Assembly (NCBI GenBank): GCA_038213615.1 | Contig: JBBQSV010000001.1 | Location: 4,032 to 68,031 of the forward strand | Source of the DNA: Candidatus Saccharimonadales bacterium | GTDB lineage: Bacteria; Patescibacteriota; Saccharimonadia; Saccharimonadales; OMJO01 | Direction of reading: 5' to 3' | DNA length: 64,000 nt | Shown here: positions 1-64,000 of the stretch, piece by piece | How the letters are laid out: each line of letters starts with the position of its first letter | Position numbering within the stretch: position 1 is the first letter of the stretch | Notes under the pieces: model-generated | Databases searched by the model: none | Seen by the model: only the letters and a program-made list of their open reading frames with translations | Told to the model about the DNA's origin: nothing | Translations under genes and position numbers: made by a program

Positions 1-483
1 GCTGCTCACGTAGCCGCTCTAGCTGGCACCTCTAAAGACCTAGCCACCCTAAACGGCCGCTGGGGTCTAGTAAAATGGCCAATGGTCAACCCCAAGAACA
101 TTCGTGACAAAATCTACGTTATCCTAAAAGAGCAGGGCAAGCACCTGCACTTCAACGAAATTGCCAAGGCTATCAAAGATTCTAGCTTCAAACGCAAAGA
201 CGTAACCACGCAGGCCATCCACAACGAACTTATCAAAGACAAGCGCTTTGTACTGATAGGGCGGGGCATTTACGCTCTAAAAGAGTGGGGCTACAAAAAG
301 GGCACCGTGGCTGACATCATAGCAGAGGTTCTAAAAAAGGCCGGTGAACCATTGCACCGCGACGAAATCGTCAAACGCGTACTAAAAAGCCGCTACGTCA
401 AGGAAACTACTATCTTACTGAACCTGCAGGGCAAACAACAGTTCAAGCGCGTTGCCAAAGCCACTTACACCCTAGCCAAATAG
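1..483 (+). CDS. HARE-HTH (RNAP delta N-terminal-like) winged-helix repeat protein, 5' end outside window
   Basis: Frame 1 is open from base 1. There are two full repeats of the pattern LH..EI...I...D.RFV.IGRG.YALKEW, plus a partial copy (GRWGLVKWP) at the window edge. Stop is TAG at 481-483. Confidence 0.6.
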   Translation, partial: AAHVAALAGTSKDLATLNGRWGLVKWPMVNPKNIRDKIYVILKEQGKHLHFNEIAKAIKDSSFKRKDVTTQAIHNELIKDKRFVLIGRGIYALKEWGYKKGTVADIIAEVLKKAGEPLHRDEIVKRVLKSRYVKETTILLNLQGKQQFKRVAKATYTLAK

Positions 484-492
484 GAGTAACTC

Positions 493-888
493 ATGTTACA
501 CGAGTTAGAAAGTTCACTGTTCAGTGAAAGGAACATAATCATCTTTCGCCACCTCCTGGTAACCGCGAATACTTTTGACCGCACGCCACACCAAATAGCC
601 GCACTCACTAGCCTTGTGCAAAAAATAGTCTACCGTGGACTGAATAACATGCTCGAAGCAGAGTTTGTATCCCGGGAAAGATTTTGGCCCTCTCAACGCA
701 TTATTCGTCCTATAAGTATCCCCGCGGCTCGCCAAAAACCTGACCGCACAGATTTCTATACAACCACTGACATAGGTAACGAAGCGTTTGAATCTATCAT
801 AGATAGCCGACTCGAATTTTATGAGCAAATCAGTGCAGATATCGGCGCCTTAGCCTCAAATCAAGAAAGAGACGAATTAACAGACTAA
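493..888 (+). CDS. hypothetical protein, Lys-poor (2 K in 131 aa), possible winged-helix
   Basis: AGGAG lies 7 nt upstream of the ATG, directly after the previous stop. The competing antisense ORF 514-828 has no such signal. No family motif recognised. Confidence 0.5.
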   Translation: MLHELESSLFSERNIIIFRHLLVTANTFDRTPHQIAALTSLVQKIVYRGLNNMLEAEFVSRERFWPSQRIIRPISIPAARQKPDRTDFYTTTDIGNEAFESIIDSRLEFYEQISADIGALASNQERDELTD

Positions 889-925
889 ACTTATCAGAAC
901 CAATTCAAGCCTTGTTTTTATTACT

Positions 926-941
926 GAACATTTTACGAACA
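926..941. repeat. 16-bp direct repeat copy 1 (GAACATTTTACGAACA)
   Basis: Identical 16-mer recurs at 1422-1437. Each copy holds two GAACA half-sites 11 bp apart. Confidence 0.7.
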
Positions 942-1087
942 AGGTTAGTGGTCGCTCAATTGGCAAAGCAAGCTCATGACGTAGCAGTAGCCGCAAGCAT
1001 GACAGGGCAACACAAAAATCAAAAACAAAATCCTAAAATATTAGGGCCGGGAACGTAGTAGAGCACACCAACTTAGCTATACATACA

Positions 1088-1115
1088 ACGTCGCACAATG
1101 TATATTTTGCGACTC
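1088..1115. other. dif-like Xer recombination site candidate
   Basis: Sequence is ACGTCGCACAATGTATATTTTGCGACTC. Its core matches 16/18 of the E. coli dif core CGCATAATGTATATTATG, including the TGTATA centre. Arms GTCGCA/TGCGAC are inverted repeats. It lies in the ORF-free convergent spacer 889-1456. Confidence 0.5.
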
Positions 1116-1421
1116 TATATTATCTTACATAGTTGATTACCAGTACCTCCCTAACAGGGGACTTTATCCTACTAACGTATAATCTGCCCGTATTACCGCT
1201 CTGCAGTAATACTCTACAACCATCCTTAACCGTTACTCTGGCTTAGGCCATATCGATCCTATAGTTTTCCACAGTCAGGCGTGAAATGATTTGCTTTCCA
1301 GGGTTTTTGTACTGTTATATGTTTTTTAGTCCTCTGCCCGCTTTGGGGTCCCTATTTGCTTTTTTACTATTTTGGTACTTAGTATAGTTTCTTGTCGCGC
1401 AACTAGCGTGACTACACGTAC

Positions 1422-1437
1422 GAACATTTTACGAACA
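1422..1437. repeat. 16-bp direct repeat copy 2 (GAACATTTTACGAACA)
   Basis: Exact copy of 926-941, 20 nt from the ftsQ stop. Here the half-sites are a perfect ACGAACA-tttt-ACGAACA. Confidence 0.7.
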
Positions 1438-1456
1438 CTGGCAGAGAAGAGTGGGG

Positions 1457-2335
1457 TTACCTATAAAACGCCCGCTGTTCAACCCGAACATCCACATACT
1501 GCCTGGGCACAATGTGAGTACGCTTGAGTTTGTGAGCCACAGCCAGGTATGTCCCTGCTTGCAGGCGTGCGTCGCCCTGGAGATTTGTCTTTATGTAATA
1601 CTTCTGTCCAGCAATGTCTACATTCAACTGATTAGCAACACTAGGCAATACCAGACTAGATACCGCCACCCTGCCGTAGGCCAGTTCCTGAATGAATGTT
1701 GTTATAAAGTCTACGGTACTACCTGGCAATATCTGCTGCCCTGGGTTTATGGCTAAACCGCTCTGGTCACTTATAGCCAACAGCTTAGGAGGTTGCCGTA
1801 AGCTACTGATATCAACAATAGCCCGGCCCGTGGTATCCAAAATGAACTTGTTGCCTAGCTGTGGGACTAATATATAGGCTGGTTCGGCCAGCTGGATAGC
1901 TATTACCGGCTTACGCCCCACCAACGGGACTTTAACGCTGACGTCTTCTATTTCTGGTAGTTTATCTCTGATTTGCCGCTCTACCTGGGCCGTATCTAAT
2001 GTTAGTTTATTGCCATTCCAAAATGATTTACCCAATATACTACTAACTTGTTGAGTATAGTAGCCCTGGCCTTTGGCAGGCAGGCTAGTTTGTTGATCGA
2101 TAGCCACAATTGGTGTGCTGCTGAGTGTAGATAGATAGACCATCGAAACAACTATCAGCACCAATGCTAGTAGGCTGGGCAGATGCTTCAGCCACTCCCA
2201 GCTGCGCCGTTTGCTAGGCCTGGGCGTGGGCCTAGAGTTGGCTCCAGAGCTATAGTAACCATAGCTTAAAGTTTTGGGGGCCTGGCTTGGGGTGCGTAGC
2301 CGTCGACCTGAGCTGGGCTTTTTTGGCCTAAACAT
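1457..2335 (-). CDS. ftsQ: cell division protein FtsQ/DivIB-like (POTRA)
   Basis: Basic N-tail, a single TM (LPSLLALVLIVVSMVYL) and a C-terminal YVDVRVEQRAFY-type end. Last gene of the dcw cluster; its start overlaps the murG stop by 8 nt. Confidence 0.75.
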   Translation of the reverse strand: MFRPKKPSSGRRLRTPSQAPKTLSYGYYSSGANSRPTPRPSKRRSWEWLKHLPSLLALVLIVVSMVYLSTLSSTPIVAIDQQTSLPAKGQGYYTQQVSSILGKSFWNGNKLTLDTAQVERQIRDKLPEIEDVSVKVPLVGRKPVIAIQLAEPAYILVPQLGNKFILDTTGRAIVDISSLRQPPKLLAISDQSGLAINPGQQILPGSTVDFITTFIQELAYGRVAVSSLVLPSVANQLNVDIAGQKYYIKTNLQGDARLQAGTYLAVAHKLKRTHIVPRQYVDVRVEQRAFYR

Positions 2336-3479
2336 GTTGCTTGGTACCAGCTAGCTCCAGCAATATGTTGGCCAGTTTTGCAGCGCCCCCAGTGGGCGTA
2401 ATTGACTGGAATTTATCCCCCAAAGCCGTTCGCTTTTCTTTACTATCTAACAGCTCTTCTGCCGCCAGGAGCAGAGGTTTGGCATCCTTGGCTAGCTCTT
2501 GCTCTGTCACAACCACCACCGCTCCCTGCTCGGCCAGTTTTTGAGCATTTATTACTTGATGCCCCCCTGTTAGCAAGGGGTTAGGAACCACCACACAAGC
2601 CCTGCCCTGCATGCCCAGTTCGGCCAGATTAGTAGCGCCTGCCCTGGTGATAACTACATCGGCAGCGCCCATGTAGCGGTACATGTCATATATAAAGTCT
2701 TTAACGATTAACCTAGGTGATTGTTGAAACTGGGCCCGGTTACCACGGCCAACCTGAACCACCACCCGAATATCTTTGTATTTGGCTAACAAGGCTGGCG
2801 TAATCTTGGCTACGGCGGTATTTAGCCTCTGCGCACCCAAGCTACCGCCGGTAACAAACAGTACCTTGGCATCACCCGGTAAGCCCAAGGTTTTTCTGTA
2901 CTCTGCCTGGAGTTTAGCGTCAACATGCTGAAAACTATTTGCCAGTAGTGGCCCGACAAACTTGGTTTTTTCTTTGGGATAGTTATAGAACTCTGCTGGC
3001 ATAGCGGTGGCGTGGACAGTAGCCCATTTGGACACCATACGGTTAGCTAGACCCGGTAAGGAATCAGAATCGTGTGTCACTAGCTTGATCCCAGCTCGGC
3101 CAGCCGCCATGCTCACCGGTACGCCTACGTAACCACCTTTTTGAAGTACCACATCGGGTTTAACCTTTTTGACTATACGCCTAGCCTGAAAGATGCCCCG
3201 TGCTATCCTGGCCACGTCCCTTGCGTTCAGTGCCATAACTTTCAGGTCTAGCAGATTACGAATTTTGCTTTGGCCGCTGTAGCGCCGAAACTTACCAGAA
3301 GATATCCGGTAGACCTCGTCGAACAGTTTACTGCCGTCGGCTATGTCGTCGAACTTACCGCCCCGTTCGCCAACGTAAACAATATGGCAGTTCGGCTGCT
3401 TAGCTTTGAGTTGCTCAGCGATTGCCAAGAGAGGCGTAATATGTCCGCCGGTCCCGCCCCCGGTAAGAAGAATTACCAT
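2328..3479 (-). CDS. murG: UDP-GlcNAc:lipid I N-acetylglucosaminyltransferase MurG
   Basis: Contains the LLTGGGTGGHITPLLA motif. Internal ATG 3479 (MVILLTGGG) is preferred over the ORF-track start 3590, which would overlap ftsW by 176 nt. Confidence 0.9.
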   Translation of the reverse strand: MVILLTGGGTGGHITPLLAIAEQLKAKQPNCHIVYVGERGGKFDDIADGSKLFDEVYRISSGKFRRYSGQSKIRNLLDLKVMALNARDVARIARGIFQARRIVKKVKPDVVLQKGGYVGVPVSMAAGRAGIKLVTHDSDSLPGLANRMVSKWATVHATAMPAEFYNYPKEKTKFVGPLLANSFQHVDAKLQAEYRKTLGLPGDAKVLFVTGGSLGAQRLNTAVAKITPALLAKYKDIRVVVQVGRGNRAQFQQSPRLIVKDFIYDMYRYMGAADVVITRAGATNLAELGMQGRACVVVPNPLLTGGHQVINAQKLAEQGAVVVVTEQELAKDAKPLLLAAEELLDSKEKRTALGDKFQSITPTGGAAKLANILLELAGTKQHV

Positions 3480-4659
3480 CGCTTGTCCCTTCTGCCTCGC
3501 CGGCCTGATTAATGTCGTAGGTGGTATATCTGGAAATATTAAACGCCACACCCATGATGGCGGCCACAAACATAATGCTGGTGCCCCCATAACTAATAAA
3601 TGGCAGTGTTATGCCCTTTAGGGGTAGCAGACCTATCATAGCGCCGATGTTCATGATCATCTGAGTGCTCAGCCAAGCCAAAATCCCCACCATGACCAAT
3701 CGACTAAATAAATCTGGGGCGCGTTCCATGATGTTTTTTAACTTCATGAACAAGGTCGTAAACAAAGCTAGTAACACCGTTACACCAATGAAGCCGAACT
3801 TCTCGGCGATAATGGCAAATATCGAGTCGTTGGCCGAATATGGCTGATAGCCATAAGCCTGTACGCCACGAGCCAATCCCTTGCCGGCTAAGCCACCAGA
3901 ACCTACCGAAATTAAGGCCTGACACTCCTGGTAACCGGTGTTCAGACAGTCGCTGTTGGGGCGCAAAAATGTAGTCAAACGATCCCGCCGATATCCCGTG
4001 CTAGACACCGCTAAAACAATGCCTATCAAAACTATGCCGCCAATGAATGCCACCTTTTTGAGTGGCATGCCGACTATGTAGCACATAGCCGCCACCATAG
4101 CGACAATCACGCCGGTTGAACCAAGATCTCTTTGTACAATGGTCACTACCACTCCAACCAGACCGAGCATGATTAGTAGTGGCCTAAATGTCTTATCAAA
4201 ATCCCCCAGTAAGCCACGTTTGTATCGGTCTACCAAAAATACTGCTAGCCAAATAAGCACCGCAAACTTAGCTAACTCTACGGCCTGAAATGAAAGCCCG
4301 CCTATCTGGATCCAGCGGTAAGCACCGTTCACTTTCTGGCCAAGCAAGCGCACCCCGGCGGCTGCAATTAACGCACCTATAATTAAATGCTTCTGAAATC
4401 TTCGCCAAACTGCCAGTGGGATCAACGAAGTCGCTACAAACGCTATTAGGCCTAGGCCAATAGCCATCAACTGCTTGGTAACATAATAATTCTCGCCCAC
4501 TCCCTGCTGAGCGGCCAGGCCTGGGCCGATGGAATATATAACTACTAAACCAAAAACGAGTAGGATAACACTCAGTAAAACCAGGCTGTAGTCTGGTTTG
4601 TGTCGGCGCTGCCAAGTACGGTTTAGTAAACCAGATTTGCGGCGACTAGACGGGCTCAT
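3415..4659 (-). CDS. ftsW: SEDS-family peptidoglycan polymerase FtsW
   Basis: Polytopic FtsW/RodA-like protein in dcw context. ATG at 4657-4659 overlaps the mraY TGA (ATGA coupling). ORF-track start 4722 is an upstream alternative. Confidence 0.9.
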   Translation of the reverse strand: MSPSSRRKSGLLNRTWQRRHKPDYSLVLLSVILLVFGLVVIYSIGPGLAAQQGVGENYYVTKQLMAIGLGLIAFVATSLIPLAVWRRFQKHLIIGALIAAAGVRLLGQKVNGAYRWIQIGGLSFQAVELAKFAVLIWLAVFLVDRYKRGLLGDFDKTFRPLLIMLGLVGVVVTIVQRDLGSTGVIVAMVAAMCYIVGMPLKKVAFIGGIVLIGIVLAVSSTGYRRDRLTTFLRPNSDCLNTGYQECQALISVGSGGLAGKGLARGVQAYGYQPYSANDSIFAIIAEKFGFIGVTVLLALFTTLFMKLKNIMERAPDLFSRLVMVGILAWLSTQMIMNIGAMIGLLPLKGITLPFISYGGTSIMFVAAIMGVAFNISRYTTYDINQAGEAEGTSDGNSSYRGRDRRTYYASLGNR

Positions 4660-5696
4660 CCCTTTCTCCCTAGCAAGAACAGTATCAGACCAACCACACC
4701 GGCCACTTGGCCAATAATCCAAAACCGCATGGTTACCTTGGTCTCTGGCCAGCCACCGGCCTCGAAGTGATGGTGTATGGGAGCAATCCGGAATATCTTT
4801 TTACCACGCAACCGTTTAGAAGCCAGTTGCAGTACAGAGGACCCGGCCTCGGCTACAAATACGATGCCAATTATAGGCAGCAGTGCCACGGTATTAGTCA
4901 GCATGGCCACCACGCCCAGCGCCGTCCCCAGCGCAAAGGACCCCACATCACCCATAAAGAACCTAGCTGGGAAAATATTGAACCAGGTGTAGCTTAGCAG
5001 CGCGCCAACGATGCTCATACAAAAGCCTGATACTCCGTAGCGACCCTCGATAAAAGCAATCAAGGCGTAAGCTCCAAAGGCACTAGCGCACAAACCACCA
5101 GCTAGGCCATCCAGGCCATCACTGATGTTCACAGCATTGGCTGTAGCCACCACCACGAATATAAACAAAGGTATAATCAGCCAACCTAGCCTGATGTCTC
5201 CATGCCCAATAATATTGACACTATCTACATTTAGCTTGAAGTAAAAGAACCAACCACCAATAGCTGCCACGGACGTAATCATAAATAACTTCAGCTTGGC
5301 CGACAGGCCGGCCACACCACTGCCGGTGCCTTTGATGTTTATAAAATCATCGATCAGACCAACAGCGGCGGCCCCAGCTAGTGCGGCTACCGGTAGCCAT
5401 GTTTCTGCCCTAGCCAAGTTAAAAACTATAGTCACTAAACCAGCCGACAGTACGAATATCATACCGGCCATGGTGGGAATATGGCGTTTGTGTTTATCGC
5501 CGTGCAGCTGATTAAATACGGCTGCTTTCTCACCGCTAACAGCAGTAGCCCTGGGCTTCTTCCACCACATTTTGCGGTAAGCCAACGTAGTGTAAAATGG
5601 CGTGATCAACATGCTCAGAAAAAAGCTAAGTGAGCCTAGCAACAGAATGCGAATGACTGTGTTTGTTTGAACGGTGATGTTTAGTATTTGTATCAT
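4656..5696 (-). CDS. mraY: phospho-N-acetylmuramoyl-pentapeptide transferase MraY
   Basis: Polytopic protein with NAVNISDGLDGLAGG and APIHHHFE motifs. Confidence 0.95.
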   Translation of the reverse strand: MIQILNITVQTNTVIRILLLGSLSFFLSMLITPFYTTLAYRKMWWKKPRATAVSGEKAAVFNQLHGDKHKRHIPTMAGMIFVLSAGLVTIVFNLARAETWLPVAALAGAAAVGLIDDFINIKGTGSGVAGLSAKLKLFMITSVAAIGGWFFYFKLNVDSVNIIGHGDIRLGWLIIPLFIFVVVATANAVNISDGLDGLAGGLCASAFGAYALIAFIEGRYGVSGFCMSIVGALLSYTWFNIFPARFFMGDVGSFALGTALGVVAMLTNTVALLPIIGIVFVAEAGSSVLQLASKRLRGKKIFRIAPIHHHFEAGGWPETKVTMRFWIIGQVAGVVGLILFLLGRKG

Positions 5697-5719
5697 GCGG
5701 TCTATCTAATTATACTCCC

Positions 5720-7489
5720 CTAGCGCGCCACTGGCACACCGTAGTTGTTTATTAATGTCATAGCTACCCTAGAAAATATTGGAGCTGCTGCAGCCGCCCC
5801 TGCATAATAAAACACGTGTACGTGTGGTTGGTTAACCCGAATAACCACCACGTAGGTGGGCCGGTTGCCGCCTACAAAACCCATGAAAGTACCGTTGAAG
5901 CGGTCAGTGTAGTAGCCGCCGTTAGGATTAGCAATCTCTGGTGTACCAGTCTTGCCGCCGATCATATACCCCGCCGGCAGCGTGGGCAGCCCGTAAAGCA
6001 CGTGGTTGCGGTTAACAACGTACTCCATAAGCTGACGAATATCACGACCAGTCGATGGTTTTACTACGCCAGTCCTAACAATCTGGGCAGCGTTTTGACT
6101 GACACTACCATCGGCCGAGATGTATTTTTCTACAAGCCTAGGTTTATAGTAAGTACCCCCGTTGATCATACTAGACAACCCAGCCGCTACCTGCAAAGGC
6201 GTTATTGATACACCTTGGCCAAAGGCAGTGTTGGCGTACTTGATGTTCAGTCCAAACCCAGTATCCGGTTCTGGCACACTACCGGGTGATTCATAACCCT
6301 GCTCTACCCCCGTAGATTTGCCAAACTGATAGTGATTGACCATATAGTCGTGCCAAGTATCCCGAGCCCGTTTGTTCACCTGGCCGCCACCCATTTGCAT
6401 TAACATCCAGGTAGCTCCAGTGTTTAGTGACAGCTGCAAAACATCACGCAGGGTTCGATGTGCGGCACCGCCATCCTCTACTACGTCGCGGATGGTCTTG
6501 CCATCCAATGTGTATGACCCCGGGTCGTCAAAGCTACTGTTTTGAGTAAATGCGCCGGTGTTGATGCCGGCCGCTGCTGTAAATGGCTTCATAATAGAGC
6601 CGATTTCTAGTGGCGAGCTAACCGCCGCATTGTTAAACAAACTGGGGTCTTTGACGTTATAAAACTTTGACGGATCGTAGGATGGATAGTTGACCATGGC
6701 TTTGATGGCTCCGGTATTGGGGTCCATAATCAACGCACTACCAGATTTTGAGTTGGCCTTGTCTAACCCCCACTTCAGTATGTTAGCCAACTGCTGTTGC
6801 AAGCCAATATCAACTGTCAAAACGGCCGTATCGCCAGACTTTGGACTGATAACTATATTATCTTTATTGCTAGCCAGCGGCACTCCCTCGGCATCGGTGA
6901 TGGCTTTTAGCTGCCCGGGCGTGCCCCCCAGACGGCTGTTCAGGGCTTGCTCCAACCCATATTGGCCTTTGCCAGCATCATCTACAAAACCTAGTAGCTG
7001 TGAGCCCAGACTACCCTCTGGATAGGTGCGATACGGCACCGCACGTGTCCCTACCCCCTTGATATTAAGATTGTCCACCTTTTGCTTAGTGGCGGTATCC
7101 AGCTTTTTGGCCAGTACTACATAACGTAGCTCAGAGTGCATCAACCGTTCATAATCACTGGCTTTACCCCCGGTAATAGTAGCGATTTCTAGGCTGGCCT
7201 GATGCGGGTCACTAATATACTTAGGATCGGCGAATAATGTATAAAGCGTTTGGTTGAGCACCAGGGGCACAACCTGTGACCCATCATGGGCCTCTATCAG
7301 ACCACGGTCGGCCGGTATCTCGTACTGCTTTAGCTGACTGGCTAAGGCTAATTTGGAATAATAATCATGTCGAATAACTTGCAGATAAAACAGCCGCACA
7401 ATGAAAATGCCAGCTACCAACACTAAAAACGCATACCAGATTCGTATGCGCCTAATTTGTTGCGGTATTTTGGTCTCAACTGTACTCAT
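5720..7489 (-). CDS. ftsI: class B penicillin-binding protein (FtsI-like transpeptidase)
   Basis: N-terminal TM plus SxxK (SIMK), SxN (SLN) and KTG (KTGT) boxes; located in the dcw cluster. Confidence 0.9.
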   Translation of the reverse strand: MSTVETKIPQQIRRIRIWYAFLVLVAGIFIVRLFYLQVIRHDYYSKLALASQLKQYEIPADRGLIEAHDGSQVVPLVLNQTLYTLFADPKYISDPHQASLEIATITGGKASDYERLMHSELRYVVLAKKLDTATKQKVDNLNIKGVGTRAVPYRTYPEGSLGSQLLGFVDDAGKGQYGLEQALNSRLGGTPGQLKAITDAEGVPLASNKDNIVISPKSGDTAVLTVDIGLQQQLANILKWGLDKANSKSGSALIMDPNTGAIKAMVNYPSYDPSKFYNVKDPSLFNNAAVSSPLEIGSIMKPFTAAAGINTGAFTQNSSFDDPGSYTLDGKTIRDVVEDGGAAHRTLRDVLQLSLNTGATWMLMQMGGGQVNKRARDTWHDYMVNHYQFGKSTGVEQGYESPGSVPEPDTGFGLNIKYANTAFGQGVSITPLQVAAGLSSMINGGTYYKPRLVEKYISADGSVSQNAAQIVRTGVVKPSTGRDIRQLMEYVVNRNHVLYGLPTLPAGYMIGGKTGTPEIANPNGGYYTDRFNGTFMGFVGGNRPTYVVVIRVNQPHVHVFYYAGAAAAAPIFSRVAMTLINNYGVPVAR

Positions 7490-7509
7490 AGGCTTTGATT
7501 AGATTATGG

Positions 7510-7857
7510 CTAGTTCTGTACTGTGGAGGCTGGCACTACCGACACTAAGTTCTTGGCGACCTTGCTGCCCTGTACACGACTAAGGGCTTGTAGCCTGGCC
7601 GAAGCCACTTGTAAATCAGAATTTTCTTGCTTGAGCGATGACTGTTGCTGTTGGAGTTTGTTGATGCTATAGCTGTAGGCATTAGTCTTGGTGACCTGGG
7701 TAAGGTATAGCAAACCCAGTAGACAGGCCAACACAATTAGAATGATGGTGTTGCTAACTGGCCCGAGCGCCGCCTCTTTGGCTGCGAAGGCAGTGGTGTT
7801 TTGGCCACGCATGTTGAATCTTTGCCGGCTGGCAGCAATGGAGCTAGAGTATGTCAT
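7510..7857 (-). CDS. ftsL: FtsL-like cell division protein
   Basis: 115 aa with one TM followed by a coiled coil (LQQQQSSLKQENSDLQ). Canonical position between rsmH and the PBP gene. Confidence 0.65.
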   Translation of the reverse strand: MTYSSSIAASRQRFNMRGQNTTAFAAKEAALGPVSNTIILIVLACLLGLLYLTQVTKTNAYSYSINKLQQQQSSLKQENSDLQVASARLQALSRVQGSKVAKNLVSVVPASTVQN

Positions 7858-7885
7858 GTATTTTTATCCTTTTGTTTTTGTTTGG

Positions 7886-7914
7886 TGGTCCGCCACTTTT
7901 TTGGTGGCGGACCA
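7886..7914 (-). promoter_or_regulatory. perfect 11-bp GC-rich stem-loop between rsmH and ftsL
   Basis: TGGTCCGCCAC (7886-7896) pairs with GTGGCGGACCA (7904-7914) across a 7-nt loop. No U-tract follows in the gene direction. It sits about 28 nt upstream of the ftsL ATG. Confidence 0.4.
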
Positions 7915-8012
7915 TTTGTCGTACTTGGCTCTAGCCTACTCGGACTTTTACCTTGTACGAACGGGAGAGGTTTTTTACCTGGATAGGCATTAAAGCCCCC
8001 TTCTTTTGTTTT

Positions 8013-8975
8013 TTATTTTTTAACTGCGGCTCGGAGCTTGGCGCTCCGGGCTCGCGGATTGTAAACAATCTCGTCGGCGTCGGCCGTGATCGGTTGCTTG
8101 CCTAGCAACTTCAGGACTGCGTCGTAACGATTACCAGCATGTTCGGCAAAGAATTGTTTAACAATTCTGTCTTCCAAACTATGAAAGCTGATAACCGCAA
8201 TTCGGCCTCCTGGTGCCAATAGGTCTAACCATATTGGCAATGCCCTTTCTAGCAAACCCAACTCGTCGTTCACTGCTATGCGTAAAGCCTGAAACGTTTT
8301 AGTGGCTGGGTGAACCTTGGCTTTGCCTCTTGGCTTGGCCCCAGCTACTATCCCTGCCAATTGAGTGGTAGTACTGATGGGACGGCTAGCTACAATTGCC
8401 CGCGCTATTCGTTTGGACATTGGCTCTTCGCCATAACGCCAAATGATGTCGGCCAACCCTGGGCCATCTAGGTTGTTGACCAAATCAGCTGCCTTAGCTG
8501 ACTGAGTTTGGTCCATTCGCATATCGAGTGGGCCTTCTGCTTTTAGGCTAAAGCCACGCTCGGCATTGTCAAGGTGCGGTGACGACACACCCAAATCCGC
8601 CAATATGATGTCGAATTGCTTCCCTGCCGACTTTAGCTGTTCAGCCATTGTCTCGAAGTCGCCGTGTAGTATTTCTACCCCAAAGCCTTCGTATTTGATA
8701 CGCAGTTGGTCAATCGCATTTTGATCGCGATCCACTAAAGAGGATTGTTGATGGTTAAAGGTGCGTTCCAGGATCAAGTCCGCATGTCCGCCGTATCCCG
8801 CCGTTAGGTCAAGGAAGCGATCCTTGCCCTTTGGGTCCAAGACATTTAGAACGTGCTGGGCCAGAACTGGAATATGTTGTTGTCTTGCAGAGAGCCCTGA
8901 CCCGCTATACTCAGTGGGCCAAGATTTACCGCCAAGATCTTTTTTGGTTTGGTGTTTTTGTGGTGTGTCTTTCAT
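8013..8975 (-). CDS. rsmH: 16S rRNA (cytosine1402-N4)-methyltransferase RsmH/MraW
   Basis: DLTAGYGGHA SAM motif and ISFHSLEDRIVK motif; dcw context. Confidence 0.95.
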   Translation of the reverse strand: MKDTPQKHQTKKDLGGKSWPTEYSGSGLSARQQHIPVLAQHVLNVLDPKGKDRFLDLTAGYGGHADLILERTFNHQQSSLVDRDQNAIDQLRIKYEGFGVEILHGDFETMAEQLKSAGKQFDIILADLGVSSPHLDNAERGFSLKAEGPLDMRMDQTQSAKAADLVNNLDGPGLADIIWRYGEEPMSKRIARAIVASRPISTTTQLAGIVAGAKPRGKAKVHPATKTFQALRIAVNDELGLLERALPIWLDLLAPGGRIAVISFHSLEDRIVKQFFAEHAGNRYDAVLKLLGKQPITADADEIVYNPRARSAKLRAAVKK

Positions 8976-9031
8976 GTAAACTTTTGTTTTTGCTTATTGA
9001 TCACGCCGGAGGCGAATCAACAAGAATTTTT

Positions 9032-9061
9032 GTTTTACAAGGTCACCTATCCAGCAGTCAA
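9032..9061 (-). promoter_or_regulatory. candidate internal promoter upstream of rsmH
   Basis: On the minus strand: TTGACT, 18-nt spacer, TAAAAC, about 55 nt upstream of the rsmH ATG. Confidence 0.3.
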
Positions 9062-9566
9062 CTATTTGTTTTTTTGGAGTTTTTATTTTTGTTGTTTCCA
9101 AGTTCATTGGGGAGTCTTTCTGATGTCTTTTGACGGACACTAGGAAACCCCAGATTCCTTGAAATAAGTTTGAGAGACTTATGTGAGGTGGAGTTTTGGG
9201 AGGTGTTTTAGTGTAAGGAGCGAGGGTTTTTATAAGGTGGTTACCCTATGACCACCTGTTGACTGCCGAATAGCTAACCTCGAGTTCTGGCACTTGTACC
9301 ATTTTGGCCTGCTTTCTAGCTTTGCTAGAAACTCTGCCAAAACTTTTGAAGTACTGCTGTGTCGACTGCTCCAGTGCTCCATCATCGTATTCATATACGA
9401 TTCAGTCCGCGCTTCGCAGTCTCCTTGCATTACTTGCAAATACAAAACCCAGTTTGTGAATGCGTGCGATCAAGCACAAAACTCACAAGTCCCTTCCCGT
9501 ATTGTGGAAAGTGACTGTTTTTTGCTATTTTTTGTTAATGAACGCTAGCGCGGTTGGTTCAGCTGG

Positions 9567-9926
9567 TTAGGCTGCACTAATCCGCCAGTAACGGCCAGCT
9601 CTCACGGCTACCACTTCGTGGTCTATCCCGGCGTAATCCAACAGATGTTGTTCGATAGTGATCCGACCCTGTTTTTGGTCTAGCTCACTATCAGTTTTGC
9701 CCGATCTAAACTGTACGTTCAAATCGGCCGTCCTCTCGTCCAGGATGCTGCCTTGGAGCTGAGGCTCTACCTGCTCTTGCCACACATTCTGTGGATACAA
9801 ATGCAGGTACTGTTGAAAACCGCGGGTTATCACTACCCCGCTAGCAAACTCGGCTCGAAGCTCAGCAGGTATGGTTAACCGCCGCTTGTCGTCAAGTTTC
9901 CTCTCGAAGTAATCTACCGTGGCCAT
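9567..9926 (-). CDS. mraZ: transcriptional regulator MraZ
   Basis: Two SpoVT/AbrB-like halves (DDKRRLTIPAELR and KQGRITIEQHLL). First gene of the dcw cluster. Confidence 0.85.
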   Translation of the reverse strand: MATVDYFERKLDDKRRLTIPAELRAEFASGVVITRGFQQYLHLYPQNVWQEQVEPQLQGSILDERTADLNVQFRSGKTDSELDQKQGRITIEQHLLDYAGIDHEVVAVRAGRYWRISAA

Positions 9927-10015
9927 AGTTATTGGTTTAAGCTGCTAGTGGTTTTTATTTTTTGCATGAATCTTATTCAGATTCACGAATGTTCGATAGT
10001 AGACTGTTTTTGGTC

Positions 10016-10063
10016 TACCCACGATTACCCACTGACATGAATATACTACCCACTGTTACCCAC
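10016..10063 (-). promoter_or_regulatory. MraZ-box operator array overlapping a candidate mraZ promoter
   Basis: Four direct GTGGGTA repeats on the minus strand (plus-strand TACCCAC at 10016, 10026, 10047, 10057), spaced 10-21-10 bp. A TTGCGT-18-TATATT promoter is interleaved with them. Confidence 0.6.
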
Positions 10064-10219
10064 ACGCAAGCAAATTAGCCTGTTTGCACAGAAAAAATGC
10101 TATTACTTATCCACAGGTCCGCCAGCCATTAGCACTTTGCGCTATATGTGGTGTCTTAGATTGTTTGTTTGACACAACGTCCAAACCGTTATTTGCCACG
10201 TTATAAATTTGGCTGGTAA

Positions 10220-11470
10220 CTACTTGAGGCTGGCAATCTTGCTGGCAAACCAGCGAGCACTAGGCCTAATGGTGCGCTTCATACCCCGTTGGCGATCTAC
10301 CTTAACCAAGCCAAACTTGGGCCACCAGCCCGTCGCCCACTCAAAGTTATCCAGTAAACTCCAGTAAAAATAACCCCTCAAATCCACACCTTCGCTGACG
10401 GCCCGCTCCATAGCCGTAATCGTTTCTTCTAACCACCAGCGCCGGTATTGATCGTGCTCGTCGGCCACACCACTTTCTGTAATAAAGATTGGCTTTTTAT
10501 AATGAGCCCAGGTTCTGAGTAGTAGTGGATAAAGCCCTTCGGGTTCCATGTACCAGCCCATGTCGCTGGTGGGAACTTTGGGATTTTGCATCTTGAAGAA
10601 TTCGGTGTAATAGTCAGAAAAATAATAGTTAAAGCCCACAAAATCCTGCGAGCCCCGAATCCGGTTTAGGATAAACCAGTTCCAACCATAGCGCATCACC
10701 TGCACCGACAGTTCATCGGCTATATTGCGGGGGTGCTTGGCCTGAATGTTAGATAGCTGAGTAGCTACCCCAACCTGCAAACTGGGCTTATGTTTCTTTA
10801 GTATTTTGTAAGCCCGTTTGTGGGCAGTTATCAGGTTCCATAGAACTCTGGTGCCAGCAATAAAGCTCTTTTCTTGTGGTGGCCACTGCCCTGTTATATA
10901 GCTGAAACTAGCATAAACATTGGGTTCATTTATGGTTAACACGTAGTTCAGATCTTTGGCGTATTCTTGCGCTACTTTGTGTACAAAGCGCTCAAAATAT
11001 TTTAGGTTACTACGTTTTTTGAACCCACCCTTTTCGCTGAACCACACCGGCATGGTCCAGTGCCAAATGTTCATAAATGGCTCTAGCCCTTTGCGCTTCA
11101 GTTCGTGTACGTACATCCGATAGTGCTCCACTGCATCTTCGTCCCACTGGCCTTCTATTGGTTCGATCCGCGACCATTCCAGCCCAAACCTAAATGCATT
11201 CATGTTCAGTTTTTTGGCTATGGCAAAGTCTTCGCGGAAGTATTTAATATGCTCTACCCCCCGTCCAGACACGTAGTTAGCCGGATCCTCGGCTCGTTCA
11301 CGAATGTCTTGCCAATTTGATAATTGGCCCCAGCGTTCCTTCGCAGTTTTGGCTTGTTGTTTGGCGTGAGCTAATTCCCAAATAGACCACTGATTAACAG
11401 CGTTGCCCTCTACTTGGTGGGCTGCCGTGCTGACACCCCAATAAAACTTTTTTGGAAATAATTTAGCCAT
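10220..11470 (-). CDS. glycoside hydrolase family 1 (beta-glucosidase-like)
   Basis: Acid/base TINEPNV motif and nucleophile ITESG motif; N-terminus MAKLFPKKFYWGVSTAAHQVEG. ATG 11470 is chosen; ORF-track start 11572 overlaps the NYN gene. Confidence 0.9.
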   Translation of the reverse strand: MAKLFPKKFYWGVSTAAHQVEGNAVNQWSIWELAHAKQQAKTAKERWGQLSNWQDIRERAEDPANYVSGRGVEHIKYFREDFAIAKKLNMNAFRFGLEWSRIEPIEGQWDEDAVEHYRMYVHELKRKGLEPFMNIWHWTMPVWFSEKGGFKKRSNLKYFERFVHKVAQEYAKDLNYVLTINEPNVYASFSYITGQWPPQEKSFIAGTRVLWNLITAHKRAYKILKKHKPSLQVGVATQLSNIQAKHPRNIADELSVQVMRYGWNWFILNRIRGSQDFVGFNYYFSDYYTEFFKMQNPKVPTSDMGWYMEPEGLYPLLLRTWAHYKKPIFITESGVADEHDQYRRWWLEETITAMERAVSEGVDLRGYFYWSLLDNFEWATGWWPKFGLVKVDRQRGMKRTIRPSARWFASKIASLK

Positions 11471-11501
11471 TAGCTTAATTATACCCCGTTGTCCTAGAAG
11501 T

Positions 11502-12092
11502 TTACTGCGCTGGTTTTTTGCGGTGGAAGGTTCGGTACTGCAATTGTTGGCGTTTTTGATCCAAACGCACAATGTACTGATCGAATGGTTTTAGTAGTGT
11601 GGAATACTGCCAGTTGGGTGTCAGCAACTTAGCTAGTTTACCCTGCTGTAGTAGATACTCCGCCAAGCAGTAAAAATCACCATCGCCAGAAACTATCACG
11701 GCTTTAGAGTAATGTGGCATTTCTTTGACGGCCCATAGCACCAGCTCGGCATCAATATTGCCTTTGACCTGAGATTTCCTGGCAACATCTGGGTCATCAG
11801 TTGGTTTGGCTGGTTCAGTGCTAGGGTTGAGGGGCTTGCTAGTATCTACCGTTGGTTTTAGTACCACCAAATAACCGGCCTCGTGAATCTGCTCATATAA
11901 CTTTTCGTTTTCGACAATGTAGCCAATAAACATATAGGCTTTAGTCACGCCGTATTCGCTGGCCAAAAATTGGCGGAATTTGCGCCAGTCCATCTTCCAG
12001 CCCATTTTCTGGACTCCTAGATTTAGATTCTGGCTATCGATAAAGGCGTAAACGCCCTGGGGTTGATTCTTGTTTCTTTTTATAAATGCCAT
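11502..12092 (-). CDS. NYN (LabA-like, PIN-fold) domain protein
   Basis: YAFIDSQNLNLG and VSGDGDFYCL motifs typical of NYN/DUF88. Confidence 0.8.
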   Translation of the reverse strand: MAFIKRNKNQPQGVYAFIDSQNLNLGVQKMGWKMDWRKFRQFLASEYGVTKAYMFIGYIVENEKLYEQIHEAGYLVVLKPTVDTSKPLNPSTEPAKPTDDPDVARKSQVKGNIDAELVLWAVKEMPHYSKAVIVSGDGDFYCLAEYLLQQGKLAKLLTPNWQYSTLLKPFDQYIVRLDQKRQQLQYRTFHRKKPAQ

Positions 12093-12147
12093 AAAGGTTC
12101 CCTACGAGCATACACCCGTTGATTAATATCATGAAATTGCTGAGTCT

Positions 12148-12489
12148 TTAATAATCGGCTGGTACAAAGCCACTTAGTACCGCTCGCTCCTCATCGACCC
12201 ACGAGCACTGGCCAACCGAAATCGTTGCCAAGATTTGCCGCAGTTCTAGTTGGCCACTTTCAAAGGCAAGTCTTGGACAGCCCTCTGGTGATTCCTGAAA
12301 TCTAAAACGCCGCACTTGCGCTAATTGTGAAAAGACCGGGCTATCAAAACTTGCACCTGGATTATCGGCAGCCCAGCCAGCAAACCTGAGACACCCAGCA
12401 CACCTTTGTTCATCGACGGTAAAACTGTCGTCGAGTGTACCAAACACTGGCGCCAGTGGTTCACGTATGCCGTTGGATTCACATGTCAT
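12148..12489 (-). CDS. hypothetical protein, 113 aa, no lysine
   Basis: Only long ORF in this interval. AGGGAAG sits 5 nt upstream of the ATG and a TATAAT lies further upstream. Contains a CAGC motif. No family recognised. Confidence 0.55.
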   Translation of the reverse strand: MTCESNGIREPLAPVFGTLDDSFTVDEQRCAGCLRFAGWAADNPGASFDSPVFSQLAQVRRFRFQESPEGCPRLAFESGQLELRQILATISVGQCSWVDEERAVLSGFVPADY

Positions 12490-12541
12490 AAAACTTCCCT
12501 GTGCTAACTGGCATATTATATCCTAAATAAGGCTATCCAAC

Positions 12542-13387
12542 CTAGAACAGCTGACCCTGAACGGCTGACTCGGCCTCAATCTCTGGCCTGACAGAATTAG
12601 TGACCACGGCCGAAAAGCCAGTGGCAAATTCCCCAACGTTCCTAGTGGCAACAGCCATTTTTATCCCCCTTAGAAATCGTTCTTGATCGGTGCTATCTGT
12701 GAGCGGACCCACATCAAACATCCAAGCTACCACCCCTTCTAACAATTCGGGTCGGCCAGCCAATACTCCAACTTCGTAACAGATTGATTTGGCAGCTTCT
12801 AAGGCCGAGTAATTTTTGGACGCTTTGCCCTGTGCATGGGCATCACCATGAAGAGTTTCGCACATGAACGCGATGTCTTGCGGGTCCTGGCTGATCACAC
12901 ACAGCCGGCAAAATTCACTTACTAAATCATTGCTTGCCGCAACGGGCGTGCCGGTGGCTTGGCCGTTATTTAACTCCTTGTGGTACCTCCCCACATAATC
13001 CCTGGCTTGGGCTATGTCGGACTCAAAACCTGGTCGATTACCATAGATGCTAGCCAAACTTAAAGCCGAGCGACAGACATTTATTGGCTGTTGGTCTTCT
13101 GGGAGGCTAACTAAATGCCGCCAAAGTCTGGTGGCCTCACAGTGTAGCGCGTAGAGGTCGGCTGCCCTGGCTCTAGCTGGCAAAGCTTGGGCACTAGCCG
13201 CCACTGCATCTAGCCTTGCCATCACATCCTTTGCAGGCAAACTGGCCACATTCAGCTCGCCACCATAAGTTATTGCCGTAGCCATAAAATTGGCACGGCC
13301 CACAGGATCTGTAGGATCCATATTATCGATTCCTGCCGTGCCCCCACCGAACAAGCCCGGCTGGGCCTCCATGCCTTTACTTATCAT
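12542..13387 (-). CDS. hypothetical protein, 281 aa, Lys-poor and predicted helical
   Basis: An 846-nt ORF with no competing frame. A promoter -10 box lies 7 nt from the ATG (see 13395-13423). Confidence 0.65.
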   Translation of the reverse strand: MISKGMEAQPGLFGGGTAGIDNMDPTDPVGRANFMATAITYGGELNVASLPAKDVMARLDAVAASAQALPARARAADLYALHCEATRLWRHLVSLPEDQQPINVCRSALSLASIYGNRPGFESDIAQARDYVGRYHKELNNGQATGTPVAASNDLVSEFCRLCVISQDPQDIAFMCETLHGDAHAQGKASKNYSALEAAKSICYEVGVLAGRPELLEGVVAWMFDVGPLTDSTDQERFLRGIKMAVATRNVGEFATGFSAVVTNSVRPEIEAESAVQGQLF

Positions 13388-13394
13388 CTGTAAG

Positions 13395-13423
13395 ATTATA
13401 TAGCCAACGCTGGCTTGCTACAA
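13395..13423 (-). promoter_or_regulatory. candidate promoter (TTGTAG-17-TATAAT) giving a leaderless mRNA
   Basis: The -10 box ends 7 nt before ATG 13387. The -35 box abuts the stop of the upstream VOC gene. Confidence 0.45.
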
Positions 13424-13801
13424 CTATTTACCGGCTGAACCTAGTCCTAAAACGTTGCCATCTGGATCTTTGAACCAGGCGGCCTTCATTGGCCCCATAA
13501 CTGCTACGTCACCCTGCCAACTGCCGCCAGGCAAATCATAATGTTCAAAGTTGACGCCCTTGCCTTTTAAGTCGGCGACTACAGCCTCAATGTCAGCTAC
13601 TTCCCAGGTGGCGCAGGTGGCCTGACCGCTGCCTGCCGTTGGTGACTGATAAACAAACACCTTACCCGTCCCGGACGCGTAGGCCGCACCGGCCATGTTC
13701 TCGTCAGTTTGTTTTAGTCCCAAAGTTTCACCATAAAACTTTTTACCCGCAGCGATGTCTTTGACCGCTATGTTCGAAAATATTGTTGAATCTGCTAACA
13801 T
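13424..13801 (-). CDS. VOC (glyoxalase/bleomycin-resistance) family protein
   Basis: N-terminal ...IAVKDIAAGKKFYGETLGLK and C-terminal FKDPDGNVLGL, typical of the VOC fold. Confidence 0.8.
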   Translation of the reverse strand: MLADSTIFSNIAVKDIAAGKKFYGETLGLKQTDENMAGAAYASGTGKVFVYQSPTAGSGQATCATWEVADIEAVVADLKGKGVNFEHYDLPGGSWQGDVAVMGPMKAAWFKDPDGNVLGLGSAGK

Positions 13802-13836
13802 GCTACCCTCCTAATTTTACAAACCTAATTATACAT

Positions 13837-14568
13837 CTACCTATATTCTGGGTTTTCAAAATCAAATCTGGCACCGGCATCCCACTCGCTGCGTTGGTTG
13901 CCCTGGGCCGGGATGCCACCACTGCTTTTTAGCATTTTGGCTAGGTGCATTAGGTTCCAAGTCATGAACGTGGTGTTGCGATTAGTAAAGTCATTGTCTA
14001 GCCCCGCCCTAGTGCCATCGTCTAATTTGTCGCCGTAACTGGGGCCTGGACCAGCCTCGCCTATCCAACCAGCATCGGCTTGTGGTGGTATGGTGTAGCC
14101 CAAATGACCTAGACTGTACAGCACGTTCATGGCACAGTGTTTGACACCGTCTTCATTGCCAGTAATCAAACAACCGCCCACCTTGCCATAGTCGGCATAT
14201 TGCCCTGCTTTGTTTAAAATGTGCGAATTTGCATACAGCCGCTCAATCACCTTTTTCATTTCAGAACTATTGTCACCCAGCCAAATTGGGCCACACAAAA
14301 CCACAATGTCAGCAGCCTGAACTTTTTTATAAATAACCGGCCATTCGTCTGACTTCCAACCGTGTTCTGTCATGTCTGGGTAAATACCGGTGGCGACATC
14401 ATGGTCTATTAGCCGAATAACCTCTGTATCCACACCCTGCTTGTCCATGATCTTTTTGCTGACGTTTATTAATAATTCTGTGTGGCTAGGTGCCGGTGAC
14501 TTGGTTAGCGTGCAGTTAAAGTAGATCGCCTTTAGTCCGCCAAAATCCCATTTTTTGTCATCAGCCAT
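13837..14568 (-). CDS. flavodoxin-like fold NAD(P)H-dependent FMN reductase family protein
   Basis: Rossmann-like start (IYFNCTLTKSP) and ADIVVLCGPIWLGDNSS segment, typical of the family. Confidence 0.7.
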   Translation of the reverse strand: MADDKKWDFGGLKAIYFNCTLTKSPAPSHTELLINVSKKIMDKQGVDTEVIRLIDHDVATGIYPDMTEHGWKSDEWPVIYKKVQAADIVVLCGPIWLGDNSSEMKKVIERLYANSHILNKAGQYADYGKVGGCLITGNEDGVKHCAMNVLYSLGHLGYTIPPQADAGWIGEAGPGPSYGDKLDDGTRAGLDNDFTNRNTTFMTWNLMHLAKMLKSSGGIPAQGNQRSEWDAGARFDFENPEYR

Positions 14569-14627
14569 AATTCCCCCTTATTTAATCCTTAAATCATAAC
14601 ACCGCAGCCATAGTACCGGCATTCCGG

Positions 14628-15005
14628 CTACATAAGTTTAGTGTCATCAAAGACCTTGGCCTGCATATTCACGAATTCTGGCACCAGCACCGCATAAACA
14701 TTCGCTACTAGTTGGTGAAAGTCAGTATTGTTTGGTGCCAGTCTTTTAGCCTCGTCTACTGCCTTTTGAATAACCGCTGCCTGGCGCTTAGGGGCCAGAA
14801 CTTCACCCGCTGTTTGCTTAAACAATGTGGCATCCATCACAAACGGCAAGCGCTCTAGTAGTAGCTGTACTAGTTTGGCATCTACTTCGTCTAGCCCCGC
14901 CCTGACTTCCAATAAATCCTTGGCAGTTGCCTGTGTGCCATCTGCCCAAACACGTACCGGCCCATTTGTAGCATCTGGTTCCGCCGAGATAATAGTCTGG
15001 TTCAT
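14628..15005 (-). CDS. AroQ-type chorismate mutase-like protein
   Basis: VRAGLDEVDAKLVQLLLERL...K...APKRQ matches the R..ID.iD..ll.LL..R...K...R pattern of CM type 2. Confidence 0.5.
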   Translation of the reverse strand: MNQTIISAEPDATNGPVRVWADGTQATAKDLLEVRAGLDEVDAKLVQLLLERLPFVMDATLFKQTAGEVLAPKRQAAVIQKAVDEAKRLAPNNTDFHQLVANVYAVLVPEFVNMQAKVFDDTKLM

Positions 15006-15490
15006 TATGGATTAACAGTTTCGACGGTCACTAATTTGCTAACTGCTGCCAATTCTTCATCGCTAAATGGCGCTATGAATATTAATACAAATCCGTCTGG
15101 ATCTCGCAAAGCTACTTCTATACTACCCCAGTAATATTTGCGCACTGGGAATTTAATAACGTCTTTACACTGCTCTAAAACTGGAACGATACTTTTGACC
15201 CGAACCATGGCCGATATTTTGCCGGATGTAATTTGCTGGCCAAAGACTTCTGGTTTGGCAGCGATGTGACCATCGGCAATCTCGAGCTCCGCGCCATCTG
15301 CCAACTTATAAGTCACGCCTTGATATTTTTCCGGTGCGGATGGGCAGCCGTCTGGTAATGTCTTACGATATTCTTCTGACCCATAACCAAATATAGGCGT
15401 AAAGCCTAAGCCCTCATAAAACGCCCGTGATTTTTTGATGTCTTTTACTTTTACGTGTACCCCAACACCAGTGAATTCAAGCTTTGCCAT
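15005..15490 (-). CDS. VOC (glyoxalase) family protein
   Basis: VHVKVKDIKKSRAFYEGLGF near the N-terminus and RDPDGFVLIF near the C-terminus. Confidence 0.75.
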   Translation of the reverse strand: MAKLEFTGVGVHVKVKDIKKSRAFYEGLGFTPIFGYGSEEYRKTLPDGCPSAPEKYQGVTYKLADGAELEIADGHIAAKPEVFGQQITSGKISAMVRVKSIVPVLEQCKDVIKFPVRKYYWGSIEVALRDPDGFVLIFIAPFSDEELAAVSKLVTVETVNP

Positions 15491-15506
15491 AATTTACTCC
15501 TTTACT

Positions 15507-16214
15507 CTAGTCTAGCACCGATTTAAAAAACTTGGTTGTTGCACTGATCCTAAACATGTTTCTAACAATTGCTGGGGCGTGTCCTAGCCGATCAAAAACA
15601 ATCAGTTTCATGTCTAGACCCGCTTTTTGCCAGGCACTCAAGTTTTTATAAACCCTATCAAACGTGATTGTTCTGTCGGCCCTAGAGTTCATAAACAATA
15701 ATCTTTTGTCTTTGAACCTGGTGGGGTCAGGACTAATCTCGTAAGCCTGCCAGGCTTTTTGTAGGTCGTTAAAGCTGTAGCCATTTTTTACAAAACCCGC
15801 CTTTTGATGGGCAAGCAAAGGATTATTCCAAATCGTATCCCGCAACGGTGCAGCCCCACTGTTAAACATGCCGGTACGGATATTATTTTGGTCCAAAATA
15901 TTCAAGCCCATAAAGACCCCCAAACTAACTCCGTAAACCCCAGCTACCTTGTGAGTTTTTTGATCGGCCCTAACAACGTCTGAAATCTTTTGAATAGCAC
16001 CAATAATAATTTGTGGGTTACCATCATTCAGCACTGAATCGTCATATTCAAAAGCCACTACTCTAAACCCCAGCCGAACCAAAACCTTAATATGTGGTTG
16101 GTATTGCCCTAGCCTGCCCGTGAAACCCAGTATGTAATAAATAGTTGGCTTTGTTTCTTTGCCATAGGTTTTGTGATTAACTAACCGGTTTCTTGTTTGT
16201 CCAGCAATTTTCAT
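15507..16214 (-). CDS. alpha/beta hydrolase
   Basis: GxSxG nucleophile elbow (GVSLG) and a C-terminal DRLGHAP His motif. Confidence 0.7.
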   Translation of the reverse strand: MKIAGQTRNRLVNHKTYGKETKPTIYYILGFTGRLGQYQPHIKVLVRLGFRVVAFEYDDSVLNDGNPQIIIGAIQKISDVVRADQKTHKVAGVYGVSLGVFMGLNILDQNNIRTGMFNSGAAPLRDTIWNNPLLAHQKAGFVKNGYSFNDLQKAWQAYEISPDPTRFKDKRLLFMNSRADRTITFDRVYKNLSAWQKAGLDMKLIVFDRLGHAPAIVRNMFRISATTKFFKSVLD

Positions 16215-16246
16215 TCTGTCTCAAGTCTATCATGCGCTAAACCCAC

Positions 16247-16897
16247 TCAGTACTGGACAGCCGTAACAAGATCATCGGGTTTACGGAGGACTAACGACAA
16301 CTCATCACTGGGGGTTTTGCAGACTAGGGTCACAGCATCACTGGCTTTTACATGGTGGAACTCATTTTTTGGACCCATCCCATAAGTCTCACCCATCATT
16401 AATTCTTGAGGTTCAAAATGACTGACAGCTACTGTAGCATCGGTTACCTGCTCTAGATGGTTGTTGCCACCGGCATCCACTCGTGTCTCATAGCCTATAT
16501 AACCCTCACCATTGACAACCGCCTGACTAAAATCGGGGTACTCAGGCACATTGGTAAGCCGACCGGCCACAACTCCAGATACAAAACTAAATCCATGACT
16601 ATGGATGTCGTCCTTTATCCTTGCACCCGGTGGATAAATATCTGCCCTGGCCACACCAGTTAGCCAGGCAGTTTCTAGACCCTTATCCCTCGGCGATAAA
16701 TACACTACTCTAAAACCCAGTGGGTGTATCCTGGTTTCAAAACCAGCTTTGGCCGAAGCCTCAATGATGTCCTTTGCTGGGTCAACCAAGCCAAGAGCCC
16801 ACTCAAAAAACCTTTCAAAATTAGCTTCGATAGATTCGCGCTGATTATATTGCGGAAGTTTTATGGAAATACGTCCACTCATGTCATCTTGATCCAA
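16247..16897 (-). CDS. hypothetical protein (possible cupin-like beta fold)
   Basis: Single long ORF; the only hint is the His-rich segment DDIHSHGFSF. Confidence 0.55.
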   Translation of the reverse strand: MDQDDMSGRISIKLPQYNQRESIEANFERFFEWALGLVDPAKDIIEASAKAGFETRIHPLGFRVVYLSPRDKGLETAWLTGVARADIYPPGARIKDDIHSHGFSFVSGVVAGRLTNVPEYPDFSQAVVNGEGYIGYETRVDAGGNNHLEQVTDATVAVSHFEPQELMMGETYGMGPKNEFHHVKASDAVTLVCKTPSDELSLVLRKPDDLVTAVQY

Positions 16898-16908
16898 TTG
16901 TAGCAGTT

Positions 16909-17472
16909 TTATCTTACGTAGGTGGCTATGATTATTGATATGTCAAAGCTCAAAAAATAAACTGCCTGGTATATCAAGAATTTGTCGGACGTGTAATTGT
17001 TTTTACGTAGTTCAGCCCCAGTAACTAGCATTATCAATAGCCCAAAAATCATAAAGACTCTGGCAAAAGTACCAATGTGATTGTTGGCGACCATAATGAC
17101 CATTGCTGGCACCAACAACATAGATGCAGCTAGTGCTGCTCTCCTGTGAATTTTGTGCGCCAGGCCTTTAGTGTCAGGTACAACTCCAGCAACAAAATAC
17201 AAAAACCATATCACTGCAATAAGCACATTAAATACCCAGCCAAAATGAAACGTAGGCGTAAACCACTTTATAAAGAAAACGAGCAAAAGAGGCGCTACGA
17301 GCAAACTGATTACCCCAAAGAAAACAGAGACTTTTTTGTTGGCTGCTATGTGGCCACTTATTGATGTGGACTTATCTATCTTTAGCCGCCACACTAAGAT
17401 ACTAATGAAGGCCCAGAAAAACCCCAACGACAGGACGGCTAGATTTTTGTAACTTTCAACCGACAAACTCAT
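16909..17472 (-). CDS. integral membrane protein, function unknown
   Basis: Five to six hydrophobic helices; no motif recognised. Confidence 0.6.
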   Translation of the reverse strand: MSLSVESYKNLAVLSLGFFWAFISILVWRLKIDKSTSISGHIAANKKVSVFFGVISLLVAPLLLVFFIKWFTPTFHFGWVFNVLIAVIWFLYFVAGVVPDTKGLAHKIHRRAALAASMLLVPAMVIMVANNHIGTFARVFMIFGLLIMLVTGAELRKNNYTSDKFLIYQAVYFLSFDISIIIATYVR

Positions 17473-17478
17473 CTTAGT

Positions 17479-18939
17479 TCAATCAAGTTTCATAAACTTA
17501 GGAAGCTCACTGATCTTTACGCGTTCTTGTTTAGTGGTGTCACGGTCGCGGACAGTTACAGTATCGTCTTTTTCTAATGTGTCGAAGTCGATGGTTACGC
17601 AGTACGGTGTGCCAATTTCGTCTTGGCGGCGATAGCGCTTGCCAATGTTACCGTTGTCATCCCACATGACTGCCCCAAATTCTTTTTTGAGCATCTTGTA
17701 TACTTCCTTAGCTTTGTCGGCCAGTTCTTTCTTATTCTTTAGCAAAGGCGACACGGCAACTTTGACTGGCGCTAAATGTGGCGGTAACTTTAAAACTATC
17801 CGATCGTTTTCTTTATCATCCCAGTACGCAGAAGTCAGAACAGCCATAACTGCCCGCTCTACACCAAAACTTGGTTCGATCACATGCGGCACAAATGCCT
17901 CTCCGCCATCTTTTGGCCGGTATTCCATATTTTTGCCGGAGGCCTTTTGAATATTAGTCAGGTCAAAATCTGTGCGGTAAGCCAGGCCCAGTAGTTCATC
18001 TTTACCGTGCGGAAAATCAAACTCAAAGTCTATAGTTCGTTTGCTGTAATGAGCCAGGTCTTTTTTGGGCACCTCTAGCTCGTGCACGCTACTAGCTGGT
18101 AAACCGAGTACTTTTAGCCATTCGTGCACAGCCTTTTGCCACTTGGTAAATTCTGACTCCCAGTTTTTGGGTTCAATAAAATACTCAATTTCCATTTGCT
18201 CGAACTCACGAGAACGGAAAACAAAATCACGGGGACTAATCTCGTTTCTAAAAGCCTTGCCTTGCTGGGCAATACCAAATGGTAAATCTGGGTAAATAGT
18301 ATCAACTACGTTTTTGTAATTAGTAAAAATTCCTTGTGCCGTCTCAGGGCGTAGATAAATTCTCGTGGGATCTCCGGCGCCTACAGCCCCTTCCTCTTTA
18401 AATGTTATCCTTTTACCTGCGGGTATAGCTTCAGGAAATTCAATGACCGTTTCGTCTGCAGTAGGCCCTACCCTCGTCTTGAACATCATGTTGAACTGAC
18501 GGGGTTCGCCAAAAGTTTTTTCTTTTCCACATGTTGGGCATTTTTTGGTATCAATTTTATCGGCCCTAAAACGACCTTTGCAGTTAGAGCATTCGACAAG
18601 CGGATCTGTGAAAGTATCTACATGCCCACTGGCCTGCCAAACTTTTTGATTCATCAAAATCGCCGCATCCACGCCGTACATGTCATCACGATCACCCACG
18701 AACATCTTCCACCACAGGTCCATGACGTTTCGCTTTAGCGCTACACCTAATGGGCCATAGTCCCAGGTACCACTTAGCCCACCGTAAACTTCACTGCCCT
18801 GAAATATGAACCCGCGGCGTTTGCACAAAGATACAATGTCTTCTAATGATACGTCTGCACCGCCTGGCTTACTCTGCTGCTTAGCCGCAGATTCGCCAGA
18901 CTCTTGGCCTACAACCTGTTTTTTTTCTTCACTACTCAT
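17479..18939 (-). CDS. glyQS: glycine--tRNA ligase (alpha2 type)
   Basis: CKRRGFIFQGSEVYGGL, YLRPETAQGIF and class II motifs. ATG 18939 has a GAGG Shine-Dalgarno and is preferred over the TTG at 18987. Confidence 0.93.
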   Translation of the reverse strand: MSSEEKKQVVGQESGESAAKQQSKPGGADVSLEDIVSLCKRRGFIFQGSEVYGGLSGTWDYGPLGVALKRNVMDLWWKMFVGDRDDMYGVDAAILMNQKVWQASGHVDTFTDPLVECSNCKGRFRADKIDTKKCPTCGKEKTFGEPRQFNMMFKTRVGPTADETVIEFPEAIPAGKRITFKEEGAVGAGDPTRIYLRPETAQGIFTNYKNVVDTIYPDLPFGIAQQGKAFRNEISPRDFVFRSREFEQMEIEYFIEPKNWESEFTKWQKAVHEWLKVLGLPASSVHELEVPKKDLAHYSKRTIDFEFDFPHGKDELLGLAYRTDFDLTNIQKASGKNMEYRPKDGGEAFVPHVIEPSFGVERAVMAVLTSAYWDDKENDRIVLKLPPHLAPVKVAVSPLLKNKKELADKAKEVYKMLKKEFGAVMWDDNGNIGKRYRRQDEIGTPYCVTIDFDTLEKDDTVTVRDRDTTKQERVKISELPKFMKLD

Positions 18940-19040
18940 TCTTCGTACCTCATTGTACGATTCATTCCGCTGCTTATCAAAAAACAACCTATAGGCTCAA
19001 TTGCAAAAGTATCATACAAATAATGACTCATCTTGCTAGA

Positions 19041-19069
19041 GATTATACGTTAGCTGTTAGAACTTCTCA
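19041..19069 (-). promoter_or_regulatory. candidate glyQS promoter (TTGAGA-17-TATAAT)
   Basis: Read on the minus strand about 100 nt upstream of ATG 18939. Confidence 0.4.
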
Positions 19070-19161
19070 AAGCTAATACAGTACGTGAGCAAAGTCCTCA
19101 AGCTTGGCAAGGCCTTTTTCGCGAGGTAGATACCGCCTGGGAATAGTTCCGTACATGTTGG

Positions 19162-19851
19162 CTAGATATGTAAATAAAAACTGACTAAGTTTTTAACCAG
19201 TACCAAAACCTGGGGTAACACTTTATCCAGATCTTGTATCTGGGTTAGTATTTCTGGCTTGCCCGCCCTGGCTGTTAGGCGTAATAATTTGACGTGGTTG
19301 GCCGTGTAATTGCCGCCCTGTGCCGGTACAAAGGCCACGGTGTCTTGATCGAATTTGTAACTAGAGGTTTTTGAAATCCCCTCACTATCACTACTCAGCT
19401 GCAAATCGGGCTCGTGACCAGAAATTTTTAGCAAATGCACACAAAACCATAGGGCCAGGATGTCCAAATCTATACCACTATCCAGTGCTGCCAGGGCCTG
19501 CGACAGTAAATCAAAGTATTCTGGCCCAGCGGCGTCTTCGGTAACTTTGTTGGACTTTTTTAGTAGGTCGTAACCAAACATTGTTCTATCAATATCTTTG
19601 ACGATGTTGGGGAAATGCTGTTTCAGCCTGGATGAAATCAGAGTACCAACTCGGCCCTTGCCTGGCAAAAAGGTGATATCACTAATAGTAAAAAGTTCTA
19701 TGCCACCGGCAAGTTTGGACTTTGACTTTCTGGCACCGCGGGCCATCAGACTGACCTTGCCGTGATCTGCCGTCAATACCGTCAGGATCCTGTCGGACTC
19801 CTGGTAGTCAGTGCGTGTCAGCACTATCCCTGATGCAACTACTCCGTTCAT
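19162..19851 (-). CDS. recO: DNA repair protein RecO
   Basis: GIVLTRTDYQESDRILTVLTADHGKVSLMARGARKSKSK, an OB-fold N-terminus typical of RecO. ATG 19849-19851 overlaps the upstream TGA (ATGA). Confidence 0.85.
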   Translation of the reverse strand: MNGVVASGIVLTRTDYQESDRILTVLTADHGKVSLMARGARKSKSKLAGGIELFTISDITFLPGKGRVGTLISSRLKQHFPNIVKDIDRTMFGYDLLKKSNKVTEDAAGPEYFDLLSQALAALDSGIDLDILALWFCVHLLKISGHEPDLQLSSDSEGISKTSSYKFDQDTVAFVPAQGGNYTANHVKLLRLTARAGKPEILTQIQDLDKVLPQVLVLVKNLVSFYLHI

Positions 19852-20231
19852 AAGGCAGTTACTCTGGTAGTATTTTCTATGGCCCGGATTAGCTGGGCCA
19901 TGGTTGTGGCTGGTTTGTACAGAATATCGTTGACTCCCATGAGATCTAGAACCTTGCTGACGGCTATTAACTTTTGGGGCTGAATAACCGTGTGCAAGAT
20001 GACTGGCACAGTGTCCCACTCTGGATACGACCTAAATTCGTGCAAAAACTCCACGCTATTGTGCCCGGCCAGTTGCAGCTCGGCCACTACGACATCCGGA
20101 ATTAATTTATCGGCCTGCTGTACGGCCTGCTGGGCTCCACCAACAACTGTCACCCGGTGCCCAGCCCTAGACAAAGCCTCTTTATACACACGGGCCAACA
20201 AAATATCTGGCTCTATTAACAAAATGTTCAC
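19848..20231 (-). CDS. stand-alone receiver-domain protein with Glu at the phospho-acceptor position
   Basis: CheY-like fold markers are present (LLIEPD, VPVILHT, YKP), but PDVVVAELQL carries E51 where the conserved Asp sits. Confidence 0.7.
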   Translation of the reverse strand: MNILLIEPDILLARVYKEALSRAGHRVTVVGGAQQAVQQADKLIPDVVVAELQLAGHNSVEFLHEFRSYPEWDTVPVILHTVIQPQKLIAVSKVLDLMGVNDILYKPATTMAQLIRAIENTTRVTAL

Positions 20232-20911
20232 AGACTAACTAACTCCAGTTGCCGGCTAGGTATCAGCGTAGATGCCAACCCGTTGAGCTGCCCGTGGTGG
20301 CTTAGCCTTAGTGGCATGGCCATAGCCTGTAACAGAGTGTCGGCAATAAATATGCCTGCCCCACTGTAGGCCAAACCCTGTGGCCAAGGCTGTTGTGCAC
20401 GTCCACTAAGTTGTTTGAACTTATTAAAAGATGTCGACGATAATCCATCTTGCCTGCCAAATGCTCCAGCCGCCAGACCACGGTGGGTGCGGTGGGTGCT
20501 GAGCACTAGCCTAGGCTTTTTGGCCCCAGACTGGGCCTCTATAAGTCCATAGCCTAGTGCCACAAAGGCTGATCTTAGATATCGGCTATCGGCCATGGCC
20601 GGCTGATTGTGTCCAGTTACTTCTACCACTATTTCGCAGTTATAGTTTCTGGCGTGAGAGGTCAATTTATGGGCAGCTTCTTCAAGAGCCACCGACACCA
20701 TTGTTGGCCGAAGGTCCAGACTATCTTGCCCCGAGGCTGTAGAACCCAGTTGATAGCTTTCTAGCAATTCTAAAACTATGTTTGCAGAATCAGCCACCGT
20801 GCCGATCTGGCCCAAACTGGCCTCTTGGGCTATTTGCATAAGCGGTATCTTTAGTTGCTCTGCCAGGGCCCAAAACAATCTGTTATTGTCAGCAACAACC
20901 GCCTTTTGCAT
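20228..20911 (-). CDS. degenerate histidine-kinase-like protein (DHp/CA-like, no His, no N-box)
   Basis: LAEQLKIPLMQI aligns with the H-box SHELRTPL, placing E18 at the His position. Later segments loosely follow the CA-domain order without N/G1/G2 consensus. Overlaps the receiver gene by 4 nt. Confidence 0.45.
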   Translation of the reverse strand: MQKAVVADNNRLFWALAEQLKIPLMQIAQEASLGQIGTVADSANIVLELLESYQLGSTASGQDSLDLRPTMVSVALEEAAHKLTSHARNYNCEIVVEVTGHNQPAMADSRYLRSAFVALGYGLIEAQSGAKKPRLVLSTHRTHRGLAAGAFGRQDGLSSTSFNKFKQLSGRAQQPWPQGLAYSGAGIFIADTLLQAMAMPLRLSHHGQLNGLASTLIPSRQLELVSL

Positions 20912-20995
20912 ACCTCAGATACCCTCTCTCTTCTAGGCATCAGTATACGTTAACGAGTCCTTTTAGTTCAAAGATTTGACTACAGATTAGATTAA

Positions 20996-21667
20996 CTAAG
21001 GCGAGAAGCTAAAACTGGGCAGTATAACCGCATTTAAGTCTTTGACGTATTGGTCGGCTTCGACCCAAACCTCGATAGTTTTGTCACGCAATTGTAAGAC
21101 CACCATGGTGTCGCTTTGGCCCGGATTAACCTCGCCCCGCACCAACGAGCCCAATACACTTTTAACCTTTGGTGCCCGGTATGCTGAAATTTTTAGCTTG
21201 CCAGACTGAACCTGGGCTTGATACTGACCCATAACTTGATCATAGGACTGTCCCAATACCTGGACCCTTAGAGCATAAGCCGTCGACCCAGATGAACTTA
21301 TGCCAGGTACCACCCCAGGCTGAAAGTAACCATCTACTGGGGTTGAGTTATTGGTTGTGTCCACGTAGCCACTCCAGGTTTTAGGATACCTGAACGAAAT
21401 ACTGCCATAAGTGTCAGGACCCTGATAGGTTTTGTAGGGACTTTTTTCTTTCTGGATAAACTCGTTGTCTTTTTGGGTACTCAGCTTCTGATTGGCCACT
21501 ACTATGGCGGTTTGGATTTTTTGGTCGACATTGTTTTTATAGTCCTGCATGCCACCAAATGCCCACAGGCCAAAACCCAGGGCTCCCACTAAAGCAATTA
21601 CCAGCACAGCTATAACGGCGATCAGAACACCGCTGCCCTTTTTATGATATGAATTTGCGGGAGGCAT
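20996..21667 (-). CDS. membrane-anchored extracytoplasmic protein, unknown function
   Basis: An N-terminal TM (VLIAVIAVLVIALVGALGFGLWAF) followed by a roughly 180-aa soluble domain. Confidence 0.6.
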   Translation of the reverse strand: MPPANSYHKKGSGVLIAVIAVLVIALVGALGFGLWAFGGMQDYKNNVDQKIQTAIVVANQKLSTQKDNEFIQKEKSPYKTYQGPDTYGSISFRYPKTWSGYVDTTNNSTPVDGYFQPGVVPGISSSGSTAYALRVQVLGQSYDQVMGQYQAQVQSGKLKISAYRAPKVKSVLGSLVRGEVNPGQSDTMVVLQLRDKTIEVWVEADQYVKDLNAVILPSFSFSP

Positions 21668-21718
21668 TATACCGCTTATGTTACCACAAATTACGCAACG
21701 TATTAAACTGTTGACCAG

Positions 21719-22207
21719 TTAATAATCGTACAAAAACAGTGCGCCACGCTTTTTGGTGTATTTTTTGCCGGGTATCTTAAACGCCAGGCTGACCAATTTT
21801 ACATTTTTGCCACTATATGTCCGAACAATATTTTTATCCAATCTCGACATATAGCGGTCCAGCAAAAACACAAAAATGCCGTCGGTCTGTGGCCACTTAA
21901 CTGTCCAATAATTGCCCCACACCACCCTAACCTGCCGCCTGTACTTGAAAGTTCGTAATCTAGCGACGATTACCAGCACCGGGTTTAGCTCGTAACCCAC
22001 AGATTTTATACCCAGACTAGCCGCGTATCTCAGTACTCGGCCATCCCCACAACCCAGTTCCAGCAGTGTCTGCCCTGGTTTTAGATCTAACAAATCAAAA
22101 ATGCCCGGCAGCTGTTTTTTTAACGTCGGCAAAAACGGCGCTCCAAACAGTACTACAAACCCGAACAATAAAACAACTGCAGCCAATGTTAGCATCAGCC
22201 AGTCCAT
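21719..22207 (-). CDS. class I SAM-dependent methyltransferase with N-terminal TM helix
   Basis: Motif I: LLELGCGDGRVL. Confidence 0.75.
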   Translation of the reverse strand: MDWLMLTLAAVVLLFGFVVLFGAPFLPTLKKQLPGIFDLLDLKPGQTLLELGCGDGRVLRYAASLGIKSVGYELNPVLVIVARLRTFKYRRQVRVVWGNYWTVKWPQTDGIFVFLLDRYMSRLDKNIVRTYSGKNVKLVSLAFKIPGKKYTKKRGALFLYDY

Positions 22208-22210
22208 TGG

Positions 22211-22435
22211 TTACTTCTCGAACGATTTTTTAATCTTGGTCACTTTGTTTTGTGCTGATTTTAGGTACGTTTCTAGTTCTTTTGCAGCTTTCATGCCCCG
22301 CTCATAAGCTTTTATAGCTTGGTCGACATCGATGTCCTCTGACTCCAGCATGCTCAAAGCTTGATCGATAGCCTTTTTCAGATCACTATAAGTGGTTTCG
22401 ACTGTTGCTTTATTAGGCATTGGGGATGTCACCAT
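22211..22435 (-). CDS. xseB: exodeoxyribonuclease VII small subunit
   Basis: 74-aa helical protein with LESEDIDVDQAIKAYERGMKAAKE, typical of XseB. Confidence 0.8.
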   Translation of the reverse strand: MVTSPMPNKATVETTYSDLKKAIDQALSMLESEDIDVDQAIKAYERGMKAAKELETYLKSAQNKVTKIKKSFEK

Positions 22436-22976
22436 CTGCTGCTACTTGATCTATGATAGTTGGTAAAAATAAACTGATAGTGCTGTATATAACCCTATAA
22501 TCTTCACTGCCGACTGCGACTACTGTATTGATACCCCTACCATCGTTATCCTCTACTTGAAAGCCGGTCACACCTTGTGTGGGGTTGTGTACTGTCCCGG
22601 AGTTGACCAGAAACTTGCTCAGCGCCAGGAAGTCTGGCTTACCTTGGTCGTAGCTAAGAGTAAAGAGTCTATCGGTTACCTGCAACGGGCTAAAGCCAAG
22701 ACGCAACTTTCTAACATTGACTGCCTCGGGCAATGACAGTTCCTGTCTAAAGCGTCCTTCAGCCTCCTCAGTTGTTGGCAGTAAATCAACCTGAGACGGA
22801 TCCGAACACCTCCCAATCGCTGACGGTTGACGTTTGTTGCATTCGGCTAGTAAGACCCTGGCGAGCTTGGTGTCCCGAACGGCCTGTTCATGCTGTCTAG
22901 CAGCGGCATTGACACGATCCGCCTCTTTGATCTCTGCCTTAGAAATACCCATCAATTTTTCTCTAATCCCTAACAT
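22413..22976 (-). CDS. hypothetical protein inserted between xseA and xseB
   Basis: Strong AGGAGG lies 6 nt upstream of the ATG. The 3' end overlaps xseB by 23 nt. No motif recognised. Confidence 0.65.
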   Translation of the reverse strand: MLGIREKLMGISKAEIKEADRVNAAARQHEQAVRDTKLARVLLAECNKRQPSAIGRCSDPSQVDLLPTTEEAEGRFRQELSLPEAVNVRKLRLGFSPLQVTDRLFTLSYDQGKPDFLALSKFLVNSGTVHNPTQGVTGFQVEDNDGRGINTVVAVGSEDYRVIYSTISLFLPTIIDQVAADGDIPNA

Positions 22977-23020
22977 CTAAACCTCCTGTGTTACGAATAA
23001 TACTACTCGTCAACGTTTGT

Positions 23021-24127
23021 CTATACAACATCGGCCTGCACGGACCCATCAGAAAACTCAATGCTAACCCTGTCCTCATGGCGTATCTGCTTTGCAGACT
23101 TAACATAGTGCCCTTCTCTGCCCTTAACTAAAGTATAGCCTCTTCTAAGAACAGCTACTGGGTTTAGGACCCCAACTAGTCGCTTTTGGTCAGCAAGAGA
23201 CTTGGTAGAAGCTACTATTACCATACTAATGAACTCTGACAGTCTATGCACATATTGGCTGACTTCTTGGGCCTGTAATTGTAGAAAATGCTCTAGGCCT
23301 CTGACTAAAGTGTCCTTCGCAGTTGTAAGGGCCCTCAGCTCATTTCTCCTGTCAGGCACTAGCATTTCTGCGCAGTTACTGGGTGTGCTGGCCCTTTGAT
23401 CAGCCGCTAGTTCTGCCAAACTAATGTCTACCTCGTGGCCAATAGCCACAATCGTTGGTATGCGGCTACCGGCCACTGCTCGCACTACTTGTTCGGTGCT
23501 AAAAGCTACCAAATCATCAGCACTGCCGCCACCACGAACAATTGCCAAAACATCTACTGGACTGGAATACGTGTTGAAATATTCAATAGCGGCTACAATT
23601 TGCCCGGCCGCTGGTTCGCCCTGCACCTGCACATCCGCTAACTGCACGTCCACACCGCCCCACCGAGCATTTAGAATCTTTACAAAATCTTGGTAAGCAG
23701 CTGACTGGCCAGAAGTAATCAGCCCAACTGTTTGCGGCGGATATGGCAAAGCTCGCTTTCTATCTGGGGCAAACAAGCCCTCTGCCGTCAGTTTAGCCTG
23801 CAGCAAGTTCGAGGCCTTTTTGATAGATCCCTCGCCCACTGGCTGAATAAACTGCACATTTACACTAAAACCAAATTGTTGGTGCAGTCTAGGCGCACCG
23901 AGCACCTGCAACATTAGCCCGTCCTCTAATGGTCCAGGCAGATTATAGACCGTACCAAAAAACTTCACACTAGAAAATTCATCTTTTAGGTCAAAGTAAA
24001 CCCAGCGATTCTTGCTTATCCTAAAGTTAGCTAGCTCCCCCACGATCGAAACATTCGGATAGGCATACTCCAGCGTTTGATTGAGCACTGCCACAAAGTC
24101 CGAAACCGAAAGTACAACTTCTTCCAT
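23021..24127 (-). CDS. xseA: exodeoxyribonuclease VII large subunit
   Basis: N-terminal OB fold (VSIVGELANFRISKNRWVYFDLKD), catalytic core (IVRGGGSADDL) and a coiled C-terminus. Confidence 0.9.
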   Translation of the reverse strand: MEEVVLSVSDFVAVLNQTLEYAYPNVSIVGELANFRISKNRWVYFDLKDEFSSVKFFGTVYNLPGPLEDGLMLQVLGAPRLHQQFGFSVNVQFIQPVGEGSIKKASNLLQAKLTAEGLFAPDRKRALPYPPQTVGLITSGQSAAYQDFVKILNARWGGVDVQLADVQVQGEPAAGQIVAAIEYFNTYSSPVDVLAIVRGGGSADDLVAFSTEQVVRAVAGSRIPTIVAIGHEVDISLAELAADQRASTPSNCAEMLVPDRRNELRALTTAKDTLVRGLEHFLQLQAQEVSQYVHRLSEFISMVIVASTKSLADQKRLVGVLNPVAVLRRGYTLVKGREGHYVKSAKQIRHEDRVSIEFSDGSVQADVV

Positions 24128-24690
24128 TATTTTTCTCTTTGACCAAGTTTTTTGTATTCGCTTTGGGTTATGTAGGTTTTAGAATCTTTGACCCTGTCTA
24201 CATACAAAATTCCGCTCAGGTGATCTGTTTCATGCTGAATGACATGGGCCATAAAGCCATCAAAGTCTTCTTCGTGATTCACTGCCTTTTCGTCCAACCA
24301 TTTAAGTCTGATCTTTTTATAGCGCATGGCCTTGCCATAAAGTAGCGTGCCACTAATACAGGCTTCGTACATACCCGTCTTCTTGCCGTAATACACGATA
24401 ATCTTGGGGTTAATAATCGTCAACTTTTGTTTTATAAGCTCGGGCCTAGTTGGGGTGGGCTTAGTACTGATTACTGACAGAGCAATGCCTTTTCCTAGTT
24501 GTGGTGCAGCTATGCCTACCCCATACTTTTTCTTCTCTAGGGTGTAGTACATATCACCTATAAAGCTCTGGGTTTGTTTAGACAAAATCTGCTCTTTGGT
24601 GAGAGGCTCAGCCACTTGCCTGAGTATAGGATTGCCAAATTGCGTCCGCTTTAAAACCTTAGGCATGGAAAGAATTTCTAATTTCTCCAC
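24127..24690 (-). CDS. def: peptide deformylase
   Basis: GIAAPQLG, EACIS and HETDHL motifs. The start is uncertain: GTG 24690 or ATG 24666. Confidence 0.9.
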   Translation of the reverse strand: MEKLEILSMPKVLKRTQFGNPILRQVAEPLTKEQILSKQTQSFIGDMYYTLEKKKYGVGIAAPQLGKGIALSVISTKPTPTRPELIKQKLTIINPKIIVYYGKKTGMYEACISGTLLYGKAMRYKKIRLKWLDEKAVNHEEDFDGFMAHVIQHETDHLSGILYVDRVKDSKTYITQSEYKKLGQREK

Positions 24691-25321
24691 CGCGGACTTC
24701 TAGAATATCACCTGTCTTAGAATTAATGTTACCTTCTGCCAGATCAAAACATAACCTGGACACGTTGCCTACAGGCTGAGCTTCGTCAGCATATTCTGGA
24801 TAAAATTTTAGGTATGCCTCTGTGGCTGTATCGGCTGGTGAAACGCCAAATATATTTGGTCCGTCGGGGTAATCTTGTGATAGGCCGACCAAGAAATCTT
24901 CTAGTGCACGCTTACTCGTGAAATACGGTAGCCAGCCTGCTCCACCGTCGACGAAGGTACCAGTTACAGCGATCACACTACCGCTCTTGGTTATCTGTGG
25001 CAATAAGATCGCCGCTAGAACTGCAAAACTAGTTAGGCCAACATTAATTGTCTGGATTATCTGGTCTGGGCTAAACTTTTGTAATGGCTTGCCGGCGTAG
25101 ACTTCGTCTTTATCATGCCAGACGCCAGCAACGTGAATCACCGCATCAAGTTTATCTGTGTTAGACAAAATTTTTTTGAGACTTTTTGCAAGTTGATCCA
25201 AATTATTCAGGTCCAATTGTTGTCGCGATGGCGATATAACTCGCCAACCCTTAGATTCAAATAGGCTAGCTATGCCACTGCCTATGTCCGAACTACCGCC
25301 TGTAATGAATACTGTCTTCAT
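24659..25321 (-). CDS. short-chain dehydrogenase/reductase (SDR)
   Basis: TGGSSDIGSGIA cofactor motif and a YxxxK (YFTSK). Confidence 0.8.
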   Translation of the reverse strand: MKTVFITGGSSDIGSGIASLFESKGWRVISPSRQQLDLNNLDQLAKSLKKILSNTDKLDAVIHVAGVWHDKDEVYAGKPLQKFSPDQIIQTINVGLTSFAVLAAILLPQITKSGSVIAVTGTFVDGGAGWLPYFTSKRALEDFLVGLSQDYPDGPNIFGVSPADTATEAYLKFYPEYADEAQPVGNVSRLCFDLAEGNINSKTGDILEVRGGEIRNSFHA

Positions 25322-26352
25322 TTAGCACGCTTCATGCGGAGGGCTTTGTGATAGTAGTAATAGCCTGCTGGCAACTGGATACCCATATTCAATACACGGT
25401 ACACCAGTGTGACAGATACACTCAAACCTTTGGGCACGCCGGCCGCTATCAGCACAGCCGTCATCAAAAACTCAAACGCTCCTACCCCACCGGGCAAAAT
25501 AGAAATTACACCCGCAAAACTAGCTACCGCATATGCCAAAATCACCGCGCCCGGATTGATCAAATGGCCAAAGGCTAAATAGACTGTGTAGATAGTCATG
25601 ATCTCTGCGATATTACAAAGTAGTGCATTAATCAGCGGCTTCCAGAGCTCCTTGGGTTTGGACCTCAAATGAACATAGTGTTGATGCAGGTCATTAAATA
25701 ACCGCTGAGCTTTGCCAACGTTGATAGTTTCTGGGTGGCTGCGTCTAACAACATGTATCAAACGGTTAAGTAACTGGGTTATGTAGGTAAAAAAGGCATC
25801 TATGCGTTTTTGGCTACCAATAATAAATGCCAAAGCCATGGTACCAATCAACAAAAGTGTAACCAGTGAGCTAGCTACTAAGATTGTGAAACTATTTACG
25901 CGGTGGCCAAAGGCCAGGAATATTAATGCTAAGCCTAGCAAAAACTGAAATGATACAAATATTAGAATAAATTTAAATACCTGTAGAACCGTAGACTTGC
26001 TAGTAGGCACGTCGGCATCGCGCATGCGCAGTGCAAAATACGATACACCCGATACTCCCCCAGTTGGGAATACGTTATTAACAAAGTTTAGTTCTAGCGC
26101 CACACGCCCCAGGGTGCGGCGACTGATTTTTTCACCCAGTAAGCCATAAAGGTGTTGGTACATCCGGGCGTAGCTAGAATAGTCTAGCCACTGCCAAAAC
26201 AGCATGGCCGGCAGGACCCACAAGTGAACACCACGTAGATTGCGAAACGCATCAAATATTTGATGGTGCGCAGCAACCACTAGGCCGGCCAGGGCCACAA
26301 TAGTCAACACATTTAAAACTAGCTTCCAGTTGCGCTTATTTATTAGTTTCAC
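25318..26352 (-). CDS. flippase-like / lysyl-phosphatidylglycerol synthase TM-region family membrane protein
   Basis: About 8 TM helices, with overall resemblance to UPF0104. Confidence 0.6.
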   Translation of the reverse strand: MKLINKRNWKLVLNVLTIVALAGLVVAAHHQIFDAFRNLRGVHLWVLPAMLFWQWLDYSSYARMYQHLYGLLGEKISRRTLGRVALELNFVNNVFPTGGVSGVSYFALRMRDADVPTSKSTVLQVFKFILIFVSFQFLLGLALIFLAFGHRVNSFTILVASSLVTLLLIGTMALAFIIGSQKRIDAFFTYITQLLNRLIHVVRRSHPETINVGKAQRLFNDLHQHYVHLRSKPKELWKPLINALLCNIAEIMTIYTVYLAFGHLINPGAVILAYAVASFAGVISILPGGVGAFEFLMTAVLIAAGVPKGLSVSVTLVYRVLNMGIQLPAGYYYYHKALRMKRAK

Positions 26353-26404
26353 TTTATGCTACATTATACGTCATTCGTGCCCACCGATGTATACTTAAAC
26401 TTAA

Positions 26405-27598
26405 ATGTTTGAATCAGTAGCTATTTTGGGCCGCCAGCCAGAACTAGGCCAGGCCGAGTTAGAAAGTCTGTTAGGCGCAGATAAGGTTCAGTCCGTGGGC
26501 AACAACGTGGCCTTGATTGATGTGGATCTGTGCGGCTTTGGCATAAACCGATTAGGTGGCAGCCTAAAGCTGGGCAAGGTCCTAACTGCCCTAGACACCA
26601 CCAACTGGCACAAGATCCAAGATTATCTGGTGAAAGTTTCGCCAGCCCATGTTCAGCGCGCACCAGAGGGTAAGTTTCGCTTGGGCCTGAGTGTTTATGG
26701 GCTGGATGTTGCCCCCAGGCAGATCAATGCCACGGCCCTGGCATTAAAAAAGGTCATGAAACAACACCGCAATGTCCGAGTCATCCCAAACAACGAAAAA
26801 GAACTATCCACCGCCCAGGTTTTGCATAACAAACTAGCCGAGCCCTCTGCCTGGGAACTGTTGATCATAAAAGACGGCAACAAAACTATACTGGCCCAGA
26901 CTATGTTCGTACAAGATATCAATGCCTACGCCGCCCGTGATCAAGCCAGACCCAAACGTGACGCCCGTGTAGGCATGCTACCCCCTAAACTAGCCCAGAT
27001 CATCATCAACCTAGCTGGTTCACATATGCGACCAGAAGACGCCAACCTAGATCCTAATAAAACTTATCCCCGGTCTGTTGTTCTGGATCCCTTTTGTGGA
27101 ACGGGTGTAGTGTTACAAGAAGCTCTTTTGATGGGGTACGAGGTAATCGGCACCGATTTAGAACCCAGAATGGTAGATTACTCCCAGCAAAACCTAGATT
27201 GGCTAAAAGCCCATGGTGAGTACAAACTCGCGGTTGCTGATGCCACATCAGCTAAATGGGACGGGTTCAATCTGGTGGCTTGCGAAGCATATCTAGGTCG
27301 GCCCTTCTCTGCCGAACCCAAACCCGACGTGTTGAAAACTGTGACTAGCGATGCCAACATCATAATCAAAAAATTTTTGCGAAATCTAGCCAATCAAACT
27401 CAGCCAGGTTTTAGATTATGCATAGCCGTGCCGGCTTGGTTTGTGGGTAGCCAAACAAAACACCTGCCGGTTCTTGACCAATTAACAGATATGGGGTATA
27501 CTCGTGTGAGTTTTGTTCAGGCTGGCGATAGACCACTAATCTACCGACGCCCAGGCCAAATAGTCGGCCGTGAACTAGTAGTACTAACAAGGAAGTAA
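26405..27598 (+). CDS. putative RNA/DNA methyltransferase (class I SAM fold, Trm11/RlmL-like C-terminal half)
   Basis: VLDPFCGTGVVLQEA motif I and an acidic TDLEP motif II. The N-terminal half is unassigned. Confidence 0.6.
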   Translation: MFESVAILGRQPELGQAELESLLGADKVQSVGNNVALIDVDLCGFGINRLGGSLKLGKVLTALDTTNWHKIQDYLVKVSPAHVQRAPEGKFRLGLSVYGLDVAPRQINATALALKKVMKQHRNVRVIPNNEKELSTAQVLHNKLAEPSAWELLIIKDGNKTILAQTMFVQDINAYAARDQARPKRDARVGMLPPKLAQIIINLAGSHMRPEDANLDPNKTYPRSVVLDPFCGTGVVLQEALLMGYEVIGTDLEPRMVDYSQQNLDWLKAHGEYKLAVADATSAKWDGFNLVACEAYLGRPFSAEPKPDVLKTVTSDANIIIKKFLRNLANQTQPGFRLCIAVPAWFVGSQTKHLPVLDQLTDMGYTRVSFVQAGDRPLIYRRPGQIVGRELVVLTRK

Positions 27599-27599
27599 T

Positions 27600-27872
27600 A
27601 TGTCACACGTCAAAGCTGGTGGAACCAGCAAAAACAATCACGATAGTCCCGGCCAACGGCTTGGGGTTAAACTATTTGGTGGTGAAAAAGTCAAAAATGG
27701 TCAGGTTATTGTCCGCCAGGTTGGCCAGACCAAACGTGCCGGCAAAGGCACTTATTTGAGCCGTAACTTCACCATCCACGCTGCCAAGGATGGCGAGGTC
27801 AAGTATGGTAGCCGTCGTGTGCGCCTATTTAGCGGTAAATCTGTATTCCGTACCGAAGTCACCGTCGAATAA
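27600..27872 (+). CDS. rpmA: 50S ribosomal protein L27
   Basis: MSHVKAGGTSKNNHDSPGQRLGVK, a canonical L27 N-terminus. Confidence 0.95.
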   Translation: MSHVKAGGTSKNNHDSPGQRLGVKLFGGEKVKNGQVIVRQVGQTKRAGKGTYLSRNFTIHAAKDGEVKYGSRRVRLFSGKSVFRTEVTVE

Positions 27873-29525
27873 TTAGGCCGCTCTTCGCAGTCCTATTTCT
27901 TTAACTGCATCCTTAGTAATACTGCCTCTGTCAACTCGTACCCTGACCGCATCAATAGGCCTACGCCTAGTTACATTAGTGACATTATCATCTGTAAAGA
28001 TTATGCCTAGAGTTGTCTTCTCAGCCTGCATCTTAGAGGCTGCACCGTAAATATCTACTCCATTAACTCCCTTTGCAGCTAAGTTCTTGCCAAGACTACT
28101 CACTACAGAGTCCACTGGTTCGTGGCTTTGTTCATCCAACACTTCCCGCGTATTTACATCTACATCTGTGGCAACATTACAGGCCACAAAAATAATCTTT
28201 TTCCTACCTTCATCCTCAGCAGGATCGTCAATTGAGCGACTTGGTTTCATGTAATCAGCCACAAATCGACCGATTCCCTGAGCCTGTGGTATAGGACGTT
28301 CTATTTCAAGCGGGTTACCTGTTGTCTGTTCATTAATTAACCGTGATACCGCTGTGGTGCCAGCCACCACAGCCAATTCATATTTTTTGGCTTCGGGGTC
28401 TCGTAAGTCTGCCGTCGCAAATTCGCCTGGGCCACTATGAGCTGCAAGAATAATAGTGGAGGGATTGATCCCATGTTTTTTTAGCGCGGAACCCGTTCTA
28501 TAAATATCGCTTAAAGAGCTTATTTCAAAGAATAGTGTGCGCTCACCCGCATCCAGTTCATCCGGCAGGTCTTCAAATATACCACTGTGATCACCAAATC
28601 GATTAATCATAACTACATTTACATCATGATCCTCTAGTTGGCTAGCAACGGCCGCTGGGTCGCTCACAAACTTATCCATCCGCTCTAATTGATCAATAGA
28701 ATAACTAAAGAGGCCATAAATGCCAGTACGATTGGTTAGAGCACGAATCTTATCACTACCAAAGTGTTCAAACTTCCTAATTATATCGGGGACTTTGCTG
28801 GGGCCAGTATTACGTCGAGAAGCTCCAAAAACATAGCTGGACGCCTCGGCTTCATCAATACCGGTTGCCCGTGATAAAACTTCTGTCATCCATTGATGAT
28901 TATCTTCTTGACATTCAGGCCATTTTTTTTCTTCGTCGCCTTCTGTATGCCTTATTATAGTAACTACACTTTCCGACACCATCATACCGCGCACTTTATC
29001 TTTAAAAGCATCACCGCCAATACCAAATAAACCCTTAAGGCTATCTAGTCCATAGGCGTTCTTAAGAACTTCCATCTCTGGATCTGACCAAACTTCTACA
29101 CCACCATCTTTTTTACCAGTATCTGCCAACACTCTCAGAATGTTGTTGTGAAGAGGACCATCTTCGGCTTCTTGGTTCAGAGCTTGCCCCAATGGTCCCG
29201 CACCAAACTCGCCTGCTACTACTCTAAGAGGATCATAAACATACCTGTTTTTTTGTACTTGTCCCTTTAACTCATTCTGCCTAGTATAAAGCTGAAAATA
29301 AGTGTAAACGTCTTCGGCCCCTGGCCCGCCATTTCGTATCTGGTCTTTTATCTCATTATCTAGGTCAATCCGAGATCGGACCCACCACCACTCAGGAAAG
29401 TCACCTTCCGCTTGAGCAGCCGGTAATTCTGCTTCAAGTCTATCTAATTGCTCTTGCCACAGACTAAAGTTAGCACTCAGACCTGCTTGCTCATTGTCTT
29501 CAACCGGTAATGATTCATCGCTCAT
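27873..29525 (-). CDS. hypothetical 550-aa protein with clan-CD-peptidase-like His/Cys dyad in C-terminal half
   Basis: Hydrophobic strand plus His (TIILAAH363SG) and hydrophobic strand plus Ala-Cys (IIFVAC449N). No signal peptide. It has its own promoter and is insulated by a terminator. Confidence 0.7.
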   Translation of the reverse strand: MSDESLPVEDNEQAGLSANFSLWQEQLDRLEAELPAAQAEGDFPEWWWVRSRIDLDNEIKDQIRNGGPGAEDVYTYFQLYTRQNELKGQVQKNRYVYDPLRVVAGEFGAGPLGQALNQEAEDGPLHNNILRVLADTGKKDGGVEVWSDPEMEVLKNAYGLDSLKGLFGIGGDAFKDKVRGMMVSESVVTIIRHTEGDEEKKWPECQEDNHQWMTEVLSRATGIDEAEASSYVFGASRRNTGPSKVPDIIRKFEHFGSDKIRALTNRTGIYGLFSYSIDQLERMDKFVSDPAAVASQLEDHDVNVVMINRFGDHSGIFEDLPDELDAGERTLFFEISSLSDIYRTGSALKKHGINPSTIILAAHSGPGEFATADLRDPEAKKYELAVVAGTTAVSRLINEQTTGNPLEIERPIPQAQGIGRFVADYMKPSRSIDDPAEDEGRKKIIFVACNVATDVDVNTREVLDEQSHEPVDSVVSSLGKNLAAKGVNGVDIYGAASKMQAEKTTLGIIFTDDNVTNVTRRRPIDAVRVRVDRGSITKDAVKEIGLRRAA

Positions 29526-29549
29526 TTTTGTTTTCTATTAACTGACGTA

Positions 29550-29578
29550 ACTATAGCATAAGCTTTATAAAAAGTCAA
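29550..29578 (-). promoter_or_regulatory. candidate promoter TTGACT-17-TATAGT for the 550-aa gene
   Basis: Read on the minus strand; the -10 box ends 24 nt before ATG 29525. Confidence 0.45.
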
Positions 29579-29610
29579 TCTGTAGCACCTCTGTAAGCTA
29601 CAAATGAAAT

Positions 29611-29643
29611 AAAAAAACCGCCCTTTTCGGGGCGGTTTTTTTT
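29611..29643 (-). terminator. intrinsic (bidirectional-type) terminator
   Basis: AAAAAAA-CCGCCC-ttttcg-GGGCGG-TTTTTTTT, located 16 nt downstream of the small ORF stop. Confidence 0.8.
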
Positions 29644-29658
29644 GTAAACCAAGTTGGA

Positions 29659-29874
29659 TTACATTGCTGTGCCGGCGTCAACACCCTCGGCGGGTGCGTC
29701 AGCTGCAGGAGCATCGGCTGCTGGTGCAGCGCCCATGCCGTCATCGGCTGCTGGTGCGTCAGCAGCAGGAGCTGCAGAAACATCGCCACCAACTACAGGT
29801 TCAACTGGAGCTGCTGGTGCAGCCGCAGGATCAACAGCTGGTTGTTGAGTTGGGTCTGGTACTTGTCCATCCAT
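29659..29874 (-). CDS. 71-aa acidic Ala/Pro/Asp-rich low-complexity protein
   Basis: AAGGAA lies 8 nt upstream of the ATG and a terminator follows the stop. Contains repeats AAPAADAPAAD. Four frames are open here because of low complexity; only this frame has these signals. Confidence 0.5.
   Translation of the reverse strand: MDGQVPDPTQQPAVDPAAAPAAPVEPVVGGDVSAAPAADAPAADDGMGAAPAADAPAADAPAEGVDAGTAM
29694..29772. repeat. imperfect tandem DNA repeats inside the Ala/Pro-rich ORF
   Basis: CATCGGCTGCTGGTGC occurs at 29712 and 29742. GTGCGTCAGC(T/A)GCAGGAGC occurs at 29694 and 29754. Confidence 0.6.
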
Positions 29875-29956
29875 AATATGGTTCCTTTTTTATATTAATG
29901 TTAACAAACCTAGTGTGTCACAAACTATATGTTTGTGCAAACAAAATACATTATTA

Positions 29957-30457
29957 CTACGCCGCTAAACCAAGGTGCCGCTTGATGCGGTCTACAACAT
30001 CGGCAATAACTACCTGTGATTTGACCAAATAATCATCTACACCCAGACTAATTGCCCGCTGTTTGTCGGCTTCTTGGCTTAGTGCCGTCAGCATAACAAC
30101 CTTTAGATTAGTCGTTTCGGGAGTGTTACGCATAATATCTAAAACGTCAAAACCACTAACCTTGGGCATCATAACATCTAGTAAAACTAGGTCTGGTTTG
30201 TACTCTATGGCCGCAGCCAGCGCATCTTCGCCGTTGGGCACACGACGCACATCGAAGCCCTCCGCCTGCATGCGAGTGATGTAAACACTGGCTAGTGCAT
30301 CGTCGTCTTCTACCATCAGGATTTTCTTGGTTGTACCACTGGGTCCAGCGGGTGCCGGAGCTGCAATGGACGAGGCTGACGGTGATGGACTAGCCGGTTG
30401 GCTGGGCGCTACTGGTGGCTGAGTGTTTTGGTCTTCGTTTTTAGTTTGGTCATCCAT
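29957..30457 (-). CDS. single-domain response regulator (canonical receiver) with Pro/Ser/Ala-rich N-terminal tail
   Basis: MVEDDD, LVLLDVMMP (Asp present), VVMLTA and DYLVKS motifs. Confidence 0.85.
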   Translation of the reverse strand: MDDQTKNEDQNTQPPVAPSQPASPSPSASSIAAPAPAGPSGTTKKILMVEDDDALASVYITRMQAEGFDVRRVPNGEDALAAAIEYKPDLVLLDVMMPKVSGFDVLDIMRNTPETTNLKVVMLTALSQEADKQRAISLGVDDYLVKSQVVIADVVDRIKRHLGLAA

Positions 30458-30493
30458 AATGCTAATGCTATCACGATTTGCTTGGTTAACAAA

Positions 30494-32098
30494 CTAGTGT
30501 TTGATAGCTTTTATGAAGCCATCAAACATAGGATGTGGCCGGTTGGGTCTAGACTTAAACTCCGGATGAAACTGACTGGCCAAGAAAAACGGGTGCCCTG
30601 GGGCTTCTATCATTTCTACTAGTTCACCGTCGGGGCTAGTGCCACTGGCCAGGATACCCCACTTTTGATACAGATCACGGTAGTCATTATTGCATTCCAG
30701 CCGGTGCCGGTGCCGCTCTACAATATTTGCCTGATGGTAAACTTTGGCAGCCAGAGTCTTGGGTGCAATATGGCACGGATAATCCCCCAGACGCATGGTG
30801 CCACCAGTGTTGTGTTTGCCCTCCTGGCCCACCATGGTGCTAATAACTTTATCCTTAGCCTTGGGATTTAGCTCTTCTGAAGTAGCGTTTTTTATCCCAG
30901 CGTTACGCGCAGCAGCTATCACTGCCATTTGTAAGCCCAAGCATAGACCTAAATACGGAGTTTTATTCTTCAAACAATACTGGGCTGCCTTGATCTTGCC
31001 TTCTAGACCACGAGTACCAAAACCGCCCGGCACCACAACGCCATCACAAGCCCGCAGAACACTAGCCGCTTTTACACTTTGTTTGGTCAGATGCTCCGAG
31101 TCTATCCATTTAATGTTAACGTTTACGTCGTTCCACCAGGCTGCAGAACGGAGCGCTTCGAACACCGACATGTAGGTATCTTGATTGTCCATATACTTGG
31201 CCACCACCCCAACTGTGACAGATTTTTTATAAGTAGTATTGGCCCTGTTTACAGTCTCGCGCCAACTTTTTAGAACCGGCCGTTTAACTTTCAGCCCCAG
31301 TTTTTTGCAGACCAGATCGGCAATGCCAGTTTGTTCTAGTGTCAGTGGAACTTCGTAAACTGTTTGGGCGTTGGGCAAAGATACAATGGCTGGCTCTGGC
31401 ACGCCAGATAGCAGGCTCAGTTTTTCACGGGCCCGGACCTCTGCTGGGCCTTCGCTCCTAGCCACCAAAAAGTCTGGCAGTATGCCCATACCCCGCAGAT
31501 CACGAACGGAATTTTGGGCTGGTTTAGTCTTGGTTTCTTTACTGGCTCCCAAAAATGGCAGATAAACCACGTGCATGTAGATAGCATTTTTGGGGCCAGC
31601 GTTCAGGCCCAGCTCACGAATTGCCTCTATAAAACTAAGGCTTTCGTAGTCACCCACTGTGCCACCAATTTCTACAATATGTACATCAAAACCGCTACCG
31701 GCCGCTATGATGAACTTTTCCATAGCTTTTATCAGGTGTGGTATCACCTGTACATCATCGCCATGGTACTTGCCGGCGCGCTCATCGGCGATAACTTTTT
31801 GCAACACCCGACCGCTCATCAGACTACTGTTTTTGTCGAGCTCTTGATCTAGGAATCGTTCGTAGTGGCCTAGGTCTAGATCCGTCTCGGCACCGTCATA
31901 GGTCACGAAACATTCACCGTGTTCTCTTGGATTCAGCAAGCCTGCATCCACATTTAGATACGGGTCGCACTTCTGTACGTTTACTCTTAGTCCTCTGGCT
32001 TTTAGTAGATTACCGATAGACGCAGCCGTAATGCCCTTGCCTAAACCAGATAACACCCCACCTGTCACGAATATATACTTAACCGGCCGTTTTGCCAC
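30494..32098 (-). CDS. pyrG: CTP synthase
   Basis: KYIFVTGGVLSGLGKG N-terminus and a GATase domain (GLCLGLQ, HRHRLE). GTG start with an AGAGGGA Shine-Dalgarno. Confidence 0.97.
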   Translation of the reverse strand: MAKRPVKYIFVTGGVLSGLGKGITAASIGNLLKARGLRVNVQKCDPYLNVDAGLLNPREHGECFVTYDGAETDLDLGHYERFLDQELDKNSSLMSGRVLQKVIADERAGKYHGDDVQVIPHLIKAMEKFIIAAGSGFDVHIVEIGGTVGDYESLSFIEAIRELGLNAGPKNAIYMHVVYLPFLGASKETKTKPAQNSVRDLRGMGILPDFLVARSEGPAEVRAREKLSLLSGVPEPAIVSLPNAQTVYEVPLTLEQTGIADLVCKKLGLKVKRPVLKSWRETVNRANTTYKKSVTVGVVAKYMDNQDTYMSVFEALRSAAWWNDVNVNIKWIDSEHLTKQSVKAASVLRACDGVVVPGGFGTRGLEGKIKAAQYCLKNKTPYLGLCLGLQMAVIAAARNAGIKNATSEELNPKAKDKVISTMVGQEGKHNTGGTMRLGDYPCHIAPKTLAAKVYHQANIVERHRHRLECNNDYRDLYQKWGILASGTSPDGELVEMIEAPGHPFFLASQFHPEFKSRPNRPHPMFDGFIKAIKH

Positions 32099-32193
32099 GT
32101 CTATCCCTCTTTTATGATCGTAGATTAACCTAGATAATCAGCGGCTACAATGGTGGAAAATACCACACCAGTATTTGACAATTGAACAAATAA

Positions 32194-33435
32194 TTATTTC
32201 AGTGATGCTTCGGCTGCAAGTAGCTGTGAATCATGAACAGCTTTAATGTCCGCGTCGCTGATCTTTACTACTTTATCGGGGGTTATGCCCTCTTTATCGA
32301 TATTCTTGCCACCCGGGGTATACCAGCGAGCGATAGTAACTTTTAGTACGCTGCCGTCATTTAGATCCTCTACCTGCTGTACGCTGCCTTTGCCAAATGA
32401 TTTTTCGCCCATCAGAGTGGCGACTTTATTATCCCTAAGAGCTCCAGCGGTAATCTCGCTGGCACTGGCGCTACCGCCATCTATCAGTACAACTGTTGGT
32501 ATGCCCTGCAGTGTATCGGTACCATCTGATTGATAGGTGCGAATAACCTGGCCGCCGCGACGTTCGGTCAGAACAGTTTTATCACTAGGCAGCCACAAGC
32601 TAGATACTTTTACGGCAGAATCTAGTAAGCCGCCGGGGTCGCCGCGCAAGTCCAAAATTATGCCGTGTACATGGGCGGCCTTGAACTTGTTGGCCGCAGC
32701 CGTGGACAGATCGGCCGTGTCCTCGCCAAAGCGTGATATCTGCAAATAACCGATGTTACCAGGTAAGATTTTAGATTTAACACTTGGTATAGAGATCGTT
32801 GCCCTGGTAATAGTAAAGCTAAGCTCTTTGTTGTTACGAACGACCTTTAGGGTCACCTTGCTACCGGCTGGGCCACGAATTTGGGTAACCACTTGATCAA
32901 CACCCAGGTTGGTGGTTGACTTGCCATCAACTGATTCAATAATGTCTTTTGGCTTTAACCCCGCTTTTTGGGCTGGGAACCCATCTAACGGCGATATAAC
33001 TACGATGTTGTTGTCGCGCTTGCCTAGTTCGGCGCCAATGCCACTGAATGTACCACTTAGTTGATTGCTAAAGTCAGTAGCTGCTTTGCTGTTCATGTAC
33101 ACGGTGTACGGATCCCCAGCAGCAGTAGCCAGGCCCTGCTTTAGGCCGTCAAGCAACTGGTCGGCCGTCAGTTTACCATCATAATCACGACGCAAGGTGT
33201 CGTAAACCTTTTGCACCGAACTTAGATCTAGTTTGGAAGATAAACCAGCGTTTTCGGACTTGTGAAATACAGAGTCACGCCCCAAACTAATCTTGCCCTG
33301 GCCTACTCCTACTCCAAGCAAGAATATAGCCGCCGCTAGAGCAACCGTAACGGCGCCACGCAGTAGTCTGGCTAGCAAACTAATACTAGGTTTTGGTTTT
33401 AACTCCATGCTCTTTTTACCTACTGTCCCTCGCAT
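32194..33435 (-). CDS. ctpA: S41 carboxyl-terminal processing protease with PDZ domain
   Basis: N-terminal TM, a PDZ domain (GFPAQKAGLKPKDII), DLRGDPGGLL and SASASEI motifs. Confidence 0.9.
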   Translation of the reverse strand: MRGTVGKKSMELKPKPSISLLARLLRGAVTVALAAAIFLLGVGVGQGKISLGRDSVFHKSENAGLSSKLDLSSVQKVYDTLRRDYDGKLTADQLLDGLKQGLATAAGDPYTVYMNSKAATDFSNQLSGTFSGIGAELGKRDNNIVVISPLDGFPAQKAGLKPKDIIESVDGKSTTNLGVDQVVTQIRGPAGSKVTLKVVRNNKELSFTITRATISIPSVKSKILPGNIGYLQISRFGEDTADLSTAAANKFKAAHVHGIILDLRGDPGGLLDSAVKVSSLWLPSDKTVLTERRGGQVIRTYQSDGTDTLQGIPTVVLIDGGSASASEITAGALRDNKVATLMGEKSFGKGSVQQVEDLNDGSVLKVTIARWYTPGGKNIDKEGITPDKVVKISDADIKAVHDSQLLAAEASLK

Positions 33436-33485
33436 TAACTAAAGCATTATAACCAGACTATTGTATCGTCTAAAGCTGAAAACTT

Positions 33486-34643
33486 CTAACGAAAGTGCAC
33501 AAACAACACGCCAGAACTTTTGACATCCATAGTGCTATACATACCGTTAACTCGCCAGTTCATTTGGCTGACATGAACCCAGCCACCACTCTGTACAGAT
33601 TCGACATACATGGCATGTCCGCTGCCACCAGACCAGGCTACTACAGCTACTGCCCCGACCTCTGGACTATGGTCAACTCGGTAATGCCCGCCTAGGCTAG
33701 ATGGCCACTGTTCGGCATTGCCTCGCCCGGCCAAATAACCAGACAAATCTATGCCCCTAGCAGCGCGATCGGCAGCATAGTGAACACACTCCCGGGCCAA
33801 ATGAAGGCCCCAAGTATCATCAACCCATGAATCCCAGGTAGCTCCACAATAGTGATAACCACCACCACACCAGCTATCACCACTCAAGTTCCTAAACTCA
33901 AAAGCGCCAACCGACCCAAAACTGGCCCCACCGCCGCCGGCGGCGGCCAGGGCAGCCTGTTGAGCATTCCGCAAGTTAACGATCTTGCCATAGTTGGCCT
34001 GTATCTGTGCATTTATTTTGGCCTGTTGTGATTCGTTCAGGGACAACAAATGGTCTTTCTCGGCCTTTTGGCTAGCCAGACCATCTTGAGCATCTTTCTT
34101 TTGGCCCAATAATTTCTGAACCCGATCTTTTTGATCTTTTAGCTGATTACGAAGTGTGGTGATGGTCTGAACAGTGGTACTAATTTTGGCCTGTACAGCA
34201 TTGCGGTATTCTTGTTTATCTAAAAAGTCGCTGAGGTTATTACTAGACGCCAACATCTCTATGGTGCTGATGTCGCCCTCTAGATACATGGTCTTGATAC
34301 TCTGCCCCAAAGTTTCTTTTTGGTAAGCTAGTTCGGCTTCTTTTTCTTTGATCTGCTTATTAATATCGGCTATCTTGGCAGTGTAGAGATTTATCTGCTT
34401 TTGTAGAGAGTTTATCTTGCCAGCTAGTTGATCAATAGTGGTCTGCAAACTATTGGCAACACCGGCTAGTTTGTCATTTTGACCCTGTTTTTGATTATTC
34501 TGCTGCTACAGCTTGTTGATTTGGGAATCAAACGAATCGGCTCGGGCGAACGGCACCACCAAAAAACTGGCACAACTGACCGATGCCATTAGCAATAAAG
34601 CGAACTTCTTGGTAATTGTTAGTTTTGACTGTTTTTGTTTCAT
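33486..34643 (-). pseudogene. PcsB-like secreted coiled-coil + CHAP peptidoglycan hydrolase interrupted by one in-frame TAG
   Basis: A signal peptide (MKQKQSKLTITKKFALLLMASVSCASFLVVPFARA/D) and the coiled-coil/CHAP part (RECVHY Cys, GHAMYVE His) share one frame. They are separated only by TAG at 34506-34508. Confidence 0.75.
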
Positions 34644-34768
34644 AGTCTTGCCCGTTTTGGCTAGCTTAGTAAACATTAGGATTATACCACGCCATTCCGT
34701 CTTTCTCAAGTCCCTCACCCTTGGGGACGACAGAAAGAACTTAGTTATTTTGCTTGGGGTCTAGAGCT

Positions 34769-35713
34769 TTATTTTGAAGTCTTAAATTTGAGGTATCGCC
34801 GCGTGGCTATTATGGACGATGCGGCTCCTATTAGTATACCAACCCCCAACTGCGAGGTCAAAATCAGCCAAAAATGCTTGGCTATGTAGTTGTTAGCGTA
34901 CTGAATGTCTAATAGCCCCAGGCTGCTGGCATTGAAGGTTGATGACGAAACCAGAAACAAAGTATTACACAGCGTGACCGATAAAATAGCCGACACTACA
35001 CCGTACAACACTGTCTCTACTACAAATGGGCCCCGAATATACCAACTGCTTGCCCCCAGTAAACGCATAATAGTTAGCTCGTCACGCCTATTGAATATGG
35101 CCATACGGATGGTGTTAAAGATAATCAACATCGACACCAGAGCGAATACGATAACACCCACAAATCCGGCTTGTCGAAAGAACCTAGTGGCCTTGGCTAT
35201 TTTGTCGATAGCCTCTTTACGGTCACCAGAGTACGACGTAGCGTCGGACTGCTCAGACTTGATTTCTGGCTTTTCTAGATAATCTTTTATCTCTTGGATC
35301 CTATTGGGGTCTTTGGGTTTGACCTGCAAACTGGCTGGCAAAGGATTGGACGTTTCTGATATGGCCACAAGCAGATTTAGGTTATCTTTGTTCTGTTCTT
35401 TATATATCTGCAAGGCTTGGTCTTTGGATACATAGTTAACAGTGTCGACATTTGAGATAGCCTGCAAATCACTGATTAACTTCTTTCGCTGGGGCTCGGT
35501 AACTGTATCTTTCAGATAAACTGATACATCAATTTTGTCGGTGATTTGCTTAACAGTGTGGGTAAACGTGGCGTTGGTAATCAGCGAAAACAGCACTATC
35601 GACAAAGTAATAACCATCACAGCTATGGCCGCAATAGCCAAAGTAGCATTACGAATAAAGTTCTGCGCCCCTGTTTTGATAATGCGCCACAGCGTTATAA
35701 GCCTGTGGCTCAT
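34769..35713 (-). CDS. ftsX: cell division ABC transporter permease-like protein FtsX
   Basis: 4-TM FtsX topology with a large first extracytoplasmic loop. Overlaps ftsE by 4 nt. Confidence 0.85.
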   Translation of the reverse strand: MSHRLITLWRIIKTGAQNFIRNATLAIAAIAVMVITLSIVLFSLITNATFTHTVKQITDKIDVSVYLKDTVTEPQRKKLISDLQAISNVDTVNYVSKDQALQIYKEQNKDNLNLLVAISETSNPLPASLQVKPKDPNRIQEIKDYLEKPEIKSEQSDATSYSGDRKEAIDKIAKATRFFRQAGFVGVIVFALVSMLIIFNTIRMAIFNRRDELTIMRLLGASSWYIRGPFVVETVLYGVVSAILSVTLCNTLFLVSSSTFNASSLGLLDIQYANNYIAKHFWLILTSQLGVGILIGAASSIIATRRYLKFKTSK

Positions 35714-36408
35714 GATGCTTTACCCGGCTTTACGTTATAGCGTGCGTTGGCCCGATCGCTGACAATTTTGCCATCAGCAATGGTAATAACCCGACGGCGC
35801 AATTTATTAACTATGTCTTGGTTATGGGTAGTCAGAATCACGGTGGTGCCGTAGCGATTTATTTTTTCTAGCACCTTGATGACATCCCAGGCGTGTTTGG
35901 GGTCTAGGTTGCCGGTAGGTTCGTCGGCTATCAGAATCTTGGGCTGGCGCACAATGGCTCTGGCAATGGCCACCCGTTGGCGTTCACCACCAGATAGTTC
36001 TAGTGGCATACGCTTTTCTTTGCCCTTCAGTCCCACAATGTCCAGCACCCTAGGCACGGTGTGTTTGATCTCTTTGTTGCCGTAGCCTACGATCTCTAGC
36101 GCAAAGGCTACGTTTTCAAAGACGTTACGGTTGGCTAGCAGTTTAAAGTCTTGGAACACTACCCCTATCTTGCGGCGCAGCAAGGGAATATCACGGTCTT
36201 TTAGTTTGTCGTAATCTAGTCCACCAACAACAATCTTACCAGCGGTTTGACGCTCTTCGCGGGTGAGTAACTTTAGTAGCGTGGATTTACCCGCCCCACT
36301 CTTGCCAATTACAATCACGAACTCTTTGGGTTCGACGTGCAAAGTAATGCGGTCTAGGGCAGTACTATTTTGGTTATAGGTTTTGGTAACTCGGTCCAAC
36401 AAAATCAT
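35710..36408 (-). CDS. ftsE: cell division ATP-binding protein FtsE
   Basis: Walker A (GKSGAGKST), signature (LSGGERQR) and Walker B (ILIADEP). Confidence 0.9.
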   Translation of the reverse strand: MILLDRVTKTYNQNSTALDRITLHVEPKEFVIVIGKSGAGKSTLLKLLTREERQTAGKIVVGGLDYDKLKDRDIPLLRRKIGVVFQDFKLLANRNVFENVAFALEIVGYGNKEIKHTVPRVLDIVGLKGKEKRMPLELSGGERQRVAIARAIVRQPKILIADEPTGNLDPKHAWDVIKVLEKINRYGTTVILTTHNQDIVNKLRRRVITIADGKIVSDRANARYNVKPGKAS

Positions 36409-36448
36409 GTAGAACCATTATAGCAAACTGTTTAAGCTGCAAGAGTTT

Positions 36449-37933
36449 CTAGCTTATAGCACCATAGCCTGGCCTTAAGCGGCTATAGACTACCCTGTTC
36501 TTTCGCGTGTTGGGGTCACATACTATGCGACGCATTTCAACTGTCGCCCGACTATCGGGTCGGTGCCACATATTGTTTACATCTTCAGCAATATCATTAT
36601 CAGACCAACCCTGGGCTTTAAGTAGTAATAGGTGGTCGCCAAGCGTTGGACCGGCAACACCCATAGTATCTCGCCATTTTTGAGCCCAGGACTCTAAGTA
36701 AATCATGGCTTTTCGTAACCAAGTACCGTCCACGAGTGAACCTTTTGTGGCCTCTACCACCAAGGATGGATCAATACCATATAGAATCCTCAGGAAAGCT
36801 TGCGGCAAATCACCCAAATCTTGAGAGCCAAACTTCTCAAGCAGTTGATCGCCTTGCAAGCTTTGGTTGAGCTTGTCCGTAATCAGGTTTGCGATCTGTA
36901 TGGTGGCAGTGATTGGGATGCCAAGTTGTATATCGCCCTTTTCTCGAGTATGTCGTAGCTTATCATAGGCAGCCACTATTGTCTTAGCAACTTGATCATG
37001 TTCGGCAATTTTCACAATACTAAATAAAATGACTTCTGGCATGTGATCGACAACTTCTGATAGATCCCCAAGTCCAATAAAGCCTTCCGCCCTAAGGTCC
37101 CCCTCAATCTTTTCTAATCCAGCTTTTGTAGGTTGCGGTGGCGGATTATAATCCTCTATTAGCTGCTGGCTTGGCCTATTACCAAAGCCTTCATAACCTT
37201 CATGTGCAAGCAAGGCCCGTAGCCTTACACCTGTAAATACTTCTGCTGTGTCTAGTCGATCCTCCCGTGACCTTACTAGTCCCTCTGCGATGCCCCTACA
37301 AGTCACCTGTGCTTCATCAGGCGAACGTAATTTTCTTGCTTCAATCAACTGCGTGAAAACTGGCAATACTAGTTCGGCGGCCTGTTTGGGGTCTGCCTCA
37401 GCCGTCTCAGGATTCTCTACTAAACGTACGCCGGCACTTACCAGTGCACGCGTCAAGCCACGGGGCGCTGGCTCACGCCAAACAGAGTTAACCTCTACAA
37501 AATCATAGACTTCAGTTAGCTTTGATAGCTGGGCAGTATCTTCAGCCAGTGTAGTTAGTTTTAAGAGCGTCCTTACGTAAAGTCTATGCTCATCCCGTTG
37601 TCGCAAACGAACTAAAGCTTCTTTCTTAAAGGCTTCAAAAGTAGTGTAGTTTCCCACCACGACACCCAGACCCTGAGCCTCTTTACTGGCATTTATGACA
37701 TCTCGCTTATAGGCTTCGCTGGCATAGTTTTTTTTGTCAGGATCATGAAAATCATTCCAGGCTCGTCCAAACCGGAATGAAACCGAGTGCTCATACCTAC
37801 CAACTATAGTATTGGGAAGCGGCTGATCTAATAAATATTGAAGTATCTCGCCCGTTTCGCCCGCCAATACAGAATGCAAATCTACTGCTTCGTTATTAGG
37901 GCCTAGGACTATGTCGCCATTATCTACGGTCAT
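36449..37933 (-). CDS. hypothetical 494-aa cytoplasmic protein
   Basis: Long unopposed ORF directly behind a perfect consensus promoter. No motif recognised. Confidence 0.7.
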   Translation of the reverse strand: MTVDNGDIVLGPNNEAVDLHSVLAGETGEILQYLLDQPLPNTIVGRYEHSVSFRFGRAWNDFHDPDKKNYASEAYKRDVINASKEAQGLGVVVGNYTTFEAFKKEALVRLRQRDEHRLYVRTLLKLTTLAEDTAQLSKLTEVYDFVEVNSVWREPAPRGLTRALVSAGVRLVENPETAEADPKQAAELVLPVFTQLIEARKLRSPDEAQVTCRGIAEGLVRSREDRLDTAEVFTGVRLRALLAHEGYEGFGNRPSQQLIEDYNPPPQPTKAGLEKIEGDLRAEGFIGLGDLSEVVDHMPEVILFSIVKIAEHDQVAKTIVAAYDKLRHTREKGDIQLGIPITATIQIANLITDKLNQSLQGDQLLEKFGSQDLGDLPQAFLRILYGIDPSLVVEATKGSLVDGTWLRKAMIYLESWAQKWRDTMGVAGPTLGDHLLLLKAQGWSDNDIAEDVNNMWHRPDSRATVEMRRIVCDPNTRKNRVVYSRLRPGYGAIS

Positions 37934-37943
37934 GATTATTTAT

Positions 37944-37972
37944 ATTATACCTGTTTTTTACACATATGTCAA
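37944..37972 (-). promoter_or_regulatory. perfect sigma70-type consensus promoter TTGACA-17-TATAAT
   Basis: The minus strand reads TTGACAtatgtgtaaaaaacaggTATAAT. The -10 box ends 10 nt before ATG 37933, with no Shine-Dalgarno. Confidence 0.6.
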
Positions 37973-38004
37973 AAACGTGACCATGTCGTTAACTCGTACT
38001 CAAG

Positions 38005-38181
38005 CTAACTTTCTATAAACTTATCCCGATTACTGTCCAGTACAACGTCTGGGTCACTAGGCAGCTGGGCCAAAATATATTCCAGTATCTGATCACTATC
38101 ACCTTGTAAAACCCCCTGTAAATCCACAGGGTACTTAACCGCCTCGCCCGATTCCGCAGTTTGATCAAAATTATCAGTCAT
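38005..38181 (-). CDS. 58-aa highly acidic small protein (below ORF-track cutoff)
   Basis: Hand translation: MTDNFDQTAESGEAVKYPVDLQGVLQGDSDQILEYILAQLPSDPDVVLDSNRDKFIES. A promoter -10 box lies 9 nt from the ATG. Confidence 0.4.
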   Translation of the reverse strand: MTDNFDQTAESGEAVKYPVDLQGVLQGDSDQILEYILAQLPSDPDVVLDSNRDKFIES

Positions 38182-38190
38182 GTAACAGAT

Positions 38191-38218
38191 ATTATATACT
38201 TTTTCACTAATACTTCAA
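38191..38218 (-). promoter_or_regulatory. candidate promoter TTGAAG-16-TATAAT
   Basis: The -10 box ends 9 nt before ATG 38181. Confidence 0.45.
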
Positions 38219-38399
38219 GCCAAGGACCCCTGTTTTGCCAGCCGACTGTGTGTTCCGGGTAAGTGTTGATGTGTGAACCTGCCCATATGAATTACCTTCG
38301 TCGATATCAAAATTTGCTGAACCATAAGCCAAACTATAGACATAAGCGTTATTTGCAAGTAAACTTAGGATCAATACTTAGAATCAATTAAGGTAAACA

Positions 38400-39527
38400 A
38401 TGGATATTAACAGCCCCAAACAACCAAGCCCGCCAAATCCGGTTTATGAGCACCCCGCTATGGTTGCTACTAGTCCCCTTGCGGCGCCAGCCGCCCCAGC
38501 GAACAACCAACCTGCCCAGGTATTTGGTACACCCGCACCTGCTCAGCATCAGGCCACTTCGGCCGGGCTGGTAGTTTTACAGTGGTTGACTTACGCCTTT
38601 TGGGGCTGGACGGTATTGGCTCTATCATTCCTAACCAGCACAGTTATTGGTAGCTTTATGAACAATAACGACCTGGGTTCTAGTATCGCACCCTACACCA
38701 TCGCCGCGGTTATAGTGTTGCTACCAATATCTGTAATCTGCGATGTCTTCTACTCTAAACATGAACCAGACAAAAAAACTGGTGCGGCTATGGTTGTCAT
38801 GGTTATCCACGCTGTCTTCTTTGCGTTTTTTGGCATTGGGTCACTAATAGCTGTAGCATTCTGCCTAGTTGGATTATTTACCGACAGCTCTCAGCACACC
38901 AGCACATTAGTGGCTCTTTACAGTGCGATGATCATTGCCGTATTCTATGCAGTCACTTTTTTGAGAACCCTACACCCGGCTAAGTTTAGTTGGATCAAGC
39001 GTGTTTACAGCATATTCATGGTTGTCTTTGTTGGTGTCATTGCCATTCTTGGTTTTGTGGGCCCAGTGGCAAAAGCCCACCAGACCAAAGATGACAAGCT
39101 AATAGAGTCTGGCCTGTCCTCTGTAACCACGGCCGTAACTAACTATGCCACCACCAACAGCAAGCTCCCCGACAATCTACAAACCTTGACCCTAGACGGT
39201 GACGCAAAGACGTTGGTTAACCGCAACCTGATACGCTATACCGCAAATACACCTCCAGTCACACAATCAACCAATAGCCTCCAGAGCGCCCTACAGGCCA
39301 AAACCAACCCGGGGGTCAGCCTAAACAGTAGTTCATACCTTAATCAGTCGCAGATACCAACTGTTTACTACTACACATTTTGTGTAACCTATAAAAAGAA
39401 GTCGTCGTTCTACAACACGACACCAAACTATAGCAATTCTCTGCAAGGCGACGGCTACACCACAAGTCCAGACAGCTATTCACACCCAGCCGGTGAAGTC
39501 TGCTACAAACTGAAAACTGGCTATTAG
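38400..39527 (+). CDS. polytopic membrane protein with Pro/Ala-rich N-tail and pilin-like C-terminal ectodomain
   Basis: About 5 TM helices. After the last TM comes KDDKLIESGLSSVTTAVTNYATTNSKLPDNLQTL, which resembles the start of a type IV pilin globular domain. Two C-terminal Cys are 44 residues apart. Confidence 0.65.
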   Translation: MDINSPKQPSPPNPVYEHPAMVATSPLAAPAAPANNQPAQVFGTPAPAQHQATSAGLVVLQWLTYAFWGWTVLALSFLTSTVIGSFMNNNDLGSSIAPYTIAAVIVLLPISVICDVFYSKHEPDKKTGAAMVVMVIHAVFFAFFGIGSLIAVAFCLVGLFTDSSQHTSTLVALYSAMIIAVFYAVTFLRTLHPAKFSWIKRVYSIFMVVFVGVIAILGFVGPVAKAHQTKDDKLIESGLSSVTTAVTNYATTNSKLPDNLQTLTLDGDAKTLVNRNLIRYTANTPPVTQSTNSLQSALQAKTNPGVSLNSSSYLNQSQIPTVYYYTFCVTYKKKSSFYNTTPNYSNSLQGDGYTTSPDSYSHPAGEVCYKLKTGY

Positions 39528-39530
39528 TAA

Positions 39531-40616
39531 CTACCCTCCCAAGGAATGTTCCAGATAGGCATCGATCAGATCGTCTAGATTGCCATCTAGTACACCGTCT
39601 ATATCACTAGTTTCGTAGCGGGTACGCAAATCTTTGACCTGTTTGTAGGGGTGCAATACGTAGCTGCGGATTTGGTTACCCCAAGCTGCTTGTTCGTTGG
39701 GGCCTTTTAGGTCACGCACGTTTTGCTGGTGCTGCTCTTCTGACAGCTGGGCTAGTTTGGAACGCAAGATTGTCATGGCTGTTTCTTTGTTTTGCAGCTG
39801 CGACCTTTCGTTCTGAATAGAGACCACGATATTGGTTGGCAAGTGCGTGACACGCACTGCCGAGTCTGTGGTATTTACTGACTGGCCGCCTTTGCCGCCG
39901 CTCCTGAATACATCGATCTTTAAATCTTTGTCGTCGATTTCTACTTCGTTGGGCTGATCAATTTGCGGCAGAACTTCTACCTTGGCAAAGCTGGTTTGGC
40001 GCAAGTTATCAGAGTTAAACGGGCTGAGCCGTACTAACCGGTGCACACCGTGCTCGCTCTTTAGTTGGCCATATACAAACTTGCCACTTAGCTGCATGGA
40101 CACACTTTTGATGCCGGCTTCTTCGCCATCTGATTGGTCGATAGATTTGACTTCTACATCGTGTTTTTCAGCCCAGCGCACGTACATACGCAGTAGCATC
40201 TGGGCCCAATCTTGGGCATCGGTGCCACCGGCACCGGCGTAAATACTGAGTATGGCGTTATAGCTGTCGTGTGGGCCGGCAAACTTTAGCTCGCCCCGCA
40301 AATCATCAAAATCCTTTTGGGCCTGGGTTAATTGATTGGTTAGATCGTCAGCTAGGCTGGCATCGCCCAAACTAGCCATTTCTACAATGTCTTTAATTGC
40401 CGCCTCTAATTTTTGCCAGGGCTTTACTCTAACCTCTAGACTAGATTTTTGCTTCATCACTTCCTGGGCCTGCAAATTATCAGACCAAAAATCAGCCTGA
40501 CTAGACTTGGCCTCTAACTCGATTAGCTGGGTAGCCAAATCGTCGATCTTTAGCTTGCCCATGGCAGCTTGTACGCTGGCCAGCAGTTCGGTAGCAGACT
40601 TATTTACATCTTGCAT
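39531..40616 (-). CDS. prfB: peptide chain release factor 2 (single uninterrupted ORF)
   Basis: SPF tripeptide (RLSPFNS) and GGQ (SGGKGGQSVNTTDSAVR). No +1 frameshift site. Confidence 0.95.
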   Translation of the reverse strand: MQDVNKSATELLASVQAAMGKLKIDDLATQLIELEAKSSQADFWSDNLQAQEVMKQKSSLEVRVKPWQKLEAAIKDIVEMASLGDASLADDLTNQLTQAQKDFDDLRGELKFAGPHDSYNAILSIYAGAGGTDAQDWAQMLLRMYVRWAEKHDVEVKSIDQSDGEEAGIKSVSMQLSGKFVYGQLKSEHGVHRLVRLSPFNSDNLRQTSFAKVEVLPQIDQPNEVEIDDKDLKIDVFRSGGKGGQSVNTTDSAVRVTHLPTNIVVSIQNERSQLQNKETAMTILRSKLAQLSEEQHQQNVRDLKGPNEQAAWGNQIRSYVLHPYKQVKDLRTRYETSDIDGVLDGNLDDLIDAYLEHSLGG

Positions 40617-40644
40617 AACAATCCCGATTATAACAGTCGCTGGT

Positions 40645-41928
40645 TCAGGACCACAGGCTAGAAATTTGAGCGTGTAGTTTGTCTACTAACTCGTTGCCTG
40701 GGCTGCCCAAGATGCCAATGCCCCACACCCCGTCCTTGAACATAGCGTTGGTGATATCCACAATCTGTTCGCGGCTAATGGCTTTGATGCGTTCTGGTAC
40801 CTGATAGTAATCCTCTACCTGCTCGTCAAAAAAGTATCGATTGCTGTAGCCGCTAGCCACCCCACCGACGGTTTGCCCACTACGTTGATACCTGCCCAAG
40901 GCGTATTGCTGAGCAGCCACAATGTCATCTTGCGATATAGCGCCTTCAAACAACTGCATCAACTGCTCCACGATTATGGCAAAAAGTAGTTCGGCATTTT
41001 TGGGTGTCACTTGTGCACCAAACCACCAGTTACTACTGAGTTTAGTTTCGCCCAGCCCAGAACTCATACCGTACACCAACCCACGTTCGCGGGCCGTACC
41101 CAAGATTCTGGAATACAAAGTCTCGGTTAGCATACTGTTGATCAGCTGCAAGGCATCGCTTTCTGGCTCTGTCAGGCGGCGATTCATAAAAGTATTGATG
41201 TAAAAATATAAGTTTTTCACGCTTTTGTTGGGTATGTAGAGGGGTTTGGTGAGCTTTACTGGCTTCTCATCTGGCAGATCTAGGCGCTTGCCTTTGTCTA
41301 GTTCCATGTCATTCAGCATTTGTTTTAGCTGTTGTTGGCGAGCCTGGGTTAGTTTGCCGGCAATCACAAAACGCATGTTACTGGTGGTATGAGTCTTTTT
41401 GTAATGTTTCTTTACGTCGTCTACTGTGACGTTGTCCATCAGCTTTAGTCGCTCTTGGTCGAGCGCACAGTAAAAACCACTGGCTTGGCGCAGGGCTAGG
41501 CTGAGATGACGAAAATGATTGTTAGACCTAGATTCTAGCTCTTCGCGTACGTTACTGAATTCTGACGCGAATTCCTCGTCCAAAAACAGTGGCTTGGTGA
41601 TGGCCGTTAGCAACAGTTCTACTATGCGGTCCCATTCAAAATCGGCACACTCGGCCTCGTAAATAATGTCGTAAGCATCGGTGCTGGCGTTATTGTAGGC
41701 GCCATTTTTTTCGAATTCCGCCTGGAACTGCCGGGCCCGTGGGATCAGCTCGTTGGCTCCTAGTAAAATGTGTTCCATCAGGTGTGGGGTTTCCCACTTC
41801 TTTTTTGTTACCAGATATTCACCGGCTCGGAAGTTGATTTCCATGGTCATTACCGTGGCATCTGGCACATGAATAAACAATCCACGTCCACCGTTTTTTA
41901 GCTTAACTTCTGTGACTTTGTGCTTCAT
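40645..41928 (-). CDS. M16 (pitrilysin/insulinase) family zinc peptidase
   Basis: Inverted zinc motif HxxEH (HLMEH). Confidence 0.85.
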   Translation of the reverse strand: MKHKVTEVKLKNGGRGLFIHVPDATVMTMEINFRAGEYLVTKKKWETPHLMEHILLGANELIPRARQFQAEFEKNGAYNNASTDAYDIIYEAECADFEWDRIVELLLTAITKPLFLDEEFASEFSNVREELESRSNNHFRHLSLALRQASGFYCALDQERLKLMDNVTVDDVKKHYKKTHTTSNMRFVIAGKLTQARQQQLKQMLNDMELDKGKRLDLPDEKPVKLTKPLYIPNKSVKNLYFYINTFMNRRLTEPESDALQLINSMLTETLYSRILGTARERGLVYGMSSGLGETKLSSNWWFGAQVTPKNAELLFAIIVEQLMQLFEGAISQDDIVAAQQYALGRYQRSGQTVGGVASGYSNRYFFDEQVEDYYQVPERIKAISREQIVDITNAMFKDGVWGIGILGSPGNELVDKLHAQISSLWS

Positions 41929-41972
41929 AAACTTACTACTACTGTAACCTTCTGACTTCCATCTTCTACATT

Positions 41973-44579
41973 CTACTTTCTACGCTTACCTTTTGCCCGG
42001 CGCTGGCGTTCGGCCTTACGCGCCTTTTTGATCTTAGTCTTCTTTTTCTGGGCGGTTTCGTGTTCTTCTTTGACTGGCACAAAGTCAGTTTCATGAAATT
42101 CATCGGCCTCGATAATCCGATCGGCATTGTCTACAGAATGTCGGGCTGCCTTGGTCAGTTCCGTTTCTACTGGCGCGTTAGCCTGGCCTTCGCTGACTGG
42201 CTGAGCATTAAACATTGCATTGACGACTTCGTGGCGTAAGGTGTTCTGCATTTCCTCGAACATGTGCTGACCCTGACGACGATATTCCACCAGCGGGTCT
42301 CGCTGACCGACGCTAATCCAGTGGATACCTTCGCGCATGTGGTCCATATTTTCTAAGTGCTGCATCCATAAATTATCTAGAATCTGTAAATATATATCGC
42401 GTTCCACTTTACGCATAATCTCTGGAGTAAAGTCTGCTTCACGAGCTTTGTACAGTTTATCGGCCTCTTGGCCCAATACCTTGGCAAAAGCACTGGTTTC
42501 GGTGTCGAACAGACGGTCTAGGGTAGCACTATCAAATGGGAATGATTCGACTACTATTGATTCAAACTGATCTGTTAACATCTGTGGTGAACCAGCCAGG
42601 GCCTTGACCTCTTCAGCAATAAATAACTTTATACGCTTGCTGATATCGTTTTGCTGCAAAATCTCGCGTCGCATGGCGTAGGTAGCTTTGCGGTGGCGGT
42701 TCATGACGTCGTCATACTGAACAACATTTTTGCGCGAATCAAAATTATAGCCCTCTACCTTTTCCTGGGCAGATTCTAGACTTTTGCTGATAACGCGGTT
42801 CTCAATAGGTGTTTCGTCGTCTACTCCCAAGCGGTTCATAATGGAACCGATCCGGTCCCCACCAAAGATACGCATCAGATCGTCCTCGGTACTGACAAAG
42901 AATTGTGTCACACCTGGGTCGCCCTGACGTCCAGCACGACCACGTAGCTGGTTGTCTACACGGCGTGATTCGTGCCGTTCACTACCCATCACAAATAGTC
43001 CACCGGCCTCTTTGACGCCTTCGCCCAGCACGATGTCCGTACCACGGCCAGCGATGTTGGTGGCCAGTGTCACGGCTCCCTTTTGGCCAGCCTTGGCAAC
43101 CGTAGTGGCCTCGCGCTCATTGTTTTTAGCGTTTAACATTTGGTGTGGCACACCGGATTTCTTTAGCAAATCACTCAGCACCTCGTTCTTGTCTATAGAT
43201 GCGCTACCAATGAGTACCGGCTGGCCTTTTTGGTGTAGCACTTTGACTTCTTTGATAATGGCCTTGAACTTGCCCAGCTCTGTCTTATATATACGGTCTG
43301 GTCGGTCTTCTCGCACTATTGGTCGGTTGGACGGGATCTCTACCACGTCTAGTTTGTAGATCTGGTGGAACTCCTCGGCCTCGGTATTGGCGGTACCGGT
43401 CATACCAGATAGCTTTTCGTATAGACGGAAATAGTTCTGGAAAGAAATGGTAGCCAGCGTCATGGATTCTTCTTGGACTTCTACGTTCTCTTTGGCTTCA
43501 ATGGCTTGGTGCAAGCCTTCGTTATAACGACGACCTTTTAGCAAACGGCCGGTGAATTCGTCTACAATCACTACCTCGCCGTCGCCAGTCACCACGTAAT
43601 CTTTATCTCGTTTGAACAAAGCCTGAGCCCGCAAAGCTTGGTCTAGGTGATAAATAGTCCGGATGTTTGCCGTGTCATATAGGCCGGTGATATCTAAAAC
43701 CTTTTCGACTTTATCGATACCTTCATCCGTCAGGACTACAGTTTTACGTTTTTCGTCTTTTTCATAATCGGTGTCTTCTTTTAACTGGCGCACAATTTTG
43801 GAAAACTGCGAATAAGAACTACCGCTAGTTACGGACGGCGCCGAAATAATCAGTGGCGTCCGGGCCTCGTCTATCAATATCGAGTCTACCTCGTCCACAA
43901 TGGCGTAGTTCAGGGGACGTTGGCGCAACTGGTCGACCTCGCGCACCATGTTGTCACGCAGGTAGTCGAAACCAAATTCGTTGTTGGTGCCGTAGGTCAC
44001 ATCGGCCGCATAGGCCTCTTGCCTGGTGGCTGGTTTTAGGTGACGCATGCGTGGATCATCGTGATCTTTGTTATCAAACTTGGGGTCAAATATAAATGAT
44101 TCGTCGGCGATGATAACCCCGGTGGTTAACCCTAGACGGTCATAAACTTGCCCCATCCAGCCAGCATCACGCTGAGCCAGATATTCGTTGACCGTCACTA
44201 CATGTACGCCCTGGCCTGTTAGGCCATTTAGATACACCGGTAGCGTAGCTACCAAAGTCTTACCTTCACCAGTTTTCATTTCGGCCACTTTGCCCTCGTG
44301 CAGCACCATGCCACCCACTAGCTGAACATCAAAGTGCCGCTGGCCCAGAGTGCGAGTGGCTGTCTCGCGCACAAGTGCAAAAGCATCAGGCAAAATTTTG
44401 TCTAGTGATTCTTTTTTGAGTCGTTCTTTTAGTTTTTCGGTCTGGGTCCGCAAATCCTTATCGTTGAAGTTTTTGTACTTGTCGGCCAAGGCATTAACAT
44501 CTTTAACCCGGCGTCGCATACGCTTGAGGGTCTTGATTTGTGGATCACCTAAAACACGTTTAACAAGTTTGTTGTTCAT
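41973..44579 (-). CDS. secA: preprotein translocase ATPase SecA
   Basis: MKTGEGKTLVA Walker A, DEVDSILIDEARTPLIIS and TNMAGRGTDI-like (TNIAGRGTDI) motifs. Basic C-terminal tail. Confidence 0.97.
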   Translation of the reverse strand: MNNKLVKRVLGDPQIKTLKRMRRRVKDVNALADKYKNFNDKDLRTQTEKLKERLKKESLDKILPDAFALVRETATRTLGQRHFDVQLVGGMVLHEGKVAEMKTGEGKTLVATLPVYLNGLTGQGVHVVTVNEYLAQRDAGWMGQVYDRLGLTTGVIIADESFIFDPKFDNKDHDDPRMRHLKPATRQEAYAADVTYGTNNEFGFDYLRDNMVREVDQLRQRPLNYAIVDEVDSILIDEARTPLIISAPSVTSGSSYSQFSKIVRQLKEDTDYEKDEKRKTVVLTDEGIDKVEKVLDITGLYDTANIRTIYHLDQALRAQALFKRDKDYVVTGDGEVVIVDEFTGRLLKGRRYNEGLHQAIEAKENVEVQEESMTLATISFQNYFRLYEKLSGMTGTANTEAEEFHQIYKLDVVEIPSNRPIVREDRPDRIYKTELGKFKAIIKEVKVLHQKGQPVLIGSASIDKNEVLSDLLKKSGVPHQMLNAKNNEREATTVAKAGQKGAVTLATNIAGRGTDIVLGEGVKEAGGLFVMGSERHESRRVDNQLRGRAGRQGDPGVTQFFVSTEDDLMRIFGGDRIGSIMNRLGVDDETPIENRVISKSLESAQEKVEGYNFDSRKNVVQYDDVMNRHRKATYAMRREILQQNDISKRIKLFIAEEVKALAGSPQMLTDQFESIVVESFPFDSATLDRLFDTETSAFAKVLGQEADKLYKAREADFTPEIMRKVERDIYLQILDNLWMQHLENMDHMREGIHWISVGQRDPLVEYRRQGQHMFEEMQNTLRHEVVNAMFNAQPVSEGQANAPVETELTKAARHSVDNADRIIEADEFHETDFVPVKEEHETAQKKKTKIKKARKAERQRRAKGKRRK

Positions 44580-44837
44580 TCACCATCCTCTTTGCAAACT
44601 CAGTAAAATACTAGACGCAGGACCTTTATATTATAGGTTAGATTGCAGCTGACAGGTGAAGTTTACGAAAAGTTTTTTATCTTTTTGAGGTGTAACCAAG
44701 GTTACATCGATAAAAGAAAAAATCTTTGCAGCCCTTCATGTGGCGGCTGAAGCTGGCCGATGATATAAAAGTCCTGCGAATATTGTACCCCAAAGGGGTT
44801 AAATTTCAGAAGTAATTTTACCACTTTTGTGGTGGGC

Positions 44838-45446
44838 CTAGACTTGAGCACTTTGCGTGGGCGTAGCCTGCCCCAGACTCTTTATGTCGTTGTGTGCCCG
44901 CATAGCATCAACAAACAGTATTATGTTCAATATACCGAACCCTCGACCGCTAGTTATTAACCCCAGCACAGCCAATATGATCAGGTAAATCATCAGCCTC
45001 ACTAATAGCTTGTCGCTTGTGGCAAGTGTTTGAGTATCTACCTTCTTTAGTTTGAGCCCCATCCATATCAGTATGCCACCCTGGATAAGCCCTAATACCA
45101 CAGATACTGCCAGTACCTCTGTCAGATTAGACTTGGCTACAGTTAAGTTGGGGTTGTCATTACTTTTGCTCATGGCATACAATGCCAGACTCAGAATTGG
45201 CACGACTGCCACGACTAAACAGCCTAGTACTAATGACCAGGTGCCCGTAGTGTGCACGTGTTTAAGTGCTTTTTCGGTATCAGATTGTGGATTAATATTC
45301 GCAGACGCAGGTACAGGGTTTGTAGTTGGTGGCACCGGGCTAGGATTTGGTTGCGCTACCTCACCAGTAACAGGGTTTGTTTGTGTATCTGGTATTGGAT
45401 TTTCTAGCATCGTTTTAAGCATAACCTCAGTGTACGTTATTTGCAA
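44838..45446 (-). CDS. membrane protein with Pro-rich N-terminal tail, unknown function
   Basis: Four hydrophobic helices; no motif recognised. Confidence 0.55.
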   Translation of the reverse strand: MQITYTEVMLKTMLENPIPDTQTNPVTGEVAQPNPSPVPPTTNPVPASANINPQSDTEKALKHVHTTGTWSLVLGCLVVAVVPILSLALYAMSKSNDNPNLTVAKSNLTEVLAVSVVLGLIQGGILIWMGLKLKKVDTQTLATSDKLLVRLMIYLIILAVLGLITSGRGFGILNIILFVDAMRAHNDIKSLGQATPTQSAQV

Positions 45447-45499
45447 TAACCTACTGGGCTACAGGAGTTGTTTTTACCGCTTTTGACCACTCCTCCTAC

Positions 45500-45937
45500 C
45501 TATGCAGCGGCTAGGTGGCTCCGGAAAACACCCATGACATGTTCGGCATATGGATCTTCTGCCAGATTAGGTAGCGAAGGCTTGGAAAAATCTATAGCCA
45601 ATTTCATGTCCCCATCAGGGCGTTCTACGGTCATCTCTATTACATCTTCCCAAATTCTTGAAGCTGGCTTTTTGCGTAGTAGTCGTCTTGGTGGGTTATG
45701 CTCTAAAGTTCGCCGCATTACTACAAGCCCAAGTTCCGAATTGGCACGATGCCGTGCCCTGCCCTCTACCCGCGCCGTTATATTCACCTGCAAAGTTTGC
45801 GGATCATTATAAAACGCTGCGCATAGTTCAACATATCGCTTGGCAGCTTCAATAGCCCCTTGCTCAACGACAATTAACCCCGAGACCCCAAAGCCTGAGG
45901 GTACCTCTAGCATATCGGTAATTATTTCACTTGCCAT
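45500..45937 (-). CDS. hypothetical 145-aa Lys-poor protein
   Basis: Internal ATG 45937 (MASEIITDML) is preferred: ORF-track start 46078 overlaps the divergent gene, and a TATATT lies 6 nt upstream of 45937. Confidence 0.5.
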   Translation of the reverse strand: MASEIITDMLEVPSGFGVSGLIVVEQGAIEAAKRYVELCAAFYNDPQTLQVNITARVEGRARHRANSELGLVVMRRTLEHNPPRRLLRKKPASRIWEDVIEMTVERPDGDMKLAIDFSKPSLPNLAEDPYAEHVMGVFRSHLAAA

Positions 45938-46060
45938 GGTCGCAATATATTGCCACAATTTTAGAAGCAACGCAACCCTGCGTGACTGATTATCCCCGGT
46001 GGATATGTCGTTATTTCTGACACTTGCAGCAATTGATATAATTAACGTTGTAGACCCCTT

Positions 46061-46621
46061 ATGCTGGACAAAGAACAAACCACTAATTTACAAAAGTTTT
46101 TGCTGGTACTAGCTGTGGTGGTGGGTTACTGTCTGTATGCCATCCACAGCCTGGGCATTAAGAACGGCTTATCGGTCACGGCTTTGACTTGGGCGTTCTT
46201 TGTGTATTGCACACCAGTGGCCGATGCTGGGTTTTTAGTGGCCTTCCCCATCCGGCTGATTACCGGCATAAAAATACTGCAAACCCAGATTGCGGTATGG
46301 TTTGTGGCAGCCGGCATGGTAACCCTAGCATTCATGACCAATGTACATGTTTTTGACAAAACTCCCTTGCTACAGTTGTTTCACAAAATCATAGTCGACC
46401 CCTGGCCGTTGGGGCTCATAGTGGTGCTATCGTTTATAGGTACGTATGTAAACGTACTGTTTGACGACGACATACTAGATGTGGCTGGGGCCAGGCATAA
46501 ATCCAGCAAGCTCAAGTCTAAACGAGCAAAGATCTACACTATGATAGGCTTTTTTGCCGCCACCTTTGCCCTATATGCCCTACTACTGCACGTGACCCAC
46601 ACCAAAATCAAGATATTCTAG
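46061..46621 (+). CDS. integral membrane protein, unknown function
   Basis: Five to six TM helices; no motif recognised. Confidence 0.55.
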   Translation: MLDKEQTTNLQKFLLVLAVVVGYCLYAIHSLGIKNGLSVTALTWAFFVYCTPVADAGFLVAFPIRLITGIKILQTQIAVWFVAAGMVTLAFMTNVHVFDKTPLLQLFHKIIVDPWPLGLIVVLSFIGTYVNVLFDDDILDVAGARHKSSKLKSKRAKIYTMIGFFAATFALYALLLHVTHTKIKIF

Positions 46622-46977
46622 CCCCTGCGGCGGAGGCGCGCTAGCACACGGCGATGCAGACGCAGACTGCCCTGTTTTTCTTTGTACTTCTTTAGCTGGT
46701 TCTTTAGCTTGGCCTCTACGATATCTATCGCAGCAAACATATTTAGCGTGGCCTCTTTGGTGGCGATGGTTTCGCGGGGTAAATGCAGAACCACCTCGCA
46801 TTCGCACTGTTTTTTGTCTTTGGATTTGACCTCTTTTAGAATGACCTCGGCATGGGCGCTTTCACGGGCGTGGCGTGGCAAATATTTGTCCAGGTGGCCA
46901 ATTTTTTTGGTGGCGTATTTGGTAAGCTTATCGTCTAGTTTAAAGTGAACTCCGCTAACTTCTAATTTATTGATCAT
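46618..46977 (-). CDS. hpf: ribosome hibernation promoting factor (short HPF/RaiA family)
   Basis: S30AE-family N-terminus (LDDKLTKYATKKIGHLDKYL). Overlaps the serS stop by 4 nt. Confidence 0.85.
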   Translation of the reverse strand: MINKLEVSGVHFKLDDKLTKYATKKIGHLDKYLPRHARESAHAEVILKEVKSKDKKQCECEVVLHLPRETIATKEATLNMFAAIDIVEAKLKNQLKKYKEKQGSLRLHRRVLARLRRRG

Positions 46978-48272
46978 ATTTGCTCCTTGCCCGGCATAAA
47001 TGGTAGCAACACTTTGGGGATGCGCACATGGCCGTCTTTAGTTTGATAATTTTCTATGATGGCCACCATGATCCGCCCTAGCGCAAAGGCCGTGGCGTCG
47101 TTGGTGTGCAGAAACTCAGTTTTGCCACTGGCGCGTTTGACACGCGTCTTTAGGCTACGAGCCTGGAAATCAGTCATGTAGTCGGCAGTATGGGTTTCGC
47201 GGTACTTGTTTTGCCCTGGTACCCAAACTTCTATATCCACTCCGGCGGCATTTGGTTTGCCAATGTCGGCCGTACATTTATCTAGTACCTGATAATGTAG
47301 CCCCAGCTGTTGTACTAGGTATTCCTGGATGGCAATCAATAACTTATGCTCTTCTAGCCCCTTTTCGGCGGTAGAAAAAACTTCTATCTCTAGTTTGTCG
47401 AACTGGTGCAAGCGAATGATGCCCTCGGTATCTTTGCCATAAGTGCCGGCCTCTCGCCGAAAGCTGGTGGCGTAGGCCACGTAGCGGATGGGCAGCTCGG
47501 CCTCTGGTAAAACTTCGTCCATGTACATGTTGCACATGCTATGTTCGGCACTGGCGTTTAGCCACATTTCGTCATCGGCCAGTTTATAGGTGACTTCCTC
47601 GGCATTCAGCCGACCAGTGGCCTGGTAGGCTTTGGTGTTAACAAGTGCCGGTGGCAAAACTGGGATAAACGGTTTGGGGTCTAGATCCAGATTGTTGTCT
47701 TTGATGATTTTGGCAATCACTGGCTCGTCGGCCAAAGTCTGCATGGTCCACTGCATGATGGCCATTTGCAGCTCTACCAACCCGCCCTTGATGTAGGCAA
47801 ATCGACTACCAGCTACTCTAGCGGCACGTTGTTTGTCTATCAATCCGCGTGGCTCTGTTAACTCCCAGTGATTCTTGGGCGAAAAATCAAAATCTGGCTT
47901 GTTTCCTACGGTGCGTGACACCACGTTGTCGTTTTCGCTCTTGCCCACTGGTACGTGGTCTAATGGCATGTTTGGCACGGCTCTAAGTAGCTGTTGCAAC
48001 TCTTTGGCTAATGGCTCTAGTTCAGATTCTAGCTTGGCCAGATCAGTCTTGATCTTTTTGCCAGCAGCGATTTGATCGGCACTAGGTTTTTGGTCTGCTC
48101 CCAGCAAGGATTTGCTGTTACGCTGTTCACGAAGCTGATTGATCTTTTCTAATAACTCGCGCTGTTTTTTGTCTACCTCTAGTAGGCGGTCAATATCCAC
48201 CTTTTCGTTCTTTTGGGCAGATTTTTGTTTGACCAGTTCGGCGTTGGTACGAATGAACTGAATATCTAGCAT
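46974..48272 (-). CDS. serS: serine--tRNA ligase
   Basis: MLDIQFIRTN start, a coiled-coil arm and class II core motifs (FRREAG, HTNDATAFALGR). Confidence 0.97.
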   Translation of the reverse strand: MLDIQFIRTNAELVKQKSAQKNEKVDIDRLLEVDKKQRELLEKINQLREQRNSKSLLGADQKPSADQIAAGKKIKTDLAKLESELEPLAKELQQLLRAVPNMPLDHVPVGKSENDNVVSRTVGNKPDFDFSPKNHWELTEPRGLIDKQRAARVAGSRFAYIKGGLVELQMAIMQWTMQTLADEPVIAKIIKDNNLDLDPKPFIPVLPPALVNTKAYQATGRLNAEEVTYKLADDEMWLNASAEHSMCNMYMDEVLPEAELPIRYVAYATSFRREAGTYGKDTEGIIRLHQFDKLEIEVFSTAEKGLEEHKLLIAIQEYLVQQLGLHYQVLDKCTADIGKPNAAGVDIEVWVPGQNKYRETHTADYMTDFQARSLKTRVKRASGKTEFLHTNDATAFALGRIMVAIIENYQTKDGHVRIPKVLLPFMPGKEQI

Positions 48273-48381
48273 ACCCTAATTATAACGCATCTACTCTGAT
48301 CGGTTACTAAAGTGCACTTTACTAGATTTAAACTCCAGCAATTTCTATATTGTCAGATATAGATTAAATTTAGGGGAGATT

Positions 48382-49092
48382 ATGAGCCACGAAGTATCAA
48401 TCCATGACGCCCAAACCAGTATTTTGCGAGAGCTACTGTTTCACCCACACGCTGGCTACGCCAAATTGCAAAAGCCCACCGGCCTGGCCAGTGACCACTT
48501 TAACTTTCATATTTCTCGGCTGGTAGAACTGGGCTTGGTAGAAAAAGTATCGCGCGGGCTATACAAGCTAACTCCTCGCGGCAAAGAATACGCTAATCGT
48601 CTAGACACCGATAATAACACCGTAGAACGCCAGCCAAAAGCCGCCGTGATATTGGCCTTGGAGCGCAAAAATGGTAGCAAAAAAGAGTTTTTGTTTCAGG
48701 AACGGCTAAAGAACCCCTACTTTGGTTTTTGGGGTTTGCCTAGTGGCAAAATCCGCTGGGGCGAAACCATCACCGAAACGGCCATGCGCGAATCTTTAGA
48801 AGAAACTGGCCTAACAGCTGACTGGCGAGTAGCTGGCGTTTATCACGAACAATTTTTGCAAGAAGAGTCCCAGGAAATGCTCGAAGACAAAATATTTTTT
48901 GTGGTTCATGGCACTAACCCACGAGGTGATACGTTGGAGCGTTTTGAAGGCGGAGCTAATAAATGGATGACGTTTACCCAGGCCGACAAAAAAGACAAAA
49001 AGTTCGACAGCTTCAAGATGGAAATCGATATTTTAAATGCCAAAGACTGGTTAATCGAACGACGCACCACTTACAGCAAAGACGTGTTTTAG
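48382..49092 (+). CDS. winged-HTH + NUDIX hydrolase fusion
   Basis: N-terminal wHTH ([23 protein letters not shown]) and a Nudix box [23 protein letters not shown]. Confidence 0.8.
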
Positions 49093-49904
49093 GGTTTTTT
49101 CTTTTTGGACTTAGATTTTACATGCGCCAGTGTTAGTTCGGTGCGTTGGCGGGCATACAGGCAGTAGTCACACTCCCCACCCATGGCAGCAGTACCCACA
49201 GCTGGCATGTCGCCCTCCAAGCAGTCTTTCATCTTTTGAATGGTCGGCTCTACCCAACTATCATTGCCGGTGTACGGGATAACTATGGTAGTAAACTCTA
49301 CTTTGTTATAAAACCCATCTAGATCGGTGCGACCGTTGGCGTACACAAAGTAACCGGTGTCGTTAACTTTGAATCCGTTTTGTCGTAGCAGCCACTGATA
49401 GACTTCCATTTGGCGCTTGTAGCTAATCTGCCAATCGGCATCTAGAGTAATCTCTTTGTTCTTAGATGTAGCTTTGTAGTCCACCACAATTAGCTCGCCG
49501 TCGTCATTTATCCAAACATCATCCACCGCGCCAAAGATGTGCAGATTTGTTGGTTGATGCAACGCGGTTACACCGGTGAAGTTGTGTCGCCACTTGTCTA
49601 GGTCTTTGTGGGCAAACGGGATGGCCTTGATCTGATTGTCGGTCATCATTGGGTGCGGCTGGGCTTTTTGGCGGTAGTCATCAAACTCTTTTTTGAACAG
49701 TTCGTCTATAGCTTTGTTGATCTGAAACGGTGGCCCACTGGGTCGTTTGATCTTTAGCCGGGCATCTAACCAAAAACAACGCGGACACTGCATAAACAGC
49801 TCTATTTTGGATCGTGACAGCTTGAATAAATCAGCCTGCCCTGGCTGATATGGTTTGTTGCGCTCTGCCCAGTAATTTCCTGCCATAGAGGTATATTGTA
49901 ACAA
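49089..49904 (-). CDS. PD-(D/E)XK nuclease, Cas4/RecB-like with Cys cluster
   Basis: CPRC near the N-terminus, GAVDDV...VVDYKAT (D..DxK), QMEVYQWLL (QxxxY) and a C-terminal C...CDYC. Confidence 0.75.
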
Positions 49905-49939
49905 GCCGTAGACGACTCTTGGCTAAACTATGTGTTGTT

Positions 49940-50710
49940 TTATTTGGCCAGGCCGATGATCAGCACAGCAGCTAGAGCTACACGGCTAACTAGATTTACA
50001 AAAACGTGATTTCGCTCAACGAATAGGTAATCCTTGAAGGCTTTTTTGCCAGCTAAATTCATTTTGTAGTTCAAAGCGATAGCCACAACTGATAGCAGCA
50101 GGATTGCGAATGAAGCGTAAACGTACCAACTGGCCCGAATCATGCCATAAACCATGGTGCCCACACCACTGTTGGCTAGCCAAAACAGCGGCATCACCAA
50201 ACAAACAGCCGCCAAAATGTAGAACAACCAAGCTGACTTTTTAGTTACTACGGTCTGCTTTTCGGTAATCCACATTAGAATAAAGCCAATTGCTGTTAGC
50301 GTACCGGTCATCTTTAGCGCAGTTAAGTCGTGCCAACCATAAAGCATGCCAACTAAGGTGTAGATAGCCGTTCCAACAACGGCCATGTCGATCCAGCGCC
50401 ACAGGTTTACTTTGCCCTTTAGAACTTTTTGATAACTTTTTTGCCATTTGGTGGCGTTTAGTAGCGGTACAACGGCTGCCAGAACAAAGGTAACAACCAC
50501 AAACCACTTGATACTCAGGTCCATAACTAATTTGCTAGCTGGAACAATTTGCTGTTTGGCCAAGCTGTCTTGAGTTAGGTGGGCCAAGGTGATAGGAAAA
50601 GTCTGGTGACCCATAAAAACTCCGGCCAAAATTGCCGCTACCAAAAACAATACCCCGCTCGCCAAGTTTAGGCGCTGCAATTGCAGCTTGTAATCCACTT
50701 TCTTACTCAT
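49940..50710 (-). CDS. heliorhodopsin-like 7TM protein lacking the Schiff-base lysine (Arg instead)
   Basis: NLWRWIDMA, ILMWITEK and ERNHVFVNLVSRVALAA align from memory with the HeR motifs NIFRWVEYS, ILFGWLQEK and ERAYIVLSLVAKSALAW. ATG 50710 is preferred because a -10 box lies 7 nt upstream; ORF-track GTG is at 50716. Confidence 0.6.
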   Translation of the reverse strand: MSKKVDYKLQLQRLNLASGVLFLVAAILAGVFMGHQTFPITLAHLTQDSLAKQQIVPASKLVMDLSIKWFVVVTFVLAAVVPLLNATKWQKSYQKVLKGKVNLWRWIDMAVVGTAIYTLVGMLYGWHDLTALKMTGTLTAIGFILMWITEKQTVVTKKSAWLFYILAAVCLVMPLFWLANSGVGTMVYGMIRASWYVYASFAILLLSVVAIALNYKMNLAGKKAFKDYLFVERNHVFVNLVSRVALAAVLIIGLAK

Positions 50711-50717
50711 TGACACA

Positions 50718-50745
50718 ATAATAACACAATACTATCGACTGGCAA
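50718..50745 (-). promoter_or_regulatory. candidate promoter TTGCCA-16-TATTAT (leaderless)
   Basis: The -10 box ends 7 nt before ATG 50710. Confidence 0.45.
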
Positions 50746-50749
50746 CTAA

Positions 50750-51793
50750 TTAGCCAACCTCACCTATGAATGACTTAACTAAGGCCTTGTTGACGTCTTT
50801 TGGTTTAGTGATGCCCTGACCCATTAGCCACATCAACTTAACTTCGGCCGTTACATCAGTCATAATGCTGGCTTGGCCAGCTCCAGCTTCCAGAGCGGCT
50901 CGGCCAGTCTCGTAAATCTCGGGGACCGTTTTACCACCGATAAATTTAGTAGCAATCACGGCCGGCTTGCCTAGTTTAACTGTCTCTTCAATCACTGGTA
51001 GCAACGAATATTTACCCTCTGATGGTACATTACCGGCACCTAGTGACTTCAAGATCAACGCACTGCACTCATCGGAACGCACGATCGATAACAAAAGTTC
51101 CGGGTTTAAACCTGGTCTAACATTTATACTAACAATCCCGTTTGCAAAGTTAAGCTTTGGATTTAATCTAGATGGAGATAATTTAACGTTCTTCTTTTTA
51201 AGGGCCAAAGGGCTAAATGTAATATCGGTAGCCGAAATGTCCGCTAAGTGGGGAAAAGCCGGTGAGTCAAATGCATTAAACTTGGCCTCGCTAATCTTTA
51301 TAGTGCGGTTAGCTCGCAAGACTACAGCCGAAAATACAATCATTACCTCGGCAACCTTGCAATCAATGGCCTCCGTCAAAGTCCTAACCGATCGCTCTAG
51401 GTTTACTCTGGCATCATTACCCGGGTCTACCATTGGTAACTGCGAGCCCGTAAAGACGATGGGTTTTCCTAAAGAATCACCAAAAGCCATAGAAACGGCC
51501 GTTGCAGTGTAAGCCATAGTGTCAGTACCGTGAGTTACTAAGATACCATCATAACTAGAATAAAGTTCAGCGATTTTACGGATCAACAGCTGCCAGTTTT
51601 CGGGCGTCAAATTAGTACTATCTTTATTTAGCAAATCAACCACAGTCAGATCAATACCCATCTTCTGTAAACCTGGAACGTGTTCTAGTAGCTCTTCGGC
51701 TGATGTAGCTGGTGCTAGGGCGCCCTTGTCATTCGGCACCATAGCAATAGTGCCACCGAAACCGATTAGGACTATGCGTTTGTTGTTTGCCAT
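50750..51793 (-). CDS. ansA: type I L-asparaginase family protein
   Basis: GFGGTIAM and HGTDTMAYTA catalytic Thr motifs. Confidence 0.85.
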   Translation of the reverse strand: MANNKRIVLIGFGGTIAMVPNDKGALAPATSAEELLEHVPGLQKMGIDLTVVDLLNKDSTNLTPENWQLLIRKIAELYSSYDGILVTHGTDTMAYTATAVSMAFGDSLGKPIVFTGSQLPMVDPGNDARVNLERSVRTLTEAIDCKVAEVMIVFSAVVLRANRTIKISEAKFNAFDSPAFPHLADISATDITFSPLALKKKNVKLSPSRLNPKLNFANGIVSINVRPGLNPELLLSIVRSDECSALILKSLGAGNVPSEGKYSLLPVIEETVKLGKPAVIATKFIGGKTVPEIYETGRAALEAGAGQASIMTDVTAEVKLMWLMGQGITKPKDVNKALVKSFIGEVG

Positions 51794-51827
51794 TAACTAA
51801 TATGTTAAAGGATTCTGAGTTTTATGG

Positions 51828-52316
51828 CTAGCCTAGCGGTTGATAAGGTACGTGGCACATGCCACGACCAGTACGCTGGGCATATTTTTGGTGATAGTCT
51901 TCCGCTTCGTAAAATTCACTGGCCTTGGTGATTTCTGTAACAATTGGTTGTTCAAAGTCTTTTTGGCTAGACTGTTTTACTTGCTCTGCAATAACTTTTT
52001 GTTCGTCATCAAAATAATAAATGGCCGAACGGTATTGATCCCCAACATCTGGGCCCTGCCCATTTAACTGCGTGGGATCATGCATTCTAAAAAATTGCAT
52101 CAGAATGGTTTTGTAGTCCGTCCGTTTGGGGTCAAACTCTATTAGTACTGCCTCGGCATGGCCAGTATCTTTATAACAAACGTCCTCGTAACTCGGGCCG
52201 GTGGTGTGACCTCCTGTGTAACCTACTGTCGTCTTCATCACGCCTGGTACTTCGTCAAAGTAAAACTGAACTCCCCAAAAACACCCTGCCCCCAATAACG
52301 CTTTTTGATCAGCCAT
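51828..52316 (-). CDS. msrA: peptide methionine (S)-S-oxide reductase
   Basis: GAGCFWGVQ active-site motif. Confidence 0.93.
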   Translation of the reverse strand: MADQKALLGAGCFWGVQFYFDEVPGVMKTTVGYTGGHTTGPSYEDVCYKDTGHAEAVLIEFDPKRTDYKTILMQFFRMHDPTQLNGQGPDVGDQYRSAIYYFDDEQKVIAEQVKQSSQKDFEQPIVTEITKASEFYEAEDYHQKYAQRTGRGMCHVPYQPLG

Positions 52317-53845
52317 TACTTTTTAGGCTTCGATTGTTTTTTGAACACTTCTGGGTAGATGGATTTGGTGACTTCATCAACTTCGGAACGAAGTTGTGGA
52401 AATGGCACACCTTCGCGTGCAGTTACGCCCTCGAACATCCAAAATACACGTTCTGAATAACCAAGCCCACAAGTTGGCGGCATGCCGTATTCCAGCATTT
52501 CTACATAATCGACATCTAACATTTGAGCTTCACTATCACCTGCCTGCCGCATTGCTTCTTGTTCCAAGAATCTCGCTAGCTGATCTTGGGGGTCATTTAA
52601 CTCTGAATAGCCATTACACATCTCACTACCGGCAATGACGGCCTGGAAGCGCTGAGCACTGTCAGGGTCCTCGTCACTAACCTTGCTAAGCGGAGAAATA
52701 AACGCCGGTGTGTTGATTAGCCAAACAGGTCCAGCCACATCTTTGCGAATATTTTTCCAAAGCTTATCGATCCCACGAACTTTGTTGTCTGTTTGTTCGA
52801 CTTCTAGGTTATTCTTGGTCAACAGCTCCTTAACCTCAGCCAGACTACACTCGTGAATATCCAGATCGTAATGTTTCTTTAGCGTGTCGGCGTAATCCCA
52901 CTTTTCCCAAGACTTTTCCATATCAACTTCGTGACCATGCACTTTGAATTTCAGTGTGCCAAAGGTTTGCTTTAGCACATCCGTAAACATTCGCTCCATC
53001 ATAGCCATGCCGTCCTGCCAGTTAGCGTAAGCCCAGTACCACTCCATAGCCACGTGTTCTGGTAAATGCTCGTCGCTATAATTTTCATTACGAAAGCGTG
53101 GACCAATATCAAATACTTTTTCATAGCCACCACCAATAAGTCGCTTCAACGGCAACTCGTGGCTGATACGCAGATAAAAATCTTGATTCAGTGCATCCAT
53201 GTGAGTTACAAACGGAGTGGCATCTGCCCCGCCAGTGGTGTGTTCCAGCACTGGGATATTAATTTCTACAAAATCCTCTTTTTCTAGGAACTGCCGGGTA
53301 GCCTGCCAGAACTTACTGCGGCGCAAAAACCGCTCGTAAACATCACAGTTCACGTTAGTGTCTATGTAGCGGCGGCGCAGGCGCTCTTCTTTATTAGTAA
53401 AGCCGTCTTGGGCGCTGGGCATCGGCCGCAATGCTTTGGTTAGAATCCGCAATTTGCGCACGTTCACAGACACTTCACCAGTTTGGGTCTTTATGACCTC
53501 GCCGTCAGCCTGCACAAAGTCACCACTATCTAGAAAGTTCAATTCGTCTAGGCCTAGTTGACTATTTTTGGGGTCCAGTTTGGCAATCTCGCCGTCACGT
53601 ATAAATAACTGCAGACTGCCGCTAGCATCGCGGATCACCACAAAGGCAATTTTGCCAATTTTGCGGATGTTCACAATCCGACCCACAACAGATACAGATT
53701 TGCCCTCTAGCTTGGCAAAATCGTCAATAATTTGCCGATTGTGATGGGTGCGTACTGAGTCACTAGGGTACGGATTGACCCCCAATTTGCGTAGCTCATC
53801 TAGCTTGCGCAGGCGCTCGTTGCGGTAATCTTTTAGTGTAGACAT
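52316..53845 (-). CDS. lysS: lysine--tRNA ligase (class II)
   Basis: OB-fold N-domain and class II motifs (FRNE, ELNDP); about 500 aa. Confidence 0.96.
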   Translation of the reverse strand: MSTLKDYRNERLRKLDELRKLGVNPYPSDSVRTHHNRQIIDDFAKLEGKSVSVVGRIVNIRKIGKIAFVVIRDASGSLQLFIRDGEIAKLDPKNSQLGLDELNFLDSGDFVQADGEVIKTQTGEVSVNVRKLRILTKALRPMPSAQDGFTNKEERLRRRYIDTNVNCDVYERFLRRSKFWQATRQFLEKEDFVEINIPVLEHTTGGADATPFVTHMDALNQDFYLRISHELPLKRLIGGGYEKVFDIGPRFRNENYSDEHLPEHVAMEWYWAYANWQDGMAMMERMFTDVLKQTFGTLKFKVHGHEVDMEKSWEKWDYADTLKKHYDLDIHECSLAEVKELLTKNNLEVEQTDNKVRGIDKLWKNIRKDVAGPVWLINTPAFISPLSKVSDEDPDSAQRFQAVIAGSEMCNGYSELNDPQDQLARFLEQEAMRQAGDSEAQMLDVDYVEMLEYGMPPTCGLGYSERVFWMFEGVTAREGVPFPQLRSEVDEVTKSIYPEVFKKQSKPKK

Positions 53846-53895
53846 TGCTAATTAGTATACAGTCTTGGCCTGCGGTTTACAGCTGCTTTGACCAG

Positions 53896-54354
53896 CTAGC
53901 TGATTTCGGTAATTTTGTACTTGGTAGATTCGGCGGGAGTTTTGATCTCTACAGTGTCGCCCACGGTCTTGCCCATCAATGCCTTGCCAATTGGTGATTC
54001 GTCAGAGATCTTGCCGTTTAGCGGATCGGCCTCTACTGTGCCAACCACTTGCAAATCTTTGGTCTTGGCGCCAGATTTTAGCTTTACCTTAGAACCCAGC
54101 TGAACTTTGTTATCGCCCTTTGGTTTACCGATAACCTCCACATTGATCAAAATGTTGTCTATTTCGGCTATGCGGCTCTCGGCGCGCTCTTGTTCGTCAC
54201 GAGCAGCACCATATTCGGCGTTCTCTGTTAGATCACCGAATTCACGAGCTGTTTTGATACGATCAGCCACAGCCTCGCGCTGGGATATTAATTCAGCGTG
54301 CTCTTGCTCTAGCTCATCCACGCCCTCTTTAGTCAATTTAAATTGTTTTTTCAT
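53896..54354 (-). CDS. greA: transcription elongation factor GreA
   Basis: GDLTENAEY acidic finger tip and a C-terminal FKBP-like domain. Confidence 0.9.
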   Translation of the reverse strand: MKKQFKLTKEGVDELEQEHAELISQREAVADRIKTAREFGDLTENAEYGAARDEQERAESRIAEIDNILINVEVIGKPKGDNKVQLGSKVKLKSGAKTKDLQVVGTVEADPLNGKISDESPIGKALMGKTVGDTVEIKTPAESTKYKITEIS

Positions 54355-54439
54355 AATTAACCAACTCTCCAGTTACCATTTCATAGATGTTATCGGAGGT
54401 TTTTGTCTCTCTTTACGCAGGGATTATAGCAATTTGTAG

Positions 54440-55690
54440 CTAGGCAACCAACTTTTTTAGTAATTCTTCCCTGGAAAGCAGTTCTGACTCCTGGGCCGTC
54501 CGCTTTTTCAGCTCGTATTTAGATTGCTCTAAGCTTTTGTCGCTGACCACCACCCGGTAGGGCAAACCTATCAGGTCGGCATCGGCAAACTTCTCTCCAG
54601 CACGCGCATCACGGTCGTCATACAAAACTTCTACACCCTTTTTAGTTAGTTCGTCGTACAGATCATCGGCTGCCTTGACCACGTCTGCACCATCACCGAG
54701 TCGCGCCAAATAGACTTTGTACGGGGCAATGTTTTCTGGCCAGACCAGGCCACGATCATCACTAAACTTCTCCGCTATGAGCCCCATCACTCGACTAACT
54801 CCGAATCCATACGACCCCAGGTGAACAAACTGCTTTTTACCGTCCTCGCCAGTAAACGCAAAATCCATCCGTTCGCTTTTGTCTGTCCCAAAGTTGAATA
54901 TGTTGCCTACCTCGCTACTCTTTACCTTCTCTAACTCATCACGCTTGATGCCTAATTCTTTTAGATTCTTGTCGTCCAATACCTCTTCGTTGACTGCTAA
55001 ATTCTTGGCCCGGTGCAGGTAAATAGTGTCTTCGCCGGCCTCACAAACAGTCTGGAACTCGTGGCTAAACTTGGTAAATGCCCCACCACTGGCAAAAGTT
55101 ACGTACGTATCTTTGCCTATGCCTAGTCGTTGGTATATCTTTTTGTAGGCTTCGATCACTCTGTTGTAGTACACATCGTGTTGTTTTTCATTGGCGCTTA
55201 GCGAGTACATATCTTTCATGATAAATTCCCGCCCGCGTAATATGCCGCTCTTGGACCTCAGTTCGTTGCGCAATTTTACCTGAAACTGATACACGCTAAT
55301 CGGCAGGTCTTTGTAGCTACTGACGTGCTTTTTGGCCATTTCGACAATTGGTTCTTCGTGTGACCAAGCCAGACCGATCTCGCTCTGGTCTTTTAGTTTG
55401 GTCTTGAACCACACATCTACGACCTTATCGTCCCAACGACCGGTTGATTCCCACTTTTCTTTGGCCTGGAGGTTGGTCATTATTAACTCTTGGCTATCAA
55501 CAGCATTCATTTCTTCGCGGACGATTGATTTAATGTTTTCTATTACCTTGAAACCCAAGGGTAAAAAGGCATAGACTCCAGCCATTTCTTTATCAATGTA
55601 GCCAGCCTGGATCAGTAATTTGGCGTTCTTGGCTGTTTCATCAGCTGGAACTTCCTTACGGGTCTTTGTGAATAGTTTAGACGATCTCAT
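54440..55690 (-). CDS. proS: proline--tRNA ligase, bacterial-like N-terminus but no INS editing domain (416 aa)
   Basis: MRSSKLFTKTRKEVPADETAKNAKLLIQAGYI...GVYAFLPLG, typical of ProRS. The protein is too short to hold an editing insertion. Confidence 0.88.
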   Translation of the reverse strand: MRSSKLFTKTRKEVPADETAKNAKLLIQAGYIDKEMAGVYAFLPLGFKVIENIKSIVREEMNAVDSQELIMTNLQAKEKWESTGRWDDKVVDVWFKTKLKDQSEIGLAWSHEEPIVEMAKKHVSSYKDLPISVYQFQVKLRNELRSKSGILRGREFIMKDMYSLSANEKQHDVYYNRVIEAYKKIYQRLGIGKDTYVTFASGGAFTKFSHEFQTVCEAGEDTIYLHRAKNLAVNEEVLDDKNLKELGIKRDELEKVKSSEVGNIFNFGTDKSERMDFAFTGEDGKKQFVHLGSYGFGVSRVMGLIAEKFSDDRGLVWPENIAPYKVYLARLGDGADVVKAADDLYDELTKKGVEVLYDDRDARAGEKFADADLIGLPYRVVVSDKSLEQSKYELKKRTAQESELLSREELLKKLVA

Positions 55691-55703
55691 GGGAGTTATT
55701 CTA

Positions 55704-56453
55704 TCACGCGGCTAAAAAGTGAGTACCTGTTTTACCCGACATAACATCTTTGTAATCGGCTCCTGAACCGGCTATGTACGCATCTATCCCATTTTTGGCA
55801 GCATCTATGGCCGCCTCTACTTTGCTGAGCATACCTTGCCCACGCTCGTTGTATGGACCAGCCCAAGATTTGACCTGGTCATGTTGTTTGTCATTATTGG
55901 CGACTTTACGAACCAAGCTGGACGATGCATCCAAGAGCCCGTAGGAATCGGTCAAGAGCAACACCACATCGGCTTGCATTAGTTTGGCAATATGCGATGC
56001 TAGACCATCGTTGTCGCCGCCGTAAGCCAACTTGGCCAGCTCCTTCACACTCAGGGCATCATTTTCATTCACCACCGTAATAACCCCTAGTTGCATGCTA
56101 TTTGTTAGGGCAACCTTTAGGCTCTGATGTTCTGTGGTATCGGCTATTTCGCGGTGCGTCACCAATAGCTGGCCCGCAACCATGTCTAGATCGGCAAAAA
56201 CTTGCTGCCAAGCTACCACCAAGCCAGCACTACCTATCATGGCCAGGATCTGTTCGTCCTCGATCGGCCTACCCCTCGCTGTCAATTCCTCCCGGGCCAG
56301 GGCTATGGATCCAGACGTGACTAAAATCACACTAAACTCAGCGCTTAGCTTGGCTACCTTTTGGGCGTAGGCCTCTAGTTTGGATTTATCAATCACGCCA
56401 CCAGTGACAATGCTAGAGGTACCGTATTTGACTACAGCGATAGGTTTACTCAT
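55704..56453 (-). CDS. proB: amino-acid-kinase family protein, glutamate 5-kinase-like (no PUA domain)
   Basis: VVKYGTSS, VTSGSIALA, VNENDAL, GGDNDGLASHIA and LLLTDSYGL follow the ProB motif order. Confidence 0.7.
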   Translation of the reverse strand: MSKPIAVVKYGTSSIVTGGVIDKSKLEAYAQKVAKLSAEFSVILVTSGSIALAREELTARGRPIEDEQILAMIGSAGLVVAWQQVFADLDMVAGQLLVTHREIADTTEHQSLKVALTNSMQLGVITVVNENDALSVKELAKLAYGGDNDGLASHIAKLMQADVVLLLTDSYGLLDASSSLVRKVANNDKQHDQVKSWAGPYNERGQGMLSKVEAAIDAAKNGIDAYIAGSGADYKDVMSGKTGTHFLAA

Positions 56454-56485
56454 AACTTAGACCTAATTATAACTGATGATGGTTG

Positions 56486-57277
56486 TTAACTCAGGTGAAA
56501 GATAAACAAGCTGGCAAAGGCGATGGCGTTTTTTATGGCATGCAGCAGGATGCCCGGCCACAAGCTGCCTGTCTTTTCGCGTACATAAACTAGCACCATA
56601 GACAGCACAAATGTATCAATAGCTGCCACCCACAAAAGTGGCCGGCCACTGCCAAACTGCAAGTGCGCAGTAGCAAACAACACACTAGTGCCTAGAGCTG
56701 CCACAACTTTTGGCAAATTCTTTTTTAGGCTAGTGTACAAAAAGCCACGACACAAAATCTCTTCGGCAATTGGTGGCAAAACCACCAGACTGATAAACAC
56801 TAGCACCAGCCCAAATCCAGATGTGGAACTGCCAAAAGCCAACTGTTGGTGCTGATCAACATTGATTTGCGGAAATAGATTGTGCGCCAGCGTAAGCACC
56901 ACTATATAAATAGGTAGATAGGCCCCAAAGGCTGCCAGTGCGTAGGCAATGTAGGTCAACTTTGGACGATCCAAACCGATAAAATTCAGCCCCGTCTTGC
57001 GGCGCCTTAGAAACGCCACAATACCCAACACGGTTATAGATTCAACTGCCAAGATAGACAAAAACTCTACCGTCACAGAACTATTTAGCCGGTCTATGGT
57101 AGCCTGGTGATCACCACCCAGGGCTATTACCACTGCCGACAGCACAAACCCAACCACCAGCTGTGATCCAAAAAATACTGCTACAGAATAGACCAGCCCC
57201 GTCAGGCTACTCCAATTTATTAACCCCGATTTTGGCGGGGCTGGCAAGTCTGCTTCTGGTGCACCGGCAGGCTTCAT
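56486..57277 (-). CDS. CPBP family intramembrane glutamic endopeptidase (CAAX protease-like)
   Basis: EEILCRGFLY, FATAHL and LLHAIKNA motifs. Confidence 0.8.
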   Translation of the reverse strand: MKPAGAPEADLPAPPKSGLINWSSLTGLVYSVAVFFGSQLVVGFVLSAVVIALGGDHQATIDRLNSSVTVEFLSILAVESITVLGIVAFLRRRKTGLNFIGLDRPKLTYIAYALAAFGAYLPIYIVVLTLAHNLFPQINVDQHQQLAFGSSTSGFGLVLVFISLVVLPPIAEEILCRGFLYTSLKKNLPKVVAALGTSVLFATAHLQFGSGRPLLWVAAIDTFVLSMVLVYVREKTGSLWPGILLHAIKNAIAFASLFIFHLS

Positions 57278-58377
57278 TAGTGCCGCGTTATATCAACTAT
57301 AGTAATCAAAACAACCAACGTCATCAGCACTAAAAAGCCAGTGCCGTGGATGCGTTCCTCTGTTTGTTTGCTGAGTGGCCTACGCATAGCCCGATAAAGC
57401 AGTGTCACAAACAGCCGCCCGCCGTCCAATGCCGGTATGGGCAACACATTAATGAGTGCTAGCGTCAGCGATATGATAGCAATAATCATCAATATAAACT
57501 GATAGCCCAAAACACTACCGTTTTTCAGTAACATAAACACCCCTACTGGCCCCGATACTTCGCTACTGGCCGCAGCAAAGTGACGACTAAAGACATTCGA
57601 TATCGCACCTCCAAGTCCCTTATAGGTCAGTACAGTGAATTGTTTGATAAGCCCAGCAGCAACTATTGGCGCCGACCAAGTGGACCTAGTTAATTCAAAG
57701 GTAGTTGGTGATATGCCCAGGTAGCCTTTTTGACTACTATCGGCTTGGTCACGAGACATCAACTGCACACTAACAGTTTGCAAGAGGCCGTTATGCCGAT
57801 ACTCTATCTGTACTTTTTTACCAGCAAATTCATGGGTTAACGCTGGCAAGTTTTCGGCCGCTTGAATAGTGTGCTGACCCTGGCCCGGCAGGCCGATGCT
57901 TTCCATGCGATCCCCGGGCTTTAGCCCGGCGGTCTCAGCCGGCGACCCGGGCTCGACATAACCAACTAACACATCGTTTCTAAGGATCTTGGTATCTCTG
58001 CTAACGCTAAACTGATTGTCTACTATTTTTGGCATACCCACCAATGCCAAAAACGTCAGCATCCCAAATGCCACAATTACATTCATTGCCACACCAGCCA
58101 GCATAATTCTGACCTTAGCCCACAGGGGTGCAGCACCATAGCTGCCCTTTTCTTTGGCCGAATCGTTTTCGCCCTTTAACTTCACAAAACCACCTAGTGG
58201 TAGCCAATTGAGCGTATAAAGCGTACCCCCTTTTTTGAATAACTTTTTTGCTCGTGGCGGAAAGCCCAGACCAAACTCTTCTACTTCTACTCCACTGTGT
58301 CTGGCTGCCCAGAAGTGCCCCAGTTCATGCAAAACTACTAGGCTGACAAATAAAATCAGCGCCAAAACCAGTAACAT
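57277..58377 (-). CDS. rseP: M50 site-2 protease (RseP-like) with PDZ domain
   Basis: HELGHFWAAR zinc motif, a PDZ domain (GSPAETAGLKPGD) and a C-terminal NVLPIPALDGG. Confidence 0.85.
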   Translation of the reverse strand: MLLVLALILFVSLVVLHELGHFWAARHSGVEVEEFGLGFPPRAKKLFKKGGTLYTLNWLPLGGFVKLKGENDSAKEKGSYGAAPLWAKVRIMLAGVAMNVIVAFGMLTFLALVGMPKIVDNQFSVSRDTKILRNDVLVGYVEPGSPAETAGLKPGDRMESIGLPGQGQHTIQAAENLPALTHEFAGKKVQIEYRHNGLLQTVSVQLMSRDQADSSQKGYLGISPTTFELTRSTWSAPIVAAGLIKQFTVLTYKGLGGAISNVFSRHFAAASSEVSGPVGVFMLLKNGSVLGYQFILMIIAIISLTLALINVLPIPALDGGRLFVTLLYRAMRRPLSKQTEERIHGTGFLVLMTLVVLITIVDITRH

Positions 58378-59072
58378 TACTTGCCAAACCTCCGCTGCCG
58401 ACGCGAAAATTCGGCCAAAGCTTTGTCTAGATCGGCCTCGTTAAACGCTGGCCAATTTTTTTTAATAAATAGCAGCTCTGAATAGGCAGCCTGCCAAAGC
58501 ATAAAGTTACTAATACGCTGCTCGCCAGAGGTCCGAATTAGCAGGTCAATATTGGGAATCTCTGGGTGATATAACTGATCAGACAGAGCTTTTTCGTTAA
58601 TCTCATCCTGCGACAATCCCTGGCCGACCAATGCTTTAACAGCATCAATGATCTCTTGCTGCCCACCGTAGTTGAAACACAACGCCAAGGTGCCTTTGGT
58701 GTTGTCTTTGGTCTTTTCCTCGGCCTTGTGAATAGTCTTTAGGATTCGGTGTCGCAATCCGTCACGGCGGCCCATTATCACAATCCTGATTCCTTCATTG
58801 TGCAGGCTGTCCATATATCTACGAACAGTGCCATTTATCAGCCCCAGCAACGGCTTAACCTCTTTATCCCCCCGATCCCAGTTTTCGCTAGAAAATACAA
58901 AGACCGACACTACATTTACACCTTTTTTAAATGCCGCACTAGCGATTTTTTCTAGAGTAACGGCGCCCTCTCGGTGGCCCTCGATTATCGGCAGATCATT
59001 TGCTGCAGCCCAGCGACGATTGCCGTCTAAGACAAAACCAATATGATTTGGCACGTTTAGTGTTTGTGACAT
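58377..59072 (-). CDS. uppS: isoprenyl transferase (undecaprenyl diphosphate synthase)
   Basis: HIGFVLDGNRRWA and RTSGEQRISNFMLWQ motifs. Confidence 0.93.
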   Translation of the reverse strand: MSQTLNVPNHIGFVLDGNRRWAAANDLPIIEGHREGAVTLEKIASAAFKKGVNVVSVFVFSSENWDRGDKEVKPLLGLINGTVRRYMDSLHNEGIRIVIMGRRDGLRHRILKTIHKAEEKTKDNTKGTLALCFNYGGQQEIIDAVKALVGQGLSQDEINEKALSDQLYHPEIPNIDLLIRTSGEQRISNFMLWQAAYSELLFIKKNWPAFNEADLDKALAEFSRRQRRFGK

Positions 59073-59125
59073 GTCCAGCTATTATAGCAATAATAATCAC
59101 CTAAATCACTGTGGACTATGCGAGG

Positions 59126-59452
59126 CTAGGTGTCTTTTGACAGATAATTATGAATGTCAGTAAAGAACAAACTAGCAATACCCCAAATCAACGGTAACCA
59201 AACTGGTATACCCAAAAACTGCGGGTTACCATAGTGCCAAGCACCCGCTCTGATACAAATAATCTCAGCCAAACTGCCAGCCACTGCACAAAATATGAAG
59301 CTTTTAATATATTCCCAATGCGTTACAAGATTCATAAGCAGAGAGACGACAACCAGTAACGAGCTCACGATATATGTTTGACGCCAAAACATTACAACCA
59401 CAAGGAAAGCCATCAAAAAGCATATCGTTTGGGGTAGCTTGGCTTTAAACAT
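59126..59452 (-). CDS. small 3-4 TM membrane protein, unknown function
   Basis: Hydrophobic 108-aa ORF between uppS and frr. Confidence 0.55.
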   Translation of the reverse strand: MFKAKLPQTICFLMAFLVVVMFWRQTYIVSSLLVVVSLLMNLVTHWEYIKSFIFCAVAGSLAEIICIRAGAWHYGNPQFLGIPVWLPLIWGIASLFFTDIHNYLSKDT

Positions 59453-59461
59453 CTGGGTTGC

Positions 59462-60025
59462 TTACAGGCTCATGATTTCGGATTCTTTGGATTTGGCGGC
59501 CGATTCGGCCAAACTTTTGGACTGGCTCATGGCATCGTCTACTTGCTGACTTTGGCGTTTGGCGTCGTCCTCGCCCAGTTGTTTGTCTTTTTTAGCTTTG
59601 TCTACAGCATCCATGGCCTCGTGGCGGGTGTTACGCATGGCGATCATGCATTCTTCTAATTTGGTTCCTACCTGTTTGGTGATTTCACGACGACGTTCTT
59701 CTGTTAATGAAGGAATTGGTACACGCACCACTCGGCCATCATCACTAGGGTTCAGACCCAAGCTCTGGTTGTCACGGATAGCTGCAGTAATAGCAGCTAT
59801 GTTGTTAGGGTCAAAAGGACTAATCTGAATAAGCGTAGGCTCTGGAGTGGTAACCGTGGCAGCTTGATTCAGCGGCAACTGGGTACCGTAAGCCGCTACC
59901 ATGACGCCGTCTAACATACTGGGATGAGCTCGGCCTGTGCGTAGCTTTTTTAACTCGTCCTCAAAATGTGTAACAGCAGCTTGAAACTTGGTCTTGGCGG
60001 CGTCAACAGCTTGGTTTGGATTCAT
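59462..60025 (-). CDS. frr: ribosome recycling factor
   Basis: LKKLRTGRAHPSMLD and SLGLNPSDDGRVVRVPIPSLTEERR motifs. Confidence 0.95.
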   Translation of the reverse strand: MNPNQAVDAAKTKFQAAVTHFEDELKKLRTGRAHPSMLDGVMVAAYGTQLPLNQAATVTTPEPTLIQISPFDPNNIAAITAAIRDNQSLGLNPSDDGRVVRVPIPSLTEERRREITKQVGTKLEECMIAMRNTRHEAMDAVDKAKKDKQLGEDDAKRQSQQVDDAMSQSKSLAESAAKSKESEIMSL

Positions 60026-60053
60026 GGTTATAATTTTACCCTAAGTTGATAAT

Positions 60054-60431
60054 TTAGCTATCCGCTTGGGGGTCAGAGACTCCGCCAATGCGGCTCCATA
60101 GGCAAGAATCTACACGATCACTATCTGCGACTGGTGCATCGTAGAGTGCCAGCATATCGTCTACTAGGTCCCGATTTGGCTTTGCCCCGCGGTTTAGGTC
60201 TATAAAAACCTGCTCTAGCGCCAACCTAGTAGCCGACGAGCAAGCGCGTGCCGGACATGTTATGCATAACTCATCCGTACCGAGCTGATCTCTCTCGAGA
60301 TCACACAGCTCCTGCCGGACCAGCCTGCCGTCCCTTTCATCCACATAAGTGCCTGTTACAGCGCCAGGCACAGGACTATGCACACCCTCAAACAAAGCAA
60401 TCTTGTGGTCTTTTCGCCCCAGAAAACTCAT
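60054..60431 (-). CDS. hypothetical 125-aa Lys-poor, Cys-containing protein occupying the usual pyrH slot
   Basis: The ATG lies 3 nt after the tsf stop. Only long ORF in this interval. No similarity to UMP kinase motifs. Confidence 0.5.
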   Translation of the reverse strand: MSFLGRKDHKIALFEGVHSPVPGAVTGTYVDERDGRLVRQELCDLERDQLGTDELCITCPARACSSATRLALEQVFIDLNRGAKPNRDLVDDMLALYDAPVADSDRVDSCLWSRIGGVSDPQADS

Positions 60432-60434
60432 AGA

Positions 60435-61034
60435 CTATTCTGAGACTTCACCCAGAGCCATACGGTCAAAGCGCCGAACTACGATGTTTTCGCCCAGTTT
60501 GGCAATGTGCTCTTTGACGTAATCACCTACCGTTTGGTCGGGGTTTTTGACAAATGGTTGGTCTAGCAGACAGCGTTCGGCAAAGTGCTTTTTGAGCATA
60601 CCCTCTACGATGTTATCAATCATGTTGTCGGGCTTGCCTTCGCCTTTGGCCTTGTCGGCAAATTCACCTGTTTTGGCTTCTTTGGTAGCAGCATCTACTT
60701 GGTCGACACTAACAAATTCTGGGCTACTAGCAGCTATGTGCATGGCAATGTCTTTGACCATGTTGGTAAAGACTTCGTTGCGGGCCACAAAGTCGGTTTC
60801 GCAGTTCACTTCTACCAACACGCCAATCCGGCCGTCGTGGTTGTAGTTACCGATTATCCCGGCTCGAGCTTCTCGCTCACCACGTTTCTCGGCCTTGGTT
60901 AGGCCCTTTTTGCGCATGGCGGCTAAGGCTTTATCAAAATCACCTTTGGATTCCTCTAGGGCGCGTTTGGCATCAGTTAACCCCACACCCGTCAGGTCTT
61001 TTAGCCGCTTGATATCATCTATAGAAATAGCCAT
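60435..61034 (-). CDS. tsf: translation elongation factor Ts (short form)
   Basis: IKRLKDLTGVGLTDAKRALEES UBA-like N-terminus. ATG 61034 with an AAGGGG Shine-Dalgarno. Confidence 0.93.
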   Translation of the reverse strand: MAISIDDIKRLKDLTGVGLTDAKRALEESKGDFDKALAAMRKKGLTKAEKRGEREARAGIIGNYNHDGRIGVLVEVNCETDFVARNEVFTNMVKDIAMHIAASSPEFVSVDQVDAATKEAKTGEFADKAKGEGKPDNMIDNIVEGMLKKHFAERCLLDQPFVKNPDQTVGDYVKEHIAKLGENIVVRRFDRMALGEVSE

Positions 61035-61035
61035 A

Positions 61036-61242
61036 TTATCTGTCCCCTTCATGTATCACGCCCAAGTCTAGCATTACATCACATAATTCTAACTGGACAG
61101 CCCGCTCTCGCACTTCCTCTTCAGACAAATGTGGTGTGCCATGACTAACATAATGTGCGATAGCGTCGAGCCTGCGGCCTAATTCAGCTTGCCTTTCAGC
61201 ACCTGCCGGAAAGTCGGCGATGTTACCTGAGTTCATAGCCAT
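61036..61242 (-). CDS. hypothetical 68-aa lysine-free ORF exactly filling the rpsB-tsf spacer
   Basis: The ATG overlaps the rpsB TAA (TAATG) and the stop lies 1 nt before the tsf ATG. It could equally be a non-coding leader. Confidence 0.35.
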   Translation of the reverse strand: MAMNSGNIADFPAGAERQAELGRRLDAIAHYVSHGTPHLSEEEVRERAVQLELCDVMLDLGVIHEGDR

Positions 61243-61997
61243 TATTTTGCCTCCGTTTTAGCTTCCACCTTTTCATCTTTGTCTGGAGCGGGAGCCTTTT
61301 TGGCAGCCTGGCCTTTGCCGGCTTCTATGGCTTGTTTGACATGGTTGGCTACCAGCTGAATGGCACGGATGGCATCATCGTTGCAAGGGATTGGGTACTT
61401 AATAATCGATGGATCGGTGTTGGTGTCTACCAAAGCTACCACTGGAATGTTTAGCTTGATGGCTTCTTTTACAGCGTTGTGATCGTGCAGTATATCTACT
61501 ACAAATACGGCACCTACTTTTGGCGCCATATCTTTAATACCACCATAGATGCTGTTCATGGCGTCGATCTCTTCCTGGTAACGCTGTACTTCGAGCTTGC
61601 TATATTTATTGGCTAACTGGCCGCTCTCCATCTTGGCTTCTAGGTCTTTGAGGTGTTTTACGCGGCCACCAATGGTGTTGCGATTGGTCAACATGCCACC
61701 CAGCCACCTTTGCGTAACGTAGGGCATAGTGGTTTCGTCGGCCAGTTTTTTGATAATGTCCTGAGCCTGGCGTTTAGTACCGACTAGCAATACTTGCTTG
61801 CCGTCAGTCACAATCTGCTGAATAAAATCCAGAGCTGTTTCTAAGCCCTCTACAGTCTGAGTTAGGTCAATAATATGGCTACCGTCACGCTTGGAGTGAA
61901 TGTAGGGCGCCATTTTGGGATGCCAACGACTGGTCTTGTGACCAAAGTGCGCACCGGCCTCTAATAGTTGCTTGATATCTACAGTATTTGTAGCCAT
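61242..61997 (-). CDS. rpsB: 30S ribosomal protein S2
   Basis: LLEAGAHFGHKTSRWHPKM motif. ATG 61997 with AAGGAG 7 nt upstream. Confidence 0.96.
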   Translation of the reverse strand: MATNTVDIKQLLEAGAHFGHKTSRWHPKMAPYIHSKRDGSHIIDLTQTVEGLETALDFIQQIVTDGKQVLLVGTKRQAQDIIKKLADETTMPYVTQRWLGGMLTNRNTIGGRVKHLKDLEAKMESGQLANKYSKLEVQRYQEEIDAMNSIYGGIKDMAPKVGAVFVVDILHDHNAVKEAIKLNIPVVALVDTNTDPSIIKYPIPCNDDAIRAIQLVANHVKQAIEAGKGQAAKKAPAPDKDEKVEAKTEAK

Positions 61998-62131
61998 GAT
62001 TTTCTCCTTTATCTTCACCCTGGGTACCCGTATGTTCCTGCACGGAGTGCATACGAGAGGATCAATTCCCTGGGCTGCTTAATAATTGATGAGTTAATTG
62101 TAACAGATACAGACAATCCTGACAACCGGTG

Positions 62132-62160
62132 TTGATTATGTCGGCCTGATCTGTTAAACT
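62132..62160 (+). promoter_or_regulatory. candidate promoter TTGATT-17-TAAACT for rpmE
   Basis: The -10 box ends 9 nt before ATG 62170, with no Shine-Dalgarno. Confidence 0.4.
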
Positions 62161-62169
62161 AGCCTAGCA

Positions 62170-62523
62170 ATGAAAAAGGGACTTCACCCAGACAATTACC
62201 GACCAGTGGTCTTTCAGGACCTCAATAACGACTGGTCTTTTTTGACACGCTCTACCGCCGTTACTGACGAAACTATCAAGTGGGAAGACGGTAACGAATA
62301 CCCGCTAATCAAGGTACATATTTCTAGTGCTAGCCACCCGTTCTTTACTGGCCAAGAAAAACTAGTTGACGTAGAAGGCCGCGTAGACAAATTCAAGGCT
62401 CGCCAAGAAGCCGCCAAGGCTCGCGCCGAAGCCATGAAACATGCTGCCGGCAAAAGCCGTACCAAGACCCTAAAGGTCGACGAAACTCAAAAAATCGGTT
62501 CTAACCAAACAGCCAACCGTTAG
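62170..62523 (+). CDS. rpmE: 50S ribosomal protein L31, type B (no CxxC), with basic C-terminal extension
   Basis: [10 protein letters not shown] start and [13 protein letters not shown] motif. The zinc-binding cysteines are absent. Confidence 0.9.
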
Positions 62524-62540
62524 CTAGCCACACCAACCTC

Positions 62541-62576
62541 AATCACTTCTATTACCTATAGAAGTGATTTTTATTT
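62541..62576 (+). terminator. intrinsic terminator after rpmE
   Basis: An 11-bp stem (AATCACTTCTA / TAGAAGTGATT) with a 7-nt loop, followed by TTTTATTTAT. Confidence 0.75.
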
Positions 62577-62596
62577 ATACTAATCAAGGAACACTA

Positions 62597-63655
62597 ATGG
62601 AAGCCAAAGAACAATCTCTGCGTCAAGAACTAGCCGACCTGCAGACCCGCTTGCAGGATCCATCTATTTTTGCGTCCAAAGATTACCCCAAACTGGCCCG
62701 CCGCCAGAGTCAATTAGAAGAGTTAATTCGGCTATTTGATGAATCTGCCACCCTACGTAGCGCACATGACCAGGCCCAAGAACTGGCTAGTGGTGCCGAT
62801 CCAGAAATGGCTACCCTAGCAGCTGGCGAACTAGAAGAGCTAGATCAAAAGATTCAGGTCAACAGCGACGCCCTAAACGAGGCCCTGACCCCCAAAGACC
62901 CCAATAACGAGCGTGACGTAATTGTAGAGATCCGGGCAGCGGCTGGCGGCGATGAGTCTAGCTTGTTTGGCGGCGAACTGTACCGGATGTATGCCCGCTG
63001 GGCCGAAAACCACAACTACAAATTAGAACTCATCAGTGAAAGCCCCAGCGAAGCCGGCGGATTCAAGGAAATAATCTTTGCCGTCCGCGGCGAAAATGCC
63101 TACAAAAACCTCAAGTTCGAGGCCGGTGTTCACCGCGTGCAACGTGTGCCAGTCACCGAAAGCCAAGGCCGCATCCACACCAGCACAGCTACTGTAGCCA
63201 TCATGCCCGAGGCCGAAGAAACCGATATAGAAATTAACCCCGCAGATTTGAGGATCGATGTATTTAGATCTGGTGGCCACGGTGGTCAGAGCGTCAACAC
63301 CACCGATTCAGCCGTGCGCATCACCCACTTGCCCTCTGGCCTAGTGGTCGCCAACCAGGATGAAAAATCGCAGATCAAAAACAAGGCCAAAGCGCTAAGT
63401 GTGTTGCGCTCCCGTTTGTTGCAACTAAAGATAGATCAAGAACAAAAAGATTTATCCGATGCTCGTCTAAAACTAATCGGGTCTGGCGACCGCAGCGAAA
63501 AGATCCGGACTTATAACTACCCCCAGGACCGCATTACAGATCACCGCATTGGCTACAGCCGCTCCAATTTGCCCGGCGCACTGGATGGCCAAATAGATGA
63601 CATCATCGAAAAACTTCAGACTGCTGAACACGAACTTTTGAGTCATGAAGGTTAA
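62597..63655 (+). CDS. prfA: peptide chain release factor 1
   Basis: PxT tripeptide (PVT) and GGQ (SGGHGGQSVNTTDSAVR). ATG 62597 has an AAGGAA Shine-Dalgarno. ORF-track GTG 62564 lies inside the terminator stem. Confidence 0.95.
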   Translation: MEAKEQSLRQELADLQTRLQDPSIFASKDYPKLARRQSQLEELIRLFDESATLRSAHDQAQELASGADPEMATLAAGELEELDQKIQVNSDALNEALTPKDPNNERDVIVEIRAAAGGDESSLFGGELYRMYARWAENHNYKLELISESPSEAGGFKEIIFAVRGENAYKNLKFEAGVHRVQRVPVTESQGRIHTSTATVAIMPEAEETDIEINPADLRIDVFRSGGHGGQSVNTTDSAVRITHLPSGLVVANQDEKSQIKNKAKALSVLRSRLLQLKIDQEQKDLSDARLKLIGSGDRSEKIRTYNYPQDRITDHRIGYSRSNLPGALDGQIDDIIEKLQTAEHELLSHEG

Positions 63656-64000
63656 GGCCTGGCTAGAAACTAGCACTCAGAAACTAAAAAAAGCTGGCAT
63701 TGCCACCGCCCGCCTAGACACTCTGGTGCTGCTGGGCGACACCTTGGCGGCCGATAAAAGTTACGTTCTGGCCCATTTGGACCTCAGCCTTACCCTAGCT
63801 CAGCAAAAGTTACTGTCTAGTAAATTAAATCAGCGTTTACGCCATTTGCCACTGGCCTACGTCCGAGGTAAAACCGAGTTTTATGGTCGTGATTTTTTGG
63901 TAAACAAAGATACACTAGAGCCCCGACCAGAAAGCGAAACCATGATAGAACTTTTAAAAAGTCTAGGCCTGGCTGCCAAGACCCTGATTGTCGACGTAGG
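63645..64000 (+). CDS. prmC: release factor glutamine methyltransferase PrmC/HemK, 3' end outside window
   Basis: Hand translation: MKVKAWLETSTQKLKKAGIATARLDTLVLL...LAYVRGKTEFYGRDFLVNKDTLEPRPESE. Overlaps the prfA end by 11 nt and is open to the window edge. Confidence 0.8.
   Translation, partial: MKVKAWLETSTQKLKKAGIATARLDTLVLLGDTLAADKSYVLAHLDLSLTLAQQKLLSSKLNQRLRHLPLAYVRGKTEFYGRDFLVNKDTLEPRPESETMIELLKSLGLAAKTLIVDV

Follow-up and report, generated by a model that had tools for sequence, protein, structure and literature searches.

The 28-bp sequence at positions 1088-1115 is very probably the chromosomal dif site of a single-recombinase Xer system in Saccharimonadales, a reading that draws on sequence comparisons within this order and across the wider Patescibacteria. 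The site lies in the 64-kb window that was analysed as a whole (C1:4032-68031), part of an assembly of 724 kb in 33 contigs that is 88% complete and has 47% GC. A sequence-only reading of the window had singled out this dif-like 28-mer, ACGTCGCACAATGTATATTTTGCGACTC on the + strand, and its position, strand and letters were verified. It comprises a left arm, ACGTCGCACAA (1088-1098), the centre TGTATA (1099-1104) and a right arm, TTTTGCGACTC (1105-1115), and thus has the two inverted ~11-bp arms around a 6-8 bp centre of Xer/dif sites. The 18-nt core CGCACAATGTATATTTTG differs from the E. coli dif core CGCATAATGTATATTATG at two of its 18 positions and has the whole of TGTATA in common with it, just as had been reported. 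Matches of this type to the E. coli core are expected 0.01 times per window from dinucleotide shuffles and 0.003 times from uniform composition, the latter value reproducing the chance that the earlier reading had given. The 28-mer itself is unique in the 64 kb when up to three mismatches are allowed, and had no match in 100 shuffles. Its outer arms, GTCGCA and TGCGAC, form the perfect inverted repeat that had been described, as direct reading of the sequence verified, and the complete 11-nt arms around TGTATA agree at 8 of 11 positions.

The site is located in a gene-free spacer of 568 bp between convergent operons (889-1456); no other convergent junction of the window has a gap of more than 3 bp, and the description of the spacer as the only large ORF-free convergent gap therefore held. 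The last + strand gene before the site is a 131-aa ORF (493-888) with no family match in Pfam or NCBIfam, and to its left is the conserved neighbour, a + strand gene for a HARE-HTH (RNA polymerase delta-like) protein (1-483; PF05066, 4e-12; TIGR04567, 4e-11), which in relatives is 61-92% identical and lies 0.3-4.4 kb left of the site. The - strand carries 60 of the 70 gene-like ORFs of the window, and on it, transcribed toward the site from the right, are the last gene of the dcw operon, FtsQ-like (1457-2335; 24-42% identity to the proteins at the same position in relatives; no match in Pfam or NCBIfam), and murG (2328-3590; TIGR01133, 4e-58; N- and C-terminal Glyco_transf_28 domains). The site is flanked by the FtsQ-like gene, murG, ftsW and the remaining dcw genes on one side, and by genes for the HARE-HTH protein and a sigma factor and topA on the other. 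In all 20 of the 20 Saccharimonadales relatives checked murG points at the site from a distance of 1.3-2.7 kb, and in Paceibacterota the distance is 3.1-4.7 kb. Synteny of the site with the dcw operon goes beyond the sequence-only reading, as does the conserved module that surrounds the site and is described below. Because of this synteny, conservation inside Saccharimonadales alone would also fit a locus-specific regulatory element.

Copy number and distribution were as follows. The 24-bp core occurs once in the assembly, the remaining genome matches to the 18-nt pattern having two mismatches each and lacking the arms. When up to three mismatches are allowed, 56 of 61 relatives, spanning 51 families within the order, carry the core, nearly always once, and the reversed-pattern control gave none. 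Among 401 evenly sampled Patescibacteria, 182 had a match with at most two mismatches (control, 0 of 401), and the other 55% had no match within that limit. Counting one genome per species, at least 120 contigs carry the site, from Saccharibacteria, Paceibacterota/Parcubacteria (with Nomura-, Campbell-, Kaiser- and Yonathbacteria and Minisyncoccia among the matches listed), Shapirobacteria and Berkelbacteria. The single copy per chromosome of a dif site is hence found both here and in relatives, and the site is near-invariant in the order and widespread in the phylum; on copy number as on conservation, the proposal of a dif-like site held up. In some families of the 401-genome sample it is a perfect palindrome, GTCGCACAA-N6-TTGTGCGAC, and in others the right arm is TTATGCGAC, which starts like the canonical dif arm (TTATG).

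The limits of the site are apparent from 119 aligned sites, in which information content was at background beyond 28 bp, giving A-Y-(24-mer)-R-T in an 11-6-11 arrangement; these sites were gathered by exact match to the 24-mer pattern, and the information measure is therefore unbiased for the flanks only. Inside the pattern, the degenerate positions that vary among the 119 sites are three in the centre (11, 14 and 15) and two in the arms, the symmetric pair 5/20, and other core positions also change in the relaxed searches of the 61 relatives and the 401 Patescibacteria. This pattern of variation is as expected for the core site of a tyrosine recombinase, with a single protein presumably reading both arms. 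The flanks have a palindromic look by eye, and covariation between them was considered and rejected, complementarity being at the level of shuffles save, weakly, at one position.

An Xer-type tyrosine recombinase is encoded in the genome, and there is exactly one. The sole gene with PF00589 (Phage_integrase), G000:C14:11937-12896, specifies a protein of 320 aa with Phage_integrase and SAM-like domains, in which the R, K, H-x-x-R, H and Y motifs are readable. It scored 259 bits with the XerC and 258 bits with the XerD model, both below the equivalog cut-offs, passed the XerA_Arch model NF040815 (232.9 bits, cut-off 220) and failed the XerS model (125.7 bits, cut-off 267). Its matches among solved structures were E. 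coli XerD (134 bits), Pyrococcus abyssi XerA (131 bits) and XerH (48.6 bits), the XerA structures 4A8E and 5HXY matching nearly as well as XerD. The protein is hence XerD/XerA-like, and its being the only one agrees with the single-recombinase system that the palindromic arms had suggested to the earlier reader. An orthologue, mostly the sole copy, is present in 58 of the 61 relatives with 62-85% identity; for comparison, MurG identity is 33-53% among 20 of these relatives. Of 14 further site-bearing genomes, mostly from other CPR classes, 12 have an orthologue at 45-65% identity, and the other two are a genome of the same order (81%) and one with a 41%-identical fragment only.

In this genome the recombinase gene and the site are on different contigs (C14 and C1, respectively). 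Adjacency of the two is seen in at least seven other CPR lineages: in L131, L132, L102, L154 and L181 the distance between xer and the site is 0.3-1.05 kb and, by coordinates, it is ~0.3 kb in L098 and in L110, a Shapirobacteria contig. The genome also encodes an FtsK translocase of 729 aa (on contig C8) with FtsK_4TM, alpha, FtsK_SpoIIIE motor and FtsK_gamma (94 bits) domains. In other bacteria the gamma domain of FtsK contacts Xer, and the component expected of an FtsK-controlled dif is thus present at the gene level.

The location of the site was compared with skew and gene-strand curves, the earlier reading having proposed that it marks the replication terminus and that a skew or strand extremum should coincide with it. 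On its own contig, AT skew and gene orientation do switch at the site, and GC skew is ~-0.09 on both sides over the ~5 kb available on the left. Synteny joins contig C32 (3.7 kb) to C1 on this side, and is too short to decide the GC skew. With 33 contigs and no GC-skew flip in the ~5 kb on the left, the claim of a terminus in this genome rests on relatives, four of them with long or complete sequences. In G013, a single contig of 669,327 bp with the site at 226,554, the cumulative gene-strand maximum is at 226,180 (374 bp off), where AT skew also flips; the GC-skew minimum (627,887) is near dnaA (646,511), and the GC-skew maximum, at 247,516 raw or 293,060 detrended, is 21-66 kb from the site. 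In G055, also one contig (692,464 bp), the site at 332,926 is within ~0.5 kb of both the gene-strand maximum (332,419) and the detrended GC-skew maximum (332,477), and the skew minimum (140,223) is near dnaA (129,670). Here just 29% of the circle separates the site from dnaA, so that the replichores would be 29:71, and a position opposite dnaA was dropped as a test for the terminus after this genome in favour of the skew and gene-strand curves.

G063, a Minisyncoccia contig of 840 kb with no dcw or HARE genes within 20 kb of the site (214,685), has its GC-skew maximum, within the 200 kb examined, at 214,486, that is, 199 bp off, and its gene-strand maximum 11 kb from the site. Sampled windows have positive skew and + strand genes from ~640 kb round to 214 kb, and with dnaA at 666,308 the replichores are 46:54. 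In the complete genome CP064960.1 (1,322,297 bp), the site at 643,564 (48.7% of the circle) is 604 bp from a local gene-strand maximum (642,960), and GC skew, positive throughout, merely steps down at the site, with no change of sign. In all 14 relatives tested, GC and AT skews drop from left to right across the site, which is the polarity of a terminus and is independent of contig orientation. The site is hence a point of convergence of two gene-orientation blocks in relatives and often, not always, a GC-skew switch. The results for the proposed terminus are mixed: a gene-strand or GC-skew maximum lies within 0.2-0.6 kb of the site in G013, G055, G063 and CP064960.1, but GC skew does not agree in G013, with its maximum 21-66 kb off, nor in CP064960.1, where the sign never changes.

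Further evidence came from viral sequences. The site pattern is present in 26 IMG/VR viral contigs, 25 of them without an Xer-like gene. One contig, L278, has in order a host FtsQ-like gene, a full site, a rolling-circle Rep gene (phrog_3419, 1e-14) and a Zot-like gene (phrog_197), and 5.5 kb from the full site, in the same orientation, a half-site (GTCGCACAATGTATAT followed by TGCGATAT) in which the left arm and centre are identical and the right arm has diverged. In L279 the order is murG, the FtsQ-like gene, a full site, a 5.3-kb element with the Rep family of L278 and a half-site, which has 17 nt in common with the full site. The CTX and VGJ phages of Vibrio and the filamentous phages of Xanthomonas are known examples of elements that lack an integrase and depend on the Xer of the host at dif, and by analogy the layout of L278 and L279 is the structure of such elements. 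The inovirus-like prophages between full and half-site in these two contigs are indirect evidence that recombination occurs at homologous sites. The site in the window is empty, with no prophage.

In the mechanism that we propose, a chromosome dimer would have its two dif copies bound, at their nearly identical 11-bp arms, by two pairs of molecules of the single XerD/XerA-like recombinase, and strand exchange across the 6-bp centre would resolve the dimer into monomers, with FtsK, which here has the gamma domain, probably aligning and activating the reaction at the septum. The site would act where the gene-orientation blocks converge, which is the terminus in relatives, and in this order directly downstream of dcw. 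Recombinase binding, cleavage, dependence on FtsK and the position of the terminus in this very genome are points that we infer by analogy with known systems.

In Saccharimonadales the site is embedded in a conserved module of ~510 bp (926-1437) that adjoins the dcw operon, as seen in an alignment of 47 spacers. Its ends are formed by an exact 16-bp direct repeat, GAACATTTTACGAACA, with box 1 at 926-941 and box 2 at 1422-1437, both on the + strand and found nowhere else in this genome. The consensus, yGAACA-N5-CGAACA, is a tandem repeat with an 11-bp phase, and by a strict pattern box 1 is present in 18 of the 47 aligned spacers, 164-239 bp left of the core, and box 2 in 40 of the 47, 323-421 bp right of it. 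Regulators that bind in tandem, for example those of the OmpR/PhoB family, typically have sites phased by 11 bp, which suggests that a regulator of this type may bind the boxes. Between the core and box 2 are a terminator-like hairpin, CCTCCC-loop-GGGGA followed by a T-rich stretch (1146-1161, + strand; predicted fold), a perfect DnaA box, TTTTCCACA (1265-1273, + strand; consensus TTWTNCACA), and conserved T-rich blocks at ~1286-1300 and 1353-1394 in the 47-spacer alignment. The hairpin is kept in alignment A1 and in the 47-sequence set, with C-to-T changes that retain G-U pairing on the + strand only, and is probably a + strand terminator. A forward DnaA box is present 175-265 nt right of the core in all 47 Saccharimonadales spacers, and such boxes have no general enrichment genome-wide (42, compared to 52 expected). 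Searches of the spacer with Rfam (E up to 1) and ARAGORN gave no RNA genes, and promoter matches in it were at chance level.

Several other interpretations of elements in the spacer were tried and rejected. At the conserved ATGATTAC...CCTCCC block, the frame of a small ORF is lost among relatives, one of which has a 1-nt insertion. As SOS (LexA) boxes, the 16-bp repeats would fit GAAC-N7-GAAC, of which the genome has 14 compared to 22 expected, the conserved version occurring only at the two boxes. Their reading as Xer half-sites was weakened: TTTTACGA resembles the right arm, but the middle varies (AAAAT, AATTT) and it is the GAACA repeats that are conserved. A replication origin in the spacer, suggested by the DnaA box, was discarded given the terminus polarity of skew and gene orientation and the oriC signals near dnaA in G013. 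As a tentative and, on balance, rather unlikely extension, the Saccharimonadales dif could be the centre of a ~510-bp nucleoprotein module linking division to the completion of replication and to dimer resolution, or one with a part in setting the meeting point of the forks; if true, such a module might account in part for the strongly unequal replichores and the one-sided GC skew of some genomes.

We weighed the dif assignment against three other explanations. It is very improbable that the palindrome is an RNA element, be it the 3′ UTR hairpin of a convergent operon or the 5′ hairpin of a ~75-nt small RNA ending at the CCTCCC/GGGGA terminator. The position between convergent operons and the dcw synteny within the order would suit it, as would the predicted folding of the site into a 9-10 bp stem, the conserved terminator-like hairpin 30-45 nt downstream, whose C-to-T changes retain + strand G-U pairs, and the variation of arm positions 5 and 20 as C-G, T-G, C-A and T-A. 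However, C-A and T-G intermediates both occur and, consequently, neither strand keeps pairing throughout. RNA stems drift with compensation, but stem and loop sequence are here invariant across families with MurG only 33-53% identical, and complementarity of the flanks is no higher than in shuffled controls. The stem is not followed by a U-tract, and Rfam gave nothing for it up to E = 1, so that the U-tract, covariation or Rfam match of an intrinsic terminator or structured RNA was not found. Moreover, the site has unrelated gene neighbourhoods in other classes, including positions beside xer, and prophages have recombined into it. Its palindromic nature and its place beside a cell-division operon in all 20 of the Saccharimonadales genomes checked could also point to the operator of a dimeric transcription factor for dcw or the left-hand operon, yet the site is at the 3′ ends of both operons, away from promoters, and is conserved in classes with different neighbours. 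We give this the least credence of all, together with a chance resemblance to dif, against which stand the expectation of 0.003-0.01 per window and the reversed control (0 of 401 genomes).

Less easily dismissed, if still unlikely, is a site that is bound by Xer or used by mobile elements and whose main role is other than dimer resolution: phage attachment, or SMC unloading and terminus organisation like that of XDS, the XerD-binding sites of Bacillus subtilis. Prophages do integrate at the site, a module with repeats resembling protein boxes and a DnaA box surrounds it, and GC skew has no flip at it in some genomes. Phage attachment alone, however, would not hold the site single-copy and near-invariant phylum-wide beside a highly conserved housekeeping recombinase, and the known integrase-less elements of this type (CTX, VGJ and the Xanthomonas phages) exploit a genuine dif. 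Two arms around a 6-bp centre are, besides, the geometry of strand exchange and not that of a half-site, and the genome encodes FtsK complete with its gamma domain. A chromosomal dif served by one recombinase hence appears to us the best explanation by far.

To our knowledge, the chromosome biology of Patescibacteria (CPR), which account for much of bacterial diversity, is almost unstudied. Our full-text search of the literature turned up nothing on dif or Xer in Saccharibacteria, Patescibacteria or CPR; papers on closed Saccharibacteria genomes relied on GC skew, and in one of them ori and ter were inferred from skew alone. The site is therefore of a known kind, but apparently undescribed for the Saccharibacteria/CPR phylum. 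As a single-copy, phylum-conserved 28-bp marker of the terminus, it could help to orient and check MAG assemblies, and could point to the terminus in genomes whose GC skew is a poor guide, of which several were met in this analysis. It also marks the insertion point of integrase-less filamentous phages in these epibionts, and the predicted one-enzyme Xer system lends itself to tests in E. coli or in Saccharibacteria, which can now be transformed. Interest in the site would be greater if the surrounding module proves functional.

Compared with known systems, the site shares with XerC/XerD-dif of E. coli and CodV/RipX-dif of B. subtilis the length of 28 bp and the 11-6-11 organisation, and has 16 of 18 core positions in common with E. 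coli dif. As with E. coli XerC/XerD-dif, it is a single copy, at what in relatives is the point of replichore convergence, in a genome with FtsK gamma and is exploited by integrase-less filamentous phages, and the recombinase is nearest to XerD of E. coli among solved structures. In contrast to XerC/XerD, there is one recombinase and not two paralogues, scoring below the XerC and XerD equivalog cut-offs, and the arms are near-identical, with a difference at one inner position, perfectly palindromic in some CPR families and without the XerD-type TTATGTTAAAT arm; the two paralogues and two different arms of a two-recombinase dif are hence both absent. The prophages resemble the IMEX elements (CTX and VGJ of Vibrio cholerae, and the Xanthomonas phages) in being small, with Rep and Zot-like genes and no integrase, and in that those of L278 and L279 lie between a full site and a hybrid one that have one arm and the centre in common; unlike IMEX, they are known only from the sequences of related metagenomic contigs.

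Among systems with one recombinase and one site, XerS/difSL of streptococci and lactococci and XerH/difH of Helicobacter and Campylobacter are similar in this respect, and xer adjoins the site in several CPR lineages as xerS adjoins difSL. In contrast to these systems, the recombinase is not orthologous to XerS (125.7 bits against the cut-off of 267) or XerH (48.6 against 134 for XerD), the site resembles canonical dif rather than difSL or difH and, unlike in XerS/difSL, xer and dif are apart in this genome. Archaeal XerA/dif, as in P. abyssi and Thermoplasma acidophilum, consists of a single recombinase and a 28-bp quasi-palindromic dif, and is FtsK-independent. Like it, the Saccharimonadales system has one enzyme that passes the XerA_Arch cut-off and a quasi-palindromic 28-bp site, and so has the features of a XerA-type system, but in a bacterial host with a full-length FtsK that includes the gamma domain.

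The spacer between the convergent operons (889-1456) carries, on the right of the dif site (1088-1115), a perfect DnaA box (TTTTCCACA, 1265-1273) situated 175 nt from the dif core, and all 47 aligned Saccharimonadales spacers (47/47) have a forward DnaA box to the right of the core, at a distance of 175-265 nt. The polarity of the locus with this box is that of a terminus, not of an origin. Flanking dif, one on each side, are two identical copies of a 16-bp direct repeat (GAACATTTTACGAACA, 926-941 and 1422-1437), whose consensus, yGAACA-N5-CGAACA, is kept in Saccharimonadales, 164-239 bp from the core on the left side and 323-421 bp from it on the right. The repeat occurs nowhere else in the genome of the window. 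It is not an SOS-box regulon; its middle part varies, and hence it is probably not an Xer half-site either.

The stretch 30-45 nt past dif (1131-1161) is conserved, with the sequence AGnTGATnA...ATACCTCCC-loop-GGGGA(G)TTT, and includes a hairpin in which C-to-T changes preserve G-U pairs on the + strand only. By this pattern of base changes, the hairpin is probably a + strand terminator, in which case the transcript of the left operon would pass through dif. The dcw operon on the right contains a 591-bp gene-free gap of its own (8976-9566), between − strand ORFs 8013-8975 and 9567-9926.

Many of the viral contigs from IMG/VR with the site (L271-L296) carry a variant of its central region, ATACAT (GTCGCACAATATACATTTTGCGAC). 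Several are 30-50 kb long, far above inovirus size. On contig L272, the site is about 0.6 kb away from a gene that is distantly Xer-like (30% identity). The CPR dif site, directly adjoined by a CPR-type xer gene, is also present in MAGs of 0.9-1.4 Mb labelled 'uncultured Gammaproteobacteria' or 'Pseudomonadales' (loci L098, L102, L131, L132 and L154; contigs CAYIFB010000001.1, CAYWTN010000010.1 and others), and these taxonomic labels are probably wrong.

In the related genome G055 (loci L026-L060), dnaA and the detrended skew minimum fall together at 130-140 kb of the 692,464-bp contig C1, and dif at 333 kb. If replication starts at 130-140 kb and ends at dif, the replichores would stand at 29:71, an asymmetry for which misassembly, recent rearrangement and a genuine fork-arrest mechanism are possible causes. 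A one-sided GC skew is seen in some of the genomes and contigs analysed, namely the related genome G066 (CP064960.1, loci L251-L270), G055 and the contig bearing the window: it is positive along the whole 1.32-Mb chromosome of CP064960.1 (0.02-0.15), one strand of G055 has a net G surplus of about 18,000, and in the window it is about −0.09 both left and right of dif. A similar strand disparity has been reported for a Microgenomates genome (PMC7143001).

Follow-up and report, generated by a model that had tools for sequence, protein, structure and literature searches.

The described partners of the FtsEX complex include CwlO of Bacillus subtilis, RipC of Mycobacterium tuberculosis, and EnvC of Escherichia coli and Vibrio cholerae, in each of which a coiled-coil hairpin binds the extracellular domain of FtsX. 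Their catalytic heads differ, in that CwlO and RipC carry NlpC/P60 domains and EnvC carries a dead LytM domain, in contrast to the CHAP domain of the saccharibacterial protein that we describe here. Structurally, this protein is matched best by PcsB of Streptococcus pneumoniae (PDB 4cgk; E = 4e-8), and the two share a signal peptide, a long coiled coil, a short linker rich in Ala and Gly, and, at the C terminus, a CHAP domain with its catalytic Cys and His. Each is associated with FtsEX and is essential in some species. They differ in that sequence identity is ~16% and TM-scores are low, the latter because the domains are oriented differently. Their loci differ as well: pcsB is presumably not adjacent to ftsEX in pneumococcus, whereas the hydrolase gene here directly follows ftsX and, unlike pcsB, carries a premature amber codon.

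An orthologous gene has been studied by Tn-seq in the cultured Saccharibacterium Southlakia epibionticum ML1, in which the CHAP gene SEML1_0236 was called essential at each of the three time points (PMC10633639, Table S1): the input DNA carried 40 insertions in this gene, and 0, 0, and 1 were left after growth. FtsE and FtsX were likewise essential in that organism, and SEML1_0236 was flagged as belonging to a core, Patescibacteria-enriched family (PMC10633639). We assigned orthology by position, length, and annotation. Both organisms are Saccharibacteria, the genes measure 1155 bp in Southlakia and 1158 bp here, and the two loci share the order prfB (RF2), a hypothetical gene, FtsE, FtsX, the CHAP gene, an S41 peptidase, and a response regulator; SEML1_0236 is intact, whereas the copy described here is interrupted. 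Because the gene is essential in this cultured relative, a true null allele at high frequency would be surprising in the population sampled here.

Natural amber alleles are known in bacteria, an example being rpoS(Am), a CAG-to-TAG change at codon 33 of rpoS in E. coli K-12 lineages. Like the change that we propose below, rpoS(Am) is a single CAG-to-TAG substitution near the 5' end of an otherwise intact gene and is null or leaky within a lineage. The comparison differs in one respect, in that cells can do without rpoS and can benefit from losing it, whereas the hydrolase is probably essential.

Gene order and reading frame

The window, by which we mean the whole stretch of 64,000 nucleotides that was analyzed, belongs to a metagenome-assembled genome (MAG) of 724 kb in 33 contigs that is 88% complete and represents a population consensus. 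The preliminary description of this DNA had placed the hydrolase gene directly after ftsE-ftsX and before an S41 protease gene, and Pfam searches on the neighboring genes confirmed this arrangement (Table 1), in which ftsX and ftsE overlap by 4 nt. The order is conserved: ftsE-ftsX lies directly upstream of the hydrolase gene in all 19 relatives checked, and the S41 gene lies directly downstream in 17, so that the full order is kept in 17 of 19. The remaining 2 have a second hydrolase-like match nearby on the same contig. The ftsE product is 78 to 92% identical to that of the gene in the same position of the 19 relatives.

The minus-strand frame that runs from an ATG at position 34643 to a terminal TAG at 33486-33488 comprises 385 codons, and over the longer stretch 34718..33486 it contains a single internal stop, a TAG at codon 46. 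The amber codon stands in the context CAA ATC AAC AAG CTG TAG CAG CAG AAT (QINKL-stop-QQNNQKQ), 10 codons past the predicted signal peptide cleavage site and within the first long helix. The two ORFs that had been noted at 34506-34718 and 33486-34448, in the same frame with one TAG between them, are indeed the two halves of this one gene. For the upstream half, the frame held up and the GTG at 34718 that had been taken as its start did not. The start is likely the ATG at 34643 (MKQKQSKL...), because orthologs open with M(L)KQK and a predicted promoter sits inside the GTG-started ORF. This candidate promoter, identified from its match to the consensus alone, agrees with the sigma-70-type consensus at 11 of 12 positions and has an extended -10 TG; it would serve the hydrolase gene. 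As assembled, the gene cannot yield a secreted enzyme except through read-through of the TAG at codon 46.

Domain architecture and family membership

The gene product is supported as an FtsEX-linked, PcsB/CwlO/RipC-like coiled-coil CHAP hydrolase of a Saccharibacterium, because Pfam, a profile search of the PDB, a fold search, and synteny all agree on this identity. The same four lines of evidence uphold its proposed kinship with the FtsEX-linked hydrolases PcsB, CwlO, and RipC. In the C-terminal third, Pfam CHAP is matched at an E value of 3e-12 and with 47 bits against a cutoff of 26; the match to Pfam CC_PcsB is weak and falls below its cutoff (E = 0.003). A profile of 32 homologs matched PcsB (4cgk) over nearly its full length (E = 6e-8), the coiled coil of EnvC in the FtsEX-EnvC complex (8hd0; E = 8e-9), and the CHAP domains 2k3a and 2lrj (E = 1e-14 to 1e-16). 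An AlphaFold (AF2) model of mean pLDDT 71 consists of a signal peptide helix, two long helices, a Gly/Ala linker, and a globular alpha/beta head, and a Foldseek search with this model returned as its top matches PcsB, FtsEX-EnvC (8tzl), the N-terminal domain of RipA (6ewy), and FtsEX-RipC (8idc), known FtsEX partners among them.

The N terminus is predicted to be a Sec signal peptide, with a K-rich n-region, a 19-residue hydrophobic h-region (FALLLMASVSCASFLVVPF), and an ARA/D cleavage site. The hydrophobic N termini and the xRA/D motif of 31 homologs align with it, which agrees with the signal peptide and ARA/D site originally proposed. The mature protein begins with an antiparallel coiled coil of ~200 residues, modeled as helices spanning residues 33 to 123 and 137 to 234 with a short tip between them. 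This tip (residues 119 to 144; MYLEGDISTIEMLASSNNLSDFLDKQ) is the best-conserved part of the hairpin. It is 100% identical in L043, a 3.5-kb Logan contig from SRR27563698 that represents the closest relative reached and encodes an FtsX 86% identical to that of the window, and the coiled coil around it is only ~50% identical to L043. Such conservation of the tip amid divergent flanks would fit a role in docking onto FtsX, by analogy with the known partners. In the CHAP domain, Cys286 (in RECVHY, nt 33786-33788) and His343 (in GHAMYVE, nt 33615-33617) are invariant across the 32 sequences aligned, and these invariant columns, together with the Pfam match and the modeled helices, substantiate the earlier reading of a coiled coil joined to a CHAP domain with these two catalytic residues.

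Table 1. Features of the hydrolase locus, with coordinates in the window
Feature	Position	Strand	Evidence
ftsE, ABC ATPase, 232 aa	35710..36408	-	Pfam ABC_tran, E = 1e-34
ftsX, 314 aa, FtsX_ECD and permease domain	34769..35713	-	Pfam FtsX_ECD, E = 5e-22; FtsX, E = 7e-13
Predicted near-consensus sigma-70-type promoter of hydrolase gene	34681..34709	-	TTGAGA-17-TGgTATAAT
Whole hydrolase frame, with one interruption	33486..34643	-	Translation; orthologs of 375-450 aa align end to end
Signal peptide, codons 1-35, predicted cleavage ARA/DS	34539..34643	-	Sequence; alignment; AF2 helix 9-27
In-frame amber, codon 46	34506..34508	-	Sequence; aligned residue is Gln (CAG) in L043 and Q/N/K/R/E/S elsewhere
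First possible restart codon (TTG), start of 320-aa ORF	34446..34448	-	ORF list; sequence
Coiled-coil hairpin, residues 36-234	33942..34538	-	AF2 helices; EnvC and PcsB profile matches
Linker and CHAP domain, residues 240-385	33489..33926	-	Pfam CHAP; PDB CHAP domains; invariant columns
S41 C-terminal processing protease with PDZ domain	32194..33435	-	Pfam Peptidase_S41, E = 1e-51; PDZ

The amber codon in its genome and among relatives

TAG is an ordinary stop codon in this genome. Among 609 ORFs of at least 150 codons, it terminates 234 (38%), compared with 283 ending in TAA and 92 in TGA, and the frame past natural stops stays open for a median of 12 codons after TAG, 11 after TAA, and 9.5 after TGA, showing no excess for TAG. 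Both release factors are intact (RF1 at 62606-63634 and RF2 at 39549-40550 of the window). A suppressor tRNA(CUA), which had been suggested as something to look for, was absent from the 31 ARAGORN tRNAs and from the 30 above-threshold Rfam tRNA matches in the 88%-complete assembly. The set found with the Rfam tRNA model equals the default ARAGORN set less tRNA-Cys, plus one sub-threshold, truncated piece of tRNA-Lys(UUU). Relaxing ARAGORN to -ps80 gave 12 matches with a "cta" anticodon, which we discarded as noise, given that this setting returned 465 "tRNAs" in 724 kb. A tRNA-Gln(CUG) gene is present. The idea that TAG has been reassigned to an amino acid across the genome or in part of it, through an altered code or pyrrolysine, draws nothing in its favor beyond the single codon in question; against it stand the 234 long ORFs ended by TAG, the intact RF1, a tRNA search at normal thresholds that gave neither tRNA(CUA) nor tRNA-Pyl, the absence of surplus open frame after TAG, and the lack of any other conserved gene with an in-frame TAG, and we give it next to no credence. 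Conversion of the UAG by A-to-I or other mRNA editing was also judged improbable; the known target motif of TadA, UACG in a loop, is absent.

Comparison with orthologs showed no counterpart of the interruption. No internal stop was present in the full-length orthologs of 40 relatives, and in a broader survey of 400 genomes of the order, 337 of which have an ortholog, none occurred in any of the ~150 top matches listed. An apparent second broken case, with one TAA (genome G024), proved to be an intact gene of 388 aa whose natural stop fell within the alignment. The L043 contig carries the first 186 codons of the hydrolase gene, and its codon aligned to the TAG is CAG, encoding Gln (INAL-Q-QKN). 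In distant orthologs the same column holds Q, N, K, R, E, or S, with AAG and GAG codons among those used; CAG, AAG, and GAG are each one base from TAG. Codon 46 lies close to the beginning of the first helix, at a position that is variable and of surface type. The ortholog comparison of CAG with TAG that the preliminary description had called for therefore yields CAG in the closest relative and no internal stop among the orthologs listed, and its suggestion that a single C-to-T change in a CAG codon could have created the TAG is plausible.

Closer sequences were sought in several collections. The best non-self match to the hydrolase in a set of 5.8 billion proteins was 54% identical, and a 151-aa N-terminal query aimed at fragments on short contigs gave no close match; no hydrolase sequence of the same species or genus was found in the collections searched. 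A 27-base pattern across codon 46, with N at the T, had no match in JGI metagenome and GTDB contigs when the source genome was excluded. Of the sequences looked up for exact identity, only FtsE was found, on the Logan contig described below; FtsX, a guess at part of FtsX, the S41 protease, the 320-aa ORF, and the stubs of 45 and 56 aa gave no match. Across these DNA pattern, protein, and exact-sequence searches, no second assembly covering the TAG was found. A 1454-bp Logan contig (SRR19962010) is 100% identical to positions 35511-36964 of the window, in the ftsE region, and ends 1 kb short of the TAG; the same strain has therefore been assembled independently with the same sequence over this interval.

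The TAG is the only lesion of the gene, which shows no further decay. The protein that read-through would produce departs from the consensus at 3 of 77 columns conserved at 90% or more, compared with 0 to 5 in closer intact homologs, and keeps all invariant residues. Against 31 outgroup proteins its coiled-coil part scores a mean of 115 bits, about equal to the 122 bits of the intact L043, and it sits on a branch no longer than that of L043. The 88%-complete assembly yielded no second protein of the same architecture, and its one other CHAP protein is of a membrane-anchored TM-LysM-CHAP type (C4:4081-5067). An intact paralog combined with further decay, which had been put forward as the sign of a plain pseudogene, was thus absent in both respects.

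As a control on the assembly, 381 kb of a genome of the same family (G006; 416 ORFs) was compared with this genome by tblastn. Of the 204 long queries matched, 176 were covered over at least 80% of their length by a single uninterrupted HSP, and the others were truncations at contig ends or domain-level matches, with no frameshifts. The sole interior stop in a real gene was the TAG of the hydrolase. A codon usage scan of the whole genome returned 97 same-frame ORF pairs, all of which were adjacent genes or antisense shadows, and no other broken gene.

Accounts of the interruption

We hypothesize that the amber codon is a very young, single-base CAG-to-TAG change, a real allele of the sampled population that acts as a null or strong hypomorph, and we assign this reading a probability of about 0.5. 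Under this hypothesis the gene would encode the single FtsEX-coupled, PcsB-type peptidoglycan hydrolase of the cell, in which a CHAP cysteine peptidase head follows a Sec signal peptide and a coiled-coil hairpin. If the protein works as PcsB, CwlO, RipC, and EnvC do, the tip of the hairpin would dock on the extracellular domain of FtsX, and the ATPase cycle of FtsE would release or switch on the CHAP head during division. Nearly all ribosomes would stop at the TAG and release a 45-residue signal peptide stub, because the organism reads TAG as a stop, and full-length enzyme could arise only through rare near-cognate decoding of UAG by tRNA-Gln(CUG). Such leakage, which is plausible by analogy, would restore the ancestral Gln and so produce wild-type protein, probably at a small fraction of its normal level. 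The allele may be drifting in a bottlenecked epibiont population, or other hydrolases, or near-cognate decoding at a low level, may buffer it. The stop is followed by C at +4 and by two CAG codons. tRNA-Gln is known to misread UAG in E. coli, a +4 C raises read-through in yeast (PMC5289835), and premature stops in yeast are read through more when they lie in a Gln-rich context (PMC13192750). These context data come from E. coli and yeast, which belong to groups other than the Patescibacteria.

The strongest competing account, which we consider a real possibility at somewhat below even odds, is that the living population carries CAG (Gln) and an intact gene and that the T at 34508, with which the minus-strand TAG codon opens, is a sequencing or consensus error, or else a defective minority or dead-cell allele that found its way into the assembly. 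The essentiality of the ortholog in S. epibionticum Tn-seq, the single-copy state of the hydrolase in this genome, and the selected and intact appearance of the rest of the gene all favor this account, as do the single-base distance from the CAG of the closest relative and the nature of a 33-contig, 88%-complete MAG as a population consensus. Weighing against it, no other gene is broken among ~200 conserved orthologs of the assembly, and the sequence agrees exactly with the independent Logan contig over 1454 bp nearby. Consensus substitution errors are also rare in short-read assemblies, which we count against an artifact, with the proviso that the platform behind this MAG may differ. A further variant, in which the amber is real and fixed and near-cognate decoding of UAG-C by tRNA-Gln(CUG) amid Gln codons, acting on transcripts from a very strong promoter, supplies enough of an essential divisome hydrolase for survival, strikes us as unlikely; if true, it would represent a natural essential bacterial gene running on stop codon leakage and would offer a handle on termination fidelity in Patescibacteria. 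That such read-through has been selected or programmed to throttle a dangerous secreted hydrolase, by means of a weak stop context and a downstream RNA hairpin, is very improbable. The proposal could appeal to the stop context, which is suggestive by analogy, with its CAG CAG and its +4 C (at natural TAG stops C and A occur at 0.21 and 0.20, versus 0.30 each for G and T), to the 86 nt after the stop, which fold to -21.5 kcal/mol with z = -2.6, to the very strong consensus match of the promoter, and to the ancestral residue that decoding by tRNA-Gln would restore. The hairpin does not clearly stand out, however: its z score is matched by 2% of random coding windows and its energy by 35%, three windows were tried, and the region has no Rfam match. 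The stop occurs in no other ortholog examined, with CAG in L043, the closest relative reached, and no other gene of the genome has one like it. One would expect a stop with a regulatory role to persist at least across its genus, and no congener was found in the collections searched. With RF1 present, no suppressor tRNA found, and TAG an ordinary stop, the programmed form of the read-through that had been listed as an option for this locus goes unsupported.

A domesticated split gene, in which re-initiation at TTG 34448 yields a 320-aa ORF that works without a leader and the 45-aa stub has a role of its own, is less credible still. Both ORFs are open, and gene-calling programs do predict a protein from the 320-aa ORF (P0002). 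Its product lacks an export signal, as had been pointed out for any downstream re-initiation, and yet both its substrate and its partner, the extracellular domain of FtsX, lie outside the membrane. As read from the sequence, there is no recognizable purine-rich Shine-Dalgarno sequence upstream of the TTG and no in-frame ATG or GTG between it and the amber codon; the 20 codons separating TAG from TTG still align with orthologs, and the split arrangement occurs in no relative examined. These observations contradict the split gene that had been offered as a third option. The one remaining option from that description, a recent inactivating mutation or an assembly or population variant, fits all of the evidence. 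We recommend that 33486-34643 be annotated as one gene (a pseudogene or possible sequencing error) and not as a 320-aa leaderless CHAP protein.

The interruption therefore looks like an ordinary recent lesion or consensus flaw and not a new mode of decoding. In itself it matters little: no kind of gene lesion or consensus flaw is commoner than one nonsense codon in one MAG, and the family, its connection to FtsEX, and the essential role that it plays in Saccharibacteria have been documented before. If TAG is the majority allele of the sampled population, however, the locus would provide a natural test both of the amount of FtsEX-partner hydrolase that a Saccharibacterium requires and of the leakiness of UAG in this phylum.

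Divergence of the hydrolase and its coiled-coil tip

Compared with window positions 33486-36408, the FtsE of 19 relatives (L002-L020) and of L043, a Logan contig from the closest relative reached, is 78-92% identical, FtsX from the same genomes is 47-86% identical, and the hydrolase is 39-55% identical. The hydrolase is evolving much faster than its partners FtsE and FtsX. The tip of its coiled coil shares 100% identity with the counterpart in L043, against ~50% for the flanking helices, and the tip coincides with the break separating the two long helices in the AF2 model. We predict that this tip is a likely contact surface for the FtsX-ECD.

Coordinates of features at the hydrolase locus and elsewhere
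Feature	Location	Description
Coiled-coil tip, MYLEGDISTIEMLASSNNLSDFLDKQ	window 34212-34289	residues 119-144 of P0001, the read-through product
Hairpin 3' of amber codon	window 34420-34505, minus strand	86 nt
Block between prfB and ftsE	window 36449-39527	~3 kb; ORFs without a family, among them an orphan of 494 aa
Truncated tRNA-Lys(UUU)-like piece	C6:6907-6980	outside window
LysM-CHAP protein	C4:4081-5067	outside window
Tandem hydrolase copies	G021:C3:25462-28435
Tandem hydrolase copies	G027:C3:29433-33124
Tandem hydrolase copies	G168:C11:451545-453810
Tandem hydrolase copies	G276:C51:1435-3794

RNA features and the prfB-ftsE interval

Directly downstream of the amber codon, the transcript can form an irregular hairpin (-21.5 kcal/mol; z of -2.6 against dinucleotide shuffles), which is probably due to chance, because ~2% of random coding windows from this genome fold as well by z. 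On another contig, a tRNA-Lys piece has lost its T arm and retains intact acceptor, D, and anticodon arms; it lies ~110 nt upstream of the intact tRNA-Lys(UUU) gene, where an integration event may have left it behind as a scar.

Upstream of ftsE, a lineage-specific insertion is supported by comparative gene order, because the prfB-ftsE gap is only 32 nt in L043 (1261-1293) and the interval holds one small hypothetical gene in the cultured S. epibionticum. The public run SRR19962010 contains this strain, with one of its Logan contigs (L021, SRR19962010_4522116) matching window positions 35511-36964 at 100% identity over 1,454 bp.

Copy number and the other CHAP protein

Only one coiled-coil CHAP hydrolase, the interrupted one, is encoded in this genome. 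The sole other CHAP protein is of a different type, combining an N-terminal membrane anchor and two LysM-like repeats with the CHAP domain; it may be able to take over part of the function of the interrupted hydrolase. Several relatives carry two tandem coiled-coil CHAP hydrolase copies after ftsX, and the FtsEX partner gene has therefore been repeatedly duplicated within the order.

Follow-up and report, generated by a model that had tools for sequence, protein, structure and literature searches.

The heliorhodopsin-like ORF considered here lies in a 64-kb stretch of DNA (the window), where it is bordered by genes encoding an L-asparaginase, a peptide methionine sulfoxide reductase (MsrA) and a protein of the PD-(D/E)XK nuclease family. 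The coordinates of these and related features are listed in Table 1. The remaining genes of the window are ordinary housekeeping genes, namely those of the dcw cluster, aaRS genes, and those for RecO, CTP synthase and others. The ORF is the only heliorhodopsin-like sequence in the window, there being no second rhodopsin. Pfam scans of the same 64 kb revealed neither retinal nor carotenoid genes, no transducer or kinase near the heliorhodopsin (HeR) gene, and no Bac_rhodopsin, HAMP or MCP domain. An Rfam scan of the window returned no matches and thus no rRNA or tRNA by which to place the organism; its assignment to the Saccharibacteria is based on gene order and on the identity of its proteins to those of Saccharibacterial MAGs.

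Table 1. Positions of the genes, codons and promoter-like site discussed in the text, as numbered in the window.
Feature	Coordinates	Strand	Remarks
PD-(D/E)XK nuclease-family gene	49089..49904	(-)	PF12705; conserved downstream syntenic neighbour
Heliorhodopsin-family ORF	49940..50716	(-)	258 aa from GTG 50716; full-length PF18761 match
Arg245 codon CGT	49982..49984	(-)	Schiff-base lysine column; K241 of 48C12, K238 of TaHeR
Asp110 codon GAC	50387..50389	(-)	Counterion column (48C12 E107); proposed to form an ion pair with Arg245
Sigma-70-like promoter match	50718..50745	(-)	TTGCCA, 16-nt spacer, TATTAT, upstream TG extension
L-asparaginase gene	50750..51793	(-)	PF00710 and PF17763; lineage-specific, inserted between the msrA and HeR genes
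MsrA (peptide methionine sulfoxide reductase)	51828..52316	(-)	PF01625, 208 bits; conserved upstream neighbour

The ATG at 50710 (MSKKVDYK...) is probably the true start codon rather than the GTG given in Table 1, since the N-termini of two relatives (L001 and P0002) match from this point, reading MSKK(P/V)D(F/Y)K; the protein would then comprise 256 residues. The initial annotation had the gene transcribed from its own, apparently leaderless promoter. The promoter-like match ends at 50718, 7 nt before the ATG at 50710, making a leaderless transcript plausible. While the TTGCCA-16-TATTAT site fits the earlier proposal, it is a match to consensus, one of four such sites found as against 5.0 expected from shuffled sequences, albeit the best of them (10/12).

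A pattern scan considering one genome per GTDB species identified 16 loci encoding relatives of the window protein. Twelve of these are labelled Saccharibacteria, Saccharimonadales or Saccharimonadia, with the other four being listed as 'Patescibacteria group bacterium' (L007), 'bacterium' (L001 and L009) or under a similar MAG label. The gene order of the window, that of a conserved housekeeping locus, is common to the relatives and runs class-II aaRS, GreA, LysRS, MsrA, HeR, PD-(D/E)XK, (Nudix), SerRS, S30AE and SecA. The PD-(D/E)XK gene, found at 67-80% identity in 14 of the 16 species loci, always lies downstream of the HeR gene. Whereas the neighbouring proteins (PD-(D/E)XK, GreA, LysRS and MsrA) are 55-80% identical across loci, the HeR is 29-39% identical. 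Given its fixed position, these values point to a gene that is vertically inherited and fast-evolving. The earlier expectation of a host that does not make retinal agrees with the nature of the locus, which is that of a Saccharibacterium, a group reported to lack retinal synthesis and to scavenge external retinal (PMC9296517).

MsrA is encoded directly upstream of the HeR gene in 14 of the 16 species loci. In seven of these, msrA is co-directional and its product is 61-71% identical to the window MsrA. In the seven others, it is divergent, with a product that is 36-44% identical, was confirmed as PF01625 and apparently represents a second MsrA type. The species loci without an adjacent MsrA are L006, which presents a divergent HSP20 gene, and L009, in which a SPFH/Band-7 gene is found instead; the adjacency is also absent in L024. 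In compact versions of the locus, such as L026, the order LysRS-MsrA-HeR-PD(D/E)XK is seen with no intervening gene. In the window, the asparaginase gene stands between the two, on the same strand as the HeR gene and 33 nt from it. A tblastn search of 27 related loci detected no asparaginase in the vicinity of the HeR gene; the asparaginase gene is a lineage-specific insertion, unique to this genome, that splits an otherwise adjacent MsrA-HeR pair. The adjacency of MsrA and HeR could stem from a functional tie to the repair of oxidative damage, or it may be plain synteny, given the strong gene-order conservation in Saccharibacteria. A link to MsrA would be in line with the photo-oxidative-stress idea put forward for HeRs (Bulzu et al.; PMC8612252). 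Among the openly accessible papers searched, none was found to mention both heliorhodopsin and methionine sulfoxide reductase.

Family assignment, fold and key residues

PF18761 (Heliorhodopsin) is the sole Pfam family on the ORF, scoring 83.2 bits (E 2.4e-23) against a gathering cut-off of 26.7 bits and with residues 13-253 being aligned to profile positions 1-238 of 242; PF01036 (Bac_rhodopsin) was not matched in the same scan. When PDB sequences were searched using phmmer, the significant matches were to heliorhodopsins only, including TaHeR (6is6; E 2e-10) and 48C12 (6su3; E 1e-6). In an AlphaFold2 model generated with 92 sequences as input (mean pLDDT 94.8; pTM 0.90), the seven membrane helices are accompanied by a short BC-loop helix and an AB beta-hairpin made up of strands 39-49 and 57-68. 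With this model as the Foldseek query, the top 10 matches were all HeR chains (TM 0.82-0.89; rmsd 2.1-3.2 Å), with a TM of 0.87/0.89 being obtained against TaHeR 6is6; type-1 rhodopsins ranked below the HeRs (TM 0.5-0.6). Lysine and arginine residues number 15 on the side comprising the N-terminus and the BC, DE and FG loops versus 5 on the side comprising the AB, CD and EF loops and the C-terminus. As such, the positive-inside rule predicts an N-in, that is, inverted topology.

The assignment to the heliorhodopsin family made in the initial annotation was therefore confirmed, as profile score, AlphaFold2 model and Foldseek search agree. The four landmark motifs to which it had drawn attention, namely LQRLN/LQNFN, NLWRWIDMA/NIFRWVEYS, ILMWITEK/ILFGWLQEK and ERNHVFVNLVSRVALAA/ERAYIVLSLVAKSALAW, were all recovered in alignments to solved HeRs, although these alignments include a few loop gaps of 1-3 residues and so are not gap-free, as had been claimed. 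The window protein is, accordingly, a member of the heliorhodopsin family by descent that fails the defining chemical feature of that family, the Schiff-base lysine. The combination of a heliorhodopsin match and an arginine at the lysine column is far beyond what could be expected by chance.

Residue columns were assigned in a 176-sequence alignment, with the 48C12 numbering being compared to that of Kovalev et al. (2020; PMC7049168) at 35 residues and found to be consistent at all of them. Arg245 aligns with the retinal-binding lysine of both 48C12 and TaHeR, and Asp110 with the counterion glutamate of 48C12, just as had been proposed, while the two positions said to have lost a conserved histidine correspond to Phe24 and Pro84, which occupy the His23 and His80 columns, respectively. 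The helix-G motif of the window protein is thus NxxxR, as opposed to the SxxxK of heliorhodopsins. Helix G contains no alternative lysine, with residues 230-258 including only the C-terminal K258. Hence, a different pocket-facing lysine in TM7, which would have spoken against the initial annotation, does not exist in the helix-G core. K135, at the start of helix D, was considered as a substitute lysine and rejected, being found clade-wide, including in members of the Lys type. Given Arg245 and the lack of another helix-G lysine, covalent retinal binding is not expected. Because the lysine is absent, the protein is predicted neither to bind all-trans retinal nor to absorb visible light.

An aspartate at the counterion column and residues other than histidine at both His columns are features seen clade-wide, also in Lys-bearing members. 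Indeed, aspartate is the majority residue at the counterion column in the Saccharibacterial clade, and the structure of a TaHeR E108D mutant is available in the PDB (7clj). Since Lys-bearing members of the clade share such residues, Asp110, Phe24 and Pro84 are not signs of degeneration. Sequencing error at the Arg245 codon was also considered and rejected: relatives with lysine use AAA or AAG, from which CGT is removed by three and by at least two substitutions, respectively, and a single-base error is therefore excluded. Other Arg-type loci likewise use CGN codons at this column. In four independent loci, the arginine codons are CGT, CGC, CGA and CGA, versus AAA or AAG in Lys-type loci, indicating that the Lys-to-Arg changes were multi-step and are old.

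In the retinal pocket, wall columns including W108 (W105 of 48C12), P176 and others are retained, whereas F145, L177, V210 and Y217 are off the clade majority. The bulky F145 and Y217 stand at the columns of 48C12 I142 and Q213, which face the beta-ionone ring (PMC7049168), and might fill that site. Conservation of the pocket columns is slightly lower in Lys-less members (ratio of 0.89 versus 0.98 in Lys members; p ~0.04), a weak signal, derived from a consensus that favours the Lys group, and one that carries no weight in the conclusions drawn here.

Lysine loss and selection among relatives

The survey of homologs for lysine versus arginine that had been suggested was conducted with relatives drawn from the best 150 of 462 HMMER matches (1.84 billion representatives), a profile search and the genome loci. 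Among 250 non-redundant relatives, the lysine column is occupied by lysine in 199, by arginine in 26 and by another residue (Q, V, T, L, A, S, Y, I, H, E or N) in 23, with the remaining 2 presenting a gap. As judged from this alignment, lysine loss recurs in the Saccharibacterial HeR clade, involving about a fifth of the relatives. The window protein itself is 43-44% identical to its best match among 5.8 billion clustered proteins and is the only member of its 90% cluster; its seven nearest relatives all contain the lysine.

A neighbour-joining tree was built without the lysine and counterion columns. On this tree, parsimony points to about 31 changes from an ancestral lysine, with 32 maximal Lys-less clades, a count that is rough because the tree is distance-based and identity is low. 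Two five-member clades are all-Arg, one with 79-87% identity within the clade and the other with 34-49%. As a baseline, the 48C12 subfamily was considered and found to have lysine in 118 of 118 complete 90%-identity clusters retrieved, a comparison that is indicative only, since the clusters sampled share 66% identity or more with 48C12 and are far less divergent than the Saccharibacterial relatives.

Purifying selection acts on Arg-type relatives just as it does on Lys-type ones. In an all-Arg clade (L017 and L021-L024; ten pairs), dN/dS values of 0.07-0.14 were obtained at dS values of 0.75-1.4, which, being near 1, are close to saturation. For a Lys-type pair of like divergence (L025 and L026), dN/dS was 0.092. 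As the window lineage has no close relative, selection in this lineage is read from the other Arg lineages. Among Lys-type members, 34 columns show conservation of 80% or more; the window protein matches 29 of these (85%), which places it at the 34th percentile of the Lys-type group.

The residue at the counterion column was next related to that at the lysine column. An aspartate or glutamate is kept by 24 of the 26 Arg-type sequences and by 170 of the 199 Lys-type sequences. By contrast, only 5 of the 23 sequences of the neutral/other type do so, with 18 having lost the carboxylate. The difference between the Arg and neutral types holds both when sequences are counted (Fisher p 4e-7) and when lineages of the tree are counted (14/15 versus 5/17; p 3e-4). 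Read most simply, these numbers mean that the buried charges are either preserved as a pair, arginine with a carboxylate, or lost on both sides. Such covariation would imply continued structural selection, as expected only of proteins that still need to fold and work.

Proposed role and alternative explanations

The physiological role of heliorhodopsins is debated, with sensing, the regulation of enzymes and service as a viral proton channel being among the proposals. For the window protein, we propose, with moderate confidence, a HeR that is blind to light yet under selection, with an ion pair of arginine and aspartate standing in for the one formed by the Schiff base and its counterion. The protein would be a heliorhodopsin orthologue passed down vertically in Saccharibacteria, arginine having taken the place of the retinal-binding lysine in the window lineage. 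No retinylidene pigment would form, leaving the protein unable to respond to light. The guanidinium group of Arg245 would lie at the site of the protonated Schiff base, paired with the carboxylate of Asp110; the Schiff base of 48C12 makes direct bonds to E107 and S237 (PMC7049168). In this manner, the buried charge pair joining helices C and G would be preserved without a chromophore and would fix the protein in one conformation, probably a dark-like one.

The gene would, in turn, have been retained for a selected role of the HeR clade that is independent of retinal. As regards its output, the likeliest candidate is that the protein, anchored in the membrane, partners or regulates a soluble protein from the conserved msrA-linked stress locus; we rank this ahead of lipid or membrane organisation and, lastly, regulation of the asparaginase. 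Of the description of the protein as a retinal-independent, non-photoreceptive member of the family, the HeR fold and the absence of a Schiff-base lysine stand, whereas blindness to light is deduced from these. A broader version of the proposal, offered tentatively and as one that could well prove wrong, holds that the core selected function of the Saccharibacterial HeR clade needs neither retinal nor light, with light sensing being an optional layer that was shed some 30 times. Candidates for such a core function would be a membrane partner of an MsrA-centred oxidative-damage module or a lipid-handling scaffold. At each loss of light sensing, the charge pair would have been kept (lysine to arginine, together with aspartate or glutamate) or both charges would have been removed together.

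The same sequence could instead be a decaying relic, with retinal being unavailable or light irrelevant to the host, arginine representing the first disabling change and the gene drifting to loss. The rapid evolution of the HeR relative to its neighbours, the orphan branch on which the window protein stands and the four pocket columns that are off the clade majority would all suit such a history. Yet, the ORF is intact and full-length, has a very confident predicted fold and keeps clade-conserved columns to a degree typical of Lys-type members, while a codon two to three substitutions from AAA or AAG speaks of an old state in an ORF that has still not decayed. Other Arg lineages, moreover, have persisted through deep divergence at a dN/dS of ~0.09, and the covariation with the counterion implies ongoing structural selection. 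Decay is, as such, considered unlikely. Less credible again is a photoreceptor or ligand sensor, the pocket of which would hold retinal, or some other small hydrophobic ligand, without a covalent bond and which would signal upon light or ligand. W108, P176 and other pocket-wall columns are indeed kept, the pocket is only weakly less conserved in Lys-less members and uptake of external retinal has been reported for Saccharibacteria (PMC9296517). Lysine-less bacteriorhodopsin and bovine rhodopsin also work, if less efficiently, with aminated retinylidene compounds (cited in PMC4915679). On the other hand, a Schiff base is chemically impossible with arginine, the guanidinium would fill the site of the Schiff-base nitrogen, bulky side chains occupy two columns that face the beta-ionone ring and no transducer or kinase gene lies nearby.

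Two further possibilities also dispense with light. In one, to which we assign little probability, the seven-helix scaffold would serve as a lipid scramblase or membrane organiser, moving or arranging lipids to the benefit of a lipid-scavenging episymbiont and with retinal being dispensable. According to a preprint, opsins from different domains of life act as scramblases without requiring retinal (10.1101/2025.08.17.670764), selection is equal on the Lys and Arg types, and the SPFH/Band-7 gene directly upstream of the HeR gene in the Lys-type relative L009 recalls flotillin-associated rhodopsins. Heliorhodopsins are, however, unmentioned in that preprint, the SPFH neighbour is one case and no feature of the window bears directly on lipids. 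In the other, the protein would scaffold or regulate the neighbouring L-asparaginase independently of light, in analogy to the interaction of HeR with glutamine synthetase. It was this link that the initial annotation had raised, and the short distance between the two genes and their shared strand are in its favour, as are reports that HeRs bind glutamine synthetase and photolyase (cited in PMC10308929). Nonetheless, asparaginase is missing from all 27 related loci and interrupts the conserved MsrA-HeR pair, and the HeR gene has a promoter-like site of its own. The functional link was accordingly rejected on the basis of synteny, and regulation of asparaginase is held to be highly improbable.

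Should the broader version of the proposal hold, heliorhodopsins would gain a testable light-independent activity, along with natural 'dark' alleles with which to find it. The existence of many natural Lys-less but selected HeRs at a fixed locus in hosts unable to make retinal points to a light-independent scaffold function. Arg-, neutral- and Lys-type orthologues offer ready controls for assays of partner binding, MsrA coupling and lipids.

Comparison with known systems

The closest structurally characterised proteins are 48C12 and TaHeR (type-3; 6su3 and 6is6), with which the window protein shares Pfam family, fold (TM 0.84-0.89), a long AB beta-hairpin and the predicted N-in topology. Residues of 48C12 that are kept include R104 and W105 (R107 and W108 in the window protein), E149 (E152), Y226 (Y230), E230 (E234), D127 (D130) and Y92 (Y95). 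The window protein differs from the two in that sequence identity is ~20% and no Schiff base is possible, Lys241 of 48C12 being replaced by arginine, Glu107 by aspartate, His23 by phenylalanine, His80 by proline and Ser237 by asparagine.

A mechanistic analogy for the proposed ion pair is offered by the K296R version of bovine opsin, an engineered type-2 mutant with no homology to the window protein. In work by Cohen, Oprian and Robinson from 1992, the arginine reportedly kept the salt bridge to the counterion Glu113 and held the apoprotein inactive, whereas other substitutions of K296 are said to have been constitutively active.

Chiriac et al. (2022; PMC9166423) deal with the organism group and protein clade considered here and describe 98 HeRs in CPR genomes, 80 of them in Saccharimonadia, in which HeRs were already known to be common. 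In that survey, candidates were checked for SxxxK, and the motifs given contain lysine only (SLVAK, SLIAK and SFVAK). No Lys-less HeR was found in the text of that survey or in three of its supplementary text files. More generally, a search of openly accessible papers revealed no description of a Lys-less heliorhodopsin. In two HeR surveys (PMC9601134 and PMC9166423), the TM7 lysine was checked for or required, which would explain why Lys-less HeRs went unreported. The Lys-less class thus exposes a blind spot of Lys-based HeR surveys.

Among type-1 rhodopsins, the nearest parallel is provided by haloarchaeal ORPs, comprising group A (K216R) and group B (K216L or another hydrophobic residue), which together account for 48 of 170 members of their family (Becker et al., 2016; PMC4915679). 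Like the Lys-less HeRs, ORPs present a rhodopsin fold that has lost the Schiff-base lysine, with arginine and hydrophobic replacement classes (PMC4915679), and make up a sizeable share of the family (48/170 versus ~20% of the Saccharibacterial relatives); the ORPs are also transcribed and conserved. They differ in being of type-1 and in forming one monophyletic clade, as opposed to the many independent losses seen in type-3. Moreover, group A ORPs adjoin HAMP/MCP transducers, whereas the window HeR has MsrA as conserved neighbour and no transducer. Rh-noK (xanthorhodopsin-related, from betaproteobacteria) and flotillin-associated rhodopsins (FARs) are retinal-free and kept by selection, as is proposed for the window protein, yet are of type-1 and accompany a genuine pump paralogue, which is in tandem in the case of Rh-noK; the 64-kb window contains no such paralogue. 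Marine FARs, furthermore, retain the lysine and block the pocket instead (10.1101/2025.04.29.651185).

The window protein resembles ORPs and Rh-noK functionally but, being of type-3 ancestry, does not belong with them. By analogy with these proteins, Lys-less HeRs could have been expected; their frequency, the selection acting on them and the charge-pair pattern provide a useful handle on HeR function. In the covariation between arginine with a carboxylate and neutral with neutral residues, the Saccharibacterial clade offers a clean case of buried-charge compensation and an independent repeat of the pattern seen in the type-1 ORPs of haloarchaea.

Divergence of the heliorhodopsin and its N-terminal tail

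With the window as reference, heliorhodopsin (HeR) identity across the related loci L001-L016 was 29-39%, as compared with 55-80% for the PD-(D/E)XK nuclease, GreA, LysRS and MsrA, revealing the HeR to change far more quickly than its syntenic neighbors. Despite such rapid divergence, dN/dS was approximately 0.09 in close HeR pairs.

Examination of both alignments of relatives (A1 and A2) revealed most Saccharibacterial HeRs to carry a Lys/Thr/Ala-rich N-terminal tail of 30-80 residues, with a conserved start (MAKxTxTTKAKTKTTKK...) and a K+R content of 28%. Tails of at least 30 residues were found in 192 of 246 sequences; the window protein, that of L001 and the relative P0002 have none. The tail would, by prediction, be cytoplasmic.

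Schiff-base lysine and counterion columns

In the alignment of 250 relatives, the counterion column is non-acidic (Y, G, S and others) in 29 of the 199 Lys-bearing sequences. These proteins may use another counterion or may represent intermediates towards Lys loss. Among the more classical HeRs found in the tail of the search, which retain the helix G ALAW motif, 7/16 are Lys-less, namely, P0123, P0124, P0130, P0140, P0148, P0156 and P0240, with T, Q, S, E, V, N and S, respectively, in the Lys column. Because Lys-less forms also occur among ALAW-motif HeRs, the phenomenon may extend beyond Saccharibacteria.

Gene content of the window and the LysRS slot

Nearly all genes in the window (1-64000) are found on the minus strand. 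The wHTH-Nudix and nuclease genes are convergent, with a 4-nt overlap of their 3' ends; L017 and L018 likewise have this Nudix gene adjoining that for the nuclease. Among the ORFs scanned within the window, no kinase gene was found to accompany the stand-alone response-regulator receiver protein. As no Rfam family was matched at gathering score in any part of the window, these 64 kb contain no tRNA, rRNA or riboswitch. A class-II LysRS is encoded between GreA and MsrA in the window and in several other loci, with class I occupying this slot in L022, L024 and L026 (see table), in what looks like non-orthologous displacement within Saccharibacteria.

Features at HeR loci and in the window
Feature	Locus	Position	Strand	Remark
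HeR gene	window	49940-50716	-	
MsrA gene	window	51828-52316	-	upstream neighbor of HeR gene
Class-II LysRS (PF00152)	window	52316-53845	-	GreA-MsrA slot
Class-I LysRS (PF01921)	L022	292-1821		same slot
Class-I LysRS (PF01921)	L024	483-2012		same slot
Class-I LysRS (PF01921)	L026	2930-4459		same slot
wHTH-Nudix gene	window	48382-49092	+	convergent with nuclease gene
PD-(D/E)XK nuclease gene	window	49089-49904	-	convergent with wHTH-Nudix gene
Receiver domain protein (PF00072)	window	29957-30457	-	stand-alone
HeR N-terminal tail	L003	5881-6000		example
HeR N-terminal tail	L017	8001-8230		example
SPFH/Band-7 (flotillin/stomatin-like) gene	L009	4932-5678	-	divergent from HeR
HSP20 small heat-shock gene	L006	5150-5647	-	divergent from HeR

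MsrA and the genes found in its place

Among loci L001-L027, MsrA directly precedes the HeR gene in 14 of the 16 Saccharibacteria species loci. One form is co-directional and shares 61-71% identity with the window MsrA; the other, apparently representing a second type of MsrA, is divergently oriented and shares 36-44% identity. In the searchable literature, no paper mentioning both heliorhodopsin and methionine sulfoxide reductase was found. In the two species loci lacking MsrA, the HeR gene is instead accompanied by an HSP20 gene (L006) or an SPFH gene (L009), the latter arrangement being reminiscent of flotillin-associated rhodopsins.
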